Below, one piece after another: positions 1-64,000 of a stretch of 64,000 nt of DNA (positions within the stretch are counted from its first letter, which is position 1; the number at the start of each line of letters is the position of its first letter). The translations under genes were made by a program, and so were the position numbers. The stretch covers positions 64,001 through 128,000 of the forward strand of contig CM000433.1 in assembly GCA_000165345.1 (NCBI GenBank). Reading direction: 5' to 3'. The notes beneath the pieces are model-generated. The model saw only the letters and a list, made by a program, of their open reading frames with translations. It had not been told where the DNA came from and did no database searches.

Positions 1-646
1 GAGATGTCGGTAATATTGGAAGAAATCTTGTCTTCGTACTTAATGGAGTAAATATTGATGATGTACTAACATTCAATTTATTATTATTGCTACTTAAATT
101 ACCTATTGAACTTTCAAATCGACTTGGTGTCATACCTAATGATTTTATTCTTACTTGTGATTTTGTTGTTTGCGGAGTTCTTCCATCTATATTATTACCT
201 AAATTATCATTAATTCCCCTTACAACACTTTCTCCAAATATACTACCACCACCATAAGCATCATCATCAACTTCTTTATAACTTTTAATTGAATGAATTC
301 CATTTCTAATATTGAATGGAGTCAATATTCTCGTATTTTCTACTGATGATAATATCATTGTTGCATAATTATTATCAGTGTTTCTTGAATTCCCACTTTC
401 TCTGTTATTAATACTATTGTATGGCAATGGCGGAGGAAGCCCTGTTGGACGTGACGGAGATATATGCATTTTTTTTGATGGTGATGCTAAACCATATGTT
501 CCTCTTTTTGAGCTTATTTCAAAATCATTTATTTCGTTATTTTCTTCATTTAAATCTCTTATTCGTACTGATGGAGTTCCCCCCAATCCAATACTATTAC
601 CAATATTACCAACTAAAGATGCTAGTGATTTTCTCATTTATTAATA
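1..646 (-). CDS. Partial CDS (N-terminal part of a gene that continues past the window start): Ser/Asn/Gly-rich protein of unknown function
   Basis: Minus-strand ATG at 646-644. The frame is open for more than 210 codons to position 1 (MRKSLASLVGNIGNSIGLGGTPSVRIRDLNEENNEINDFEISSKRGTYGLASPSKKMHISPSRPTGLPPPLPYNS...). It is absent from the ORF track only because no stop lies inside the window. GC content is clearly above the 650-1200 AT spacer. Confidence 0.45.
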
Positions 647-1211
647 ATTAATTAATTTACTCTGTAATCAACCCGTATACATTAATTCATAGAATGTATG
701 TAATATTTGAAACTATCTTTTATTTTTTCTTTTATTATTTATTTATTATTTTTTTTAATTAAATTAAAAAAAAACTTGGTATTAATTTTTTTTTATTTGA
801 ATCATGAGGGGCGCTCTATTTCCTATTTTTATATTACGTGGAGATTATTGAAATTTGCTATTAATAATATACATGCAAATATTAACCCGCTCAAACACGT
901 AATTATCAAATTTTTACATGTATTTTATAATTTAATTTAGCTATATAATATATAATAATGACTAATAAAGGCTCTAATTAAGTAATTGAACAACGATAAT
1001 TAAAATAATAAAATTAAAGAAAATAAAAACATTTCAAGTGTGAAATAGAATAATTTTACAAAAAAAAAGAAAAAAATTAAATCTATATTTTAGTAATTAA
1101 TGAATAAATTTGATAAGAATTTATGAAGCAAAATTATTAAAACTAACAATAAAGTATTAAGTTCTTTTTTAGATTAAATTTTTGAAAAAAAATTAAGATT
1201 GGTTAAAAAAA

Positions 1212-2606
<1,395 letters not shown>

Positions 2607-3021
2607 TATTGATTAATAATATTGCACTTTTTCACTTGAAATATTAAATTATATATCAGTAATCTTAGTAATAATATTATAAATAATTTTAGAATAAAGA
2701 ATATAATATATTTCTTTATACAGTTTTTTTTTCAATGTTTATTTCACAGCACTTTTCTTTTTCTCTTTTTATTTAATCTTTAAATATTTATTATTAATAT
2801 TTAATTACGAATGGGCGGGAAATGGGGTTTCTGCATTTATAATATATTTGTGTGATATTTAGTAATGATATTCTTAAAAATGAATATTTCAATATAAACA
2901 GAAATTTTTATTTATTACAAAAAAAATTCTTTTTCATGTATTCTTTTGTAAAATAAAGTAAATATTTAATTACATAAATTTAAAATTCTAAATAATATAT
3001 TAAAAAATTGTTTTAATTGAA

Positions 3022-3564
3022 TTAAACAGAGTTGCCTTTTGATTTATTCTTATCAGATTTTTTACTTTTCTTATCAGATTTTTCAGTTTTCTTTTTAACT
3101 TTAATTATATCGTCTTTACAAGTGATATTTTCAACATTTGATTCAAACTTTTGTTTTGATTTTGTTTTTTTTTTATCTTTCTTTGAATTGGAAGATTTAC
3201 TACTTTTGCTAGAAATTGATTGACTTTCATCCTCACTATCAGTAGAAAGGTCGTCTGAATTTAAATCTTCATATCTAGAATCATTAATATTTGTTGACAA
3301 TTTATTTGCAACATTATTATATGCATCTTTCCACCAATCTGACCAATCTTGAGAAGATTCTCTTGTAACTTTTGCACCAAGTCCTAAATTATCACTCTTT
3401 TTTTTTATTTGAATACATTCTTGCATTCCTACTTCTTCTTTTCCAAGACCTTTTCCTTCCGTCCAACCCATTTTTTGAAGCAAATTTATACCAATATTTG
3501 AAGAAAATGGAATTGCTGAATGTAATCCTCCACTATTCAATTTATCAAAATAATTCTTTGACAT
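3022..3564 (-). CDS. G-patch domain nucleolar protein, PinX1/Gno1-like
   Basis: Canonical G-patch near the N-terminus (NLLQKMGWTEGKGLGKEEVGMQECIQIKKKSDNLGLG) followed by a W-rich segment (SQDWSDWWKDAY) and a Lys/Ser-rich tail. Established G-patch consensus GxxxxxxMGWxxGxGLG...GLG. Confidence 0.7.
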   Translation of the reverse strand: MSKNYFDKLNSGGLHSAIPFSSNIGINLLQKMGWTEGKGLGKEEVGMQECIQIKKKSDNLGLGAKVTRESSQDWSDWWKDAYNNVANKLSTNINDSRYEDLNSDDLSTDSEDESQSISSKSSKSSNSKKDKKKTKSKQKFESNVENITCKDDIIKVKKKTEKSDKKSKKSDKNKSKGNSV

Positions 3565-3968
3565 TTTACATTTAAATATATCAGCTATAAACTAAATAAT
3601 ATTAACTTATATTAAAATATTATTTTATATCTTCTCCTTCTTACTTAAATTATAAATTTTGTTTAATTAATTACAAATCAATTTTAATAATAACTTTTTT
3701 CTTTCAAAATTAACTTAATTTATATTAATTTTGAACTATATTTATTCTCTTAATATTCTTTACTATAAAATAATTCAAATTTGTATCATGGAGATAAATA
3801 TATGACCGGATTTATAAATAAATTTTCTCAATTCCTTTTAATGTTATTAATTTTAATTTAATTAATCTATTAAGGGAAAAAAAATCATCCAAAATGTAAA
3901 TTTAGACCTTTAATACCTCCAACTATGAAATATTTTTATATTAATAATAAAAATTACTTTAAAATTAC

Positions 3969-3984
3969 GTGTGGCGCCAAAATA
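3969..3984. promoter_or_regulatory. E2F-like GGCGCC-core site (ACGTGTGGCGCCAAAA) in the promoter of the G-patch gene
   Basis: Isolated GC-rich motif in a spacer that is otherwise above 85% AT, about 400 bp upstream of the G-patch ATG. It matches the TTTSGCGC/GCGCCAAA E2F consensus half (established knowledge). The same core recurs at 30109, 39277, 44473, 54257 and 56991. Confidence 0.3.
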
Positions 3985-4166
3985 AATTAGATAATATTAT
4001 ATAAAATATAAATACAAGTGGAAATAAAACAGAGAAAAAATAATCAAATTGATTAATTAGTGTAATATCATCTAAAATTCCTTCTAATAATAATAATAAA
4101 AAAAAAGAAAAAAAATCAATAATGTAATACCTTGAATTAAAAAAATAATAATAATTTTGTTTCGAA

Positions 4167-6125
4167 TTAAATTTCTTCTTCAAATTTATATCTGAAAAAT
4201 TCATGTCTTAGAGCCATTTCAGGGGTAGGTCTTAAATTAGGATCTGGTCTCAAAATATATCTAATAAATTTGGCCAACATAATATGTTTTTTATGTACTA
4301 AATTCTCAAGAGGTCTACAGTCATTAACTCTTTTAATAGAAGTATTGCTTGAACTTCCTTCTGGCCAATTTAAAATATATTTATACTCTTCACTAGGGTG
4401 GTGGTTATTATTATTACTGATTTTTAATCTATTAACATATTTCTTCCCAGATTTACTACTATTATAAGCTTTTTTAAGCATGTAATCAGGAAATGGTTCA
4501 ATAATCTTTTCAATCATAGCTAAATGTTCCATATGTTCATGTGTTTTAAATAGTAATACACCTGTATAAAGTTCCATTAGAATACAACCAAAACCCCACA
4601 TATCACTAGACATATCCCATCCTAAATCTAAAATTACTTCAGGAGCTCTATATTGTCTTGTATTAATAACACTACCATGATAATCATGTTCATAAGTTGC
4701 TGCACCAAAATCAATCAATCTAATTTCAGGACGTACTGGTCTTCTAATTAATGCACCAGGATGTCTTGGAGCATTTACCCATATATAATTATTATCAGTA
4801 AATAATATATTCTCAAGTTTAAGATCAGTATGAGTTAATTTCATCTTTCTTAAAAAAGATAAAGCTAATAAAAATTGTTCTGAAATATTCTGAATATCAG
4901 CAAGAAAGAAACCTCTTGAACAATTACCATCTAAAAAATCAAATAAACTTGGTCCAAGTTTTTCAAATACAAGACACATATTTGAGTTATTAAATAAAAA
5001 TGCATTATATAACATAACGCAATATGAATATTCACCAAATTTATCTTCCATATTAATATCTCTAAGAATTTCTGCTTCAATTTTTGCTGCTGATGTATAT
5101 CTTTGTACATCTCTTATTACCTTTATTGCAACTTTTCTTTTTCTTTTTAAATCTTCACATTCAAAAACTCTTCCAAAAGTACCTTCTCCTATAATATCTA
5201 ATATACGATATCTTGAAGTTAAATATTGTCCAACATACCATTGAAAATGTTCTATTTCATCTGAATTTGTATTATTATTATTATTATTATTATTATGATA
5301 ATTATTATTCATATTATTATTATTACTATTATTATTATTATTGTTGTTATTTCTATTACGATATTCTCTAGATAATTCATTATCTTGAGAATAATCTAAT
5401 GAATCATCTGAATATCTAACTTTTTTATTAGAATTATTATAATATGTAATTGAAGAACCACGAGAATCATATGATCTATATTCATTAATTCCTATATCTT
5501 TATATTTTAACATTCCACTTGCACTACTTAATCCTCTTCTTTTCTTAATTTCATTATTATCATAATACTTATGATAATAATTACTATTAATATTATTATT
5601 AACATTTTTACTATGTAACATAATATTATATCCAGGTTTTAATCCATAATTTGTTATATCATGATTGTTATCATTATTATTATCACAATTATTAGTATTT
5701 ATATTCATATTCATATTTATATTGTTATTATTATTTCCATAATATCTTTTTTGATAGTAACTATTACCATCATTACTATAATTTATATTGTCTAATTGTT
5801 TTTCTGTTGATGCAACATATAGTGTTTCATATTCATACTCTGGCATTAAATTTATTCTAGAAGTATTAATACCAGAATTTGAATTATTAATAATATTTCT
5901 ATTTCCAACATATGTATTGTTTATTTCATTCTTTCTATGTTTAATTCCTGTTCTTCTACTTTCATAATAAGTTCTTTTTCTATTATTTTGTGGTAAATCT
6001 ACATAATCATCTACATAATAGCTATTCATATATTCATTACCACTCATATTTCTGGATATTTCATTATATTTATTATTAACATTAATATAGTTTAATCCAT
6101 TTCTGAATTTTGTTCTTTGGTCCAT
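4167..6125 (-). CDS. clkA: LAMMER/CLK-family dual-specificity protein kinase (CMGC group)
   Basis: 652-aa ORF. Kinase subdomains are GEGTFGRV, VAIK, HTDLKLENIL, DFG, RAPE and DMWGFGCIL. The LAMMER signature EHLAMIEKIIEPFP lies in subdomain X. There is a long Asn-rich N-terminal extension. The symbol is the D. discoideum ortholog name and is tentative because the species is not certain. Confidence 0.85.
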   Translation of the reverse strand: MDQRTKFRNGLNYINVNNKYNEISRNMSGNEYMNSYYVDDYVDLPQNNRKRTYYESRRTGIKHRKNEINNTYVGNRNIINNSNSGINTSRINLMPEYEYETLYVASTEKQLDNINYSNDGNSYYQKRYYGNNNNNINMNMNINTNNCDNNNDNNHDITNYGLKPGYNIMLHSKNVNNNINSNYYHKYYDNNEIKKRRGLSSASGMLKYKDIGINEYRSYDSRGSSITYYNNSNKKVRYSDDSLDYSQDNELSREYRNRNNNNNNNNSNNNNMNNNYHNNNNNNNNTNSDEIEHFQWYVGQYLTSRYRILDIIGEGTFGRVFECEDLKRKRKVAIKVIRDVQRYTSAAKIEAEILRDINMEDKFGEYSYCVMLYNAFLFNNSNMCLVFEKLGPSLFDFLDGNCSRGFFLADIQNISEQFLLALSFLRKMKLTHTDLKLENILFTDNNYIWVNAPRHPGALIRRPVRPEIRLIDFGAATYEHDYHGSVINTRQYRAPEVILDLGWDMSSDMWGFGCILMELYTGVLLFKTHEHMEHLAMIEKIIEPFPDYMLKKAYNSSKSGKKYVNRLKISNNNNHHPSEEYKYILNWPEGSSSNTSIKRVNDCRPLENLVHKKHIMLAKFIRYILRPDPNLRPTPEMALRHEFFRYKFEEEI

Positions 6126-6840
6126 ATTTAAAAATTTAATTAATTATATGTAATTTACATAATATATTCAAATTATTAATATTATTAGATTCTTTATAAA
6201 TAAAACTTTTAATTTATCTGAATCTTGCATTTATTAGGGTATTTATAATCCCATAATTTTCATTAGCATTAATATAGTCACAATAATACGAGAATTTTTT
6301 TTTTTCTTTTCTTTTTTAATTATATTTCCAAAAAAAAAAAAAAAAAAATATAAATAAAATAATTTAATTAAATTTACCAAATCTTACTTGAATAATTGAT
6401 ATTGCTTAATTTTAATTTGAAATTTTTACAGTAAATGTTAGTATAATTCACTATTGGACTTTACTATATATTCTATTTCGTTTTTAACCCTTACTTCCTT
6501 GTATATTTATCTCAACAAGAATAAATAATAAACTTGGAAGAGAACATATATATATATATTGTTTATACTTGTACTTAAAACTCTAATATATATTTATACA
6601 TTATTATATATAAATATATATTCTTATATAGCATTGTATTTATGATATATTAATTATTATTATATTTATCTTGATTATATCTTTTTTTTGATTTTTAAAT
6701 TGTTTTTAATTTTAATTTTTTTTCTTCAATTATTTTACTTTATTACTATTTATTTTTATAATATAAATTTATTTTATATAATAACAGTCTGGACTGTACA
6801 AAAAGGCGGGAATTATGGGTTAAATTATATTATATACATA

Positions 6841-7000
6841 TATAAATATAATACAATATATTATATATTGTAAATAGTATATTTCTATATATATAATTTT
6901 ACATTATATAATTTTATATTGTATTATTATATATTGTATTATTATATATTGTATTATTTTATATTGTATTATTTTATATTATATTATTTTATATTATATT
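6841..7000. repeat. AT-rich tandem repeat, (tatattgtattatta)n-like
   Basis: Direct repetition of the attgtattattatat / attttatattgtatt units is visible in the sequence, in the spacer between the kinase promoter and the 3' end of the upstream gene. Confidence 0.6.
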
Positions 7001-7187
7001 ACATAAATGTATATATGTATTTTAAATAGATTTTTTAATTGATAGATTAATTAGTGTGATTTAATTATTTGAATGTATAGTAAATAGGATGAAAAAAGAG
7101 AGGAATTGATAAAGCTTTATATTCTTTCATAAACTTTTATACAGAATAATGATATGGTTGCTATTCGACTTGTATTATTATTATTAT

Positions 7188-7985
7188 TTAGCATTCTTGA
7201 GAAAGAATCTCTTTGATACCATCAATTTCATCTTGAGTGAAATAATTAGTACAACTTTGAACATTTGATGTGAGATTACTGCTACTACTCGTGTTGCTAT
7301 TTGCATTTCTATTTGTGTTGATATTTGTATAATAACTTGTAGAGCTACTTGCGTTATATGAAAAAGAAGAAGAAGTGGAATGAATTGAAAGATCTTTAAC
7401 TAATTCATCAATTAGAATGGTGTCTTCTTCAGAAAAGAAATTTTGATTTTGAAAAGAGGAATTATTTATCATCGTATTATTATTATTATTATTATTGTTA
7501 TTTTTTAGATGATTAGAGGAATTTTTGACAGACAATAGTTTGTTTTTAATAATATCAGATAATCTAGTACTTGATACAGATTCATTTGGAGAAAAATTAC
7601 AATAGTTGGTATAATCAGATAATATTTCTTCTTGAATAACTGAATTATCTTCACTGGAAATTGGTTCTTCATTATCACTACAAGTGTCATCATATTTGTT
7701 TAGTTTGTTTAATTGATCATCATTTTGACTAATTAACTTGAGTTCATTTAATTGATTAACCAACCAGATATCATTGTATGAACAAGGTAACAAAAAAACC
7801 TAAAGAAATCATCAATATTAATTTATTATAATAATTATTATCATTATTTTTTAAAAAAAAAATTAATAACTCACTTTATTATTTAAAGTTTCTTGAAGTG
7901 AATCAACTTGTGAATCTTGAGAATTTTCAAAAATACATGAGTAACAAGATTCAAAAGAATCTTGTGTTTTTGTTGAATTTGTCAT
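7188..7985 (-). CDS. Two-exon gene encoding a Ser/Asn-rich protein of unknown function
   Basis: Exon 1 is 7875-7985 (ATG at 7985-7983; 37 codons, MTNSTKTQDSFESCYSCIFENSQDSQVDSLQETLNNK). The intron is 7799-7874 with a GTGAGT donor, a TTTCTTTAG acceptor and about 90% AT. Exon 2 is 7188-7798 and continues in phase (VFLLPCSYNDIWLVNQLNELK...), matching the ORF-track entry 7188-7793. Confidence 0.5.
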
Positions 7986-9517
7986 TTAATATTTCTTTAA
8001 TTAATTCAAATAATATTTATTTATATATTTAATGAATATAATGTTTATATTAATGCAAAATCATTGTATGATTTTTATAATTACCAAGTTTATAAAATAT
8101 TATCTTGTTTGTTAAGACAAATTCACTTATTTAATTTATATTCATTAGTAGATTTATGACTAACTTTCTTTCTTTTTAATTAAATATATCTATATATTAT
8201 CTATATATATATAGATATATATTTATATACATATATAAATAAATACATATGTATGTACATAAATATATTTCTTATACATATATATACATATATATAATTA
8301 TTACACAAGGTTTTTCAATAACTATACATTATTTGCACAACTTTTCTTCTTTTTTAATCTTGGTAATTATCCTTTTTCTTTAAGAAATATGAAAAAATAT
8401 TAATTATTAAAAAATCAAAATAATAGTATTATTATTATTATTTATTATTTTTCAACACAAATTATTACTAGTGATTTTAAATTGTTTATTTTTCAATTAT
8501 TTATTATATATTTATATAATTTATTTTATTTAATAAATAAATAAATTTATATGTAAATTAAATATATATTTATATATATACATAAACATTTAATTAAATA
8601 ATTGAAAAATAAGTTATAAATATTTTTGTTTATTTTAATGTACATAGTAATTTAATATTTACATGTGATCCCGCCTATAATCAAATTTTACTTTAATATT
8701 AATATCTTCCTCTTAAAAAAAAAACAATTTCAAGAATTATTCCAGTTATTTTTGACTGTTTTTTTTTTAAATTTCCTTTTTATAGAAAAAAAAAATCATT
8801 AAGAATTTTTATTATTAATTAAACTTATTTTCGTATTTTAACTTTCTTCTCTTTTTTTAATATTGCTAATAAATGACAATTATTTTATTAACTATTACAA
8901 TCCAAAACAACGAATAAAAGTTGAATAGGGGAAAAAAAAAACTAATATTACTTTAATGGAATGAAATATCTATTTAGAATGTTTTTAGTAGAACTCAACT
9001 CATTATAAATCTAGAATTCATATATACATATATATATATTTATTTATTTATTTATATTTTTTCTTCGCCCACTTAATTATACTTTAATCATTTTTTTTAC
9101 TTATAATGAAATAAATACACACACACATATACATATTTATATATTTACAAACACACAAAAAAGCCCGCCACAAAATCATTGAATTTTCCGCTTTCCCTTT
9201 CTCTCTCTTAGCATAATCACAACAAGATAAAAATACAAGAATTAATTTAATAAAGTAAATTTATTGCTACTTTCCCGCCTTTTATTTCTAATTAATTTAT
9301 TAGATACAAAAAAATGTTAAAAAAAAAGAGAAAAAAATGCATCTAATATTACATATGAACACAATTTCTTTATATTAAAAAACATTTTCAATAGATATCT
9401 ATGAATATTTTCTTTTTATTTGTTATTTAATATATAAAGCAAACATTAGGAAGATAAGAATGACATTCTAAATTAATGATTTTTGTTTATAATTTTTTTT
9501 GTTAGTTTTTCTTAATC

Positions 9518-9564
<47 letters not shown>

Positions 9565-9806
9565 AATTCATTCAATTAATATTCTAATTAGAAAATTTCA
9601 ATGATAAAATAAATATTTATTTTTATATGATAATTTTTGTGTGCGTATATAATTTTAAATATATTTAGAGGAATTTTTTTTTTTTTTTTTTAACCAAAAT
9701 TATAAATGTGTGAATATAAATTGTATAGTTAATGGATTTTCAATTATAAAAGAAGAATTTAAAGAATTTTAATACAAATTAAAAGAGAGTGAAAGAAATA
9801 AAGAAA

Positions 9807-12800
9807 ATGAGTTCATGCAATAATAATTTTCAAATGCTTGATGATTTGAAAAATAAAGGTAAATTTATTTCATAAAATCATTTTATTATTCTTATTCAAC
9901 CCTTTCTTCATTAATATATTTTTAGGTAACCAATTATTTATATCTGGAGATTATTTACAAAGCATTAAAATATATTCGAAATTCTTAATAATATAAATTC
10001 TCAAGAAACAAATATAAATAATGATTTTACCAAACTTAAATTACAAACTCTACTAAATAGAAGTGCATCTTATATTAAATTAAATGATTTTAATAATGGA
10101 CTTTTAGATTCTAATAATGCCTTAAATATTGATAATAAAAATATTAAAGGATTATTCAGAAAAGCTACTTGTCTTATTAATATAACTACTAATAACAATA
10201 ATGATTCTATTAAAAACTTGGATTTAGCAATTGATGAATTAAAAAAAGCTCTTTATATTGATAATAAAAATAAACCAATTAAAGAATTACTATCTAAAAC
10301 TATTATTCTTAAAAATGAATTAAATGATAAATATGAAACTAATAAATTACCAAGTGAAATACTTAAATATATTAAATGTAATATAATTCCAACCATTAAT
10401 AATAATATTAATTCTTTAAAAGAATTTCATGATAAATGGTTTGAATTCTATAAATATATATTATCCAATGGTACTCATGATATTATTATTAATAATAGTT
10501 GCTGTCAAGATCTTATTTATATACTTGAAAGATTTATTTATATTTCTGATAATATTATTAATATAATTAATAATAATAAATCAGATTCTGAATATAATAA
10601 AAAATTATATTATTATATAATATTTAATTCTTGGAATACTTTATCTTTATTAGTTGAAGAAAATGATATTATTACTGGTATATTTCAAGAAATAGACAAA
10701 GATGATATTAATTCATCATTATTCCAATTAAATAAAATAATCAACTTTAATAATAATAATAATAATCTTAATAAATTCANATCTTTAATTAGAATTAATA
10801 ATGATATTATCAATTTTACCAAAATTAAAGATTTTATTAATAATATTAATCCATTAATTCAAGAAAATCAATTAAAAACCAATTCAAAACAATTATTGAA
10901 TAGTATTTTTAATGTATTATTATGTACATTTAATTATAATTCAATAGATTTGAATGATACCTATCAACACATTAAACTTCTTACTTGTATTATTAATAAC
11001 CAATTAATTCAAGAAATTAATTCAACATTATATTTATTGGTTTTAAGAAATTTATCAATAATATTCCAACAAATCAAATCAAAAGGTACCAAAATTGAAG
11101 CTCTTGATTATAATACAGAAATTGAAAATTTGATTAATTCATTATTTTCTTTATCATATTATTATTTTAAATCTTCATTTAATGATATTTGTGGTAATAA
11201 TGATAATGATAATAAAATTCTACAAAGTTTAGAATTTATATTAACTATCATTTTTTCTTTAATTTCTGAAAAAGAAAGAAATAACCACCAAAATAATATA
11301 ATTGATATTCATAAAATTTCAAATAATCATATAATCTCCAAATATGTATTAAATTCAATCAAAAAATCTGATAATATTTTGGATAATGCTCATAATCAAG
11401 ATGATCATGAACAATCTTCAAATTGGATTGCTTTTGATTTTATTAATTTTATTAATGGATTAATGGGACTTAAAATACTTCATTATTCTAATAGAGAAGT
11501 ACTTAAAGGATTTATATTAAATTATCCACAAATTCTTCATTGTATATTATTAATAGTATTAACCAATTATTCAGAATATTATTCAATATTGAATTATTCA
11601 TTAAAAAATCAAACAAATGATTTTATTATTAGTGAAAAATTATTCAATATTATTATTAAACCTTGGTGTATTGAAATATTATCATTATTAATGGAATTTA
11701 GAGATACCACAAGATCAATTGTTAAAGATGATGATACCATTATTTTAATTTTTAATATTTGTAAGAATATTATTATATCGAATAATAATAATAATAATAA
11801 TAATAATGATACTTTAAATTTGAATGAATTGGATTCTTGTTGTAGACTTTTAAATGGTATTTCCAAAACAACCATGGAAAATAATGATATACTTGATTTA
11901 TTTATTAATCAATTAGATATTTTATCATTACTTGAACATATTTGGATTATTTTTCAAAATTATTATATAAATAATAATATTAATAATAAATTAATATGGT
12001 CTTGTATTCAAAATTCTTTTGAAATCTTTACAATACTTTCAATGCATAATATATTTAAATCCAAATTATTAATTTATAAAATGAAAAAGAATATTTCAAA
12101 TGTTAATGTTAATAATAACCAAAGTTTATTAAAGAATGAGAATTCCAATAAATCATCATCTTGTTGTTCACTTACAGAAAATGAATTATTTATTTTAAAT
12201 ATATTAAATTTACCAGAAATATATAATTATAATAAAAATATTAAATATTTCTCAAATACTTTTCTTTATCTTTATATATCATTCATACAAAATCTTCTTA
12301 CAAGTAATTATTCAGATCCATATTCAGAATCAAATAATAATAATAATTATGATGAATNTAAATCAGTATATTTTTTTAAAAAGGCAAAGATTNTATGGGC
12401 CAATATAATTCAGAAAATCATGTTGATTTTGATCAATCTCATTTAGAACAACTTGAAACATGTATAAACATTTACCAGATATACTCGTAATGAAAGAAAT
12501 GGACATTATGATAGAGGTGATGAAATTCTTGCAAATACTTATAGAAAATTAATGATTGAAAAATCAAATATTATAAGTTTTATGTATATTATTCTTGAAA
12601 AGAATATTTCCAATAATAATATTAATGATAATAATAATAAAAATACAACTTCATCATCATTGCCATTTATATTTAATATTGCAAATAATATTGTTGATTT
12701 AATTGTTAATACAGAAGACTTGAATGAAAAAAATTCAAAAGAAATATTATCTTTAAGAGGAAAAATAATCCAAAAAGGTGGTCTTAAATGTTTACTTGAT

Positions 12801-13607
12801 TCTATTACCATTATTGATAATGAATTATTAAATCTTAAATCAAATAAATCTTCATCTACTAATATATTTTCAATAAATAAAAAATATCTGATTGATAGAT
12901 CCAGAGAATATAAACAAGCCATTAGTAAATTACTGATATATATTTCACCAACACTTATTTCTTATAAATTACTTGTAGAATGTGCAATAAAAATTCAATC
13001 ATTACTTGAAGATGAACATGAACTTTTACAATATGAATCAGCTCTGGCAATTACAAATATACTTAGTAAATCATTTGATAAAATTTCACAAGATTCTGAA
13101 AATGATTCAATTTCTATAAGAATTTATAATAGTGGTCTTGGATGGAGTTTATTAAAAAGTCTTTGTTTTACTGATAATAATTTATTAAGAGCTGCTGGTT
13201 TAGAAGGACTTTGTAATTTTTGTAATAAAGATTATGTTGTTTTAAATCATTTTATTTCAAGTAAATCCAATGGTATTGAAGATTTAAAATTATTTATTGC
13301 TTTTTCACAAGAACAAGATAATAGAATCCAAATTGCAGCTTTAGGTGCTTTAGCTATGTTATCTTCTTATTCTGATGTTTCAAAGATTATTATTGATAAT
13401 TGGAATCAATTTGGAATACAATTAATTCAAGTTTCTGAAGATTTTTATAATAATAATAATAATAATTTAGAAGTTAAAGAAAGGCTTGTTTTTTGTTTAA
13501 ATAATTTATTATTATATATTTCTTCTCAAAATAATAATAATAATAATAATCAAGTATTATTAAATATCCATAAAAGTATTCAAGATTGCATAATATTTTT
13601 AGAATAA
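9807..13607 (+). CDS. unc45: UNC-45/Cro1/She4-like myosin chaperone: N-terminal TPR repeats, Asn-rich central region, C-terminal UCS (armadillo-like) domain; gene model interrupted by probable sequence errors
   Basis: Exon 1 is 9807-9858 (MSSCNNNFQMLDDLKNK). Intron 9859-9925 (GTAAAT...TTTTAG). Exon 2 starts at 9926 and encodes a textbook TPR (GNQLFISGDYLQSIKIYSKFL); a second TPR follows (LLNRSASYIKLNDFNNGLLDSNNALNIDNKNIKGLFRKATCL). That continues into ORF 10218-12446. ORF 12552-13607 is in the same frame (mod 3) and carries UCS-type motifs (LQYESALAITNILS, RAAGLEGLCNF, IAALGALAMLSS). These resemble the conserved FEALMALTNLA and ARM repeats of UNC-45 family proteins, from memory of the family. 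Frame breaks lie near 9985-9995 (1-nt shift between the two TPRs) and at 12447-12550 (stops, with ambiguous n at 12358 and 12393). Confidence 0.55.
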
Positions 13608-13636
13608 TATTAAATAAATTTAATTATTCATTAATA

Positions 13637-14599
13637 TTAATTTTTAATATTACTCATCGATGTATTTTTACTTATATCACCAGAAGAAGGCAGCATTGAA
13701 GATGAGCTTGAATAAGTTGAAATTGTTAGACTATTATTATTATTGTTATTATTATTTTTGTTATTCTTATCAGATTTATCTTTATTTTTAATTTTATCAA
13801 TCAAATTTATTTCACTCATAACTTTTTGAAAATTATTAATATCTTTTTGTAAAATTGTAATATCTTGAGCTATTTTATCAATACCATATTCAATATTTTC
13901 AAATATATTCTTATTATTATTATCATTATTTTCGTCATCTTCAATTGTTTCATCTTGCATTTCATTTTTAATAATACACTTTTTATATAAATATTGAATT
14001 TTATATACAATCATTATTGATAATGGTATTAATGATAGATAACCAATAATTTGTAATGATGTTGTATATTTTTGTGGTGTATTTGCTAATACTAATGATA
14101 ATATCAGATTACCAGGAATTACCATTGAATAACAAAATGAATTAACCAAAGCAAATTCTGTTGGTTTAAATAATGATCTTATATATGATGGAGCAATTGA
14201 ATACATACCAGCATATGAAAATCCTACTCCAAATATTACAACCAACCAATAAGATTTTAAATAATTTATTAATAATAATGATAATGACATTGTTAAAGTT
14301 AAAATAATGGTTTGCGTACTTTTATACATTATTTTATTATTTGCCAATAAATCACTTAAATAACCAGAAATAACTCTTACAAATAATTCAATAACTGTTA
14401 ATATTTGAATCATTCTGATTGATTTTTCTTTTGTAATGTCTGGTATATAATATATTGAAAATCTTGTAATAAAGGTACCACAAGGTTGTCCGGTGCTTAT
14501 GGTAAATAAGTATCCGAATATTATCGATATAGTTTCCAAATTGGATATTAATTTAATACAATTTAATATTGATATTTTTATATGTTGATACGGGTTCAT
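13637..14599 (-). CDS. MFS-type transporter, C-terminal half (TM7-12) with Asn-rich cytoplasmic tail
   Basis: 320-aa ORF with six hydrophobic spans. The TM8-TM9 loop carries an MFS motif-A variant (ISGYLSDLLANNKIMYK, compare G-x-LaDr-x-GrR). It has a hydrophilic C-terminal tail. Confidence 0.6.
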   Translation of the reverse strand: MNPYQHIKISILNCIKLISNLETISIIFGYLFTISTGQPCGTFITRFSIYYIPDITKEKSIRMIQILTVIELFVRVISGYLSDLLANNKIMYKSTQTIILTLTMSLSLLLINYLKSYWLVVIFGVGFSYAGMYSIAPSYIRSLFKPTEFALVNSFCYSMVIPGNLILSLVLANTPQKYTTSLQIIGYLSLIPLSIMIVYKIQYLYKKCIIKNEMQDETIEDDENNDNNNKNIFENIEYGIDKIAQDITILQKDINNFQKVMSEINLIDKIKNKDKSDKNNKNNNNNNNNSLTISTYSSSSSMLPSSGDISKNTSMSNIKN

Positions 14600-14617
14600 T
14601 TTTGTATGATTTATTAA

Positions 14618-14857
14618 TCAATTTTCTGATTTTTCTAAATATATTGAATTGTTACTGTTACTGTTACTGTTACAGCTACTGTTATGATGATGATGATGAT
14701 GATGATGATGATTATTATTATTATTATTATTACTATCATCAGGCTTGATAATTAATGGCTTTATTGATTTGTTTTTATCATAAGTGATTATCTTATTAAC
14801 TGCTGATTGATTATTGATATTCTCACTTTTATTAGATTCATCAAAATATTTGATCAT
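14618..14857 (-). CDS. Hydrophilic low-complexity ORF (poly-Asn, His9, SN repeats): probable central cytoplasmic loop of the MFS transporter
   Basis: Same strand, lying between the two 6-TM halves and in the same frame as the downstream half. It ends in TGA 21 nt before the in-frame ATG of the C-terminal half. Confidence 0.35.
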   Translation of the reverse strand: MIKYFDESNKSENINNQSAVNKIITYDKNKSIKPLIIKPDDSNNNNNNNHHHHHHHHHNSSCNSNSNSNNSIYLEKSEN

Positions 14858-14907
14858 TACTCATTAATATTTCATCTATATTATTACTTTTTTCTTCAAC
14901 TTTTATA

Positions 14908-15669
14908 TTACTTTCTTCTCATTGTTAATGATTCTCTATCTTCATCATTAATTTCTTTATTATGATTATTACTATCTTCACATAAATTCTCAAAAACTTG
15001 TTGATTATTTAACAGAATTTTTTTTTCTATATTAATAATCATATATATTGATGAAAAACCAATTAATAATGATATAAAAAAACATGTAAGAAAGAAATGT
15101 CTTATTGAACCTGATTCCAAAAAACATAATCTATAAATTTCTGATAATGATAAACCACCAATACTATAAATTGTGAATTGAATTGAAGTAATTAATCCAC
15201 TGTATTTTATTGGCCAATATAATAAATTTATCCATAGTGAACCTAAATTTAAAGTAACTCCTCCTTGTAAAATTAATGCAAAACTAATACCATATAAAAA
15301 AGTGAATATTATTGAATTTGATAAATCATTTAAAACATTTACCATCATATAATAAATACATATTTTTTGTGTTACATATAATGAAATATATCCAAATAAT
15401 GTTATTAAAATTCCATATAATAATACATTTCTTGAAGCATTTGGTTTTGAAAATAATATACCTGAAGGTATAATACAGAATCCAATAATACTTATACTAT
15501 AAATATATGATAATATTGTTTCTTCTTTAAAAATATTCTTCTTAAGGTCTTCTATTATTATACTATATATTTTACTTGTATTTGAAATTAGAGAAATTAA
15601 TGAACCAAAAGTTAATAATAATAACAATAAAAATAATCCACCATTTTGAAATTTTTGTTTCTTCAACAT
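14908..15669 (-). CDS. MFS-type transporter, N-terminal half (TM1-6)
   Basis: 253-aa ORF with six hydrophobic spans. An MFS motif-A-like loop lies between TM2 and TM3 (PSGILFSKPNASRNVLLYGIL). It ends with a hydrophilic tail (...NDEDRESLTMRRK*). Confidence 0.6.
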   Translation of the reverse strand: MLKKQKFQNGGLFLLLLLLTFGSLISLISNTSKIYSIIIEDLKKNIFKEETILSYIYSISIIGFCIIPSGILFSKPNASRNVLLYGILITLFGYISLYVTQKICIYYMMVNVLNDLSNSIIFTFLYGISFALILQGGVTLNLGSLWINLLYWPIKYSGLITSIQFTIYSIGGLSLSEIYRLCFLESGSIRHFFLTCFFISLLIGFSSIYMIINIEKKILLNNQQVFENLCEDSNNHNKEINDEDRESLTMRRK

Positions 15670-16044
15670 ATTCTGTTCTATCTACTTAATCTTCTTAATT
15701 ATCATTATATTATATTTTTCATTGTTTATTCACTACTTGTCATTAATATTTTCTTTTATCAATTTATTCACTTATTATTATTTTTATTATCTTAATTATT
15801 TATTATCAAATATGTAATCTTCAATTCAATTTAAAAAAAAATAATAATAATAATTTAATATTTATTTACGATATTAATTTTTATTATTCAACTTATTCGT
15901 ATTAATAATTATTATTTTTTAACAAAAAAAAAAACTAAGTCATTAAATGTCCAATTTTGACGCTTACTATTGCATGCAATAATAATTAAAATTATTTTTC
16001 TTGTCCACATTAATAATATAATTTTTTTTAAAATATCTATACAA

Positions 16045-16091
16045 TACCGGTATGACTATTAGAAAAAAAAATTACATGTAATTTCCACATG
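16045..16091. promoter_or_regulatory. Composite GC-containing promoter module: ATACCGGTAT ... ATTACATGTAAT ... TTTCCACATG
   Basis: Three short palindromic or near-palindromic elements in a fixed order, inside an AT desert between the divergent MFS (minus) and F-box (plus) genes. The same tripartite arrangement recurs at 23096-23155 and partly at 44487-44517. Confidence 0.4.
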
Positions 16092-16484
16092 AATAAAATT
16101 AATTATAATTTTTTAAAGTGATTTTATTATTAATTCCAAAAATTTTTAGAAGAAAATTATTTTTTTTTTGATAAAATAAATAACTCATTAATAAAATCTT
16201 TAATGAAACAAACTATGTGTAGATTATAACCTAATTATAAATAGCAATAAATTTATTATTCATTTTTTTTCTTATTTATAATTAGTCATTTTATTAATAT
16301 GTATCAAGTAGCTACAAACTAATCATTGTAAAACAATAATTTAATTTAAATATTCCAAAACTTTATTCACTTTTTATTATGACTTTCATTATCTTTAAAA
16401 AAAAAATCATGTCAACTTCCCCCTCTTTATAAATCTATCTCTTACAATTTAACTTTGACATTTTCCCCACACTATTGCAAAATT

Positions 16485-16515
16485 GCCGCCCACACTTTTA
16501 GGCGGGAAGTGTGGA
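16485..16515. repeat. Inverted repeat CCACACTT-(TTAGGCGGG)-AAGTGTGG in the F-box gene promoter
   Basis: 8-bp perfect arms, 9-bp GC-rich spacer, about 340 bp upstream of the 16855 ATG. It sits in a local GC island (gccgcccacacttttaggcgggaagtgtgg). Confidence 0.5.
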
Positions 16516-16854
16516 TGTATAGTCAGGAAATGCACAAAGTGGTCAGAAAAAGGAGTAAGAGAAATGTTTATTAGATTTGTTTTAATTTACTGCAGATTTA
16601 TTAAAAAAAAAAGAAAATGTGGAAGATCAGAAGATATTTAATTGATTTATTTTAGATTGGTTAAAATTATTAATTTAAAACAAATCAATTATATTATACT
16701 ATGAATTTAAAGGTATTAATAAAGAAAATTTCAGTTAGATCAAATAGTGTAGTGTAAGAAAGTAAAGAGTGAAAAAAATAATAAAAAGAAGTTTCAAGTT
16801 AAGTATTAAACATAAGAGTATAAGGAAGGAAGGAAGGAAAGGAGGAAAAAAAAA

Positions 16855-18294
16855 ATGGCATTTCAGCAATTAAACAAAGATTTAATTGGATTAATTTCAT
16901 CATTTTTACCGTATGATGAAATAATAATCAATTTAAGAAATGTGAATAAACAATGGAAAGATTCAATAAACAGTTCATATGATTGTTGGCTAAATATAGA
17001 TTTAACAGAAACTATGACTGAATTTCAATGTTCCAAAGAGGACATTTCATTAGAAGAAATTAAAATGTATAGTAATATCATTTCAAGCATTAGATTATCA
17101 AATCCAATAAATAATATCAGTGGATTTCTAAGTAAAATGATCCTAATAAATGATAAATCTAATAATTATGAAAGATGTAAGATGTGGAACAAATTAGAAA
17201 ATATAGAAATATATAATAAAAGTTTAATAATACCCATAAAAAATAATAAAAATTATCATCTTCTACCTTTTAAATCTTTATTTCGTCTTGGAATTAATGA
17301 AAATATTTTACAATTATTAAAGTATTATGAGATTTCAAACAAAAAAAGTATGGATGAGTCTGAAAATAATTGTGATATTAAATATTTTATGAATAGTTTT
17401 ACTGATATTATTAATTATTATCCATTCAAATCTGTAAAAAGAATTATTATTGACTATCCAATCAGTACAAAAGAATTAAATATATTAAGCAATTGCTTTC
17501 CGTGCTTGAAAGATATTGTAATTACACGTCTCTTTCATGAAACAAATACTTATAATAGTCATTATGAAGAATTCACTCAAGAAAATAGAAGATTAAGTTT
17601 TGGATCAGAAATTGGTTCAGGTGATGATATATCATCTAGATATGGAAATTTATCTATTGATGATGAAAATGAATTTCATTTTGAAAATGAAATAATCGCT
17701 TGTTGGGAAGCTATTTATAATTTTCTACAAGTTATACCTCCAAATCAGCTTAGAATCCTTCAATTTAATGTTATCCCTTCTCCTAATCCAAAATCAGGAA
17801 AATGGACAACTGATAGTACTATTTCAAGAATTGTTTCAGAAAATACCAAAAATGGTTGTAATTATATTAATCATAACAATAATTATAAAAATGATAATAT
17901 CTGCAATAACCAAAATATATTATATTCTGTTAATGATGACAAAAATGAAAAACAAATTCTCGAGTCTGTTGAAATTTATAAAGCCATAAAAAGAAGTAAT
18001 AGAGAATATATTGATTATAAAAATAAAATCATGAGAACTAATGAGTATTATAATAATAATAGTAATAATGATAATTCTAGTATATTCAATCATTCAAGTT
18101 CAATGATTAACTTTGACGAAGTTGGTGATAAACTTATGAAATATATACTTGATATGCATTCTGAGTCTTTAGTTGCATTATCATGTCCAGATTTAGAAGT
18201 TTCTTATGCTTTATATAAAAGATTACTTAATCAATGTCCAAAACTTAAGCTTTGGGATTTACCAGGATGGAGAATATTTTCATGTATCAATTAA
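16855..18294 (+). CDS. F-box domain protein (F-box/LRR-like)
   Basis: N-terminal F-box motif LNKDLIGLISSFLPYDEIIINLRNVNKQWKDSI (LPxEIL...L...VnKxW consensus). 479 aa. The C-terminal region has leucine-rich character (LVALSCPDLEVSYALYKRLLNQCPKLKLWDL). A purine-rich 5' leader precedes the ATG. Confidence 0.65.
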   Translation: MAFQQLNKDLIGLISSFLPYDEIIINLRNVNKQWKDSINSSYDCWLNIDLTETMTEFQCSKEDISLEEIKMYSNIISSIRLSNPINNISGFLSKMILINDKSNNYERCKMWNKLENIEIYNKSLIIPIKNNKNYHLLPFKSLFRLGINENILQLLKYYEISNKKSMDESENNCDIKYFMNSFTDIINYYPFKSVKRIIIDYPISTKELNILSNCFPCLKDIVITRLFHETNTYNSHYEEFTQENRRLSFGSEIGSGDDISSRYGNLSIDDENEFHFENEIIACWEAIYNFLQVIPPNQLRILQFNVIPSPNPKSGKWTTDSTISRIVSENTKNGCNYINHNNNYKNDNICNNQNILYSVNDDKNEKQILESVEIYKAIKRSNREYIDYKNKIMRTNEYYNNNSNNDNSSIFNHSSSMINFDEVGDKLMKYILDMHSESLVALSCPDLEVSYALYKRLLNQCPKLKLWDLPGWRIFSCIN

Positions 18295-20728
18295 TTATAT
18301 TTAAAATTAGTGAAAATGCTAAAATTAGGCAAGAAGTAGTAAATATATATAATGAACTTTTTGGATAATCGATTCTTTCTTTTTCATTCTCTAATGATTT
18401 TACCATTCTTCTTTCTATTGAATTAATACGTTTAATATAAACAATTAGACCAAAAATTAATGTAGTAATAATCATTGGAATAAAAGATAATTCAATAAAT
18501 GTTGAGATTCTTGTTATATGTATATTTTTCTTAGTCTTTGAAATTAATAATATAACAAAAGTTGAAATATATATAGTTTTACGTACCCAATACAACATTA
18601 CTCTTTCTGCTGCAAATAAACTTTTTGGATCCAATTTATTTATTTTCTTTGAGTGAATACTATTAATATATTGATCCATAAATTCATTATTACTCCCATT
18701 ATTATTATTATTATTATTACTGTAGAAACTTTGAGAATGATTCATATTTCTATTTAATTCAAGCTTTAATCCATTCAAATCAAAATTAGTTAAATTTAAA
18801 TAAGAATTTAATAAAATATCAATTAATTTAGATATTCTATTATCTTCATCATTATTTTCACCTTGGAATTGTAAATTTGTTAAAACTTGTTTTTTTCTTT
18901 GAAAATTATTAATAACATCATCTTCATCATCATTACTCTTTGTATAACTTAATTCTGAAATACTTGCTGATGAAAGTATATCAACATCATTAATTTGATG
19001 AAAATCTTCAATCCAATGTGGAAATATTGAAACCTTATCTTCATGTAAAATAGCCATACCATGTTGAAATTTACTAAATTTATAAACAAGTGTAGCATTA
19101 CATCTTTTAAGCATTTCTGAAACCCAAATTGGTTGCTCTGATTGTAATTTTACTTCTAAAATTGCAAATGGAAAACGTGTTACTTCGTTTTTTGATAATA
19201 CTTCCTCAGCTAATCTACACCATGGTTCATTTTGATGTCCATCAGAAATATATTCATTTACCATACATAAATTTGTATCAATCGAAAATCGAACTTGGTT
19301 ATTATCTTGATTTTGAAAAGCTGCACGTAAATATGATGTTCTAACAAAAGGTTGAAGTTTATTATTAATAATATAATTTTGTATTTCTTTAGCTAAATTA
19401 ATAGATTTCTCAACGTTTTCTTTTTCTTGATTTTTTCTTGTATGAAAAATTCCTTCTTTAATTAAACTATCAACATTAAATTTTCCTTTTAAATATCCAA
19501 AAACATATTTCTGTGGTAGCGAAAAGCGTTCCTTTGCACTTTTTTCACCTGTCCAACTCTCATGATGTGTTTTTCTCTCCATAAAGATTTCTTTTTCTTT
19601 TGAACCTGAATTTGATCCATACCATCTTAATCTAAATAATTGAGCATCTTCAAATCTTGAAATTCTATTATAATAACATTCTGCATTCATATTATCTAAA
19701 TATACGGATGTAATTGCTTGACTTTCTTCAATTGTTTTTGGATCTACAACATTATGTCCTTCAACACACATATAAGGATCTAACAAAGTCTCTAATTCTG
19801 AATTTGAAATACCAAAAATTAAATATGGAACGTATCTAATAATTCCAACTTTTGCAGAAACTACATTATTTGGATGTACCCAATATTTTGTTGTATTTCT
19901 TAAAAAAGTTTCTGGAGGTTTCCAAATCTTCTTATTATTATTATTATTATTGTCATTTTCATTTTCAGTATCAATTTCAAGCATTATTTCAATATTTATC
20001 TTATTTTCACTCAATTCTTTAAGTTCTAATATCACTTTTTCTGCATCTCTATATCTAGTCCAAGATAAGCTTAGTAAAATTAATAGAATATCAATATTAA
20101 TATCAACAAATGGTTCTTTTGTTAAATGAGTTTGAAACCAAACACTTGTAGAAGTTTGTAGCATAATATCAAAAAATCGACATAATCTTGTTAATATTTT
20201 AAAATTTGTACGAATATAAAAATCCAAATGAATTATTTCATTACTTAAATTATTTAAAGATAATTCAAATTCATTCAATAATTTTATATTATTCATCAAA
20301 TAACCATAATTTAATTTATTAAAATTTTCATTCGTAATTTTTTGTCTTCTTTTGTATTCTTTTAAATATTCACATAATGGAATACTTATTTCAGATCGTA
20401 TTTGTTTTCCAATTTTCATTATTTCTCTATAAATTTCTTCATGTTTTGTTGCTGTGAATTTATTTACTTTATCAATTTCTTCATTTAATAATTCTCTAAA
20501 AATATAATCACAAGCAATACTTTCTGATAAGATATCTGGAAGTTGTCTTTCTGAAAATCCAACTGAGGTAATATAACCATTCTTTTCTATATAAGTTGAT
20601 ACTGCTTTCTTATTTGGACCATATTGAGATGCTAATCTTAGGATTATTTCACATATTCTCTTTGTATCAACATAATAATTAATTACATTATCAGATGTTT
20701 TAAATACATAATCTTTTGAAGGAATCAT
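18287..20728 (-). CDS. SPX domain / VTC4-like polyphosphate polymerase catalytic-subunit homolog with C-terminal DUF202 membrane anchor
   Basis: Central block TTKYWVHPNNV...AITSVYLDNMN...LFRLRWYGSNS...IFMERKTHHESWTGEKSAKERF...GYLKGKF. It aligns with the yeast Vtc4 tunnel domain (TTKYWVHPDN, SIYFDN, RLRWYG, FVERKTH, WTGEKS, FLKGK), recalled from memory. An SPX-like helical N-terminal region precedes it. The C-terminus has FAAERVMLYWVRKT (ERTxLSW-type DUF202 motif) plus two or three TM helices. Confidence 0.65.
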   Translation of the reverse strand: MIPSKDYVFKTSDNVINYYVDTKRICEIILRLASQYGPNKKAVSTYIEKNGYITSVGFSERQLPDILSESIACDYIFRELLNEEIDKVNKFTATKHEEIYREIMKIGKQIRSEISIPLCEYLKEYKRRQKITNENFNKLNYGYLMNNIKLLNEFELSLNNLSNEIIHLDFYIRTNFKILTRLCRFFDIMLQTSTSVWFQTHLTKEPFVDINIDILLILLSLSWTRYRDAEKVILELKELSENKINIEIMLEIDTENENDNNNNNNKKIWKPPETFLRNTTKYWVHPNNVVSAKVGIIRYVPYLIFGISNSELETLLDPYMCVEGHNVVDPKTIEESQAITSVYLDNMNAECYYNRISRFEDAQLFRLRWYGSNSGSKEKEIFMERKTHHESWTGEKSAKERFSLPQKYVFGYLKGKFNVDSLIKEGIFHTRKNQEKENVEKSINLAKEIQNYIINNKLQPFVRTSYLRAAFQNQDNNQVRFSIDTNLCMVNEYISDGHQNEPWCRLAEEVLSKNEVTRFPFAILEVKLQSEQPIWVSEMLKRCNATLVYKFSKFQHGMAILHEDKVSIFPHWIEDFHQINDVDILSSASISELSYTKSNDDEDDVINNFQRKKQVLTNLQFQGENNDEDNRISKLIDILLNSYLNLTNFDLNGLKLELNRNMNHSQSFYSNNNNNNNGSNNEFMDQYINSIHSKKINKLDPKSLFAAERVMLYWVRKTIYISTFVILLISKTKKNIHITRISTFIELSFIPMIITTLIFGLIVYIKRINSIERRMVKSLENEKERIDYPKSSLYIFTTSCLILAFSLILNIIN

Positions 20729-21021
20729 TCATATATTAAATTCACCAAGTTATTAATAATATACAAATTTATAATTTTCAAGCAAATTACCAAATTAAGT
20801 GCATTCAATATATAAATTAAAGTCAATTAATTCAATAGTTTGTTTTATTTTTATAATTATTAATTTTTTTTTAATCAAATTTAATAAAATATCCAAATTC
20901 TTTTTTTTTTCATATAAATATTATTATTGACTTTTTTCGAGTGATTTATGATATTTTGAATAAATAATATAAAATATCCAAAAAATAATATGAATATGAA
21001 TATTAATAATAAATATTCAAA

Positions 21022-22449
21022 TTATTGATTATTTGATTTCTTTTCTTCAATTGATCCAAAATTATAGAATTCTTGAAAATCATTATTAATATCTAATAAC
21101 TTATAAGAGAATTCTTTAGGTTTATAATTACTATCTTTATAATTTGATAATACACTATAAATCCAGTCAATATAAACCATAGAATATTTAGTTAAACAAG
21201 AATGACCTTCACCAAGCATTAATGTATTTTTAATGTTAGCTTTGAAGTTATTTATTAAATACTTAATATCTTTTTTTGCACTTCTAAATGGAAATACAAA
21301 ATCTGGATTGCAATAAGTAAGTAAGATAGGGGTCTTCAAACCTTCATTTGTAATTAAAGGATCCATTGATATTAATTTCTTCATTGCTCTTTCAGGTAGA
21401 AAGCTTGCAGTAGAAACCAATCCTCCTAGAACATATTTCGTTCTCAAAGTAACAGAAAGACTTAATGCACCACCTTGACTATATCCATAAATGAAAATTC
21501 TTTTTGGATCATATTTTTCAACTTCAATTAGATAATTAATTAACATAATAACAGATTCAACAGAATACATCCATTGTTTTAAATTAACTTGCTTTAGTCT
21601 AACTCCAAAAGCAAAGTCTGCCCAAGCATATCTATAAACCCATTTAATTGAGCCAATAGGTTTAAATTTTCTCAAAAAAGGATGTACAAAAATGATTCCA
21701 GTATCTTTTCTAAATTGATCACCATACATCTTCATTTGTGAAATAAATGGATAATATGTATACTTGAATGCTTCCAAATAAATTTGGTCAGAACTTACTC
21801 CTAATAAAGAAATGATAATATTTTTAGGACGTCTTGGTTTAAAAATTTCGAGGATACTTGAATAGTCACCAGGAGTTACACTATTTGAATATAGGTCAAA
21901 ATTATCTAAAGAATGACATTTAGTGGATGTACATCTATTAAATTCCGTGGTTTCATTATCTTGAATTGTTTGATTAATGCCATAGTAATATGTTTCATTT
22001 GCTTTCAAAGTTGTAATATCTGTTTGATTGGTAAAATTTAAATTTTGATGATAATTAAGAATTAAATATTCTTCAAAAGAGAAGGCTTTAGCAATTTTTC
22101 CAGGATGTCTTGGTTGTTTTTTCTTTTTTCTTTTTAGTCTGAAATAATTGAAAAATCTCCATATTTTAGATTTTGTAAATCTTTCTGGGTTTAAATATGG
22201 GTCCTCATAATTTAAAGCCTCACTTTTTGCTTTTTCTTTCAAATTTTTATTAATTAATCTAAGTCTTTTTAAAGTTCTTTCTAGATGAATCAATGAATTC
22301 TGATCTTTACTGAAAAATAGTAATGGAGAATAATAAGTTAAACTTGGAATGTTATGTGTATCAATCTTTTCGATATAAATTGTGGAATTCTTTGAATATA
22401 CAGCTTTAATTATAATAATAAATAAAAATGTTATCAATTTCATGCTCAA
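21022..22449 (-). CDS. Secreted/lumenal alpha/beta-hydrolase of the phospholipase/carboxylesterase (LYPLA/APT) family
   Basis: N-terminal signal peptide (MSMKLITFLFIIIIKAVYS). The catalytic block IFIYGYSQGGALSLSVTL...LLTYCNPDFVFPF...GEGHSC matches the LYPLA1 GFSQGGALSL nucleophile elbow plus the Asp and His motifs. Confidence 0.7.
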   Translation of the reverse strand: MSMKLITFLFIIIIKAVYSKNSTIYIEKIDTHNIPSLTYYSPLLFFSKDQNSLIHLERTLKRLRLINKNLKEKAKSEALNYEDPYLNPERFTKSKIWRFFNYFRLKRKKKKQPRHPGKIAKAFSFEEYLILNYHQNLNFTNQTDITTLKANETYYYGINQTIQDNETTEFNRCTSTKCHSLDNFDLYSNSVTPGDYSSILEIFKPRRPKNIIISLLGVSSDQIYLEAFKYTYYPFISQMKMYGDQFRKDTGIIFVHPFLRKFKPIGSIKWVYRYAWADFAFGVRLKQVNLKQWMYSVESVIMLINYLIEVEKYDPKRIFIYGYSQGGALSLSVTLRTKYVLGGLVSTASFLPERAMKKLISMDPLITNEGLKTPILLTYCNPDFVFPFRSAKKDIKYLINNFKANIKNTLMLGEGHSCLTKYSMVYIDWIYSVLSNYKDSNYKPKEFSYKLLDINNDFQEFYNFGSIEEKKSNNQ

Positions 22450-23095
22450 ACTTATAATTTAATTATATTAATGAATTATTACATTAATTAATGCAAATTT
22501 ACTCAATTAAATTGATACTTGTCTTATCAAATTTTTTCTTCGGTGTTTAATTATTATATTAAAGTAATTCCAACTTCAGTTTTACTTGGAATAAAGAATG
22601 AACCTTAACTTAGAACTTGCTTTATTTATTAATATTAAATAATATCTTTGCAATATAAATCTTTCTTCTTTTTTTTTTTTATAATATATATATAGGTAAC
22701 TTTAAATAATTGAATGCAGGCATAATGCATATGTCTATTAATTTTAATGCAAAGTTTTTTTTTAATTATTATTTTTTTAATCAAATTAAAAAGATTCCAT
22801 TAATATATTAACTATCAGTATTATTCTTTTTAATTATTTAATTTTATCTTATTTTCTTTAATTTAAATTATTATGGTAATTTCTTTTAATTCATGAAATG
22901 CCAATTATTCAAGGTTTTTTTTTCAATATCATAATATTAAGATTGTTACAATTATCACTTTTGTATTCTTAATGAATTCCTTTTATCTAAATACTCATAA
23001 TTTAATTTTATTAGAAAATTTTATACATTTTTATATATTATGTAAAATATTGGCATTTCTTTTTAAATGTGTTTTCCCCCCTTGATTAATAATGC

Positions 23096-23155
23096 ATACC
23101 GGTATTTAAAATTACGTGTAAAAAAATTTCCACATGCAATAATATTACGTGTAAT
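23096..23155. promoter_or_regulatory. Second copy of the ATACCGGTAT / ATTACGTGTAA / TTTCCACATG composite module (plus an extra ATTACGTGTAAT)
   Basis: Same element order as at 16045-16091, about 650 bp upstream of the hydrolase ATG (22449) and 3' of the Naa25-like gene. Confidence 0.4.
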
Positions 23156-23295
23156 ATATTAATTAATTTGCAAATTCTGATTTGCTTAAATTTCATTAAA
23201 ATGGTCTGTAAAAATGGTAAATAAGTGAAAATATAAGTTTCAAAGTTAAATTTAAAAATTGAAATAAAATTTCAAAAAACCTAGTTATTTTTATA

Positions 23296-35104: not shown

Positions 35105-38100
35105 TTACCTCCATTTATTAGTATCAATATCACGTGTATCTCTTTCTTTATTTCTTTGATTATTTCTAGAAGAGTTACTAGAATGTCTTCCCATTGATGA
35201 AGATTGTTGCTGATTTTTTGATTGATCATTTGTACCAGTTCTTCTTAGATCCGTAAAACTAACATTTTTATTACTACTATTTGTTCTACTGAAACTTGAA
35301 TTACTAAAACCAGCTCCACTTTCAGCTCCTGAAGCACCACTTGATGAATTTGTCACTCTTGTTAAATCACGTGTAAAATCTACTCTTGATGGGCTTCCAT
35401 TTCCTGAAGTTCCAGTTTTTTGTCTTGTAAATTGTACACCTAAATTTTCAAGTTAAAAAAAAAGTATTATGAATAAAAAATAAATGACTATTCTCTAAAT
35501 GAATTTTTATACATATTATAACTTGAAAATTTTGATCATAATCCAAAAGAAAAAAATATTTGAATTAGAAATTCATTCTTATTAAAAAATATTCATACTG
35601 ACGTGCAAATTGGGATTATTCAATCATTTCTTTTTTCTGAAACATAAAAATTATTATTAATAATATAATAATAATCCTCATGTTCTAGCCAGTTTATAAT
35701 CATAATAATAATAACAAAAATGAATTTCTAATCCAAATATTTATTTTCCTTCTTTAAAAGTATTTTCAATTCAATATTTCATTTATATATATTAAAATGA
35801 AAAATTGCCGCGCGCGGCAAATTCATGTATAAATATTCATTCAATAGTCAAATTATTATTTAAACTTACCTGAAGAATTACCATTATTTGATCTAGAGTT
35901 ATTTCCAAAACTTCTATTAGAGTTGTTATTCCCACTTGTTTCTCCTCTTGTGAAGCTAATTGCATCACCTCTATCATTAAATCCACCACTATTATTATTA
36001 CTTGAATTATTAATATTACTACTACCACCACTACTCTTAGAATTTGCAGCCATTAATTTAGCCTCAATTTCCTCCTCTCTTCTTCTCTGCATTTCTAATT
36101 GTCTTTGCATCTTTAATCGTTTTTCCTCTTTTTGTCGGTTCGCTTCTTCAAGTAATCTTGCTTCTTCTTCCTCTCTCTTAGCCTCTTCTTCTTTTCTTCT
36201 TTGTTCTTCTTCATGTAATTTCTTTTCAATAGCTTCATTACGTCTAATCTTAGCTCTAGAAATCTTAAGCTCCTTAATCTTTTTAATACATCTTAATCTT
36301 TGTACCTTTAATTCATCCATAAGCTCTTCCTTTCTTATTTCTAATCGTTTATCTTTCCAATTATTTAAATATGGTAATATAGTTTTCAAGATTTCCTTTT
36401 CTTTATGTGCTTCCTTCTTAATTTCTTCTATCTTTAATAAATAACTATCTTGTAATTGTTTATGCAATTCTTTATCACTTTGAGATATTTTTTTATTCCA
36501 ATCCATTATTAATGGAATTTCCTCTAATCTATATGCTCTAGCTAAATGATCTAATCTTTTAGCTTCTTGTTTTCTTTGTTTAATTCTTTCTTGTCTTTCA
36601 AAGTTACATTGTTCCTCTTGTAATTTTTCTAAATCATCATATAATATTCTACCTTCTAATAAGTCTTCCAATGTTATTTCATCCAAAAGTTTTCCTTTTA
36701 ATACTATCTTATTTGAACTTGTATTCTTAAATGCAAGCTTTTTTATTGTTTCTAGCATCATTCTACAAGCTTCAATCTTATTCTTCTTAATCTCTTCCAA
36801 TTGTCTTGCCTCTTCTCTTCTTCTTCTATCTTCTTCTCTCTTTTGTATTTCCAATAACTCCTCTTGTGCTTTTGCTTCCTTTTCTTGACGTTTCTTATCC
36901 TCTTCAACTCTCTTAAGTTCCTCAATTCTTTCTTTTCTTCTTAATTTAATTTCTTCAATACGTTTTTCCATTGAAATCATTTCAATTGGAAGACGTCTCT
37001 GTACCATTTGAGAAATCTTTGTATTTTGATTATTTAATCCAACCTTTATATTATCTTTATCTAATCTTCTTAAAAGTGTTTCTAACATAAAAGCAGATGA
37101 TAATAATTGATTATTATATTTAGATCCCGAATTATTAATATTACATATTGTTTGTGTCTGTGATAATCCGTTATTATTCGATACAATATTATTTGAATTA
37201 CCACTATTTTTATAGCTATTATTAGCATAATTATTATATCCCAAGCATTTATCCACTGAATATATACATTTTCTTGCATAATCAATTCTTAAATTTATTA
37301 TTGAAGAATTTGATAATTGTACAAGAAGTTTTTCTGTGTCAGTCCATGGTAAAAAGTCATTTGGACATATATTCTTCAAAAATTGATCAATGCAAATAGA
37401 AGAATATACTCTTGAAATTAATAAAAATAGTTTTGTTAAAATAGTTACTTTCAAGGGACGTGTATATTCATTAAAATCTGGATCAATTTGCATCAAGTTT
37501 GTTAAAAGACCATTAGTACTAACACATAATTTCAAAGTATTAGATCTTCCTTCAATTATCCCATATAATTGCTGACATACTGGTAATGATAATCCTAAAA
37601 TATTCTTTGAAATTAACATACTTTTTAATATCTCCCTTGTTGGAATAAATAATGATCCTAATAATAATGCAGCTTTCTTAACTTGATCGCCTTGTGGATA
37701 ATAATCATTGGATGTCATATTTCCTGTAAAATAGCGTGATTTTGAATTTAAGCTCAAGTTATTCTCACTTAATGGAATTGATAATACTGCTAATACAACT
37801 GTAGAAGCCATTTTTGTTAATTCTTCCTGAGATACATTCTTTTTAAATTGCTTTAAATGTAAGAAATATTTTAAATGTGCCAAAGCATGGAATGAATAAT
37901 TCTCTGTTAATAAAAACATTTTACTTAATATATCATAATATAATGCAACCCATCTTAAATATGTTGGTCTAACTTTCATTGCATGTGCACTGTCCATAAT
38001 TTGTGAATTGGCGCCATTTGGGTTATTGGAATTTAATGGAAGAGTAGTACCGCCTAAAAAGTTATTTTGATTAATGCCATGTAATACATTAATTTGGTTA

Positions 38101-38948
38101 TTTTGATTATTAGAATTAAATGATGCATTTTGAGTGAAAGAGTTTCCAATAAGAGGATCAAATTGAAAAATTCCAAGATGGAAGATTTCCTCTGCAGTAG
38201 TGAAACATTCATTCCATAATGATAATTTTGCTGCACCTCTGAGTTGAACAATTCTTGTTTCTAGATGACATTCTGGTCTAAGCATGACTTCAATTTCAGG
38301 TCGATGACGATTTGAAACTAAGAGTTGATAGTGAGTTCTGAGTAATTCACAAAGTGTCTTGAATTCGCTAGCTCTATTGTGTTGCCAACAAAATTCTAAA
38401 GCTCTTTGTGCGGTTTCATGATATATTCTCTCTAATTTAGGAGTAAGTCTGATGATGTCTAGAATCATCTTATAAGCTTCCCAAGTAAATCTGAGAGTTT
38501 CATGTAACTTCTTTTCTTTAGCCCCTCTTCTCTCAATTTGTAAGCTTGCTAATAATAAACTTTCAGGTGTTTCTTCTTGTTCAAGATTTTCTTTAATGAG
38601 ATTTGGATCCATACAATCAACACATTCATTTTTCACTGATTGTAGTTGTTCTTCTGCTCTATTACGGAATTCTACAATAACTTTACCTAATGATCCAATA
38701 TTAGATTGATGTGTTACATATCTATATTGATGTAATCCTTCACGTGCCATTCTTGGTTTTTGCAAGTCTACTGAAAGTATAATATATTGAATCATCATCA
38801 ATTCTTGTGAAGAATCCCATCCATGAACTCTAAATCTTCTGTGATTTACTACTGAGTGTAGTAGTTGAAGAGCAGTTTCATCTTGACCAATTGATCTAAG
38901 TTCCTCTACTCTTCTAATTGCATTTTCTGGTTTGTGAAAGGTCAACAT
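35105..38948 (-). CDS. eif3A: Eukaryotic translation initiation factor 3 subunit A (eIF3a/p170), two exons
   Basis: Exon 1 is 35872-38948. The N-terminus MLTFHKPENAIRRVEELRSIGQDETALQLLHSVVNHRRFRV...LMMIQYIILSVDLQKPRMAREGLHQYR aligns with the eIF3a PCI-region start ([34 protein letters not shown]...[23 protein letters not shown]), from memory. There is a long R/E/K coiled region. A GTAAGT donor sits exactly at the apparent stop (TCA G|GTAAGT, 35871-35866). The 432-nt AT-rich intron is 35440-35871, with acceptor TTTAG at 35444-35440. Exon 2 is 35105-35439, in phase. It continues the [VI]xFTR...TSG repeat periodicity seen before the intron (ISFTRGETSG / VQFTRQKTGTSG / VDFTRDLTR / VSFTDLRR). Confidence 0.8.
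35815..35830. repeat. 16-bp perfect GC palindrome TTGCCGCGCGCGGCAA inside the eIF3a intron
   Basis: It reads identically on both strands. It is the only GC island in a 432-nt intron of about 88% AT, about 45 nt from the donor. Confidence 0.8.
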
Positions 38949-39276
38949 TTTGTATATAATAAAACAGTATTGTCAATATTCCGTTTGAGAGGCACGTAAT
39001 AAAAATTTATTCACAGAATTTAATAATTTCGTAGAAGTTTTGCTTTTTTATTGATAAATATTTATACTTTTATTATCGAGTAAAAGTAAAGCAATTTAAA
39101 GCAAAGTCTTTCTACAGTTTATTTTTCCTTTATATATGAATATTTTTACTTCCTGTACTTCTCCTTCCTTATAATTTTGTATCAAACAAAATTATTCTTT
39201 TGTTTATTCCCTTTTATTCTTGGGGATTAATATTTGTTTATTTATACGAAATTTATTAGTTTTAGTCCCATTCAAT

Positions 39277-39290
39277 TTTTGGCGCCAAAA
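39277..39290. promoter_or_regulatory. Perfect palindromic E2F-type site TTTTGGCGCCAAAA in the divergent eIF3a / SET-gene promoter
   Basis: 14-bp perfect palindrome. It is identical in form to the classic overlapping inverted E2F site (TTTSGCGCSAAA, e.g. the DHFR promoter; established knowledge). It lies about 330 bp upstream of the eIF3a ATG and about 620 bp upstream of the SET gene ATG. Confidence 0.45.
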
Positions 39291-39908
39291 GACATCAGTA
39301 ATAGTAAATAATAACTCTGTCTCGTTATAATAATTAATTAATACTGCAACCAAAAAAAAATTCTTTTTTTTTCAGATAGAAATTTGTTTTCTGTTTTCTT
39401 TTTAAATGGACTATTTGACTTTCATGAAACCAATAAATTTCCTTATTTCCATTGTTTATTAATCTTTTTACGCTTATGAGCGAATATCGTTAATATAGTT
39501 ACTAAATATCTTTCAGTTGAATACTGAAATTTGCTATTAGATTGAACTCCTTAAATTTATCGAGATGATTATTCTCATTGAGGATATCTCACTTTTAACG
39601 CCAACTCCAATATTTATACTTATCCAAAACTTTGTTTCATGTTCATATACAAAATATTTGGCGGGTCAGCCGTTAAATTTACAATACTAAGTTACGTCAT
39701 TTATTCTGTGGGAAAAAAAAATAGTAAAATAAAGTATTGAACAATTCATGTTAATTAGTTAAAATCAATTTAAAAATTTATCAGCTAAATACTTCTAAAA
39801 TAAGTATTTATATCCTATCTGTAGAGTTTTTATCTTGCAATAATTATTTTAATCTGATAGTAAATGTATGTGAAAACATACTTAATTTGTTAACGAATAA
39901 AATTTCTA

Positions 39909-42900
39909 ATGCAAAAAAAAAAAGATGATGAAATAATAATTGAAAAAGGAGTAGAAGATGAAATTTTACATCCAATTTCAACCAATTGTACCATTGATGA
40001 AATTTCTCCACCAATTTCATTTCCATTGGACATAAGCATTAATGAGCAATTATTTGAGAGTGATTATTGGGATGATTATTTATCAGATTCTGAAACAGAC
40101 TATTGTGATAACTTTAATGTTAAAGATAAAGTTCATCCAACTAAACGAGTTTGGAATGATAACTTAGAAAGATCCTGCGGAGTATGCAATTATATAGAAA
40201 ACTACACTGAACTCTCAAATATGATAAAATGTGAAGGTTACTGCAGAAAACCATACCACTTAAAATGCGTCGGACTCGAAGAATTACCAAATACTCGATG
40301 GAAATGCCAAAACTGCATAAATAATCTTGTTTTTTGCAATATCTGCAACTCATTCAGCAATAAATCTAGCTGTAATTTTCTTAAATGTTATCATCCAATA
40401 TGTATGAGATTCTTCCACACTCAATGTTTACTTTATTATCAAAATAATATTATTTGGACCTTCAATAATTCATGTGGACAAAAGTGCGTGGCGCCTGACG
40501 AAAATGCATGTATGCACCCTGAGATAAATATAGGTGGTAAAATATTGAAAAAAATATTTGGCACAGAAAATGTGAATGAAGAAGAAGTAACTTCAAAGTT
40601 ATTGAATGAATTTGGATTTAAGTTCATTTGTGATCGTCATTATTGCTCATCTTGTAGTGACTATAATAAAAACAAGAGAATTTTGAAAAATGAAACTCAA
40701 ATTGAAATTTCAAGAAAAAAAAGAGTTATATTTAAATTAGATGATCCTGATGATTTATTCTACTGCATTAAATGCAATTCAGGGTATCACAGCCATTGTC
40801 TACATCCTGATTCTATTAAATTAGTAAATGGGGTTTGTATTTGTTATAAACATATACACGATCAAAGTGATATGATATTGGGTAGGTATAATATTAAAGA
40901 TGAAATTGACTCTAAGTTAAAAATACAGTTACAGAATTGTTTGAAGTCTAAGAATGGAAAAAGATTAAATAAGGAGCTAAAATTGGCATTAATACAAAAA
41001 ATAGTTAATCATTTAGAATCTTCAGAGTTTAATCTTAATTCATTACCATTCCAACTTCCTGGACAGTCAAAAGACTGGTTATGTATTGAAATAGAAAATC
41101 TAATTAATGAACATAATTTGAAATATGAGAGTCAAAAGGCCATAAATTTTTTACAAAATTATGGATTTACGCATATTAGAAGAAATATCTATTTAGAAAA
41201 TATTAACGACTCCCAAGATGAAGAATTTGAGACATTATCAGACACAGGTCATTCAGGAAGCAAAAATAAACAAAAAAAAGAAAAAAATATTAAAAATAAT
41301 CAAAATTTAAAGAAAAAAATATCTACATTAAATAAAAAAGATAAAATATTCAATGAAAAATGTGTTTGCAAAACAATTTGTGAAAAAGATACTTGCCAGA
41401 ATGCTGCAATGTTTATTGAATGCAATTCAAATATATGTGGGCTGGATGAAGGAATTCAGAAAAAAAATTGTATGAATAGAATATTTAATAGTAATAATAA
41501 CAAATTCTTAGATAATCAAAAGAAAATTATTTTAAAGAATTTAAAAGTTATAGATGCTGGAGAAAAAGGATTTGGTATTACTACTAATATGACTATTCCA
41601 AAAGATACTTTTATTATAGAATATGTCGGAGAAATATTAACTAGAGAAAATTACTTAAAAAGAGTTGAAAAATATAAGGAAAGAGAATTAGAATCAAGAA
41701 AAAAATCTATAATAATGGATTATTATAAAGAAGATCATGAGTTTAATGAAGACTTTGTCTTACCAAAAGATACTAGAGAAAGGCATTGGTACTGTATGGA
41801 GATTGGAAATGACTATATTATTGATAGTACAAATAAAGGAAATTTGAGTAGACTAATTAATCATAGTTGTGATCCAAATTGTATTGCGCAAAAATGGTTA
41901 GTAGGGAACGAATGTAGAGTTGGTATTTTCTCAAAAAGAGAAATTTTACCAAATGAAGAACTTACATATGATTACTCATTCACAGCTTTTGATATTGGTT
42001 TTAAATGTAAATGTAATTCTCCTTCATGCAAGGGAAGAATTGGAATAGAAAACTTTAAAGAAACTAATCAAGAACTTATTAAGAAAAGAAATTTACTATG
42101 TAAGAACACGAATATGATAAATTCATTCACAAATCTAAATAAATCATTATTTAATAATCCAATTTGTTCAGAAATAGATGAGATCTTTACGTCAAGATAT
42201 GATTATATTAATGACAATCCAGAATTTTACCATAAATTAGAAAAATATTGTGATAAAATTAGCAAATATAATCAAGTATTACATGATCATGTTACAAATG
42301 GGATTCAAATTTATCCATATGATTTCAAATTCAGAAATTCATTATATGGTTATACAAGCCTTTTATATTTTGATTCTCCTGATATAATTTCAGATTGGTA
42401 TTTTAAAAAATCAAAAAATATTGTTTTAATGAATAAACCATGGATTATTCTTCCCTTCGCATTTAATTCACGAGAATTTACTTATTTAAAATATCCATTA
42501 AATATGAATTATTTAAAAAAACAAGTATGTAAACGTTTAACTATTTCTTTGGATAAAAGCAATCCAAAACTAAGTAATAATTCAATTTTCTGGCATTTAT
42601 TTGATTTAGGGATTGGAAGTGATGAATGTTGTAATATTTGTAATAATCCCGGTACTTTAATTACGTGTGACTATTGTTATGATTCATTTCATAAATATTG
42701 CTTATATAATAATGAAATTCCAAATAATTTGAAAAGATCACGACTTTCTTATAATTATAATAAAGTTGAGGAAAAGATTAAATGTAGAAATTGTATGGAA
42801 AATGAGTTGATATCAGTTTATTGGCTTAAAACTACCTATAAGCGAAGAAGGTACAACTATTTTTTAAGACATAAATTACATTCTATTCCATTATATATTA

Positions 42901-42923
42901 ATAGAATAAACCCTCTTATATAA
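39909..42923 (+). CDS. Histone-lysine N-methyltransferase of the SET2/NSD/ASH1 class (PHD fingers + AWS-SET-postSET + C-terminal PHD)
   Basis: 1004-aa ORF. An N-terminal C4HC3 PHD-type finger (CGVCNYIENYTELSNMIKCEGYCRKPYHLKCVGLEELPNTRWKCQNC) is followed by further Cys/His clusters. The AWS-like segment is CVCKTICEKDTCQNAAMFIECNSNICGL. The SET core is GFGITTNMTIPKDTFIIEYVGEIL...NLSRLINHSCDPNCIAQKWLVGNECRVGIFSKREILPNEELTYDY. The post-SET is CKCNSPSCKGRIG. The C-terminal PHD is CCNICNNPGTLITCDYCYDSFHKYC...CRNC. Confidence 0.8.
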   Translation: MQKKKDDEIIIEKGVEDEILHPISTNCTIDEISPPISFPLDISINEQLFESDYWDDYLSDSETDYCDNFNVKDKVHPTKRVWNDNLERSCGVCNYIENYTELSNMIKCEGYCRKPYHLKCVGLEELPNTRWKCQNCINNLVFCNICNSFSNKSSCNFLKCYHPICMRFFHTQCLLYYQNNIIWTFNNSCGQKCVAPDENACMHPEINIGGKILKKIFGTENVNEEEVTSKLLNEFGFKFICDRHYCSSCSDYNKNKRILKNETQIEISRKKRVIFKLDDPDDLFYCIKCNSGYHSHCLHPDSIKLVNGVCICYKHIHDQSDMILGRYNIKDEIDSKLKIQLQNCLKSKNGKRLNKELKLALIQKIVNHLESSEFNLNSLPFQLPGQSKDWLCIEIENLINEHNLKYESQKAINFLQNYGFTHIRRNIYLENINDSQDEEFETLSDTGHSGSKNKQKKEKNIKNNQNLKKKISTLNKKDKIFNEKCVCKTICEKDTCQNAAMFIECNSNICGLDEGIQKKNCMNRIFNSNNNKFLDNQKKIILKNLKVIDAGEKGFGITTNMTIPKDTFIIEYVGEILTRENYLKRVEKYKERELESRKKSIIMDYYKEDHEFNEDFVLPKDTRERHWYCMEIGNDYIIDSTNKGNLSRLINHSCDPNCIAQKWLVGNECRVGIFSKREILPNEELTYDYSFTAFDIGFKCKCNSPSCKGRIGIENFKETNQELIKKRNLLCKNTNMINSFTNLNKSLFNNPICSEIDEIFTSRYDYINDNPEFYHKLEKYCDKISKYNQVLHDHVTNGIQIYPYDFKFRNSLYGYTSLLYFDSPDIISDWYFKKSKNIVLMNKPWIILPFAFNSREFTYLKYPLNMNYLKKQVCKRLTISLDKSNPKLSNNSIFWHLFDLGIGSDECCNICNNPGTLITCDYCYDSFHKYCLYNNEIPNNLKRSRLSYNYNKVEEKIKCRNCMENELISVYWLKTTYKRRRYNYFLRHKLHSIPLYINRINPLI

Positions 42924-43072
42924 TTTTTTTTCTTAAAAAAAAAAAAAAAAAAAAATTGAATATTTTATTAATTTATTTTGGATCTAAGTTTGAGTTATTA
43001 TTTAATTAATTATTTATCGTTGTTATGATGGCTTTCTAATACTTCTCACTTGTGTAAACTATAGTTAATGAG

Positions 43073-44116
43073 TTACTTTTCATCTTTAGGGTCGTTTATA
43101 CCCCCTTCTGTAATAGAAAATGTGGCATCCCCTTCAGGTAGATTCGGGGAATCGTAGATTTTGCAAATTCTTGTCTCCCCACGTCCTTTTTTGAGGAATA
43201 ATCTAGTTTGTGAAGCATGAGCAATAATATTACCTCCAATAGGCACTTTATCATTTTGGAACATGGCGGCCATGGCATCGACTTTTGACATTACTTGATT
43301 AGTGATAACAACTGCGACGCCAAAAGTATCCGCAATTTTTTGAAGAGCTCTTAGAAACTGGCCTAAATGGCTTTGTCTAGTTGCTAATTCTCCTCTTCCA
43401 TTATATTCTGATCTATAAAGCGCAGTTGCGCTATCAACAATCATTAATGCAAATCTGGATTCTGTCATCATAGCTACAGCTGATTGTAATAAATCCATTT
43501 GATGTTCAGTATTAAATCCTCTGGCATAGGCAATATTATCTAAGCAATCTGAAGCATTCAAGTTAAATCTATCAGCAATTTGAACAATTCTTTCAGGCCT
43601 AAAAGTACCTTCAGTATCAATCCATAAACACTTTCCTTCACCTCCTTTATGTTCAACAGGAAGCTGGCAAGTTACAGCAAGAGTGTGGCATAATTGAGTT
43701 TTTCCTGTTCTAAATTCACCAAAAATTTCTGTAATACTTCCTGTTTCTATTCCACCTTGTAAAAGTCTATCTAATTGGCTAGAACCCGTTGTAAATTTGA
43801 TTAGATTGGTTCTAGCTTCTAAATATTCAGTTCCACTGCAAAATCCCATTGCTACTAATTCTTTGCATGCAGATTTTATTTTATCACATTTTTGTTCACT
43901 AATTCCTTTAACTGACAATAAAGCTTTTTTAGGAGCATAAGCAAGACATTCTATTGTATGATATCCATTTTCACGGAGTATTTCTAGATCCCTTTTTGTT
44001 AATCCACTTGGAAGAAGATGCTCCAGTTTTAATGGCCCATTATATACTGTTTCATTTAAATTATTTTGATTTTCATTATTTTCATTGACTATTTCGTTTG
44101 GGTTTATTGTTGACAT
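43073..44116 (-). CDS. rad51: RAD51 recombinase (RecA/Rad51 family strand-exchange protein)
   Basis: 347 aa. HhH region [34 protein letters not shown]. Walker [22 protein letters not shown]. Block [19 protein letters not shown]...[33 protein letters not shown]...[11 protein letters not shown]. The C-terminus is [36 protein letters not shown]. It is near-identical in pattern to eukaryotic Rad51 (closer to Rad51 than to Dmc1, which has MALFRVDFSGRGELAERQ), from memory. Confidence 0.92.
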
Positions 44117-44472
44117 ATTTAAAATTAATTATTAATTAGTATAACTTTAGTTTTGTTTTTCCAATACTTAATTACACACAGGCTTTTAAAAATGTTTTGC
44201 CTTATATATGTCTCTTAGTTTAAGAACTTGTCATAAAAATTTAATGTTTCAATTCACTTTTGTCTGTTCAAAATTTCTTTTCAAAAGTGATAAAGTTGTT
44301 TGCCAGTTCTAATTTGTAAATTCAATATTAACATCCAAATAAATAATAGCTATACTTTATTATTTGAAAACTAATAATATTATTGATAAAATTCTTCTCT
44401 CCAATTAAATAAAATTAATTGATATTTACTTAAAAACTTATTGATAGACGATAAATAATACAAATACAATGT

Positions 44473-44517
44473 GTGGCGCCAAATTTCCCCACATGTGGCT
44501 TCACATGCACCGGTATA
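44473..44517. promoter_or_regulatory. rad51 promoter GC cluster: E2F-like TGTGGCGCCAAATTT + palindrome CCACATGTGG + CACCGGTAT
   Basis: It lies about 360-400 bp upstream of the rad51 ATG. E2F-like core at 44473-44487, a 10-bp perfect palindrome at 44489-44498, and an ACCGGTAT element at 44509-44517. A second GGCGC element (TATGTGGCGCATATGC) is at 44862-44877. Confidence 0.45.
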
Positions 44518-45547
44518 GGTAATATTGCAATGATGCATGTGGACAATTTTTAACAATGATGTAATAATTATTCAAAAAAAAAAATGTTAATTGATTTGAA
44601 GAATTTATTTATCATTTTTTAAGAAGGAACTTAAAAATTTAATAGAATGGCTATTTTGTGAAGATATTGCTATAATAATGCTTTTCAAATTTAAGAATAA
44701 AAGCTCGAACGAAGAATTGTTGTAAGAACAATATGTCTTGAAGATTTTTCTTTTAAAGAAAAAAGAAATAAAATTTCTATAAATGGAGAAAACTATGATT
44801 AATTGAATATTGAAACTTATATATCTATTTAAAAAAAAAAAAATTAGCTCTATACTCAAAATATGTGGCGCATATGCTTAAAAAATATGCATAGATAATG
44901 TGCATTATATAAAGATATGCATAATTTGTAAATATCCTATGCATTTTATGTGAGGAGAAAATATAATATTTATTAAATACAGTGAGGTACCAAATAATAA
45001 TTAAATACGAGGATAAATGATCTAAATATCTACGCACTTATTATTGGATCTCGTAAACGGGGAAAAATAAATAAATAAAATACATAAGAGGTTTGTTGAT
45101 AAAGTGAGTGAATGAAAGGAGGAATATTGAGGATTGGAAAGAAAGGAAATATTCACAATAGGAGAGATTTCAACAAATAAAGATTGTTGCGAAAATAACC
45201 ATAACTTTAATTCAAATAAAACAAAAAAAAAAAAAAATAGTTGCTAATCTATGTTTATATTAAAAAGCAGCTTTTATTGAAAGAGTTTGAATGAATCTTT
45301 GATTGAATGTTGAGATCAAATAAATAAAATAACTGAAAATCAAAATTATAATTATATATATATTTATATATATATATATATATATAATTATATATACATA
45401 AATATTTATTTATATTTATATTTATATATATTTATATTTATCAATAAATGATTACTAAATTTAACAGGAAGCTTTGGTAAGCTATATTTCGCAATAAAAG
45501 GTTTTTTTTTAAAAGATAAGATTGGTTAAATTAGATTAGAGAGAGTA

Positions 45548-49846
<4,299 letters not shown>

Positions 49847-49888
49847 ATAAATACAAGTATAAATACTAAATATAAAGTATAACCATTT

Positions 49889-50906
49889 CTAGTTTTTATT
49901 AAACATTCTTTTATATTTATCAGTATTGGAATTCTTATATTTACTTTCCATTAAAACAATATCATTTCTTAGTTTAATAAAGGCTGATTTGTCATCAATT
50001 TGGTTGGATAAAACTTTATCAATAATTTCTATAGCTTTATTAAATTCATAAATATTTATATAAGCTTGTGAAAGTCTATATAATGCCTTTAAAGTTATAA
50101 ATAAGAATTTATTGGGAATTTATTTAAAAAGTAAATAATTATAAAATAAGGGTATAATGGAAAATATATTATAAGTTTATACTTACTTTAATATTATTAG
50201 GGTCATTTTTTAGTACATTATTACAATGAAGCATAGCCATATTAAATTCCTATATTTATAAACTTTTATTATATGAATATATGGAATAAATGAATAAATA
50301 AACTTACATTAATTTTTAGAAAGCATGCAGACAAATTGAGATTAATACGTGTAATAAGTTGGTTATATTCTTCCTCTAGATTCTTGTTTTCAGGAAAAGT
50401 ATAATCTACATAAATGAGTGCATTCTTGTACTCCAATATTGCTTCTTCAATTTTATTATCTTTGTATTTAATATTTCCTTCCTAAAAGTTAAAAAAGTTA
50501 TTATTATTATTGGTATTAAATATTGGCAAATTATATTATTAAATTTGTAAAAAAAAAGAAGAAATGAATAATAACTTCTAGAGAATGAATTTGGATAATC
50601 TTGTGATTTAGAATAAATGAAATAAGAAGATTTGTCATTATTTCTTTCTATTGATAATATTAATGGAAAGTGGGGAAGAAAGAGGAGAAAGAAAAAACAA
50701 AATAGATGGGAGGAAGAAACAAATCAACTTACATCACAAAATAGTCTGATAGCTTTTAGCTTATCAGTTGTAGATCTTTCATATAATTCTCTTTCTTTAC
50801 TTCTATCGTGGCTACATCCTTGATTTTTCTTTATTAAATCATTATATTTGTCATAATTATCTAAAATTTTCTGGCAAAACTCGTACTCACTCCTTGTTGT
50901 CTCCAT
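49889..50906 (-). CDS. Four-exon gene encoding a small (about 200 aa) TPR-repeat protein (FKBP-C-terminal / TTC9-like TPR arrangement)
   Basis: Exon 1 is 50733-50906 (MET...AIRLFCD; GTAAGT donor at 50732-50727). Exon 2 is 50308-50481 (EGNIKYKDNKIEEAILEYKNAL...NLNLSACFLKIN; GTAAGT donor at 50307-50302). Exon 3 is 50187-50249 (EFNMAMLHCNNVLKNDPNNIK; GTAAGT donor at 50186-50181). Exon 4 is about 49889-50087 (ALYRLSQAYINIYEFNKAIEIIDKVL...NKN*). All junctions are phase 0 with TTTTAG / ATATAG / TTTAAAG acceptors. The final-exon boundary is accurate to plus or minus 1-2 nt. Confidence 0.6.
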
Positions 50907-50967
50907 TTATACTATTTGCAAAAAAAATATATAGTTATTGTGAGTTTTCTTAAAATATTACAGATTA

Positions 50968-50987
50968 ACACGTATGGCGGGAACATG
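50968..50987. repeat. Left copy of a 20-bp inverted repeat ACACGTATGGCGGGAACATG
   Basis: 19/20 identical to the reverse complement of 52708-52727. It lies 62 bp upstream of the TPR gene ATG. Confidence 0.7.
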
Positions 50988-51133
50988 CTTTTATAAAAAT
51001 AAATATTTTTCTTAGAAAAAAATATAAGAGAATAAAGTAAATCAAGCATTGGAAATACACATATCAATACTTTATTATGCTAGAAAATCTATAATTTTAG
51101 TAACTAACAACAAATTAGAATTGGAAGAAAACG

Positions 51134-51172
51134 ATGTATGTATGTATGTATGTATGTATATATATATATAGA
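51134..51172. repeat. (ATGT)6-(TA)7 compound microsatellite
   Basis: gtatgtatgtatgtatgtatgtatatatatatatag. Confidence 0.85.
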
Positions 51173-51515
51173 ACAATACAAAAAGTTACAAGCTCGAAGT
51201 AGTAGTCAATCTTTCCCTGTACTATTCTTTTTCTCCCTCTATTTTTCTTTTTTTTTCTTTTTATAATATAAATCATATGTTTCCTGTATACAATTCAAGT
51301 TTGAAATTAAGCGAAAACATTACATACAAGTAGAGACATTACAAATTTCCTCTCACAATAATTATTTCACTATTTCTATTGATTTGATTTTCTTCATTTC
51401 TTATATCTAAATAAGGGTATGTTGAGTTGTAATGTGGGAAATTTATATTATAAAATAATATTAATCCAAGTTAAGATTAATACTAATTATAATATTTTAA
51501 TTGAAAGTAATTTAT

Positions 51516-52034
51516 TTATCCATACAATGGAGAAACCATACTTTCTAATTTGCCCTTACTTTCATTGTATTTAGTGACAAATTGTTCAGGAATTGCAAGT
51601 TCTTTCCAGTCACCTTCTTCTTCTCCTGGAAAGAGTAAATTCATTTCACTTGATTTACTGCTGTAAACCTCAACATTCTTTCCTTCTTTGGATGTGTAGA
51701 TATTAACTTTATTTGATTTATCAAGAGAAATAGTTGGAACAATGCCTGTCATTTGTAATTTAATATCATCACAATTAACAATTTCTATGGAAGAAATTAC
51801 ACCATTTACTAGAAAGATACATCCAACACAATTTTCAATAAAAATACTGTTGACTTTTTGTTCAACAATAATTCTGCTATTTTGAGAGCATCTAACTGAA
51901 ACCTTGTTTTTAATACTTCCTTCTGATAATGTAATAGGATCAGCGCAATTTACATGATTTTCTACAAGATATGTATCCTTTTGTAATTCCACCTTTGGAC
52001 TACCATTTGTAACTACTTGTCTTGCTGCTTTCAT
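51516..52034 (-). CDS. Stand-alone CAP C-terminal (CARP / beta-helix) domain protein, homologous to the actin-binding C-terminal domain of cyclase-associated protein
   Basis: 172 aa from the ATG at 52034. KVELQKDTYLVENHVN...RIIVEQKVNSIFIENCVGCIFLVNGVISSIEIVNCDDIKLQMTGIVPTISLDKSNKVNIYTSKEGKNVEVYSSKSSEMNLLFPGEEEGDWKELAIPEQFVTKYN. It aligns along its whole length with the human CAP1 C-terminal domain (…WRVENQENVSNLVIEDTELKQ...[62 protein letters not shown]), from memory. No N-terminal helical, Pro-rich or WH2 portion lies within about 740 bp of AT-rich upstream DNA. GGT/GGC-rich codon usage. Confidence 0.7.
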   Translation of the reverse strand: MKAARQVVTNGSPKVELQKDTYLVENHVNCADPITLSEGSIKNKVSVRCSQNSRIIVEQKVNSIFIENCVGCIFLVNGVISSIEIVNCDDIKLQMTGIVPTISLDKSNKVNIYTSKEGKNVEVYSSKSSEMNLLFPGEEEGDWKELAIPEQFVTKYNESKGKLESMVSPLYG

Positions 52035-52707
52035 TTTCTTTTCTTTTTTCAAATAAATTTGCGATTTTCAAAATAACTATTTTAAAGTAATTCAATTTAC
52101 ATATAAATATAAGTATATATATTAGTTAATATAATAATTTAGAAAATTATTATTTACTAATAATTTAAGAAATAATGAAATTATATAATTATATAATTTT
52201 TTCAATTATAGGTTTTTTTTTGCATGCATTTAGATATTAAATATTTTATTCATTTAATACTTTATGAATATCCAAGTGGATTTTTTTTTTTTTTTTATAA
52301 ATAATTAATAATTTTTGGATATTCTTATAATCCCTAACTATTTTAATAATTGTTTTCTGGTTTTTTAAATTTCTATTAAGAAAATAAAACTTTACGTATA
52401 ATTTCAAAATTTGATAGATCTTTCACTTTAATTCAATCCAATTGCATGTAATTCGAATCTGAGATTTTAATACTTTCAAATTTTATCAGATTTGGGTTTT
52501 TCCCGCCAAAACAAAATGATATTAATTATATTAAAATAAGAGAAGAATAAGTAGAATTAGAAATTAGGAATAGAGGTTTAGGAATAGAGAGAAGAAAATA
52601 AAGAATAAAAAATGAGGATACATTTAAAAAAAATGAGAAATAAAATGTAAAAAGAGTTAATAAGATATTGATAATTATTTTAACAAAAAAATTGACATTA
52701 AAAAATA

Positions 52708-52727
52708 CATGTTACCGCCATACGTGT
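52708..52727. repeat. Right copy (inverted) of the 20-bp repeat: CATGTTACCGCCATACGTGT
   Basis: Reverse complement is ACACGTATGGCGGTAACATG. It lies 63 bp 3' of the RING gene stop and about 675 bp upstream of the CAP-C gene ATG. Confidence 0.7.
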
Positions 52728-52789
52728 ATTTATGAATTATATTAAATATGAAAGGGGGGGGGGAAATAGAGAACAAAAAAGAGTCAAAT

Positions 52790-53746
<957 letters not shown>

Positions 53747-54256
53747 TAAAATTTGTAAAATTACCGTATAGTTTACTATTTACCTTTATTATTATTAATT
53801 TAATCTTAAATAGTGTGTTTTTACTCCTTAAACACAAATATTTATATACATATATATTTATATATATATATATATATATAAATATATGTATATTGCTTTT
53901 ATTAATAATTTAATGTTAATTCATTTAATCCCAGAGATAACTAGTTATTTACTTTATCTTGTTAAAAATATGACCCAAAATATTTTTATAATATTACCAT
54001 GCAATTTATATTCACATATTTATCTTATATAAGCTAATCATTTATTAGAAAAGTATTGATAATATATAATAAATTATTACTTTTATATATGAACATAAAT
54101 TTCTATATCATATAGTATAGTATTCTATACAAATACAATAAACAATTTAATGAATAATTTTCATTCAATTTCATTACAAGTAATAATTCATAGTCTATTC
54201 TTCCATAAATCCTGTTAAAATTCAATTTTGAATTTATTGCACATTTACCGCCACTT

Positions 54257-54268
54257 TATGGCGCCACA
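54257..54268. promoter_or_regulatory. E2F-like TATGGCGCCACA flanked by CCACTT/AAGTGG inverted repeat and a TTTACCGCCAC element
   Basis: The sequence acatttaccgccactttatggcgccacattcaagtgg lies about 165 bp upstream of the small plus-strand gene at 54428 and about 515 bp upstream of the RING gene ATG. Confidence 0.35.
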
Positions 54269-54427
54269 TTCAAGTGGTATTTTTTTTTTAATTTTATTAT
54301 AATACTAATAGCATTGAGTTTAATCGTAATTTTTAACAATTATATGTTATTGAAATATATGTAAAAATAATAAAGCACACACTTGCATTTACTTAAAGTT
54401 AAATAATAACTGGTTAGATTCAGAAGA

Positions 54428-55034
<607 letters not shown>

Positions 55035-55047
55035 ATATTTCTTAAAC

Positions 55048-56133
55048 TTATAATATTTCAAACACAAAATTTGAAATTTCATTTTGTGCCTTTTTTATAT
55101 GTTTTGAATTAGTTAATAAATGATTTCCATTATTAATTTTCAAAAGTCTTAAATATCTGTTGTTTTTATTACTAAAATTATTATTTAAATTTAATAAATT
55201 TAATGACATTTGAAAAGGTACCGATTGATCATCAGTACCATGTATTAATAATATTGGATAATTAACCACTTTTTCTTTATTTTCTAATAGAAAATTATAT
55301 GTTGGAAATATATTATATGACTCCAAATAATCTCTTGAAATTAATTTTAAATCATCTTTTATTTTATTTATATGATTAATTTTAACAATTGGTATTTTTG
55401 TATTAATTTTTGTATATCCTAATTCGTTAAATTCATTTAATTGTTCATTATTAAAATCTAATATATAACTTTCTGGAATATTATCTACACATGCAATACA
55501 TATTATACCAATTAAATTATTATTTGAAATAAAGTATTCATTTTCACATTTTATATCTTTTCTTGTATAATTAGTTGAATAAGAAAAGGTTAAAAATGCA
55601 CCTGTACTTATACCAATCATTATTAATTTTGAATTTTTAAATAATATATTAGAAAAACATTCTACTATTGTTTCAATATCATACATATCTTTTGTTAACG
55701 TTTTGTCATAAAATTCACCTCTTTGAGATAATTTACCAATTCCATTAGTATTAAATGATACAAATAAAAATTTATCAATTTGACTTTTTTCCTTGAGCTT
55801 ATTTATATGGTTTTCACTTAAACATATATCCCTCATCTTTCCACAAAATCTAGATAACTTAATATTTTCATCGATTAAATCTTTAATAATTTCCAATTTA
55901 TAAGCTTCAGAATGACATAAATAATTATCTATTAGTTGAAATTCAATAGTATTCTCATTATTATTATAATCTATTGAGTAATCTGGAAATCCATGATTAT
56001 ATATATATATCAAGACTTGATCATTTTGTAAGTCCTTATTATCCTGAGTTAAATACTTTGTTAATGAGAAATTACTTTCAACATAAGTGAATATTCCATT
56101 AATTCTTAATAAATTTTTAAAATTTTGAGACAT
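55048..56133 (-). CDS. Alpha/beta-hydrolase fold serine hydrolase
   Basis: The true ATG is at 56133-56131 (MSQNFKNLLRING...); the ORF-track start at 56151 is an alternative TTG. GxSxG nucleophile elbow IMIGISTGAF. HG motif YIYNHGFPD. C-terminal LLIHGTDDQSVP (acid/His region typical of the fold). Confidence 0.6.
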   Translation of the reverse strand: MSQNFKNLLRINGIFTYVESNFSLTKYLTQDNKDLQNDQVLIYIYNHGFPDYSIDYNNNENTIEFQLIDNYLCHSEAYKLEIIKDLIDENIKLSRFCGKMRDICLSENHINKLKEKSQIDKFLFVSFNTNGIGKLSQRGEFYDKTLTKDMYDIETIVECFSNILFKNSKLIMIGISTGAFLTFSYSTNYTRKDIKCENEYFISNNNLIGIICIACVDNIPESYILDFNNEQLNEFNELGYTKINTKIPIVKINHINKIKDDLKLISRDYLESYNIFPTYNFLLENKEKVVNYPILLIHGTDDQSVPFQMSLNLLNLNNNFSNKNNRYLRLLKINNGNHLLTNSKHIKKAQNEISNFVFEIL

Positions 56134-56143
56134 ATCAAAATAT

Positions 56144-56821
56144 TTAATCAACTGAATTCAAGTCTATAGAATTTTCAATTTTCTCAAAAATTTTAAAAAC
56201 AGGAACTAACTTAATATCTTGACCAATTTTATTATTTTTATTATTATTGTTATTATTATTATCCAAATTAAATTTTGATTTATCTTTTTTTGCACTATTA
56301 ATAATAAAACTTAATTCACTTAAAGAACTTTCTGGAATATTTGGGTGATGATTTAAAAATCTTTCAACTTGTCTATATCTTTCTTCTCTAACTTGTTCAA
56401 TTAAATTACTAATTGCCTTTTTTTCTGATAGTAAATATTTATGTATTATATAATTTGAAGTACTTATAAAAAAATCCCCTAATTTCAATAATTTGTTTGA
56501 AATATCAAATTGGCTATATTCTAATCCCTGTAATGTTGTAACTTTATTATTCTTTTTTGATTGATTAATTTGACTATATTCTCTTCTTAATGCTGATAGT
56601 GATTCTCTATTAATATTCAAATTAATATCAAGTTCAATTAACTGAAAATAAAATGAATAGAATAAATATTTTATCATGTGAAATTATTTATTTCAAATTT
56701 TGATGTTATGGTTTTAAATATTTAACTCACCTGTTGATGTTGTTGTATTATTTTATCTGCTTCAAAAGTAAGTTTCTTTAAATCACTTATATATTTACTA
56801 TTATCGGAAAAGATCTCCATT
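56144..56821 (-). CDS. Two-exon gene for a small (about 195 aa) coiled-coil protein, unknown function; ends 12 nt upstream of the hydrolase ATG
   Basis: Exon 1 is 56732-56821 (MEIFSDNSKYISDLKKLTFEADKIIQQHQQ; GTGAGT donor at 56731-56726). Intron 56642-56731 (…TTTTCAG). Exon 2 is 56144-56641 (LIELDINLNINRESLSALRREYSQ...KIENSIDLNSVD*), in phase 0. It matches ORF-track entry 56144-56677 downstream of the acceptor. Confidence 0.5.
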
Positions 56822-56990
56822 ATAAGACTAAAGGAGATTATTTAAGTAAAGTTATAATAATATAATTAATATTATTAATTTATAAATTATTATAATTATT
56901 ATTTTTTTTTTGACTAGTTTTCTTGCATTTATTATAATAAATATATTATAAACTTTTAACTATTTAANAAAGAAAATGTTTGTGGGGACT

Positions 56991-57005
56991 TTAGGCGCCA
57001 ATTCG
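56991..57005. promoter_or_regulatory. GGCGCC-core E2F-like site TTAGGCGCCAATTCG in divergent promoter (coiled-coil/hydrolase gene vs Rpn13)
   Basis: Same TTAGGCGCC half as the 30109 palindrome core. It lies about 180 bp upstream of both the 56821 and 57183 ATGs. Confidence 0.3.
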
Positions 57006-57182
57006 TTTTTTTTATTAATTTTCAATAAAAAAACGAATATGAATAGAAAACTTATCGGATACAGATCAAATTAGAAATAAAAATAATCTACTATATCATC
57101 AATATTTTTACTTTAATTATTATCTAATTCTTTCCTATACTAAATCCTTTTAATTATTGAGAGAAACTAAAAAAAAAAAGAA

Positions 57183-57905
57183 ATGCAAGAATCAATACAC
57201 GTAATTAAAGAATATAAAGTGGGTAAAATGACGTGGGATGGTAAAATTGTGAAAGCATGTACTGATAAAGGAAAATTACAATTTATTAAAGAATTGGATG
57301 GAAATACACATAAAATCAGATGGTATAATATAGATAAAGAAATTAATGAAGATGAAATAATAGTAGAAAATGAAATTAATTTTGATATAATTAAGGAAAG
57401 TAAGAGTAATAATGTTTTTGTATTAAAAAAAAACTCCAAGCCATTAAGTATTTACTGGATACAAGATAGCAAGTTAATTTTGGATGATCTTATAAATGAT
57501 TTGAATACTCAGATAAAGTTAATAACTAATAATTTAAATGAAACTATAAGGAGTGTACTTGAACAAATGAACAATAATAATAATAATAAAAGAAGAATCT
57601 CACTATCGGAAATATTAACAAGTGAAATTATTAATGAGCTTAAGCAAGACCAAGATTTAATTGAAGAACTTAAAGAGCATATGCCTTCAAATCAAAGAAA
57701 TCTTCAAGATATTAACTCAGTGATTAATTGTCCACAAGTTAAATATACTATGAGATTATTGGACGAATCAATATATTCTGAACAAATATTTACACTCTCA
57801 ACTGCTCTTGGATTAGATATCAATTTTGATTCATTAATCAATAAAAATCCAATGCAAGTTTTTATTAATGCTCTAAATAAAAAATATAATCCAGAAGAAA
57901 AATAA
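57183..57905 (+). CDS. adrm1: Proteasomal ubiquitin receptor Rpn13/ADRM1 homolog (Pru domain + DEUBAD-like C-terminus)
   Basis: The N-terminal Pru domain VIKEYKVGKMTWDGKIVKACTDKGKLQFIKELDGNTHKIRWYNIDK...NVFVLKKNSKPLSIYWIQDSK parallels human ADRM1 [42 protein letters not shown]...[22 protein letters not shown], from memory. Helical C-terminal region. Confidence 0.75.
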   Translation: MQESIHVIKEYKVGKMTWDGKIVKACTDKGKLQFIKELDGNTHKIRWYNIDKEINEDEIIVENEINFDIIKESKSNNVFVLKKNSKPLSIYWIQDSKLILDDLINDLNTQIKLITNNLNETIRSVLEQMNNNNNNKRRISLSEILTSEIINELKQDQDLIEELKEHMPSNQRNLQDINSVINCPQVKYTMRLLDESIYSEQIFTLSTALGLDINFDSLINKNPMQVFINALNKKYNPEEK

Positions 57906-57907
57906 AC

Positions 57908-58975
57908 CTATTTAAAAGGCTTTATTTTATTCTTTATATAATATTCTCTCAGTAAATTTGGCCTATCTGACATTATTCCATCCAATTCTAACTCTTTACA
58001 TATATTCATTTCTTTCTCATTATTACATACCCAAGCAAAACACCTTATTCCTCTTTTTTGTAAATGCCTTATTAATAACTTCCTACTAAATAACCAAACT
58101 AGAATATTTGGTACCAACTCATCTTCAATATATTTTAATTGATATTTACTCAATTTAAAATATTTTGAAATCTTATCTGCAAACTTTCTTCCATATGTTG
58201 AAAAGAATATATAACTCATTGGAAAAGATAATACATGTTCTTCTATATGAATCCAAGGTAAAAATCCTGTAAAATATGCTAGTAAGATCTTTAATAATTT
58301 ATCTTTACCAATACATATTACTAATTCTGGTTCATTTTTATTCTTATTATACTCATTTAAATAATCAATATTCTCATTCGAAAATGAACATAACATTGTT
58401 TTATTCTCTCTTTTAAATCTTCTAACTAATCCAACTGTTTTAGATACTGCTAGTCTACTATCAGGATTTTTAACATCCACGGAAATTAGTGTATCAGGAT
58501 ATCTTTGAAATAACTCTTCTAATGTTATTAACTTTTGTGATGAAAACTTTTTTGGATAACATTTCCATTCATTACGGTTGAGAAAATCTGAAGATGGTGT
58601 TAATGATTCTGAATCTTTTGTCATTGGAAGATCTGCATAATTAAATTCTCCAACTAATTTGTCAATGTTACAAATATTTAATAAGTTCTCATCATGCAAT
58701 ACTACTAGTAAATTATCTTTTGTTAGCCAAACATCTATTTCCAACATATCTGTACTACAATTATTTATTGCATGGTCAAATGCTACAGTTGTGTTTTCTG
58801 GAACTTCTTCGGATCCTCCTCTATGTGAAATATGTAAACAGCCTTTACCTTTACCTAGAACGCTGTTAGAGGATTTAAGCTTTGAATTACTTCCGTTTAT
58901 TGCTCTTAATATTTTTGGAAAATGCAAAAGTAAGTAATTTACTATAAGAATGATTACGAAAAGCTCTAAAACCAT
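57908..58975 (-). CDS. Glycerophosphodiester phosphodiesterase (GDPD) domain membrane protein
   Basis: N-terminal TM helix. GDPD catalytic signature HISHRGGSEEVPENTTVAFDHAIN...LEIDVWLTKDNLLVVLHDENL (HRG...ENT...E.D..LTKDG..VV.HD consensus). Its stop codon lies only 2 nt from the Rpn13 stop (convergent). Confidence 0.75.
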   Translation of the reverse strand: MVLELFVIILIVNYLLLHFPKILRAINGSNSKLKSSNSVLGKGKGCLHISHRGGSEEVPENTTVAFDHAINNCSTDMLEIDVWLTKDNLLVVLHDENLLNICNIDKLVGEFNYADLPMTKDSESLTPSSDFLNRNEWKCYPKKFSSQKLITLEELFQRYPDTLISVDVKNPDSRLAVSKTVGLVRRFKRENKTMLCSFSNENIDYLNEYNKNKNEPELVICIGKDKLLKILLAYFTGFLPWIHIEEHVLSFPMSYIFFSTYGRKFADKISKYFKLSKYQLKYIEDELVPNILVWLFSRKLLIRHLQKRGIRCFAWVCNNEKEMNICKELELDGIMSDRPNLLREYYIKNKIKPFK

Positions 58976-59367
58976 CTTTATCGTTTTATTATTGTTATTT
59001 CTATTTTTTTTTTTTTTGGCCCTTTATTTCCAAATTCAAACAAAATTCCAACTTCTATTTAAAATAATGGGTTTTATTGTATATTATTTTAATTATGTAA
59101 TTTGAATCGTTTAATATTTAATTTATTATTATTACTTTTTTCACCCTCGCTTTTTTTTTTTTCCTCTGACCCGCAAATAAAAAAAAATAAATAATTTAGT
59201 TACCGTCCACTTTGTAAAAAATGACGTTTAAAATGCACAATTTATTTTGGCGGTAATGATGAAATACAATAAATTATATTAAGAATTAGATATTATTTAT
59301 TAAATAAGTAGGGAGAAAGAATTACTTTGAAAGTATCTTAGAATCTCTATAATAAATAAATCACGAG

Positions 59368-60108
59368 ATGGAGTTTGAAATATCTTCAGAAAACATTAAT
59401 GATCATGTAAAGTGTCAAATAAAGAAGAAAACTAATGATAATAGGAAAAATAGAAATTTCAAAAGCAATCAAGATTATTTAAATAATATTGGGCTTGGAC
59501 CAACGCTTATCATTGATTGTGACTATGATGATAAACTTTCGGATCGAAATCTCAAAAGTTTGGTTGTACAACTTAGTATATCTTATTCTTGTATAAGAAA
59601 ATCTAAAATTCCTTTAAAAATGATTATATGTGGTGTTTCTCAAAGACTTAAACAAGGATTATATAAAACATTGGCAGAATCATGGCTTGGAGTTGAAATA
59701 TTAAGTGATAAAGTTAATAAAGTAGTTTCTGATAGATATTCTGATAAAAATTCAAACTATGAGATAATTTATTTATCAGCAGATTCAAATAATGTATTAA
59801 CTTCTAAGCAAGACCAAGATGAATATGGGAATTCATCAAATCAAGGATTTAACAACAAGCAAATATTTATTATAGGTGGAATAATTGACAGAAACAAATA
59901 TAAAAATATTAGTAAACTTAGAGCTGAGGAGTTTAATATTAAAACTGCCAAACTACCAATTATAGAATCTGGAATAACTTTATGCTCAAATCAAGTGCTT
60001 ACAGTTAATCATGTAATTGAATGTATTGTTAAATATAATGAGACTTGTAACTGGTATACAACTTTTGATTCAATTCTACCAAAAAGAAAAAAAGACAATA
60101 CTAATTAA
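59368..60108 (+). CDS. trm10: tRNA (guanine/adenine-9-N1)-methyltransferase Trm10/TRMT10 (SPOUT class)
   Basis: LIIDCDYDDKLSDRNLKSLVVQLSISYSCIRKS...EIIYLSADSNNVLTSKQDQD...IFIIGGIIDRNKYKNISKLRAEEFNIKTAKLPI...QVLTVNHVIECIV. It matches the Trm10 SPOUT-domain blocks (IDCSF...YLTADS...YIIGGLVDHN...LTVNQVFEIL), from memory. Confidence 0.75.
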   Translation: MEFEISSENINDHVKCQIKKKTNDNRKNRNFKSNQDYLNNIGLGPTLIIDCDYDDKLSDRNLKSLVVQLSISYSCIRKSKIPLKMIICGVSQRLKQGLYKTLAESWLGVEILSDKVNKVVSDRYSDKNSNYEIIYLSADSNNVLTSKQDQDEYGNSSNQGFNNKQIFIIGGIIDRNKYKNISKLRAEEFNIKTAKLPIIESGITLCSNQVLTVNHVIECIVKYNETCNWYTTFDSILPKRKKDNTN

Positions 60109-60200
60109 TTATTATATTTTTAATGCATCTTGTACATATTGTGGTATAGATCTCAAATTCTAAAATTTAATTTAAGTTAATATAAATTTATAAAATTAAT

Positions 60201-63200
60201 TCAATGAAAAATATAATATTTTACTAAACTTACCGTTTTTTTAATAATATCCATACAATCAACTCTTAAATCAGAATTTGTTTCAATTAATTCATTGAAT
60301 ATTCCTTGAAATTCTATTTGGGGAAGTAAAATTAAACTTGGAAATATTGAAGCTTTATAATCACACCAAAGTTTTTGAATACAATGCTTTACTCCTCTCC
60401 AAGTTAAAGTATCCTCCCATACTTTGTAGTTTCTTATCAAAGAAGAAATAACAAATGATGAAATAAATGAACGAACTGTTGGTAAGTACATTACTGATAA
60501 TACAAGAGTCCTTCCAAGTGTTCTTGGGAATACTGATTTTTCATCTTGAACAATTTTACCAATTACTGATGCAATAATTTCTGAATCAAATATTGGTGGA
60601 TTACTCTGCGTTAATTCAAAGCAACAGTCTATTATATCCACAGTCTTTTTCTTATCAACATAATTTACATCAGGATAACTGTATGATATTAATAATAATA
60701 ATAAATCAGAGGATGAAATAACTTTATCTTTTAGGGCAAATGGATTTGTAACAATATTCTTGATACATTCTTTAATCATTGATTTATCTGATTTACTAAT
60801 TATTACAGGTAGTAGTTCTTTAATCTTTTGTAAATCATAGTAACCAATTATTGGTATTATTATGTTAATATTTTGTGTATCTTTAAATATATTATATACT
60901 TTTAAGCAAAGTTCCAAATTACTGAAATTAATATTTCCAAGTATTTGAATAATAAAATCAAATAAATAATTATATTTTATATGATCGCTTGAATATATAT
61001 CCAATATTCTTAAATATTCTTTTATTAAAATATCCAAATTACCTTTTTCACTTGAATAATGATGTTTAAATAGTAAAATAATTTCCACAAATAGATTATT
61101 AAACAAATCTTTAATTTTATTTAATAATGTAAGTATGTTATAATCATTATTATGATTATTATCACTGCTGTTGATTTGCTGATTTTTATTTATTTCATCA
61201 ACAATTCTTGAATATAATTTAAACAAATAATTTATCAAACATGGATATCGTAGACAATAGTATTTAAATATTAAACAAGAACGAGAAAATAAATCTTCAA
61301 CATAACTTAAATATATTTTTTCAATATTTTGGCTATTATTTTCAATATTCTCTAAATTCATTGTTTCCATTAAAGTATCACTACCTTGATTTTGATCTAT
61401 TACCATGCTTTGAATCCTTTCATTAACATTTGACTTGTTAAATTCATCTTCAAAATCTTTATCTTGTTCATTATCAAAATCTTGTTTAACTCCTACCTTA
61501 AAGTGATTATAAATGTGTTTATTTAAATCGTATGTTTTCTTATATTTTGGCATAAGCTCATTTTTAATCATTTCTTGAATATTTTTTGCCGCTATTATAA
61601 GAAATTTGTTTGTATTAAACAAATCAGTAATTATTTCATCGTTATTATCACAACTTATTTCATCCGAAACTATAATAGAAACAAGAACAAGTGATAATAC
61701 GATAATCCAAATTTCACCATAAATTTCTGCATCATTCCAATTATTCATTTCCTCATTCAAATAGGTCTTTAAATGAGTAACTTCATTATTATAAAAATCG
61801 TTTTTCACTTCATTGATATTGCAGTATAACACTGAAATTAAATTCTCTACAAAGGTATTTCGTAGATTATTTACTTGATTCAACTGAATGTTTATCTTCT
61901 TATTGCTTTGAATATTTTTGACAGTAAATAATTCTTTAGTAAACTCAAAGAAATTAATATTGCGATTCAAGTTTATGCTTTCCCCACAATTGTCAATATT
62001 TGACGACTCTATATGCATAGGTTCCACATTTTCTAAAAATAAACAAATATTATCCAAGAAATTTAAATTGCTTGAATCTGAATTATAGCTTAAAAATGCT
62101 ACAATCAACACAAAATATGAAACCTTTCTTATATTATCAATAGGATAATTTGAATTTAATAATTCATAAAATATATTTAATGCATATTCTCTCTTTACTA
62201 ATAACATGCTATCATCTGTTTGGGCGGCAACCTCATGATTTAATGTGGATAATTGCATGCAATAATTATTAGAAAATAGCCATTGATTGAATAATAATCT
62301 CAGAAAATTTGTAGGTATTTTTGGCGTATTCATAATAAGTCTTTTGAGTTGAGAGAGAAAAATATTACTCTTAGTATTATAATCAGAAATACACTTGGTG
62401 AAGTTATTAAAACAAAATATGAATAATTTATTATAATCAAAAAATATTTGATTTTCATTTTCTTCATTAATTACATCATTATTCATATCATTTTCGTTAA
62501 TAATCCACTGAAATACCTTCTCAAAAATTAATTCCTCTTGATTTGCCTTTGAATCATAATGGTAAAATCTAAAGAATAAATTGTGTAATACTTTAATTCT
62601 TTGTTCTAAAACAAAATTATAAATCCATAGAATGAATACTATATTAATATTTCTTAAATTATTTGAAGTATTTAATGCCTCATTATTATTAATTGAATTT
62701 TCGTTCATACATTGAATATTGTGTAAATTTAATTCATTATAATAAAGTATATTATCCAAATAAACAAAGTAATCCTCATTAATTTCATTAGTATATTCCT
62801 CATCATTAATATTTGTTATAAGTAGAATGTTTGTTAATAGTTCTTTTGTTTCGCTTAAAAGTGTTTTTACCAAAATCTCAATAAATACTTGCTCCATTTT
62901 TAAGTCACTTTTATTATTTAAAATAATTCTTTCTTTGTTTAAGATTAATCTTATTAAGAGTCTATATTTATAGAATAAAATTTCAAAAGCAGTGGTAATT
63001 CTTTCTACAAGTAAATTCCATGCCATATTAACACCTTCACCATAAGTTTCAATACTGCTAGTAATAATATCTTTATCTTCTGATTCACTAATTCTCTTCA
63101 ATAATAATTCCCAAGATGTTAAAATCAACTGTCCATGTTTTAGTACATTCATTAACTGATTATTATTTAATAATGTTCTTGAAACTTTATATAATCCATC

Positions 63201-64000
63201 TGTAGATATATCTACAGCTGGTGACACTAATACGCTTGTAATAATTTGAGAAAATAATATTGACTTAATACTATTACTATTGCTTTTCAATTCTTCCCAA
63301 GTTCCAATATTTATTGCATTGGTTAAACCTTCAATATCATATTTTTCTTCGGTTATAGCGTTATCTACTTTAACTAAAGCATTTAAAGTCCTTTTTTTGT
63401 TATTAGAATTTTCACCAGATAAATCTGGAATGTTAGATTCTAAATCAAGAATCTGCTTAATTTCCTTATTTTTATAATTAAAAACAAACATCTCATCATC
63501 TATGTTTCTCATTTCTTTTTCATAGTCCTCTTCAATATTTTGTTTTTCATCTTGAACATTAAATTCCAATTTTTTATTGCTATTCAAAGGTGAAAATTTA
63601 TTAGTCCAAGGAAATTTACTCGAATTTAGTATTAAGTCTATATTCTTCTTTTGTTCGTTACATTCATCATTATTTCCTTCCTCAACAAATAAGTTATTTG
63701 GTATTTTCAAGTTTAAAAAATTATTTATTGCAATATCTACAACATTTGAATAAGAGTTTGTTGAAAATAACCAACAAACTCCTTCTATTACACTTTGCGG
63801 TGAAATCTTATAAAATCCATCATCTACATCATATTTCATTCTTTTATACGAGTATCTCGTTGACCTACCACGTAATTCTTGTGCATGAATTGGCGGTAAA
63901 ATGTCGTTTGTTGATTCGTTCTTCTCATCCACATGGAAATCATTACTGTCATTATTGTTTTTATTATTATTATTGTAATTTTTGTTAAATTTGTTAATAG
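60201..64000 (-). CDS. Partial CDS (C-terminal 1240+ codons; N-terminus lies beyond the window end): large alpha-helical repeat (HEAT/ARM-like) protein, unknown function
   Basis: The frame stays open from the stop at 60201-60203 up to position 64000 (the ORF-track start at 63932 is an alternative GTG). Asn-rich with long helical-repeat character. No catalytic motifs recognised. Confidence 0.6.
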   Translation of the reverse strand, partial: INKFNKNYNNNNKNNNDSNDFHVDEKNESTNDILPPIHAQELRGRSTRYSYKRMKYDVDDGFYKISPQSVIEGVCWLFSTNSYSNVVDIAINNFLNLKIPNNLFVEEGNNDECNEQKKNIDLILNSSKFPWTNKFSPLNSNKKLEFNVQDEKQNIEEDYEKEMRNIDDEMFVFNYKNKEIKQILDLESNIPDLSGENSNNKKRTLNALVKVDNAITEEKYDIEGLTNAINIGTWEELKSNSNSIKSILFSQIITSVLVSPAVDISTDGLYKVSRTLLNNNQLMNVLKHGQLILTSWELLLKRISESEDKDIITSSIETYGEGVNMAWNLLVERITTAFEILFYKYRLLIRLILNKERIILNNKSDLKMEQVFIEILVKTLLSETKELLTNILLITNINDEEYTNEINEDYFVYLDNILYYNELNLHNIQCMNENSINNNEALNTSNNLRNINIVFILWIYNFVLEQRIKVLHNLFFRFYHYDSKANQEELIFEKVFQWIINENDMNNDVINEENENQIFFDYNKLFIFCFNNFTKCISDYNTKSNIFLSQLKRLIMNTPKIPTNFLRLLFNQWLFSNNYCMQLSTLNHEVAAQTDDSMLLVKREYALNIFYELLNSNYPIDNIRKVSYFVLIVAFLSYNSDSSNLNFLDNICLFLENVEPMHIESSNIDNCGESINLNRNINFFEFTKELFTVKNIQSNKKINIQLNQVNNLRNTFVENLISVLYCNINEVKNDFYNNEVTHLKTYLNEEMNNWNDAEIYGEIWIIVLSLVLVSIIVSDEISCDNNDEIITDLFNTNKFLIIAAKNIQEMIKNELMPKYKKTYDLNKHIYNHFKVGVKQDFDNEQDKDFEDEFNKSNVNERIQSMVIDQNQGSDTLMETMNLENIENNSQNIEKIYLSYVEDLFSRSCLIFKYYCLRYPCLINYLFKLYSRIVDEINKNQQINSSDNNHNNDYNILTLLNKIKDLFNNLFVEIILLFKHHYSSEKGNLDILIKEYLRILDIYSSDHIKYNYLFDFIIQILGNINFSNLELCLKVYNIFKDTQNINIIIPIIGYYDLQKIKELLPVIISKSDKSMIKECIKNIVTNPFALKDKVISSSDLLLLLISYSYPDVNYVDKKKTVDIIDCCFELTQSNPPIFDSEIIASVIGKIVQDEKSVFPRTLGRTLVLSVMYLPTVRSFISSFVISSLIRNYKVWEDTLTWRGVKHCIQKLWCDYKASIFPSLILLPQIEFQGIFNELIETNSDLRVDCMDIIKKTVSLVKYYIFH

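Follow-up and report, generated by a model that had tools for sequence, protein, structure and literature searches.

GC-rich promoter sites around rad51 of Cryptosporidium parvum belong to the published E2F-like motif and recur at orthologous promoters of seven Cryptosporidium species

Introduction

A 64-kb stretch of DNA carrying rad51 (the window) contains GGCGCC-cored sites that recur in its AT-rich spacers, and the locus therefore raises the question of whether these sites form a genuine cis-regulatory family and which factor would bind them. The original prediction, made from the sequence alone, regarded them as E2F-type sites in a dictyostelid genome and related them to the E2F/Rb pathway. 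Here we identified the source of the window, mapped the sites relative to its genes, compared them among seven Cryptosporidium species, and set them against the published motifs of this genus.

Results

Source of the window and gene map

A dictyostelid source, as originally predicted, was rejected. The Rad51 ORF (43073-44116, − strand) is an exact match to C. parvum EAK88173.1/QOY41474.1, and the SET/PHD ORF (39909-42923) is an exact match to C. parvum EAK88172.1/QOY41473.1. Both proteins are encoded on CP044418.1, a C. parvum chromosome record of 1.09 Mb, and every stretch of the window compared with this record was at least 99.9% identical. These exact protein matches and the DNA identity assign the window to the apicomplexan C. 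parvum. Ambiguous bases are found at 10780, 12358, 12393, 28126-28168, 29242, and 56968, and a 3-nt length difference from CP044418.1 lies between 56677 and 57183; therefore, the assembly of the window is older than, or different from, CP044418.1.

The gene map was based on C. parvum gene calls, ORFs, and Pfam, and site positions are given relative to start codons, not transcription start sites. On this map, 47.7 kb of the window is genic and 16.3 kb is intergenic. The AT content of the intergenic DNA is 81%, lower than the ca. 88% first estimated. The genes around rad51 are cgd5_390 (eIF3a), cgd5_400 (SET/PHD), cgd5_410 (Rad51), and, across the rad51 spacer, cgd5_420. The gene names proposed earlier (Rad51, eIF3a, Rpn13, and tma7) were all borne out by Pfam. 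No tRNA or known RNA family was found near the sites within the 64-kb window.

Enrichment of two hexamers upstream of start codons

All seven strings quoted in the original prediction are present in the window, five at exactly the coordinates given and two displaced by 1-2 nt (3967 instead of 3969, and 44472 instead of 44473). They are as follows.

3967-3982, ACGTGTGGCGCCAAAA: head-to-tail spacer, 409 nt upstream of a G-patch gene (3022-3564, − strand)
30106-30123, TTAGGCGCCAGCGCCTAA: double site in the divergent promoter of a Cys-rich ORF and TMA7
39277-39290, TTTTGGCGCCAAAA: E2F-like site in the divergent promoter of eIF3a (cgd5_390) and SET/PHD (cgd5_400)
44472, TGTGGCGCCAAATTT: GGCGCC site upstream of rad51
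44862-44876, TATGTGGCGCATATG: partial GGCGC/GCGCC site in the rad51/cgd5_420 spacer
54257-54268, TATGGCGCCACA: divergent promoter of a RING gene (52790-53746, − strand) and a 102-aa gene (~54428, + strand)
56991-57003, TTAGGCGCCAATT: divergent promoter of a 177-aa gene and Rpn13, 189 nt from the Rpn13 ATG

GGCGCC occurs eight times in 64 kb (3973, 30109, 38010, 39281, 40490, 44475, 54260, and 56994), compared with a mean of 0.05 and a maximum of 1 in 100 dinucleotide-preserving shuffles. Six copies are intergenic, compared with a mean of 0.048 and a maximum of 2 in 1000 shuffles of the 16.3 kb of spacer DNA. A second hexamer, GGCGGG/CCCGCC, occurs 11 times (0.078 expected), every time in intergenic DNA upstream of a start codon, and was not found in the 47.7 kb of genic DNA. 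The list of seven strings had thus been correct in what it contained but had missed these 11 sites and the two coding copies of GGCGCC. The GGCGGG/CCCGCC sites are as follows.

2814-2819, GGCGGGAAA E2F-like variant: 208 nt upstream of a 464-aa gene
6805-6810, GGCGGGAA variant: upstream of a kinase gene
8670-9279, three CCCGCC copies (8670, 9164, and 9274): divergent spacer of 240-aa and 1244-aa genes
16501-16506, GGCGGGAA variant: divergent spacer, 354 nt upstream of a 479-aa ORF
27031-27036, CCCGCC variant: divergent spacer of 1167-aa and 633-aa genes
34968-34973, TTCCCGCC variant: 364 nt upstream of a 204-aa gene
39660-39665, GGCGGG variant: 249 nt upstream of the SET/PHD ATG
50976-50981, GGCGGGAA variant: 70 nt upstream of a TPR gene
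52502-52507, TTTTTCCCGCCAAAA variant: 468 nt upstream of a CAP_C gene

Taken together, 17 intergenic sites were observed where ca. 0.13 were expected, and all 17 lie upstream of a start codon. Of the 33 all-G/C hexamers in the spacers, 17 are one or the other of these two; each remaining type has at most two copies, except for the homopolymer CCCCCC (seven copies). At the six intergenic copies of GGCGCC, all 12 half-sites have A or T next to the core, and in 10 of them this base, read outward, is A. Seven of the 11 GGCGGG/CCCGCC sites are GGCGGGAA, which we take to be the classical E2F site, and AA directly follows GGCGGG in seven of the 11. With these A/T flanks and the GGCGGG-AA form, the sites match the canonical E2F consensus as well as the published Cryptosporidium motif.

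The six intergenic GGCGCC sites are 124-628 nt from a start codon, and five of them are flanked by divergent gene pairs, 3973 alone being in a head-to-tail spacer; this placement agrees with the 100-600 bp, usually between divergent genes, that had been predicted. The distribution of strict sites among the spacers of the window was as follows.

Divergent spacers: strict site in 8 of 10
Tandem (head-to-tail) spacers: strict site in 6 of 11
Convergent spacers: strict site in 0 of 10
Promoter-bearing spacers: strict site in 14 of 21, absent from 7

The sites were not concentrated at genes for S phase, replication, or repair, the neighbours including eIF3a, TMA7, Rpn13, kinase, G-patch, and CAP_C genes. 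The suspicion that the factor is broader than a cell-cycle E2F is therefore in line with the presence of a site in 14 of 21 promoter-bearing spacers, and the literature considered below agrees.

Two GGCGCC copies lie in coding DNA, at 38010-38015 (eIF3a) and 40490-40495 (SET/PHD), where 0.11 copies would be expected in genic DNA. Four species retain the copy in SET/PHD; the one in eIF3a is limited to C. parvum and C. meleagridis. Separately, next to the site at 56991, a peptidase S9-like ORF (55048-56151) and the 177-aa ORF (56144-56677, − strand) overlap by 8 nt in different frames. A single peptidase S9 gene of 611-615 aa is found at the counterpart of 55048-56677 in C. bovis and C. ryanae; in C. 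parvum, the two ORFs probably belong to a single gene that is interrupted by a short intron, a frameshift, or an assembly error.

Conservation and exchange of variants among seven species

We compared C. parvum with C. meleagridis, C. ubiquitum, C. canis, C. felis, C. bovis, and C. ryanae, using syntenic rad51 with 10 kb on each side from the six species; the gastric species C. muris and C. andersoni were left out. In the six other species, the sites were again concentrated in promoter-bearing spacers, and none was found in the convergent spacers.

At the eIF3a/SET-PHD promoter, the site TTTTGGCGCCAAAA lies 333 nt away from the start codon of eIF3a and 628 nt away from that of SET. It is a perfect 14-bp palindrome, which we take to equal the palindromic high-affinity E2F site. 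In all seven species, TGTCTTT(T)GGCGC[C/T]A was present in this spacer as a single copy per 21-kb locus, with the strand unchanged. The other six species keep only the T-tract side of the site, ATGTCTTT(T)GGCGC, and the perfect palindrome is specific to C. parvum among the seven. Accordingly, the original description of the site was right in position and form, but the double E2F site is not kept in the other six species, and the palindrome was rejected as the conserved unit because conservation is on one flank only. C. bovis keeps TTTGGCGC here even though its core is GGCGCT.

Two further observations concern the neighbourhood of this site. A TAACGAGACAGAG block (39315-39327), ca. 25 nt from the site, is conserved and does not fit the E2F motif. 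The 16 bp at 35805-35820 (TTGCCGCGCGCGGCAA) form a perfect palindrome, which lies just beyond the stop codon of the long ORF of eIF3a and therefore inside the intron implied by the 1137-aa gene call. C. meleagridis, C. ubiquitum, and C. canis share its core, CCGCGCGCGG. This palindrome could be an intronic E2F-type site with a CGCGCG core, or something else.

The rad51/cgd5_420 spacer (ca. 1.4 kb) is poorly alignable outside its conserved blocks. One of these is a composite block of 71 bp (44472-44542, − strand), ca. 360 nt upstream of the rad51 ATG, in which GGCGCC (44475-44480) is combined with two TGCAT-type elements and a G-box (GTGGGG). Its sequence on the rad51 strand is CCACATGCATCA..TGCAA..TACCGGTGCATGT..CATGTGGGGAAAT..GGCGCCACA, with the GGCGCC site at its end. 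It is one of the two longest runs of columns identical in 7/7 species in the seven-species spacer alignment, and GGGGAAATnnGGCGC[C/T]A occurs as a single copy per locus in all seven. At or near the position aligned to 44862, GCGCC is found in 7/7 species, and the full GGCGCC in C. ubiquitum. The other of the two longest runs is the CCCCGTTTACGAGATCCA block (45045-45062), which is kept in 7/7 species, does not fit the E2F motif, and has ACGAGA in common with the TAACGAGACAGAG block. To our knowledge, no factor is known for the CCCCGTTTACGAGATCCA and TAACGAGACAGAG blocks.

The spacer around 30109 at first appeared to lie between two 3′ ends, and a terminator or other element between convergent genes was considered. 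This was rejected since the spacer contains two small genes absent from the C. parvum gene calls for the region: a Cys-rich 56-aa ORF (29556-29726, − strand), metallothionein-like and conserved in C. canis and C. meleagridis, for which a Pfam search gave no hit, and TMA7 (30233-30391, + strand; Pfam PF09072). This places the 30109 site within a divergent promoter. TTAGGCGCCAGCGCCTAA is the centre of an inverted repeat (30083-30146) with 31-nt arms that are 94% complementary. At the aligned position, TGGCGCCGGCGCCA is present in C. meleagridis and C. canis, so that the site is found in all three species examined. The long AT-rich arms are specific to C. parvum, the other two species keeping only the 12-14 bp GC palindrome. 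The 31-nt-arm repeat was thus rejected as the functional unit, as only the GGCGCC(G/A)GCGCC core is kept in these two species.

GGCGCC, GGCGGG, and GCGCGCC were exchanged between orthologous promoters, as listed below. The 52502 variant of the CAP_C gene was kept in five other species.

TPR gene promoter (50976): mostly CCCGCC, kept in 4 other species; GGCGCC in C. bovis
SET/PHD promoter (position aligned to 39660): mostly CCCGCC, including C. meleagridis and C. canis; GCGCGCGCC in C. felis; GGCGCC in C. bovis
204-aa gene promoter (34968): mostly GGCGGG, kept in 5 other species; GGCGCC in C. felis
RING/102-aa gene promoter: GGCGCC in C. parvum, C. canis, and C. felis; GGCGGG in C. bovis and C. 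ryanae

Such exchange is expected if one factor with a TTTSSCGC-type specificity accepts all three variants. The sequence comparison indicates that the sites are under selection, being conserved at orthologous promoters of other Cryptosporidium species. Enrichment, placement in promoter spacers, and seven-species conservation all agree with the earlier view that this is a real cis-regulatory family.

In C. bovis, GGCGCT replaces GGCGCC at both the eIF3a/SET (9850-9866) and the rad51 (14804-14817) orthologous sites (coordinates of the C. bovis locus), and only three strict sites are found in the 21-kb locus; in each of the other six species, the locus has 6-9 that are intergenic. These features hint that site preference in the C. 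bovis lineage has been relaxed or has shifted. Since GGCGCT is found at both sites in C. bovis and some promoters have no strict site, the full hexamer is not obligatory.

Relation to the published E2F-like motif and other known elements

The sites in the window are the already published E2F-like motif of C. parvum, given as 5′-[A/T][C/G]GCGC[G/C][A/T]-3′ in a 2025 review (PMC12246861). Oberstaller et al. 2013, who credited its first notice to Bankier et al. 2003, reported the E2F motif 5′-TGGCGCCA-3′, with the core [C/G]GCGC[G/C], and GGCGGG among the most over-represented upstream motifs of C. parvum; the genes that it precedes include those for ribosomal proteins, DNA repair, glycolysis, and many other groups (PMC3734150). 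Of all upstream motifs in C. parvum, E2F is over-represented the most (PMC3734150, PMC4117751, PMC12246861). The text of Mullapudi 2007 mentions neither E2F nor GCGC. In Table S4 of Oberstaller 2013, cluster 129 (eIF3, cgd5_390) carries E2F only, cluster 50 (cgd5_400) carries G-box and E2F, and cluster 107 (Rad51, cgd5_410) carries AP2_1, G-box, E2F, and motif 14 (PMC3734150); AP2_1, G-box, and E2F are types present in the conserved rad51 block. The organism, core, upstream location, and breadth of targets are all the same as those of this published motif (motifs 3 and 4 of Oberstaller 2013), and nothing essential differs. What is new is the seven-species comparison of two sites and the replacement of GGCGCC and GGCGGG by each other at orthologous promoters.

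The motif was found upstream in 161 of 200 clusters, and E2F/DP was proposed to carry a disproportionate share of regulation (Oberstaller 2014, PMC4117751). In sporozoites, E2F1 was the top motif in ATAC-seq peaks, more than half of which were bidirectional promoters, and E2F and DP were expressed chiefly in early asexual stages (Xiao 2025, bioRxiv 10.1101/2025.01.17.633476). The E2F genes are cgd1_1560 and cgd6_1430, and the DP genes are cgd7_3650 and cgd8_1850 (PMC12246861, bioRxiv 10.1101/2025.01.17.633476). Cryptosporidium is the sole apicomplexan genus reported to have E2F/DP (PMC3734150, PMC12246861). No pRb orthologue has been reported in any apicomplexan (Oberstaller 2013, PMC3734150), and the E2F/Rb framing of the original prediction does not hold here. 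Very few putative regulatory components of Cryptosporidium have been experimentally confirmed (PMC12246861), and Oberstaller 2013 called for a ChIP-seq test of the motifs (PMC3734150).

The sites share the consensus of canonical E2F/DP sites (TTTSGCGCS; animals, plants, and Dictyostelium, under Rb control), and the repair gene rad51 is among the targets here. They differ from Rb-controlled sites in that no Rb is reported and most promoter-bearing spacers are targeted, beyond S-phase genes, and from the canonical palindromic site in that one T-tract side is conserved and the palindrome is species-specific. Cis-elements of ApiAP2 factors (TGCATGCA, G-box GTGGGG, and CACACA) are likewise short conserved promoter motifs in AT-rich spacers and co-occur with GGCGCC in the rad51 block, but their sequence and presumed factor class differ.

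Discussion

The sites are very likely the Cryptosporidium E2F-like promoter motif together with its GGCGGGAA variant, putatively bound by E2F/DP as a broad activator. The present analysis contributes enrichment, restriction to promoter spacers, deep conservation, and interchange of variants; the literature reports E2F/DP genes and no Rb, and associates the motif with open chromatin. From these we infer that E2F/DP is the binding factor and that its binding activates transcription. Heterodimers of E2F (cgd1_1560, cgd6_1430) and DP (cgd7_3650, cgd8_1850) would bind the short GC cores, which stand out against spacers of 81% AT, 70-700 nt upstream of start codons and within nucleosome-free promoter regions, and a single site or site pair would often serve two divergent genes. 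Given that no Rb-type pocket protein has been reported in apicomplexans, the factor probably activates or licenses promoters broadly in sporozoites and the early asexual stages, and is unlikely to be a cell-cycle switch. ApiAP2 sites (TGCAT and G-box) may add specificity, as in the rad51 block.

The conserved elements might instead be bound by another protein with E2F-like specificity, such as an unprofiled ApiAP2, zinc-finger, or CXC-type factor. Binding of the sites by C. parvum E2F/DP is putative only (PMC3734150, PMC12246861), the mRNA profiles of E2F do not track the motif-bearing ribosomal-protein genes (PMC3734150), and the recurrent flank TGTGGCGCC/GGCGCCACA (3973, 44475, 54260, and 44867) is outside the textbook E2F consensus and overlaps CACACA-type AP2 motifs (PMC4117751). 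On the other hand, the core, the A/T flanks, and the GGCGGGAA variant are close to that consensus, and variants fitting TTTSSCGC replace each other at orthologous promoters. The AP2 binding specificities that overlap over-represented upstream motifs do not include the E2F-like motif, and this protein-binding-array comparison assigns it to a non-AP2 factor (PMC4117751); furthermore, the abundance of the motif coincides with the one apicomplexan genus reported to have E2F/DP (PMC3734150, PMC12246861). We thus regard another factor as improbable.

A role exerted mostly through DNA structure, in which the GC hexamers exclude nucleosomes or mark boundaries in AT-rich spacers, is less probable again. 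The sites do coincide with open chromatin (bioRxiv 10.1101/2025.01.17.633476) and are the chief GC-rich features of the spacers, and 30109 lies inside a potential cruciform. However, two hexamer types alone make up 17 of 33 all-G/C hexamers, a 6-bp element could not by itself exclude a nucleosome, conservation is precise to the base amid spacers that are hard to align, and the long inverted repeat is lost in C. meleagridis and C. canis. Chance or a compositional artefact has little but the short length of the motif in its favour and can be practically dismissed: the observed counts were reached in none of the 100 (window) or 1000 (intergenic) shuffles, and the pattern is repeated independently in six other species.

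Beyond E2F/DP acting as a broad activator, a more tentative reading, which we consider possible although rather unlikely, is that without Rb the sites work as a general promoter-organising element that opens chromatin and establishes bidirectional promoters at most housekeeping genes, similar to the general regulatory factors of yeast, with ApiAP2 sites layered on it in fixed modules and with a factor that is possibly not E2F/DP. If so, the 71-bp block of rad51, which is conserved across the genus, would be one such composite module.

Little is understood of gene regulation in Cryptosporidium, a major cause of diarrhoea in children. The present analysis rediscovered from raw sequence a motif that is thought to dominate the promoters of this genus and raises no new question. 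Its practical gain is a set of well-defined conserved sites for binding experiments (39277, 44475, and 30109), and conservation and variant interchange lend modest added support to the E2F-like motif as a regulatory element of Cryptosporidium promoters.

What the first reader, a model, noticed from the sequence alone, without database searches (positions are those of the whole stretch)
50968..52727. 20-bp inverted-repeat pair (ACACGTATGGCGGKAACATG) flanking the stand-alone CAP-C gene, 1.76 kb apart
ACACGTATGGCGGGAACATG at 50968-50987 and the reverse complement of 52708-52727 (ACACGTATGGCGGTAACATG) match 19/20 and are in inverted orientation. They bracket exactly one gene, the unusual CAP C-terminal-domain-only gene. 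There are two hypotheses. (a) They are terminal inverted repeats of a DNA-transposon-like unit that captured a CAP gene fragment, which would explain why a normally C-terminal domain exists as an independent gene. (b) They are two instances of a longer promoter element, since the shared core TTACCGCCAYACGTG also occurs at 32188-32205 and, shortened (TTACCGCCA), at 54245, 59203 and 59250. No clean target-site duplication is visible (flanks ...gatta / tattta...), which weakens (a).
Basis: seen in the sequence. Interest (0 to 1): 0.55.

Follow-up and report, generated by a model that had tools for sequence, protein, structure and literature searches.

The report
Two conserved E2F-type promoter boxes
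The 20-bp inverted repeat around the Cryptosporidium parvum CAP gene is not a transposon end pair but two separately conserved copies of the parasite's common E2F-type promoter box, one pointing at the neighbouring TPR gene and the other at a published antisense non-coding RNA.

Summary
In detail: ACACGTATGGCGGKAACATG occurs at 50968-50987 (+) and 52708-52727 (-), matching 19/20, with none expected by chance. The window is Cryptosporidium parvum (99.96% identical to CP044418.1). The CAP gene is cgd5_440, identical to PDB 2B0R. A C-terminal-domain-only CAP is normal for all Apicomplexa, so no gene capture needs explaining.

The transposon reading fails. There is no target-site duplication. RING-CAP-TPR order is the same in 8 Cryptosporidium species. 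Both arms sit at orthologous positions in 7 species (one recognisable in C. felis) and drift independently. The genus has no known transposable elements.

What is conserved is a 16-bp core, TT[C/A]CCGCCA[T/C/A]ACGTGT. It is the known C. parvum E2F/DP-like box plus a YACGTGT extension I could not find described. The boxes point away from each other. Arm 2 ends 88 nt before the 5' end of the published antisense lncRNA Cp_lnc_205, over the RING gene's 3' end. CAP has its own invariant E2F box, 462 nt upstream.

Verdict: ordinary promoter elements of a known kind. Interest is low.

The parts
50968..50987 (-). Arm 1. On the - strand it reads CATGTTCCCGCCATACGTGT. The conserved 16-bp core TTCCCGCCATACGTGT is 50968-50983. 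It points leftward to the TPR gene, with the core 3' end 61 nt before the ATG.
   Evidence: The core is the top-ranked conserved 16-mer of the 616-bp CAP-stop to TPR-ATG intergenic region (0.97 vs mean 0.46). It is identical in parvum, tyzzeri, hominis, meleagridis, chipmunk genotype I and ubiquitum. C. canis has one change (T to A at the variable position 10), and C. felis has TTGCCGCCACACGTGT.
52708..52727 (+). Arm 2. On the + strand it reads CATGTTACCGCCATACGTGT. The conserved core TTACCGCCATACGTGT is 52712-52727. It points rightward, into the 3' end of the RING gene on the antisense strand.
   Evidence: It is the only conserved block in the first ~280 nt after the RING stop (rank 5 of the whole intergenic region, 0.80 vs mean 0.49). 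It is present in 7 species, partly decayed in ubiquitum (CCGCCACATATAT) and canis (CCGCCACACGTCA), and not found in felis.
49889..50906 (-). Spliced TPR-repeat gene (4 exons, 202 aa) immediately downstream of CAP on the same strand. It is the inferred target of arm 1.
   Evidence: It is called as a 202-aa TPR_2/TPR_19 gene in two C. parvum assemblies and in all other species. The ATG and GTAAGT donors are visible.
51516..52034 (-). CAP (cgd5_440), the 172-aa C-terminal CARP-domain-only cyclase-associated protein. It is the gene bracketed by the arms.
   Evidence: Pfam CAP_C at 6.7e-46. It is 100% identical to PDB 2B0R, C. parvum, and is named cgd5_440 in PMC3305300.
52816..53123 (+). Published antisense lncRNA Cp_lnc_205 (CPATCC_0022233), 308 nt, overlapping the 3' part of the RING CDS. 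It is the inferred target of arm 2.
   Evidence: The sequence from DataSheet_1 of PMC7840661 maps exactly to the window + strand at 52816-53123, 88 nt after the arm 2 core. Antisense expression is also detected at the syntenic locus in C. hominis and C. baileyi (sheet S8).
52790..53746 (-). RING-finger (C3HC4) protein gene, upstream neighbour of CAP. Arm 2 lies 62 nt past its stop codon.
52497..52511 (.). Canonical symmetric E2F box TTTTTCCCGCCAAAA, 462 nt upstream of the CAP ATG. Its TTT.GGCGGG core is conserved in all 8 species. It is the likely CAP promoter element.
   Evidence: The conserved block ranks 4th in A2.
52035..52496 (-). Unusually well-conserved ~460-bp stretch between the E2F box and the CAP ATG. 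It is the inferred long CAP 5' leader. It is context for the finding, not part of the repeat.
   Evidence: Most of the top-ranked conserved 16-mers of alignment A2 fall here. There is no Rfam hit, and no lncRNA was found in the held (truncated) part of the Li et al. set.

Best explanation
The two arms are two independent copies of a short cis-regulatory element of Cryptosporidium, vertically inherited. The element is an E2F/DP-type box (TTSCCGCC) fused to a YACGTGT extension. The copies are not the ends of one mobile or structural unit.

The element is asymmetric, with a T-rich side, then the CCGCC core, then AYACGTGT. The two copies point away from each other.
- Arm 1 lies 61 nt upstream of the ATG of the TPR gene downstream of CAP. 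It most likely acts as that gene's proximal promoter box.
- Arm 2 lies 62 nt past the RING gene's stop codon and 88 nt upstream of the mapped 5' end of the antisense lncRNA Cp_lnc_205. It most likely drives that antisense transcript.
- CAP sits between them by accident of gene order. It has its own conserved canonical E2F box 462 nt upstream of its ATG.

Shown here: the sequence, positions, orientation, cross-species conservation and independence of the two copies; identity of the core with sequences already scored as E2F/DP1 motif instances; and the existence and position of Cp_lnc_205.

Inferred: that E2F/DP (possibly with a partner recognising ACGTGT) binds these sites, and that each box drives the transcript it faces.
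For: 1. Organism and gene. The window is 99.96% identical to C. parvum CP044418.1. CAP equals 2B0R and cgd5_440.

2. Known motif.
- GGCGGG and [C/G]GCGC[G/C] E2F-like boxes are the most abundant upstream motifs in C. parvum (PMC3734150).
- They dominate ATAC-seq open-chromatin peaks (bioRxiv 10.1101/2025.01.17.633476).
- The exact 11-mers of both arms, TTCCCGCCATA and TTACCGCCATA, are listed as E2F/DP1 'motif1' instances upstream of other lncRNAs in table S3 of PMC7840661.
- The window holds 41 SCGCC cores.

3. Footprints.
- The 16-bp core is the best-conserved block of its intergenic region for arm 1, and the only conserved block near the RING stop for arm 2.
- The outer CATG of the 20-mer is not conserved.

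4. Geometry.
- The arm 1 core ends 41-64 nt before the TPR ATG in 7 species.
- The arm 2 core ends 88 nt before Cp_lnc_205, in the same orientation relative to its transcript.
- C. parvum antisense lncRNAs typically start at the 3' end of the sense gene and often have an E2F/DP1 box within 100 bp upstream.
- The authors' 100-bp scan for Cp_lnc_205 missed this box by 4 nt and reported only a G-run.

5. Conservation of the antisense transcript. Cp_lnc_205 antisense expression is conserved in C. hominis and C. baileyi, matching the conservation of arm 2.

6. Independence. Across 7 species there are 23 arm1-only and 27 arm2-only changes against 10 coincident ones. The core changes in ubiquitum and canis are not mirrored in the other arm.

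7. The extension is selected at these two sites. In the neighbouring RING/small-gene promoter only the 7-8 bp E2F cores are invariant. At the arms, 16 bp are.
Against: - No transcription start site data were available for the TPR gene or for CAP. The arm 1 to TPR link rests on position and conservation.
- The 5' end of Cp_lnc_205 comes from short-read assembly and is approximate.
- Arm 2 lies 104 nt (box start) from that end, slightly further than most motif instances in the published table.
- No protein-binding or chromatin data for these two sites could be consulted. The ATAC-seq paper's supplements are not held.
- Arm 2 is partly decayed in C. ubiquitum and C. canis and was not found in C. 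felis, so it is less constrained than arm 1.
- At a third locus (32193) the ACGT part of the extension is not conserved. 'E2F + YACGTGT' is therefore not established as a general class beyond these two sites.
- Genome-wide copy number could not be measured. Only about 64 kb of C. parvum plus orthologous loci were available.
Confidence: 0.82

Rival explanations
1. Arm 2 is a distal upstream element of CAP, or the shared core of a bidirectional CAP/Cp_lnc_205 promoter, rather than a dedicated lncRNA promoter.
For: Arm 2 lies in the CAP 5' intergenic region, 673 nt from the ATG. CAP and Cp_lnc_205 are head-to-head, and the lncRNA paper argues that many C. parvum lncRNAs share bidirectional promoters with the upstream mRNA. 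E2F sites commonly work in either orientation (established knowledge).
Against: - The correlation of Cp_lnc_205 with its upstream mRNA CPATCC_0022220 (taken to be CAP from its position) is r = -0.4, and the lncRNA is listed as 'NotCorrelated'.
- CAP has its own canonical E2F box whose core is conserved in all 8 species, 211 nt closer, followed by a strongly conserved leader. The ~200 nt between arm 2 and that box are not conserved beyond close relatives.
- Arm 2 is 25-103 nt from the RING stop but 495-673 nt from the CAP ATG in every species where it is recognisable.
Confidence: 0.2
2. The arms are terminal inverted repeats of a DNA-transposon-like unit that carried a CAP gene fragment to this site.
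For: A 19/20 inverted repeat brackets a single small gene 1.76 kb apart.
Against: - There is no TSD and no transposase or other ORF between the arms.
- Gene order and orientation are the same in 8 species, and both arms are already in place in 7 of them.
- The arms diverge independently, and the inner third of each 'TIR' is not conserved.
- CAP-C-only is ancestral to Apicomplexa.
- A dedicated survey found no TEs in 12 Cryptosporidium genomes and no class II TEs in the phylum.
- Each arm has an independent explanation as a promoter box.
Confidence: 0.01
3. The two copies act as a pair that delimits the CAP unit. They could do so as boundary/insulator sites, as a DNA cruciform, as a long-range RNA stem in a RING-CAP-TPR polycistron, or as recombination sites for inversion.
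For: The inverted arrangement is conserved across 7 species. Polycistronic transcripts with E2F motifs in their internal spacers exist in C. parvum.
Against: - There is no compensatory co-variation between the arms. Core changes in ubiquitum and canis break complementarity.
- The CAP segment is never inverted in the 8 species.
- Only 16 nt are conserved, and they coincide with a known protein-binding motif.
- An oriented promoter box pointing at each neighbouring transcript produces an inverted pair without any pairing function.
Confidence: 0.03

Closest known systems
C. parvum E2F-like upstream motifs (Motif 4 TTTGGCGGGAAV and Motif 3 DTTGSCGCCH of Oberstaller et al. 2013, PMC3734150; 'motif1' TTSSCGCCWAA of Li et al. 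2021, PMC7840661)
   Same: Both have a T-rich flank followed by the SSCGCC core. Both are intergenic, lie within ~100 nt of a transcript start and are conserved. The arms' 11-mers are literally among the published motif1 instances.
   Different: The arms carry a further conserved 3' extension (A)YACGTGT, giving a 16-bp invariant block instead of the usual AAA/AAT flank. That extension was not mentioned in any of the motif papers or the 2025 review I searched. Arm 2 has TTACCGCC rather than TTSSCGCC in the parvum/hominis/meleagridis lineage.
E2F/DP1-box promoters of antisense lncRNAs that start at the 3' end of the sense gene in C. parvum (Li et al. 2021)
   Same: Arm 2 sits just past the RING stop codon and faces the antisense lncRNA Cp_lnc_205, which covers the 3' part of the RING CDS. 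This is exactly the pattern described for the class.
   Different: The published scan did not assign this box to Cp_lnc_205 because it starts at -104, outside their 100-bp window. They reported a G-run instead. Cp_lnc_205 is not correlated with its upstream mRNA, unlike the bidirectional-promoter cases.
Class II (TIR) DNA transposons and gene-capturing elements such as Pack-MULEs
   Same: Short inverted repeats flank a small gene.
   Different: There is no TSD, no mobility, no extra copies in the window and ancient fixed synteny. The arms evolve independently, and the host genus has no known TEs.
Composite E2F elements of animals and plants (E2F site next to a second factor's site, e.g. CDE/CHR, or E2F next to an ACGT-core bZIP/bHLH box)
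   Same: An E2F-type core is directly abutted by a second short conserved sequence with an ACGT core. This is a resemblance from general knowledge only.
   Different: No second factor is known in Cryptosporidium. C. parvum is listed with a single non-CCAAT bZIP, but nothing links it to this sequence. The extension is not conserved at a third E2F site.

Membership tests
TIR DNA transposon | Terminal inverted repeats | tested here: met
   A 19/20 inverted 20-mer, but only the outer 16 nt are conserved between species.
TIR DNA transposon | Target-site duplication flanking the repeats | tested here: not met
   The flanks are gatta| and |attta, with no duplication. None is seen in the orthologous loci either.
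TIR DNA transposon | Mobility: extra copies, empty sites or presence/absence polymorphism in relatives | tested here: not met
   There are only two copies in the 64 kb window. The RING-CAP-TPR arrangement is identical in 8 species, and both arms are in place in 7 of them. Genome-wide copy number is not testable with these tools.
TIR DNA transposon | Transposase gene (autonomous) or a related autonomous element in the genome | tested here: not met
   The only ORF between the arms is CAP_C. The literature reports no TE in 12 Cryptosporidium genomes.
Cryptosporidium E2F/DP-type cis-regulatory box | Sequence matches the published consensus (GGCGGG / [C/G]GCGC[G/C] core with a T-rich flank; TTSSCGCCWAA) | tested here: met
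   Arm 1 has TTCCCGCCATA and arm 2 has TTACCGCCATA. Both exact 11-mers are listed as motif1 (E2F/DP1) hits in table S3 of PMC7840661.
Cryptosporidium E2F/DP-type cis-regulatory box | Located in non-coding DNA shortly upstream of a transcription unit | tested here: met
   The arm 1 core ends 61 nt before the TPR ATG. The arm 2 core ends 88 nt before the Cp_lnc_205 5' end. The TSS of TPR itself is not available.
Cryptosporidium E2F/DP-type cis-regulatory box | Purifying selection relative to the surrounding intergenic DNA | tested here: met
   The cores rank 1st and 5th among conserved 16-mers in their intergenic regions. Alignments are A1 and A2.
Cryptosporidium E2F/DP-type cis-regulatory box | Bound by E2F/DP proteins, or lying in an open-chromatin peak | not testable with these tools
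   No binding or ATAC-seq coordinates were accessible. Direct binding of C. parvum E2F/DP to any site appears unreported in the papers read.
Bidirectional promoter shared by an mRNA and an lncRNA | Head-to-head arrangement with positively correlated expression | tested here: inconclusive
   CAP and Cp_lnc_205 are head-to-head, with 781 nt between the CAP ATG and the lncRNA 5' end. The published correlation is r = -0.4, and the lncRNA is in the 'NotCorrelated' list.

The most novel reading that the evidence does not exclude
The 16-bp TT[C/A]CCGCCAYACGTGT block is a distinct, undescribed composite element. It would be an E2F/DP half-site fused to an ACGT-core box read by a second factor, for instance the lone non-CCAAT bZIP of C. 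parvum. It would set the direction of transcription initiation. The divergent pair around CAP would then be the conserved promoters of the TPR mRNA and of an antisense lncRNA that modulates the RING-finger gene. The separate 27-fold excess of ATTACGTGT in the window (7 vs 0.26 expected) would belong to the same second factor.
Probability: 0.2. Interest if true: 0.4.

Novelty: new member of a known kind. Interest (0 to 1): 0.18.

Why it matters
As a transposon, this would have been the first mobile element in a genus thought to have none. It would also have explained the origin of the truncated apicomplexan CAP. Neither holds.

What remains is modest but useful:
- Two clean phylogenetic footprints show that, at some sites, the Cryptosporidium E2F-type box is constrained over 16 bp rather than 8.
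- There is a plausible promoter assignment for a published, evolutionarily conserved antisense lncRNA (Cp_lnc_205). Its upstream motif was missed by 4 nt in the original analysis.
- There is a concrete pair of sites for testing whether E2F/DP boxes in this parasite act directionally.

Tried and rejected
- Rfam scan of 49800-54600. It gave only sub-threshold miRNA-model hits on the (TGTA)n/(TA)n microsatellite. There is no ncRNA family in the arms or in the conserved CAP leader.
- Literature search for ACGTGT or ACACGT as a Cryptosporidium cis-element. All hits were PCR primers. The string is absent from the motif papers and the review.
- Supplements of the polycistron/ATAC-seq preprint. They are not held, so I could not check for a CAP-TPR polycistron or for open chromatin at the arms.
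- Search of the lncRNA FASTA for the conserved CAP leader. It gave no hit, so that stretch is not a listed lncRNA in the held, truncated file.
- Test of 'SCGCCAYACGT is a general conserved composite class'. In the window, 4 of 41 E2F cores carry AYACGT (0.008 expected, P about 2e-10). At the third locus (32193), however, the ACGT is specific to C. parvum. I therefore do not claim a general class.
- ATTACGTGT as a clean promoter motif. It is strongly over-represented, but its copies lie in mixed contexts: intergenic, an intron, and two coding regions. I recorded it only as a side observation.
- RNA/DNA pairing of the arms. Rejected because there is no co-variation.
- An early estimate placed the TPR ATG at 50915. 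This was corrected to 50906.
Full report
**1. Observation**

The pattern ACACGTATGGCGGKAACATG occurs exactly twice in the window, at 50968-50987 (+) and 52708-52727 (-). The copies match 19/20 and are inverted, and 100 dinucleotide-preserving shuffles gave no match. The flanking bases show no target-site duplication. The only protein-coding ORF between the arms is a 172-aa CAP_C-domain gene at 51516-52034 on the minus strand. The primary observation is therefore correct.

Some secondary sites need correcting:
- 32188-32205 reads AAACCGCCACACGT, not TTACCGCCA....
- Exact TTACCGCCA is at 52712, 54245, 59248-59256 (-) and 63891-63899 (-).
- The '59203' site is only TTACCGTCCA.

**2. Where we are**

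The window has 23% G+C and long intronless genes with N-rich runs. The CAP protein is 100% identical to PDB 2B0R, which the cluster look-up identifies as Cryptosporidium parvum. The window DNA is 99.96% identical over 20.5 kb to C. parvum CP044418.1 (GCA_015245375.1). CAP is cgd5_440 (PMC3305300).

[quoted passage not shown] Nothing about the gene requires a capture event.

**3. The local map**

The window's minus strand carries three consecutive genes:
- RING finger, 53746 to 52790.
- CAP, 52034 to 51516.
- A spliced four-exon TPR gene, 50906 to 49889. It is called as 202 aa in two C. parvum annotations and in every other species.

Arm 1 lies between CAP and TPR, and its core ends 61 nt before the TPR ATG. 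Arm 2 lies 62 nt beyond the RING stop codon and 673 nt upstream of the CAP ATG.

**4. The transposon test**

I retrieved the orthologous locus from seven further species: C. tyzzeri, C. hominis, C. meleagridis, chipmunk genotype I, C. ubiquitum, C. canis and C. felis. All have RING-CAP-TPR-large ORF in the same order and orientation. None has an empty site or an inverted CAP segment.

Both arms are present at the orthologous positions, in the same inverted arrangement, from C. parvum out to C. canis. C. felis keeps a recognisable copy only on the TPR side.

Across species the arms change independently. There are 23 changes in arm 1 only, 27 in arm 2 only, and 10 coincident changes in AT-rich flanks. 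The core substitutions in C. ubiquitum (arm 2 becomes CCGCCACATATAT) and C. canis are not mirrored in the partner arm.

A dedicated survey found no transposable elements in twelve Cryptosporidium genomes and no class II elements anywhere in Apicomplexa (PMC9141347). Hypothesis (a) is rejected. So is any model in which the two copies must pair with each other.

**5. What is conserved**

I aligned the two intergenic regions (A1, A2) and scored 16-column windows over five divergent lineages.
- TTCCCGCCATACGTGT (arm 1) is the best-conserved 16-mer of its 616-bp region, scoring 0.97 against a mean of 0.46.
- ACGTATGGCGGTAACA (arm 2) ranks fifth in its 767-bp region, scoring 0.80 against 0.49. It is the only conserved block in the ~280 nt after the RING stop.
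- The outer CATG that stretches the match to 20 nt in C. parvum is not conserved.

The functional unit is therefore a 16-bp core, TT[C/A]CCGCCA[T/C/A]ACGTGT.

**6. What the core is**

GGCGGG and [C/G]GCGC[G/C] 'E2F-like' boxes are the most abundant upstream motifs of C. parvum. They are found upstream of genes in 163 of 200 co-expression clusters (PMC3734150). They are also the dominant motif in sporozoite ATAC-seq peaks (bioRxiv 10.1101/2025.01.17.633476).

The window itself holds 41 SCGCC cores, including TGGCGCCA and TTTGGCGCCAAAA types. The exact 11-mers of the two arms, TTCCCGCCATA and TTACCGCCATA, appear in table S3 of Li et al. 2021 as scored instances of their E2F/DP1 motif TTSSCGCCWAA. 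Membership by sequence is therefore direct.

What is less ordinary is the 3' extension YACGTGT. The evidence on it is mixed:
- Four of the 41 cores in the window are followed by AYACGT, against 0.008 expected (P about 2e-10).
- The extension is invariant at both arms. In the neighbouring RING/small-gene promoter, by contrast, only the 7-8 bp cores stay fixed (A3).
- None of the motif papers or the 2025 review mention an ACGT-containing element. Literature searches for it returned only primers.
- At a third composite site (32193), orthologues keep CCGCCACAC but not the ACGT (A4).

For that last reason I do not claim a general new motif class.

**7. What each copy most likely does**

The element is asymmetric, and the two copies face outward.

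Arm 1 faces the TPR gene. Its core ends 41-64 nt before the TPR ATG in seven species. This is the position expected of a proximal promoter box in a genome whose mean intergenic distance is about 500 bp.

Arm 2 faces the antisense strand of the RING gene. The published lncRNA Cp_lnc_205 (CPATCC_0022233; sequence in DataSheet_1 of PMC7840661) maps exactly to window 52816-53123 on the plus strand. It starts 88 nt after the arm 2 core and overlaps the 3' part of the RING CDS.

That paper reports three relevant things about C. parvum antisense lncRNAs:
- They are biased to the 3' end of the sense gene.
- Their commonest upstream motif is E2F/DP1.
- Many seem to use bidirectional promoters.

For Cp_lnc_205 itself, the authors' 100-bp upstream scan found only a G-run (TTCCCCCCCCC at -60). 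The arm 2 box starts at -104, just outside their window. Cp_lnc_205 antisense expression was also detected at the syntenic locus in C. hominis and the distant C. baileyi (sheet S8). That fits the conservation of arm 2.

Expression is highest in oocysts: 7.24, against 5.6-6.3 at 0 h, 2 h, 24 h and 48 h. The lncRNA is also listed as not correlated with the sense, upstream or downstream mRNAs. Its correlation with the upstream mRNA, taken to be CAP from its position, is r = -0.4.

**8. CAP's own control region**

A canonical symmetric box, TTTTTCCCGCCAAAA, sits at 52497-52511, 462 nt upstream of the CAP ATG. Its TTT.GGCGGG core is conserved in all eight species. The ~460 bp from it to the ATG contain most of the top-ranked conserved blocks of the intergenic region. 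In contrast, the ~200 bp between arm 2 and this box are conserved only among close relatives. This argues that CAP is driven from the nearer box, with a long conserved leader, and that arm 2 is not primarily a CAP element. A bidirectional or distal role is not excluded (rival 1).

**9. Shown versus inferred**

Shown:
- The repeat exists and is non-random.
- The organism and the gene identities.
- Conserved synteny.
- Conservation, orientation and independent drift of the two cores.
- Identity of the cores with published E2F/DP1 motif instances.
- The position of Cp_lnc_205 and of the TPR ATG.

Inferred:
- E2F/DP binding, possibly with a partner that recognises ACGTGT. C. parvum is listed with one non-CCAAT bZIP, which is pure speculation as a candidate.
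- That arm 1 drives TPR and arm 2 drives Cp_lnc_205.
- The long CAP leader.

**10. Verdict**

The inverted repeat is a by-product of two oriented copies of the genus's standard promoter box, pointing at the transcripts on either side of CAP. It is a new instance of a known kind of element. There are two small additions: an unusually long conserved footprint with an undescribed ACGTGT extension, and a probable promoter for a published conserved antisense lncRNA. Interest is low (0.18).

Noticed in passing
window 895-903(-), 3964-3972(+), 23111-23119(+), 23144-23152(+), 42660-42668(+), 54624-54632(-), 57197-57205(-): ATTACGTGT occurs 7 times against 0.26 expected from dinucleotide shuffles. The contexts are mixed: intergenic, inside an intron 8 nt before the 3' splice site (54624), inside the SET-domain ORF (42660), and in codons 5-8 of Rpn13 (57197). 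It shares ACGTGT with the arms. No ACGT-core motif is in the published C. parvum motif lists I read.
   Followed up: partly
window 52035-52511: The ~460 bp upstream of the CAP ATG are far better conserved across 7 species than is typical for intergenic DNA here. The stretch starts at an E2F box (TTTTTCCCGCCAAAA) whose core is conserved in all 8 species. It contains an inverted repeat AATATCCAA...TTGGATATT and a TGCATGCA box. It is probably a long structured 5' leader. There is no Rfam hit and no listed lncRNA.
   Followed up: partly
window 52754-52763: A G10 run lies between arm 2 and Cp_lnc_205. It is what Li et al. scored as the lncRNA's 'E2F/DP1' motif (TTCCCCCCCCC, -60). It is present only in C. 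parvum and C. tyzzeri and decays in C. hominis and C. meleagridis, so it is unlikely to be the functional element.
   Followed up: yes
window 54245-54271: A double E2F box, TTACCGCCACTTTATGGCGCCACATTC, sits in the divergent promoter between the RING gene and a small spliced gene. The TGGCGCC and GGCG(G/C) cores are invariant in 7 species, including C. felis, while their flanks drift.
   Followed up: yes
window 32193-32235 and ~32405-32470: A conserved cluster CCGCCACAC-AGTACCGCA-TTGCCGCCACTTGTCAATTTTG lies in the CDC50/coiled-coil divergent promoter. About 200 bp further on are a conserved CRE-like ATGACGTAAT, TTTTCATGTGGA and AATTGCATG, kept from C. parvum to C. canis or C. felis.
   Followed up: partly
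window 51134-51180: A (TGTA)n(TA)n microsatellite lies in the CAP 3' region. Its length varies between species and assemblies, and it produces spurious sub-threshold miRNA-model hits in Rfam.
   Followed up: yes
whole window: Mean G+C is 22.9%. From memory, that is well below the ~30% usually quoted for the C. parvum genome. The DNA is nevertheless 99.96% identical to a C. parvum chromosome. The first ~30 kb are especially AT-rich (16-24%).
   Followed up: no

What the first reader, a model, noticed from the sequence alone, without database searches (positions are those of the whole stretch)
51516..52034. CAP (cyclase-associated protein) C-terminal CARP domain encoded as an independent 172-aa gene
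The ORF aligns end-to-end with the actin-monomer-binding beta-helix CARP domain that normally forms the C-terminus of about 460-aa CAP/Srv2 proteins. Here there is no helical-folded domain, poly-Pro or WH2 region on the same strand within about 740 bp of AT-rich upstream sequence. The next upstream ORF is an unrelated RING gene. Codon usage (GGT/GGC, AAG) looks like a well-expressed gene. This could be a CAP paralog reduced to the dimerising, actin-binding module, or a captured fragment (see the inverted-repeat finding).
Basis: partly seen in the sequence, partly recalled or inferred. Interest (0 to 1): 0.5.

Follow-up and report, generated by a model that had tools for sequence, protein, structure and literature searches.

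The report
Known Cryptosporidium short CAP gene
This ORF is the already annotated, crystallised and biochemically studied actin-monomer-binding CAP protein of Cryptosporidium parvum (cgd5_440, PDB 2B0R). Like every apicomplexan CAP it consists only of the C-terminal CARP domain, so the finding is real but ordinary.

Summary
Window 51516-52034 (minus strand) encodes a 172-aa protein that is a complete CAP_C/CARP domain (Pfam E=6.7e-46, residues 12-167) and nothing else.

- **Identity.** The window is C. parvum chromosome 5 (99.96% identical to CP044418.1). The protein matches the crystallised C. parvum CAP (PDB 2B0R) at 172 of 172 residues and is annotated as cgd5_440.
- **Known family trait.** Papers state that all Apicomplexa have only this truncated CARP-only CAP. 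C. parvum CAP forms dimers, sequesters G-actin and rescues a Plasmodium berghei CAP knockout.
- **Stable gene.** 172-aa orthologues occur in at least eight other Cryptosporidium species. The RING-CAP-TPR gene order is kept in C. felis and chipmunk genotype I. An in-frame stop lies 2-12 codons upstream of the conserved start Met in all three species.
- **Inverted repeat.** The flanking repeat is two copies of an extended E2F-like promoter site (GGCGGGAA), a published and abundant C. parvum upstream motif. It is not a set of transposon ends.
- **Codon bias.** The claimed bias is weak (GC3 0.185 vs 0.146, p=0.09).

Verdict: already known, low interest.

The parts
51516..52034 (-). Complete single-exon coding sequence of C. 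parvum cyclase-associated protein (C-CAP, cgd5_440), 172 aa. The stop codon is at 51516-51518 and the start ATG at 52032-52034.
   Evidence: ORF. Pfam CAP_C E=6.7e-46. 172/172 identity to PDB 2B0R residues 31-202. The exact sequence is annotated as adenylate cyclase-associated CAP in C. parvum.
52035..52789 (-). Upstream intergenic region (promoter and 5' UTR) of the CAP gene. It is 755 bp long with 18.7% GC and has no open frame that could extend the protein.
   Evidence: Each frame has 16-22 stops, and an in-frame stop lies 12 codons upstream of Met1. The same holds in C. felis and chipmunk genotype I.
52500..52507 (-). E2F-like site GGCGGGAA (context TTTTGGCGGGAAAAA), on the CAP sense strand, 466 bp upstream of the CAP ATG.
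   Evidence: It matches published C. parvum motif 4, TTTGGCGGGAAV. The site sits at a similar position in chipmunk genotype I (L008 5577).
52708..52727 (-). Right arm core of the inverted repeat, ACACGTATGGCGGTAACATG. It is an extended E2F-like site 674 bp upstream of the CAP ATG and 63 bp downstream of the RING gene stop.
   Evidence: It is conserved with a 1-nt insertion in chipmunk genotype I (L008 about 5386-5406).
50968..50987 (+). Left arm core of the inverted repeat, ACACGTATGGCGGGAACATG. It lies 62 bp upstream of the ATG (50906) of the next gene, a TPR-like protein on the minus strand, and 529 bp downstream of the CAP stop. It most likely belongs to that gene's promoter rather than to CAP.
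   Evidence: It is conserved in chipmunk genotype I at L008 6997-7016.

Best explanation
The ORF is the single, canonical cyclase-associated protein gene of Cryptosporidium parvum (C-CAP, cgd5_440) on chromosome 5. It is an intron-less gene encoding only the CARP beta-helix domain. Published work on this very protein and its Plasmodium and Toxoplasma orthologues gives the mechanism. The protein forms a homodimer, and each dimer binds ADP-G-actin monomers. It sequesters them and, as shown for the P. falciparum orthologue, catalyses ADP-to-ATP exchange, which feeds the parasite's small, fast-turning-over actin pool. Loss of the N-terminal helical-folded domain, the proline-rich region and the WH2 motif is an ancestral trait of Apicomplexa, not a local event at this locus. 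Shown here: gene identity, domain content, absence of upstream coding sequence, synteny, and the nature of the flanking repeat. Taken from the literature: dimerisation, G-actin sequestration, nucleotide exchange, and rescue of the P. berghei knockout. Inferred: transcription is driven from the 755-bp upstream region carrying two E2F-like sites.
For: Pfam CAP_C matches residues 12-167 at E=6.7e-46. The protein is 100% identical over all 172 residues to PDB 2B0R, and shows E about 1e-24 to the mouse and human CAP1 CARP domains 6FM2 and 1K8F. The window is 99.96% identical to C. parvum CP044418.1:126632-147150. The exact protein is named adenylate cyclase-associated CAP in C. parvum. 172-aa orthologues exist in C. 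hominis, meleagridis, canis, ubiquitum, tyzzeri, felis and chipmunk genotype I. Gene order RING-CAP-TPR-large Asn-rich protein is conserved in C. felis and chipmunk genotype I. In-frame stops lie 2-12 codons upstream of the conserved Met1 in three species. No CAP_N-bearing gene lies within 10 kb on either side. Literature: Apicomplexa possess a truncated CAP retaining only the CARP domain, and CpCAP dimerises, sequesters G-actin and complements the PbCAP knockout (Hunt 2019, PMC6785269, citing Hliscs 2010). The FEBS J 2025 review lists Q5CS32 and 2B0R. Woo 2015 states that apicomplexans lack CAP_N altogether. The name cgd5_440 is linked to 'Adenylate cyclase-associated CAP', and the transcript was measured in vitro with a peak at 12 h. 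The CARP-dimer/ADP-actin mechanism comes from Kotila 2018.
Against: Nothing in the data contradicts this. There are four limits. I could not scan the whole C. parvum genome myself for a second, full-length CAP, so the single-copy statement rests on the literature. I could not read the primary paper (Hliscs 2010), which is not held, and know it only through papers that cite it. No transcript data were examined directly. WH2-dependent steps of the mammalian exchange cycle cannot apply here, so the exact exchange mechanism may differ from mammalian CAP1.
Confidence: 0.97

Rival explanations
1. It is a second, reduced CAP paralogue that coexists with a canonical full-length CAP/Srv2 gene elsewhere in the genome.
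For: Within the window alone this cannot be excluded. Some relatives outside Apicomplexa, such as Chromera, keep a two-domain CAP.
Against: Three independent papers state that apicomplexans have only the truncated CAP and lack CAP_N altogether. The homology search returned a single 172-aa orthologue per Cryptosporidium species and no longer Cryptosporidium protein.
Confidence: 0.015
2. It is a gene fragment captured or mobilised by an element whose ends are the flanking inverted repeat (50950-51020 and 52675-52745).
For: A 71-nt, 73%-complementary inverted repeat with a 19/20 core brackets the gene. That core is found nowhere else in the window, and none is expected by chance.
Against: The core contains GGCGG(G/T)AA, the published E2F-like upstream motif of C. 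parvum. GGCGGGAA occurs 7 times in the window against 0.05 expected, mostly beside other gene starts. Each arm lies in the 5' flank of a minus-strand gene, CAP and the TPR gene. The CAP gene sits at the same syntenic position in C. felis, where the extended repeat is absent but E2F-like sites remain. No transposase was found and no other copies exist. The truncated form is phylum-wide, so its origin predates any local event.
Confidence: 0.005
3. The 172-aa ORF is only the last exon of a longer gene whose upstream exons, encoding N-terminal CAP domains, were missed.
For: Some C. parvum genes have introns. The neighbouring TPR gene is modelled with several exons in two assemblies.
Against: The upstream 755 bp is full of stops in all frames and is followed directly by the 3' end of a RING gene. 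An in-frame stop lies 2-12 codons before a conserved Met1 in three species, and protein similarity starts exactly at that Met. The 172-aa protein alone was crystallised as a folded dimer and, per the literature, is functional in vivo in P. berghei. No neighbouring gene within 10 kb carries CAP_N.
Confidence: 0.01

Closest known systems
Cryptosporidium parvum C-CAP (cgd5_440; UniProt Q5CS32; PDB 2B0R)
   Same: It is identical at 172 of 172 residues and sits at the same chromosomal locus. This is that gene.
   Different: Nothing differs. An older annotation, XP_626004.1, is a 183-aa 'partial' model that begins 11 codons upstream of the real Met.
Apicomplexan truncated CAPs (Plasmodium falciparum CAP Q8I288, P. 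berghei C-CAP, Toxoplasma gondii CAP)
   Same: They share the CARP-only architecture, dimerisation and G-actin binding. CpCAP functionally replaces PbCAP.
   Different: T. gondii, Neospora and Hammondia CAPs carry an extra N-terminal extension with palmitoylation sites and two translational starts. The Cryptosporidium protein has only 11 residues before the domain. Sequestration was shown for CpCAP and nucleotide exchange for PfCAP.
Canonical CAP/Srv2 (human/mouse CAP1, yeast Srv2; PDB 1K8F, 6FM2, 1K4Z)
   Same: The C-terminal CARP beta-helix domain is homologous over its full length, with E about 1e-24 to 1e-18. Conserved blocks include VPTIS, SSEMN and PEQF.
   Different: Canonical CAPs are about 475-526 aa. 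They have an N-terminal oligomerisation and helical-folded domain that promotes cofilin-mediated severing, two proline-rich regions and a WH2 motif. All of these are absent here.
TBCC / RP2 (other CARP-domain proteins)
   Same: They share the beta-helix repeat. There is a weak Pfam TBCC match of 27.5 bits over residues 43-114.
   Different: The TBCC match covers only profile positions 2-71 of 120 and is about 130 bits weaker than CAP_C. TBCC and RP2 act on tubulin and Arl3, not on actin.

Membership tests
CAP/Srv2 family (defined by the CAP_C / CARP domain, Pfam PF08603) | Full-length match to the CAP_C profile above the curated cut-off | tested here: met
   156.2 bits against a cut-off of 23.8. 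Residues 12-167 align to profile positions 2-154 of 157.
CAP/Srv2 family (defined by the CAP_C / CARP domain, Pfam PF08603) | Right-handed beta-helix fold forming a homodimer | tested here: met
   The sequence is 100% identical to the solved structure 2B0R, which has two chains in the entry. Dimer formation of CpCAP is reported in the literature.
CAP/Srv2 family (defined by the CAP_C / CARP domain, Pfam PF08603) | Binds actin monomers, by sequestration and/or nucleotide exchange | not testable with these tools
   Reported experimentally for this protein (G-actin sequestration) and for PfCAP (nucleotide exchange), in Hliscs 2010 and Makkonen 2013 as cited in PMC6785269 and PMC12713339.
Canonical full-length CAP architecture (HFD/CAP_N, poly-Pro, WH2, CARP) | N-terminal helical-folded domain, proline-rich region and WH2 motif on the same polypeptide | tested here: not met
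   Only 11 residues precede the CARP domain and there is no CAP_N hit. Upstream stops are present in all frames. No CAP_N gene lies within 10 kb.
Apicomplexan truncated C-CAP | Protein of about 160-200 aa made of the CARP domain only, encoded by a stand-alone gene in an apicomplexan genome | tested here: met
   The protein is 172 aa. The window is C. parvum chromosome 5. 172-aa orthologues exist in at least 8 other Cryptosporidium species.
Apicomplexan truncated C-CAP | Sole CAP gene of the genome | not tested
   A whole-genome search was not possible with these tools. The statement is made in the literature.
TBCC / RP2 CARP-domain proteins | Best and full-length match to the TBCC profile | tested here: not met
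   The TBCC match is 27.5 bits and covers profile positions 2-71 of 120 only, against 156 bits for CAP_C.
Mobile element or captured fragment bounded by terminal inverted repeats | Repeat-bounded unit present in several copies, absent from orthologous sites, or carrying a transposase | tested here: not met
   The core occurs only at these two sites in the window. The gene is syntenic in C. felis and chipmunk genotype I. The arms are E2F-like promoter sites. No transposase lies between the arms.

The most novel reading that the evidence does not exclude
The 20-nt core ACACGTATGGCGG(G/T)AACATG is present once in each orientation, in the 5' flanks of CAP and of the neighbouring TPR gene, and is conserved in chipmunk genotype I. 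It might be a specific composite regulatory element rather than two ordinary E2F-like sites. In that reading an E2F/DP site is fused to ACGT-core and CATG half-sites, and the element co-regulates the two adjacent genes.
Probability: 0.12. Interest if true: 0.15.

Novelty: already known. Interest (0 to 1): 0.04.

Why it matters
It adds little new. The gene, its crystal structure and its activity were published in 2010, and the CARP-only architecture is a textbook feature of apicomplexan actin regulation. That biology is of general interest because it shows the CARP domain alone is the minimal unit for CAP's action on actin monomers, but that point has already been made in the literature. The useful outcome here is negative: the 'paralogue' and 'captured fragment' ideas can be dropped, and the linked inverted-repeat finding is best read as a pair of E2F-like promoter sites.

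Tried and rejected
1. I first guessed Plasmodium, from the AT-richness and Asn-rich proteins. This was rejected: the protein and DNA are C. parvum.

2. The captured-fragment or TIR idea was rejected on synteny, motif identity and motif abundance.

3. The missed-upstream-exon idea was rejected by stop codons in all frames, and by a conserved Met1 preceded by in-frame stops in three species.

4. The highly-expressed codon-bias idea is not supported statistically (p=0.09).

5. Attempts to read Hliscs 2010 (PMC2857035) and Makkonen 2013 (PMC3543048) failed because the papers are not held. Their content is cited second-hand.

6. Three tools were deliberately not used. Structure prediction and fold search were skipped because an experimental structure of the identical sequence exists. 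The representative-library search was skipped because the length distribution of CARP-only proteins would not change the verdict.

Full report
**Observation.** The sequence at 51516-52034 is an open reading frame on the minus strand of 172 codons plus a stop.
- Its product matches Pfam CAP_C (PF08603) from residue 12 to 167, across profile positions 2-154 of 157, at 156 bits and E=6.7e-46.
- A much weaker, partial hit to the related TBCC beta-helix family (27.5 bits) is also present.
- Only 11 residues precede the domain, so there is no room for a helical-folded domain, a proline-rich region or a WH2 motif.
- The 755 bp between the start codon and the next upstream gene has 18.7% GC and 16-22 stops in every frame.
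- That upstream gene (52790-53746, minus strand) is a C3HC4 RING-finger protein.

All descriptive parts of the finding are therefore confirmed. The codon-usage remark is the exception. GGT/GGC/GGA are 3/2/5 and AAA/AAG are 11/5. GC3 is 0.185 against 0.146 for the 20 other long ORFs of the window, and the one-sided binomial p is 0.09. This is at most a slight shift.

**What it is.** The protein is identical at 172 of 172 positions to residues 31-202 of PDB entry 2B0R, 'possible adenyl cyclase-associated protein' of Cryptosporidium parvum. The first 30 residues of that chain lie outside the match and I take them to be an expression tag.
- The CARP domains of mouse, human and yeast CAP follow at E=1e-24 to 1e-18.
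- An exact-sequence look-up finds the protein on three chromosome-scale C. parvum assemblies.
- The window is 99.96% identical over 20.5 kb to CP044418.1:126632-147150, that is, C. parvum chromosome 5.
- Public annotations call the protein 'Adenylate cyclase-associated CAP' or 'putative adenyl cyclase-associated protein'.
- Papers give it the gene name cgd5_440. They report its transcript peaking at 12 h in vitro and list it in a table of a secretome and transcriptome study.

**Is the short form a local oddity?** It is not.
- Orthologues of exactly 172 aa are annotated in C. hominis, C. meleagridis, C. canis, C. ubiquitum, C. tyzzeri, C. felis and chipmunk genotype I.
- In C. felis (86% protein identity) and chipmunk genotype I (96%), the gene lies in the same order as here: Rpn13, several small genes, a 309-347-aa gene, CAP, a TPR-like gene, then a 1300-1400-aa protein.
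- In all three species an in-frame stop lies 2-12 codons upstream of a conserved Met1, and protein similarity begins exactly at that Met.
- None of the annotated neighbours within 10 kb carries a CAP_N domain.

The literature agrees.
[quoted passage not shown] 2019, PMC6785269, citing Hliscs et al. 2010).
- A 2025 review says apicomplexan CAPs 'contain only the C-terminal ... CARP beta-sheet domain' and lists Q5CS32 and 2B0R for C. parvum (PMC12713339).
- Woo et al. 2015 state that apicomplexans lack CAP_N altogether. They note the same for some stramenopile genes and for Vitrella, whereas Chromera keeps both domains (PMC4501334).

**How it works.** This part comes from the literature and was not tested here.
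- C. parvum CAP forms a dimer and sequesters G-actin.
- P. falciparum CAP catalyses ADP-to-ATP exchange on actin monomers.
- Knockout of P. berghei CAP blocks oocyst development in the mosquito, and C. parvum CAP rescues it.

The C. parvum protein keeps the conserved blocks VPTIS, SSEMN and PEQF and ends in Gly. It lacks the WH2 motif that mammalian CAP uses for ATP-actin hand-off, so that step must differ.

**The flanking inverted repeat.** The finding points to a separate inverted-repeat observation as possible evidence for capture. The repeat is real.
- The arms are 50950-51020 and 52675-52745, 71 nt long and 73% complementary.
- The 20-nt core is ACACGTATGGCGGGAACATG at 50968-50987 (+) and ACACGTATGGCGGTAACATG at 52708-52727 (-).
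- No further copy occurs in the window, and none is expected by chance.

The centre of the core is GGCGG(G/T)AA.
- GGCGGGAA occurs 7 times in the window against 0.05 expected. By my comparison with the ORF list, most sites lie between ORFs.
- Palindromic GGCGCC sites lie at nine further places, again mostly between ORFs.
[quoted passage not shown] 2013, PMC3734150).

The positions fit a promoter role.
- The right arm lies 674 bp upstream of the CAP ATG.
- A further canonical site (TTTTGGCGGGAAAAA, 52500-52507) lies 466 bp upstream of the CAP ATG.
- The left arm lies 62 bp upstream of the ATG of the next minus-strand gene, a TPR-like protein.
- All three sites are conserved in chipmunk genotype I.
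- In C. felis the extended 20-mer is absent, but E2F-like sites remain in both intergenic regions.

There is no transposase, no second copy and no empty site. The repeat is best explained as two promoter elements in opposite orientation, not as the ends of a mobilised fragment.

**Comparison and membership.** The protein is a member of the CAP/Srv2 family through its CARP domain, by both sequence and solved structure. It fails the test for the canonical multi-domain architecture. It meets every testable criterion of the apicomplexan truncated C-CAP group. Single-copy status in the genome could not be tested with these tools and rests on the literature.

**Verdict.** Its unusual architecture has been a published feature of the whole phylum since 2010. 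Novelty: already known. Interest is very low. The one small open point is whether the extended 20-nt version of the E2F-like site shared by the CAP and TPR promoters is a distinct composite element.

Noticed in passing
window 50968-50987 (+) and 52708-52727 (-); L008 about 5386-5406 and 6997-7016: A 20-nt extended E2F-like site, ACACGTATGGCGG(G/T)AACATG, occurs once in each orientation in the 5' flanks of CAP and the adjacent TPR gene. It is conserved in chipmunk genotype I but not as a 20-mer in C. felis. The flanks (ACGT core, CATG) go beyond the published E2F-like motif.
   Followed up: partly
window-wide, e.g. 2814, 6805, 9272, 16501, 34966, 50976, 52500 (GGCGGGAA); 3973, 30109, 38010, 39281, 40490, 44475, 54260, 56994 (GGCGCC): E2F-like GC-rich motifs are strongly enriched: 7 GGCGGGAA against 0.05 expected. 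By my comparison with the ORF list they fall mostly between ORFs. Several GGCGCC sites are preceded by ACGTGT, GTGCGT or ATGTGT. At 54245-54265 a GGCGGTAA and a GGCGCC site lie side by side.
   Followed up: partly
window about 49890-50906 (-); L001 11129-11311 vs L002 11132-12149: The gene downstream of CAP is modelled inconsistently between C. parvum assemblies. It is a 60-aa single exon in GCA_015245375.1 and a 202-aa multi-exon TPR-like protein in GCA_031892065.1 and GCA_048859185.1. The short model is probably a truncated annotation.
   Followed up: no
window 45548-49846 (+): This 1432-aa protein is Asn-rich and low-complexity, with long poly-Asn runs, and has no Pfam hit on record. Its length differs between C. 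parvum assemblies (1432 vs 1441 aa), which suggests variation in repeat length.
   Followed up: no
window 52790-53746 (-): The 318-aa RING-finger protein upstream of CAP contains an uninterrupted run of more than 30 serines, encoded by a (GAA/GAG)n-type repeat on the plus strand at 53437-53535. The orthologues are 309 aa (chipmunk genotype I) and 347 aa (C. felis).
   Followed up: no
window 51134-51170: A (TATG)n-(TA)n microsatellite lies in the 3' flank of CAP, and a similar AT-rich tract lies at 53831-53900. These produce most of the other 'inverted repeats' reported for the region.
   Followed up: no
whole window: The window GC content is 22.9% (24% in the matching 20-kb loci). This is lower than the roughly 30% I recall for the C. 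parvum genome as a whole. The orthologous C. felis segment has 37% GC.
   Followed up: no
protein level: Three annotation or distribution oddities. The old RefSeq model XP_626004.1 is a 183-aa 'partial' protein described as having '2 CAP (CARP) domains'. Mauzy et al. [quoted passage not shown] Short CARP-only relatives also turn up outside Apicomplexa: a 181-aa Symbiodinium microadriaticum protein and 221-239-aa metagenome proteins.
   Followed up: no
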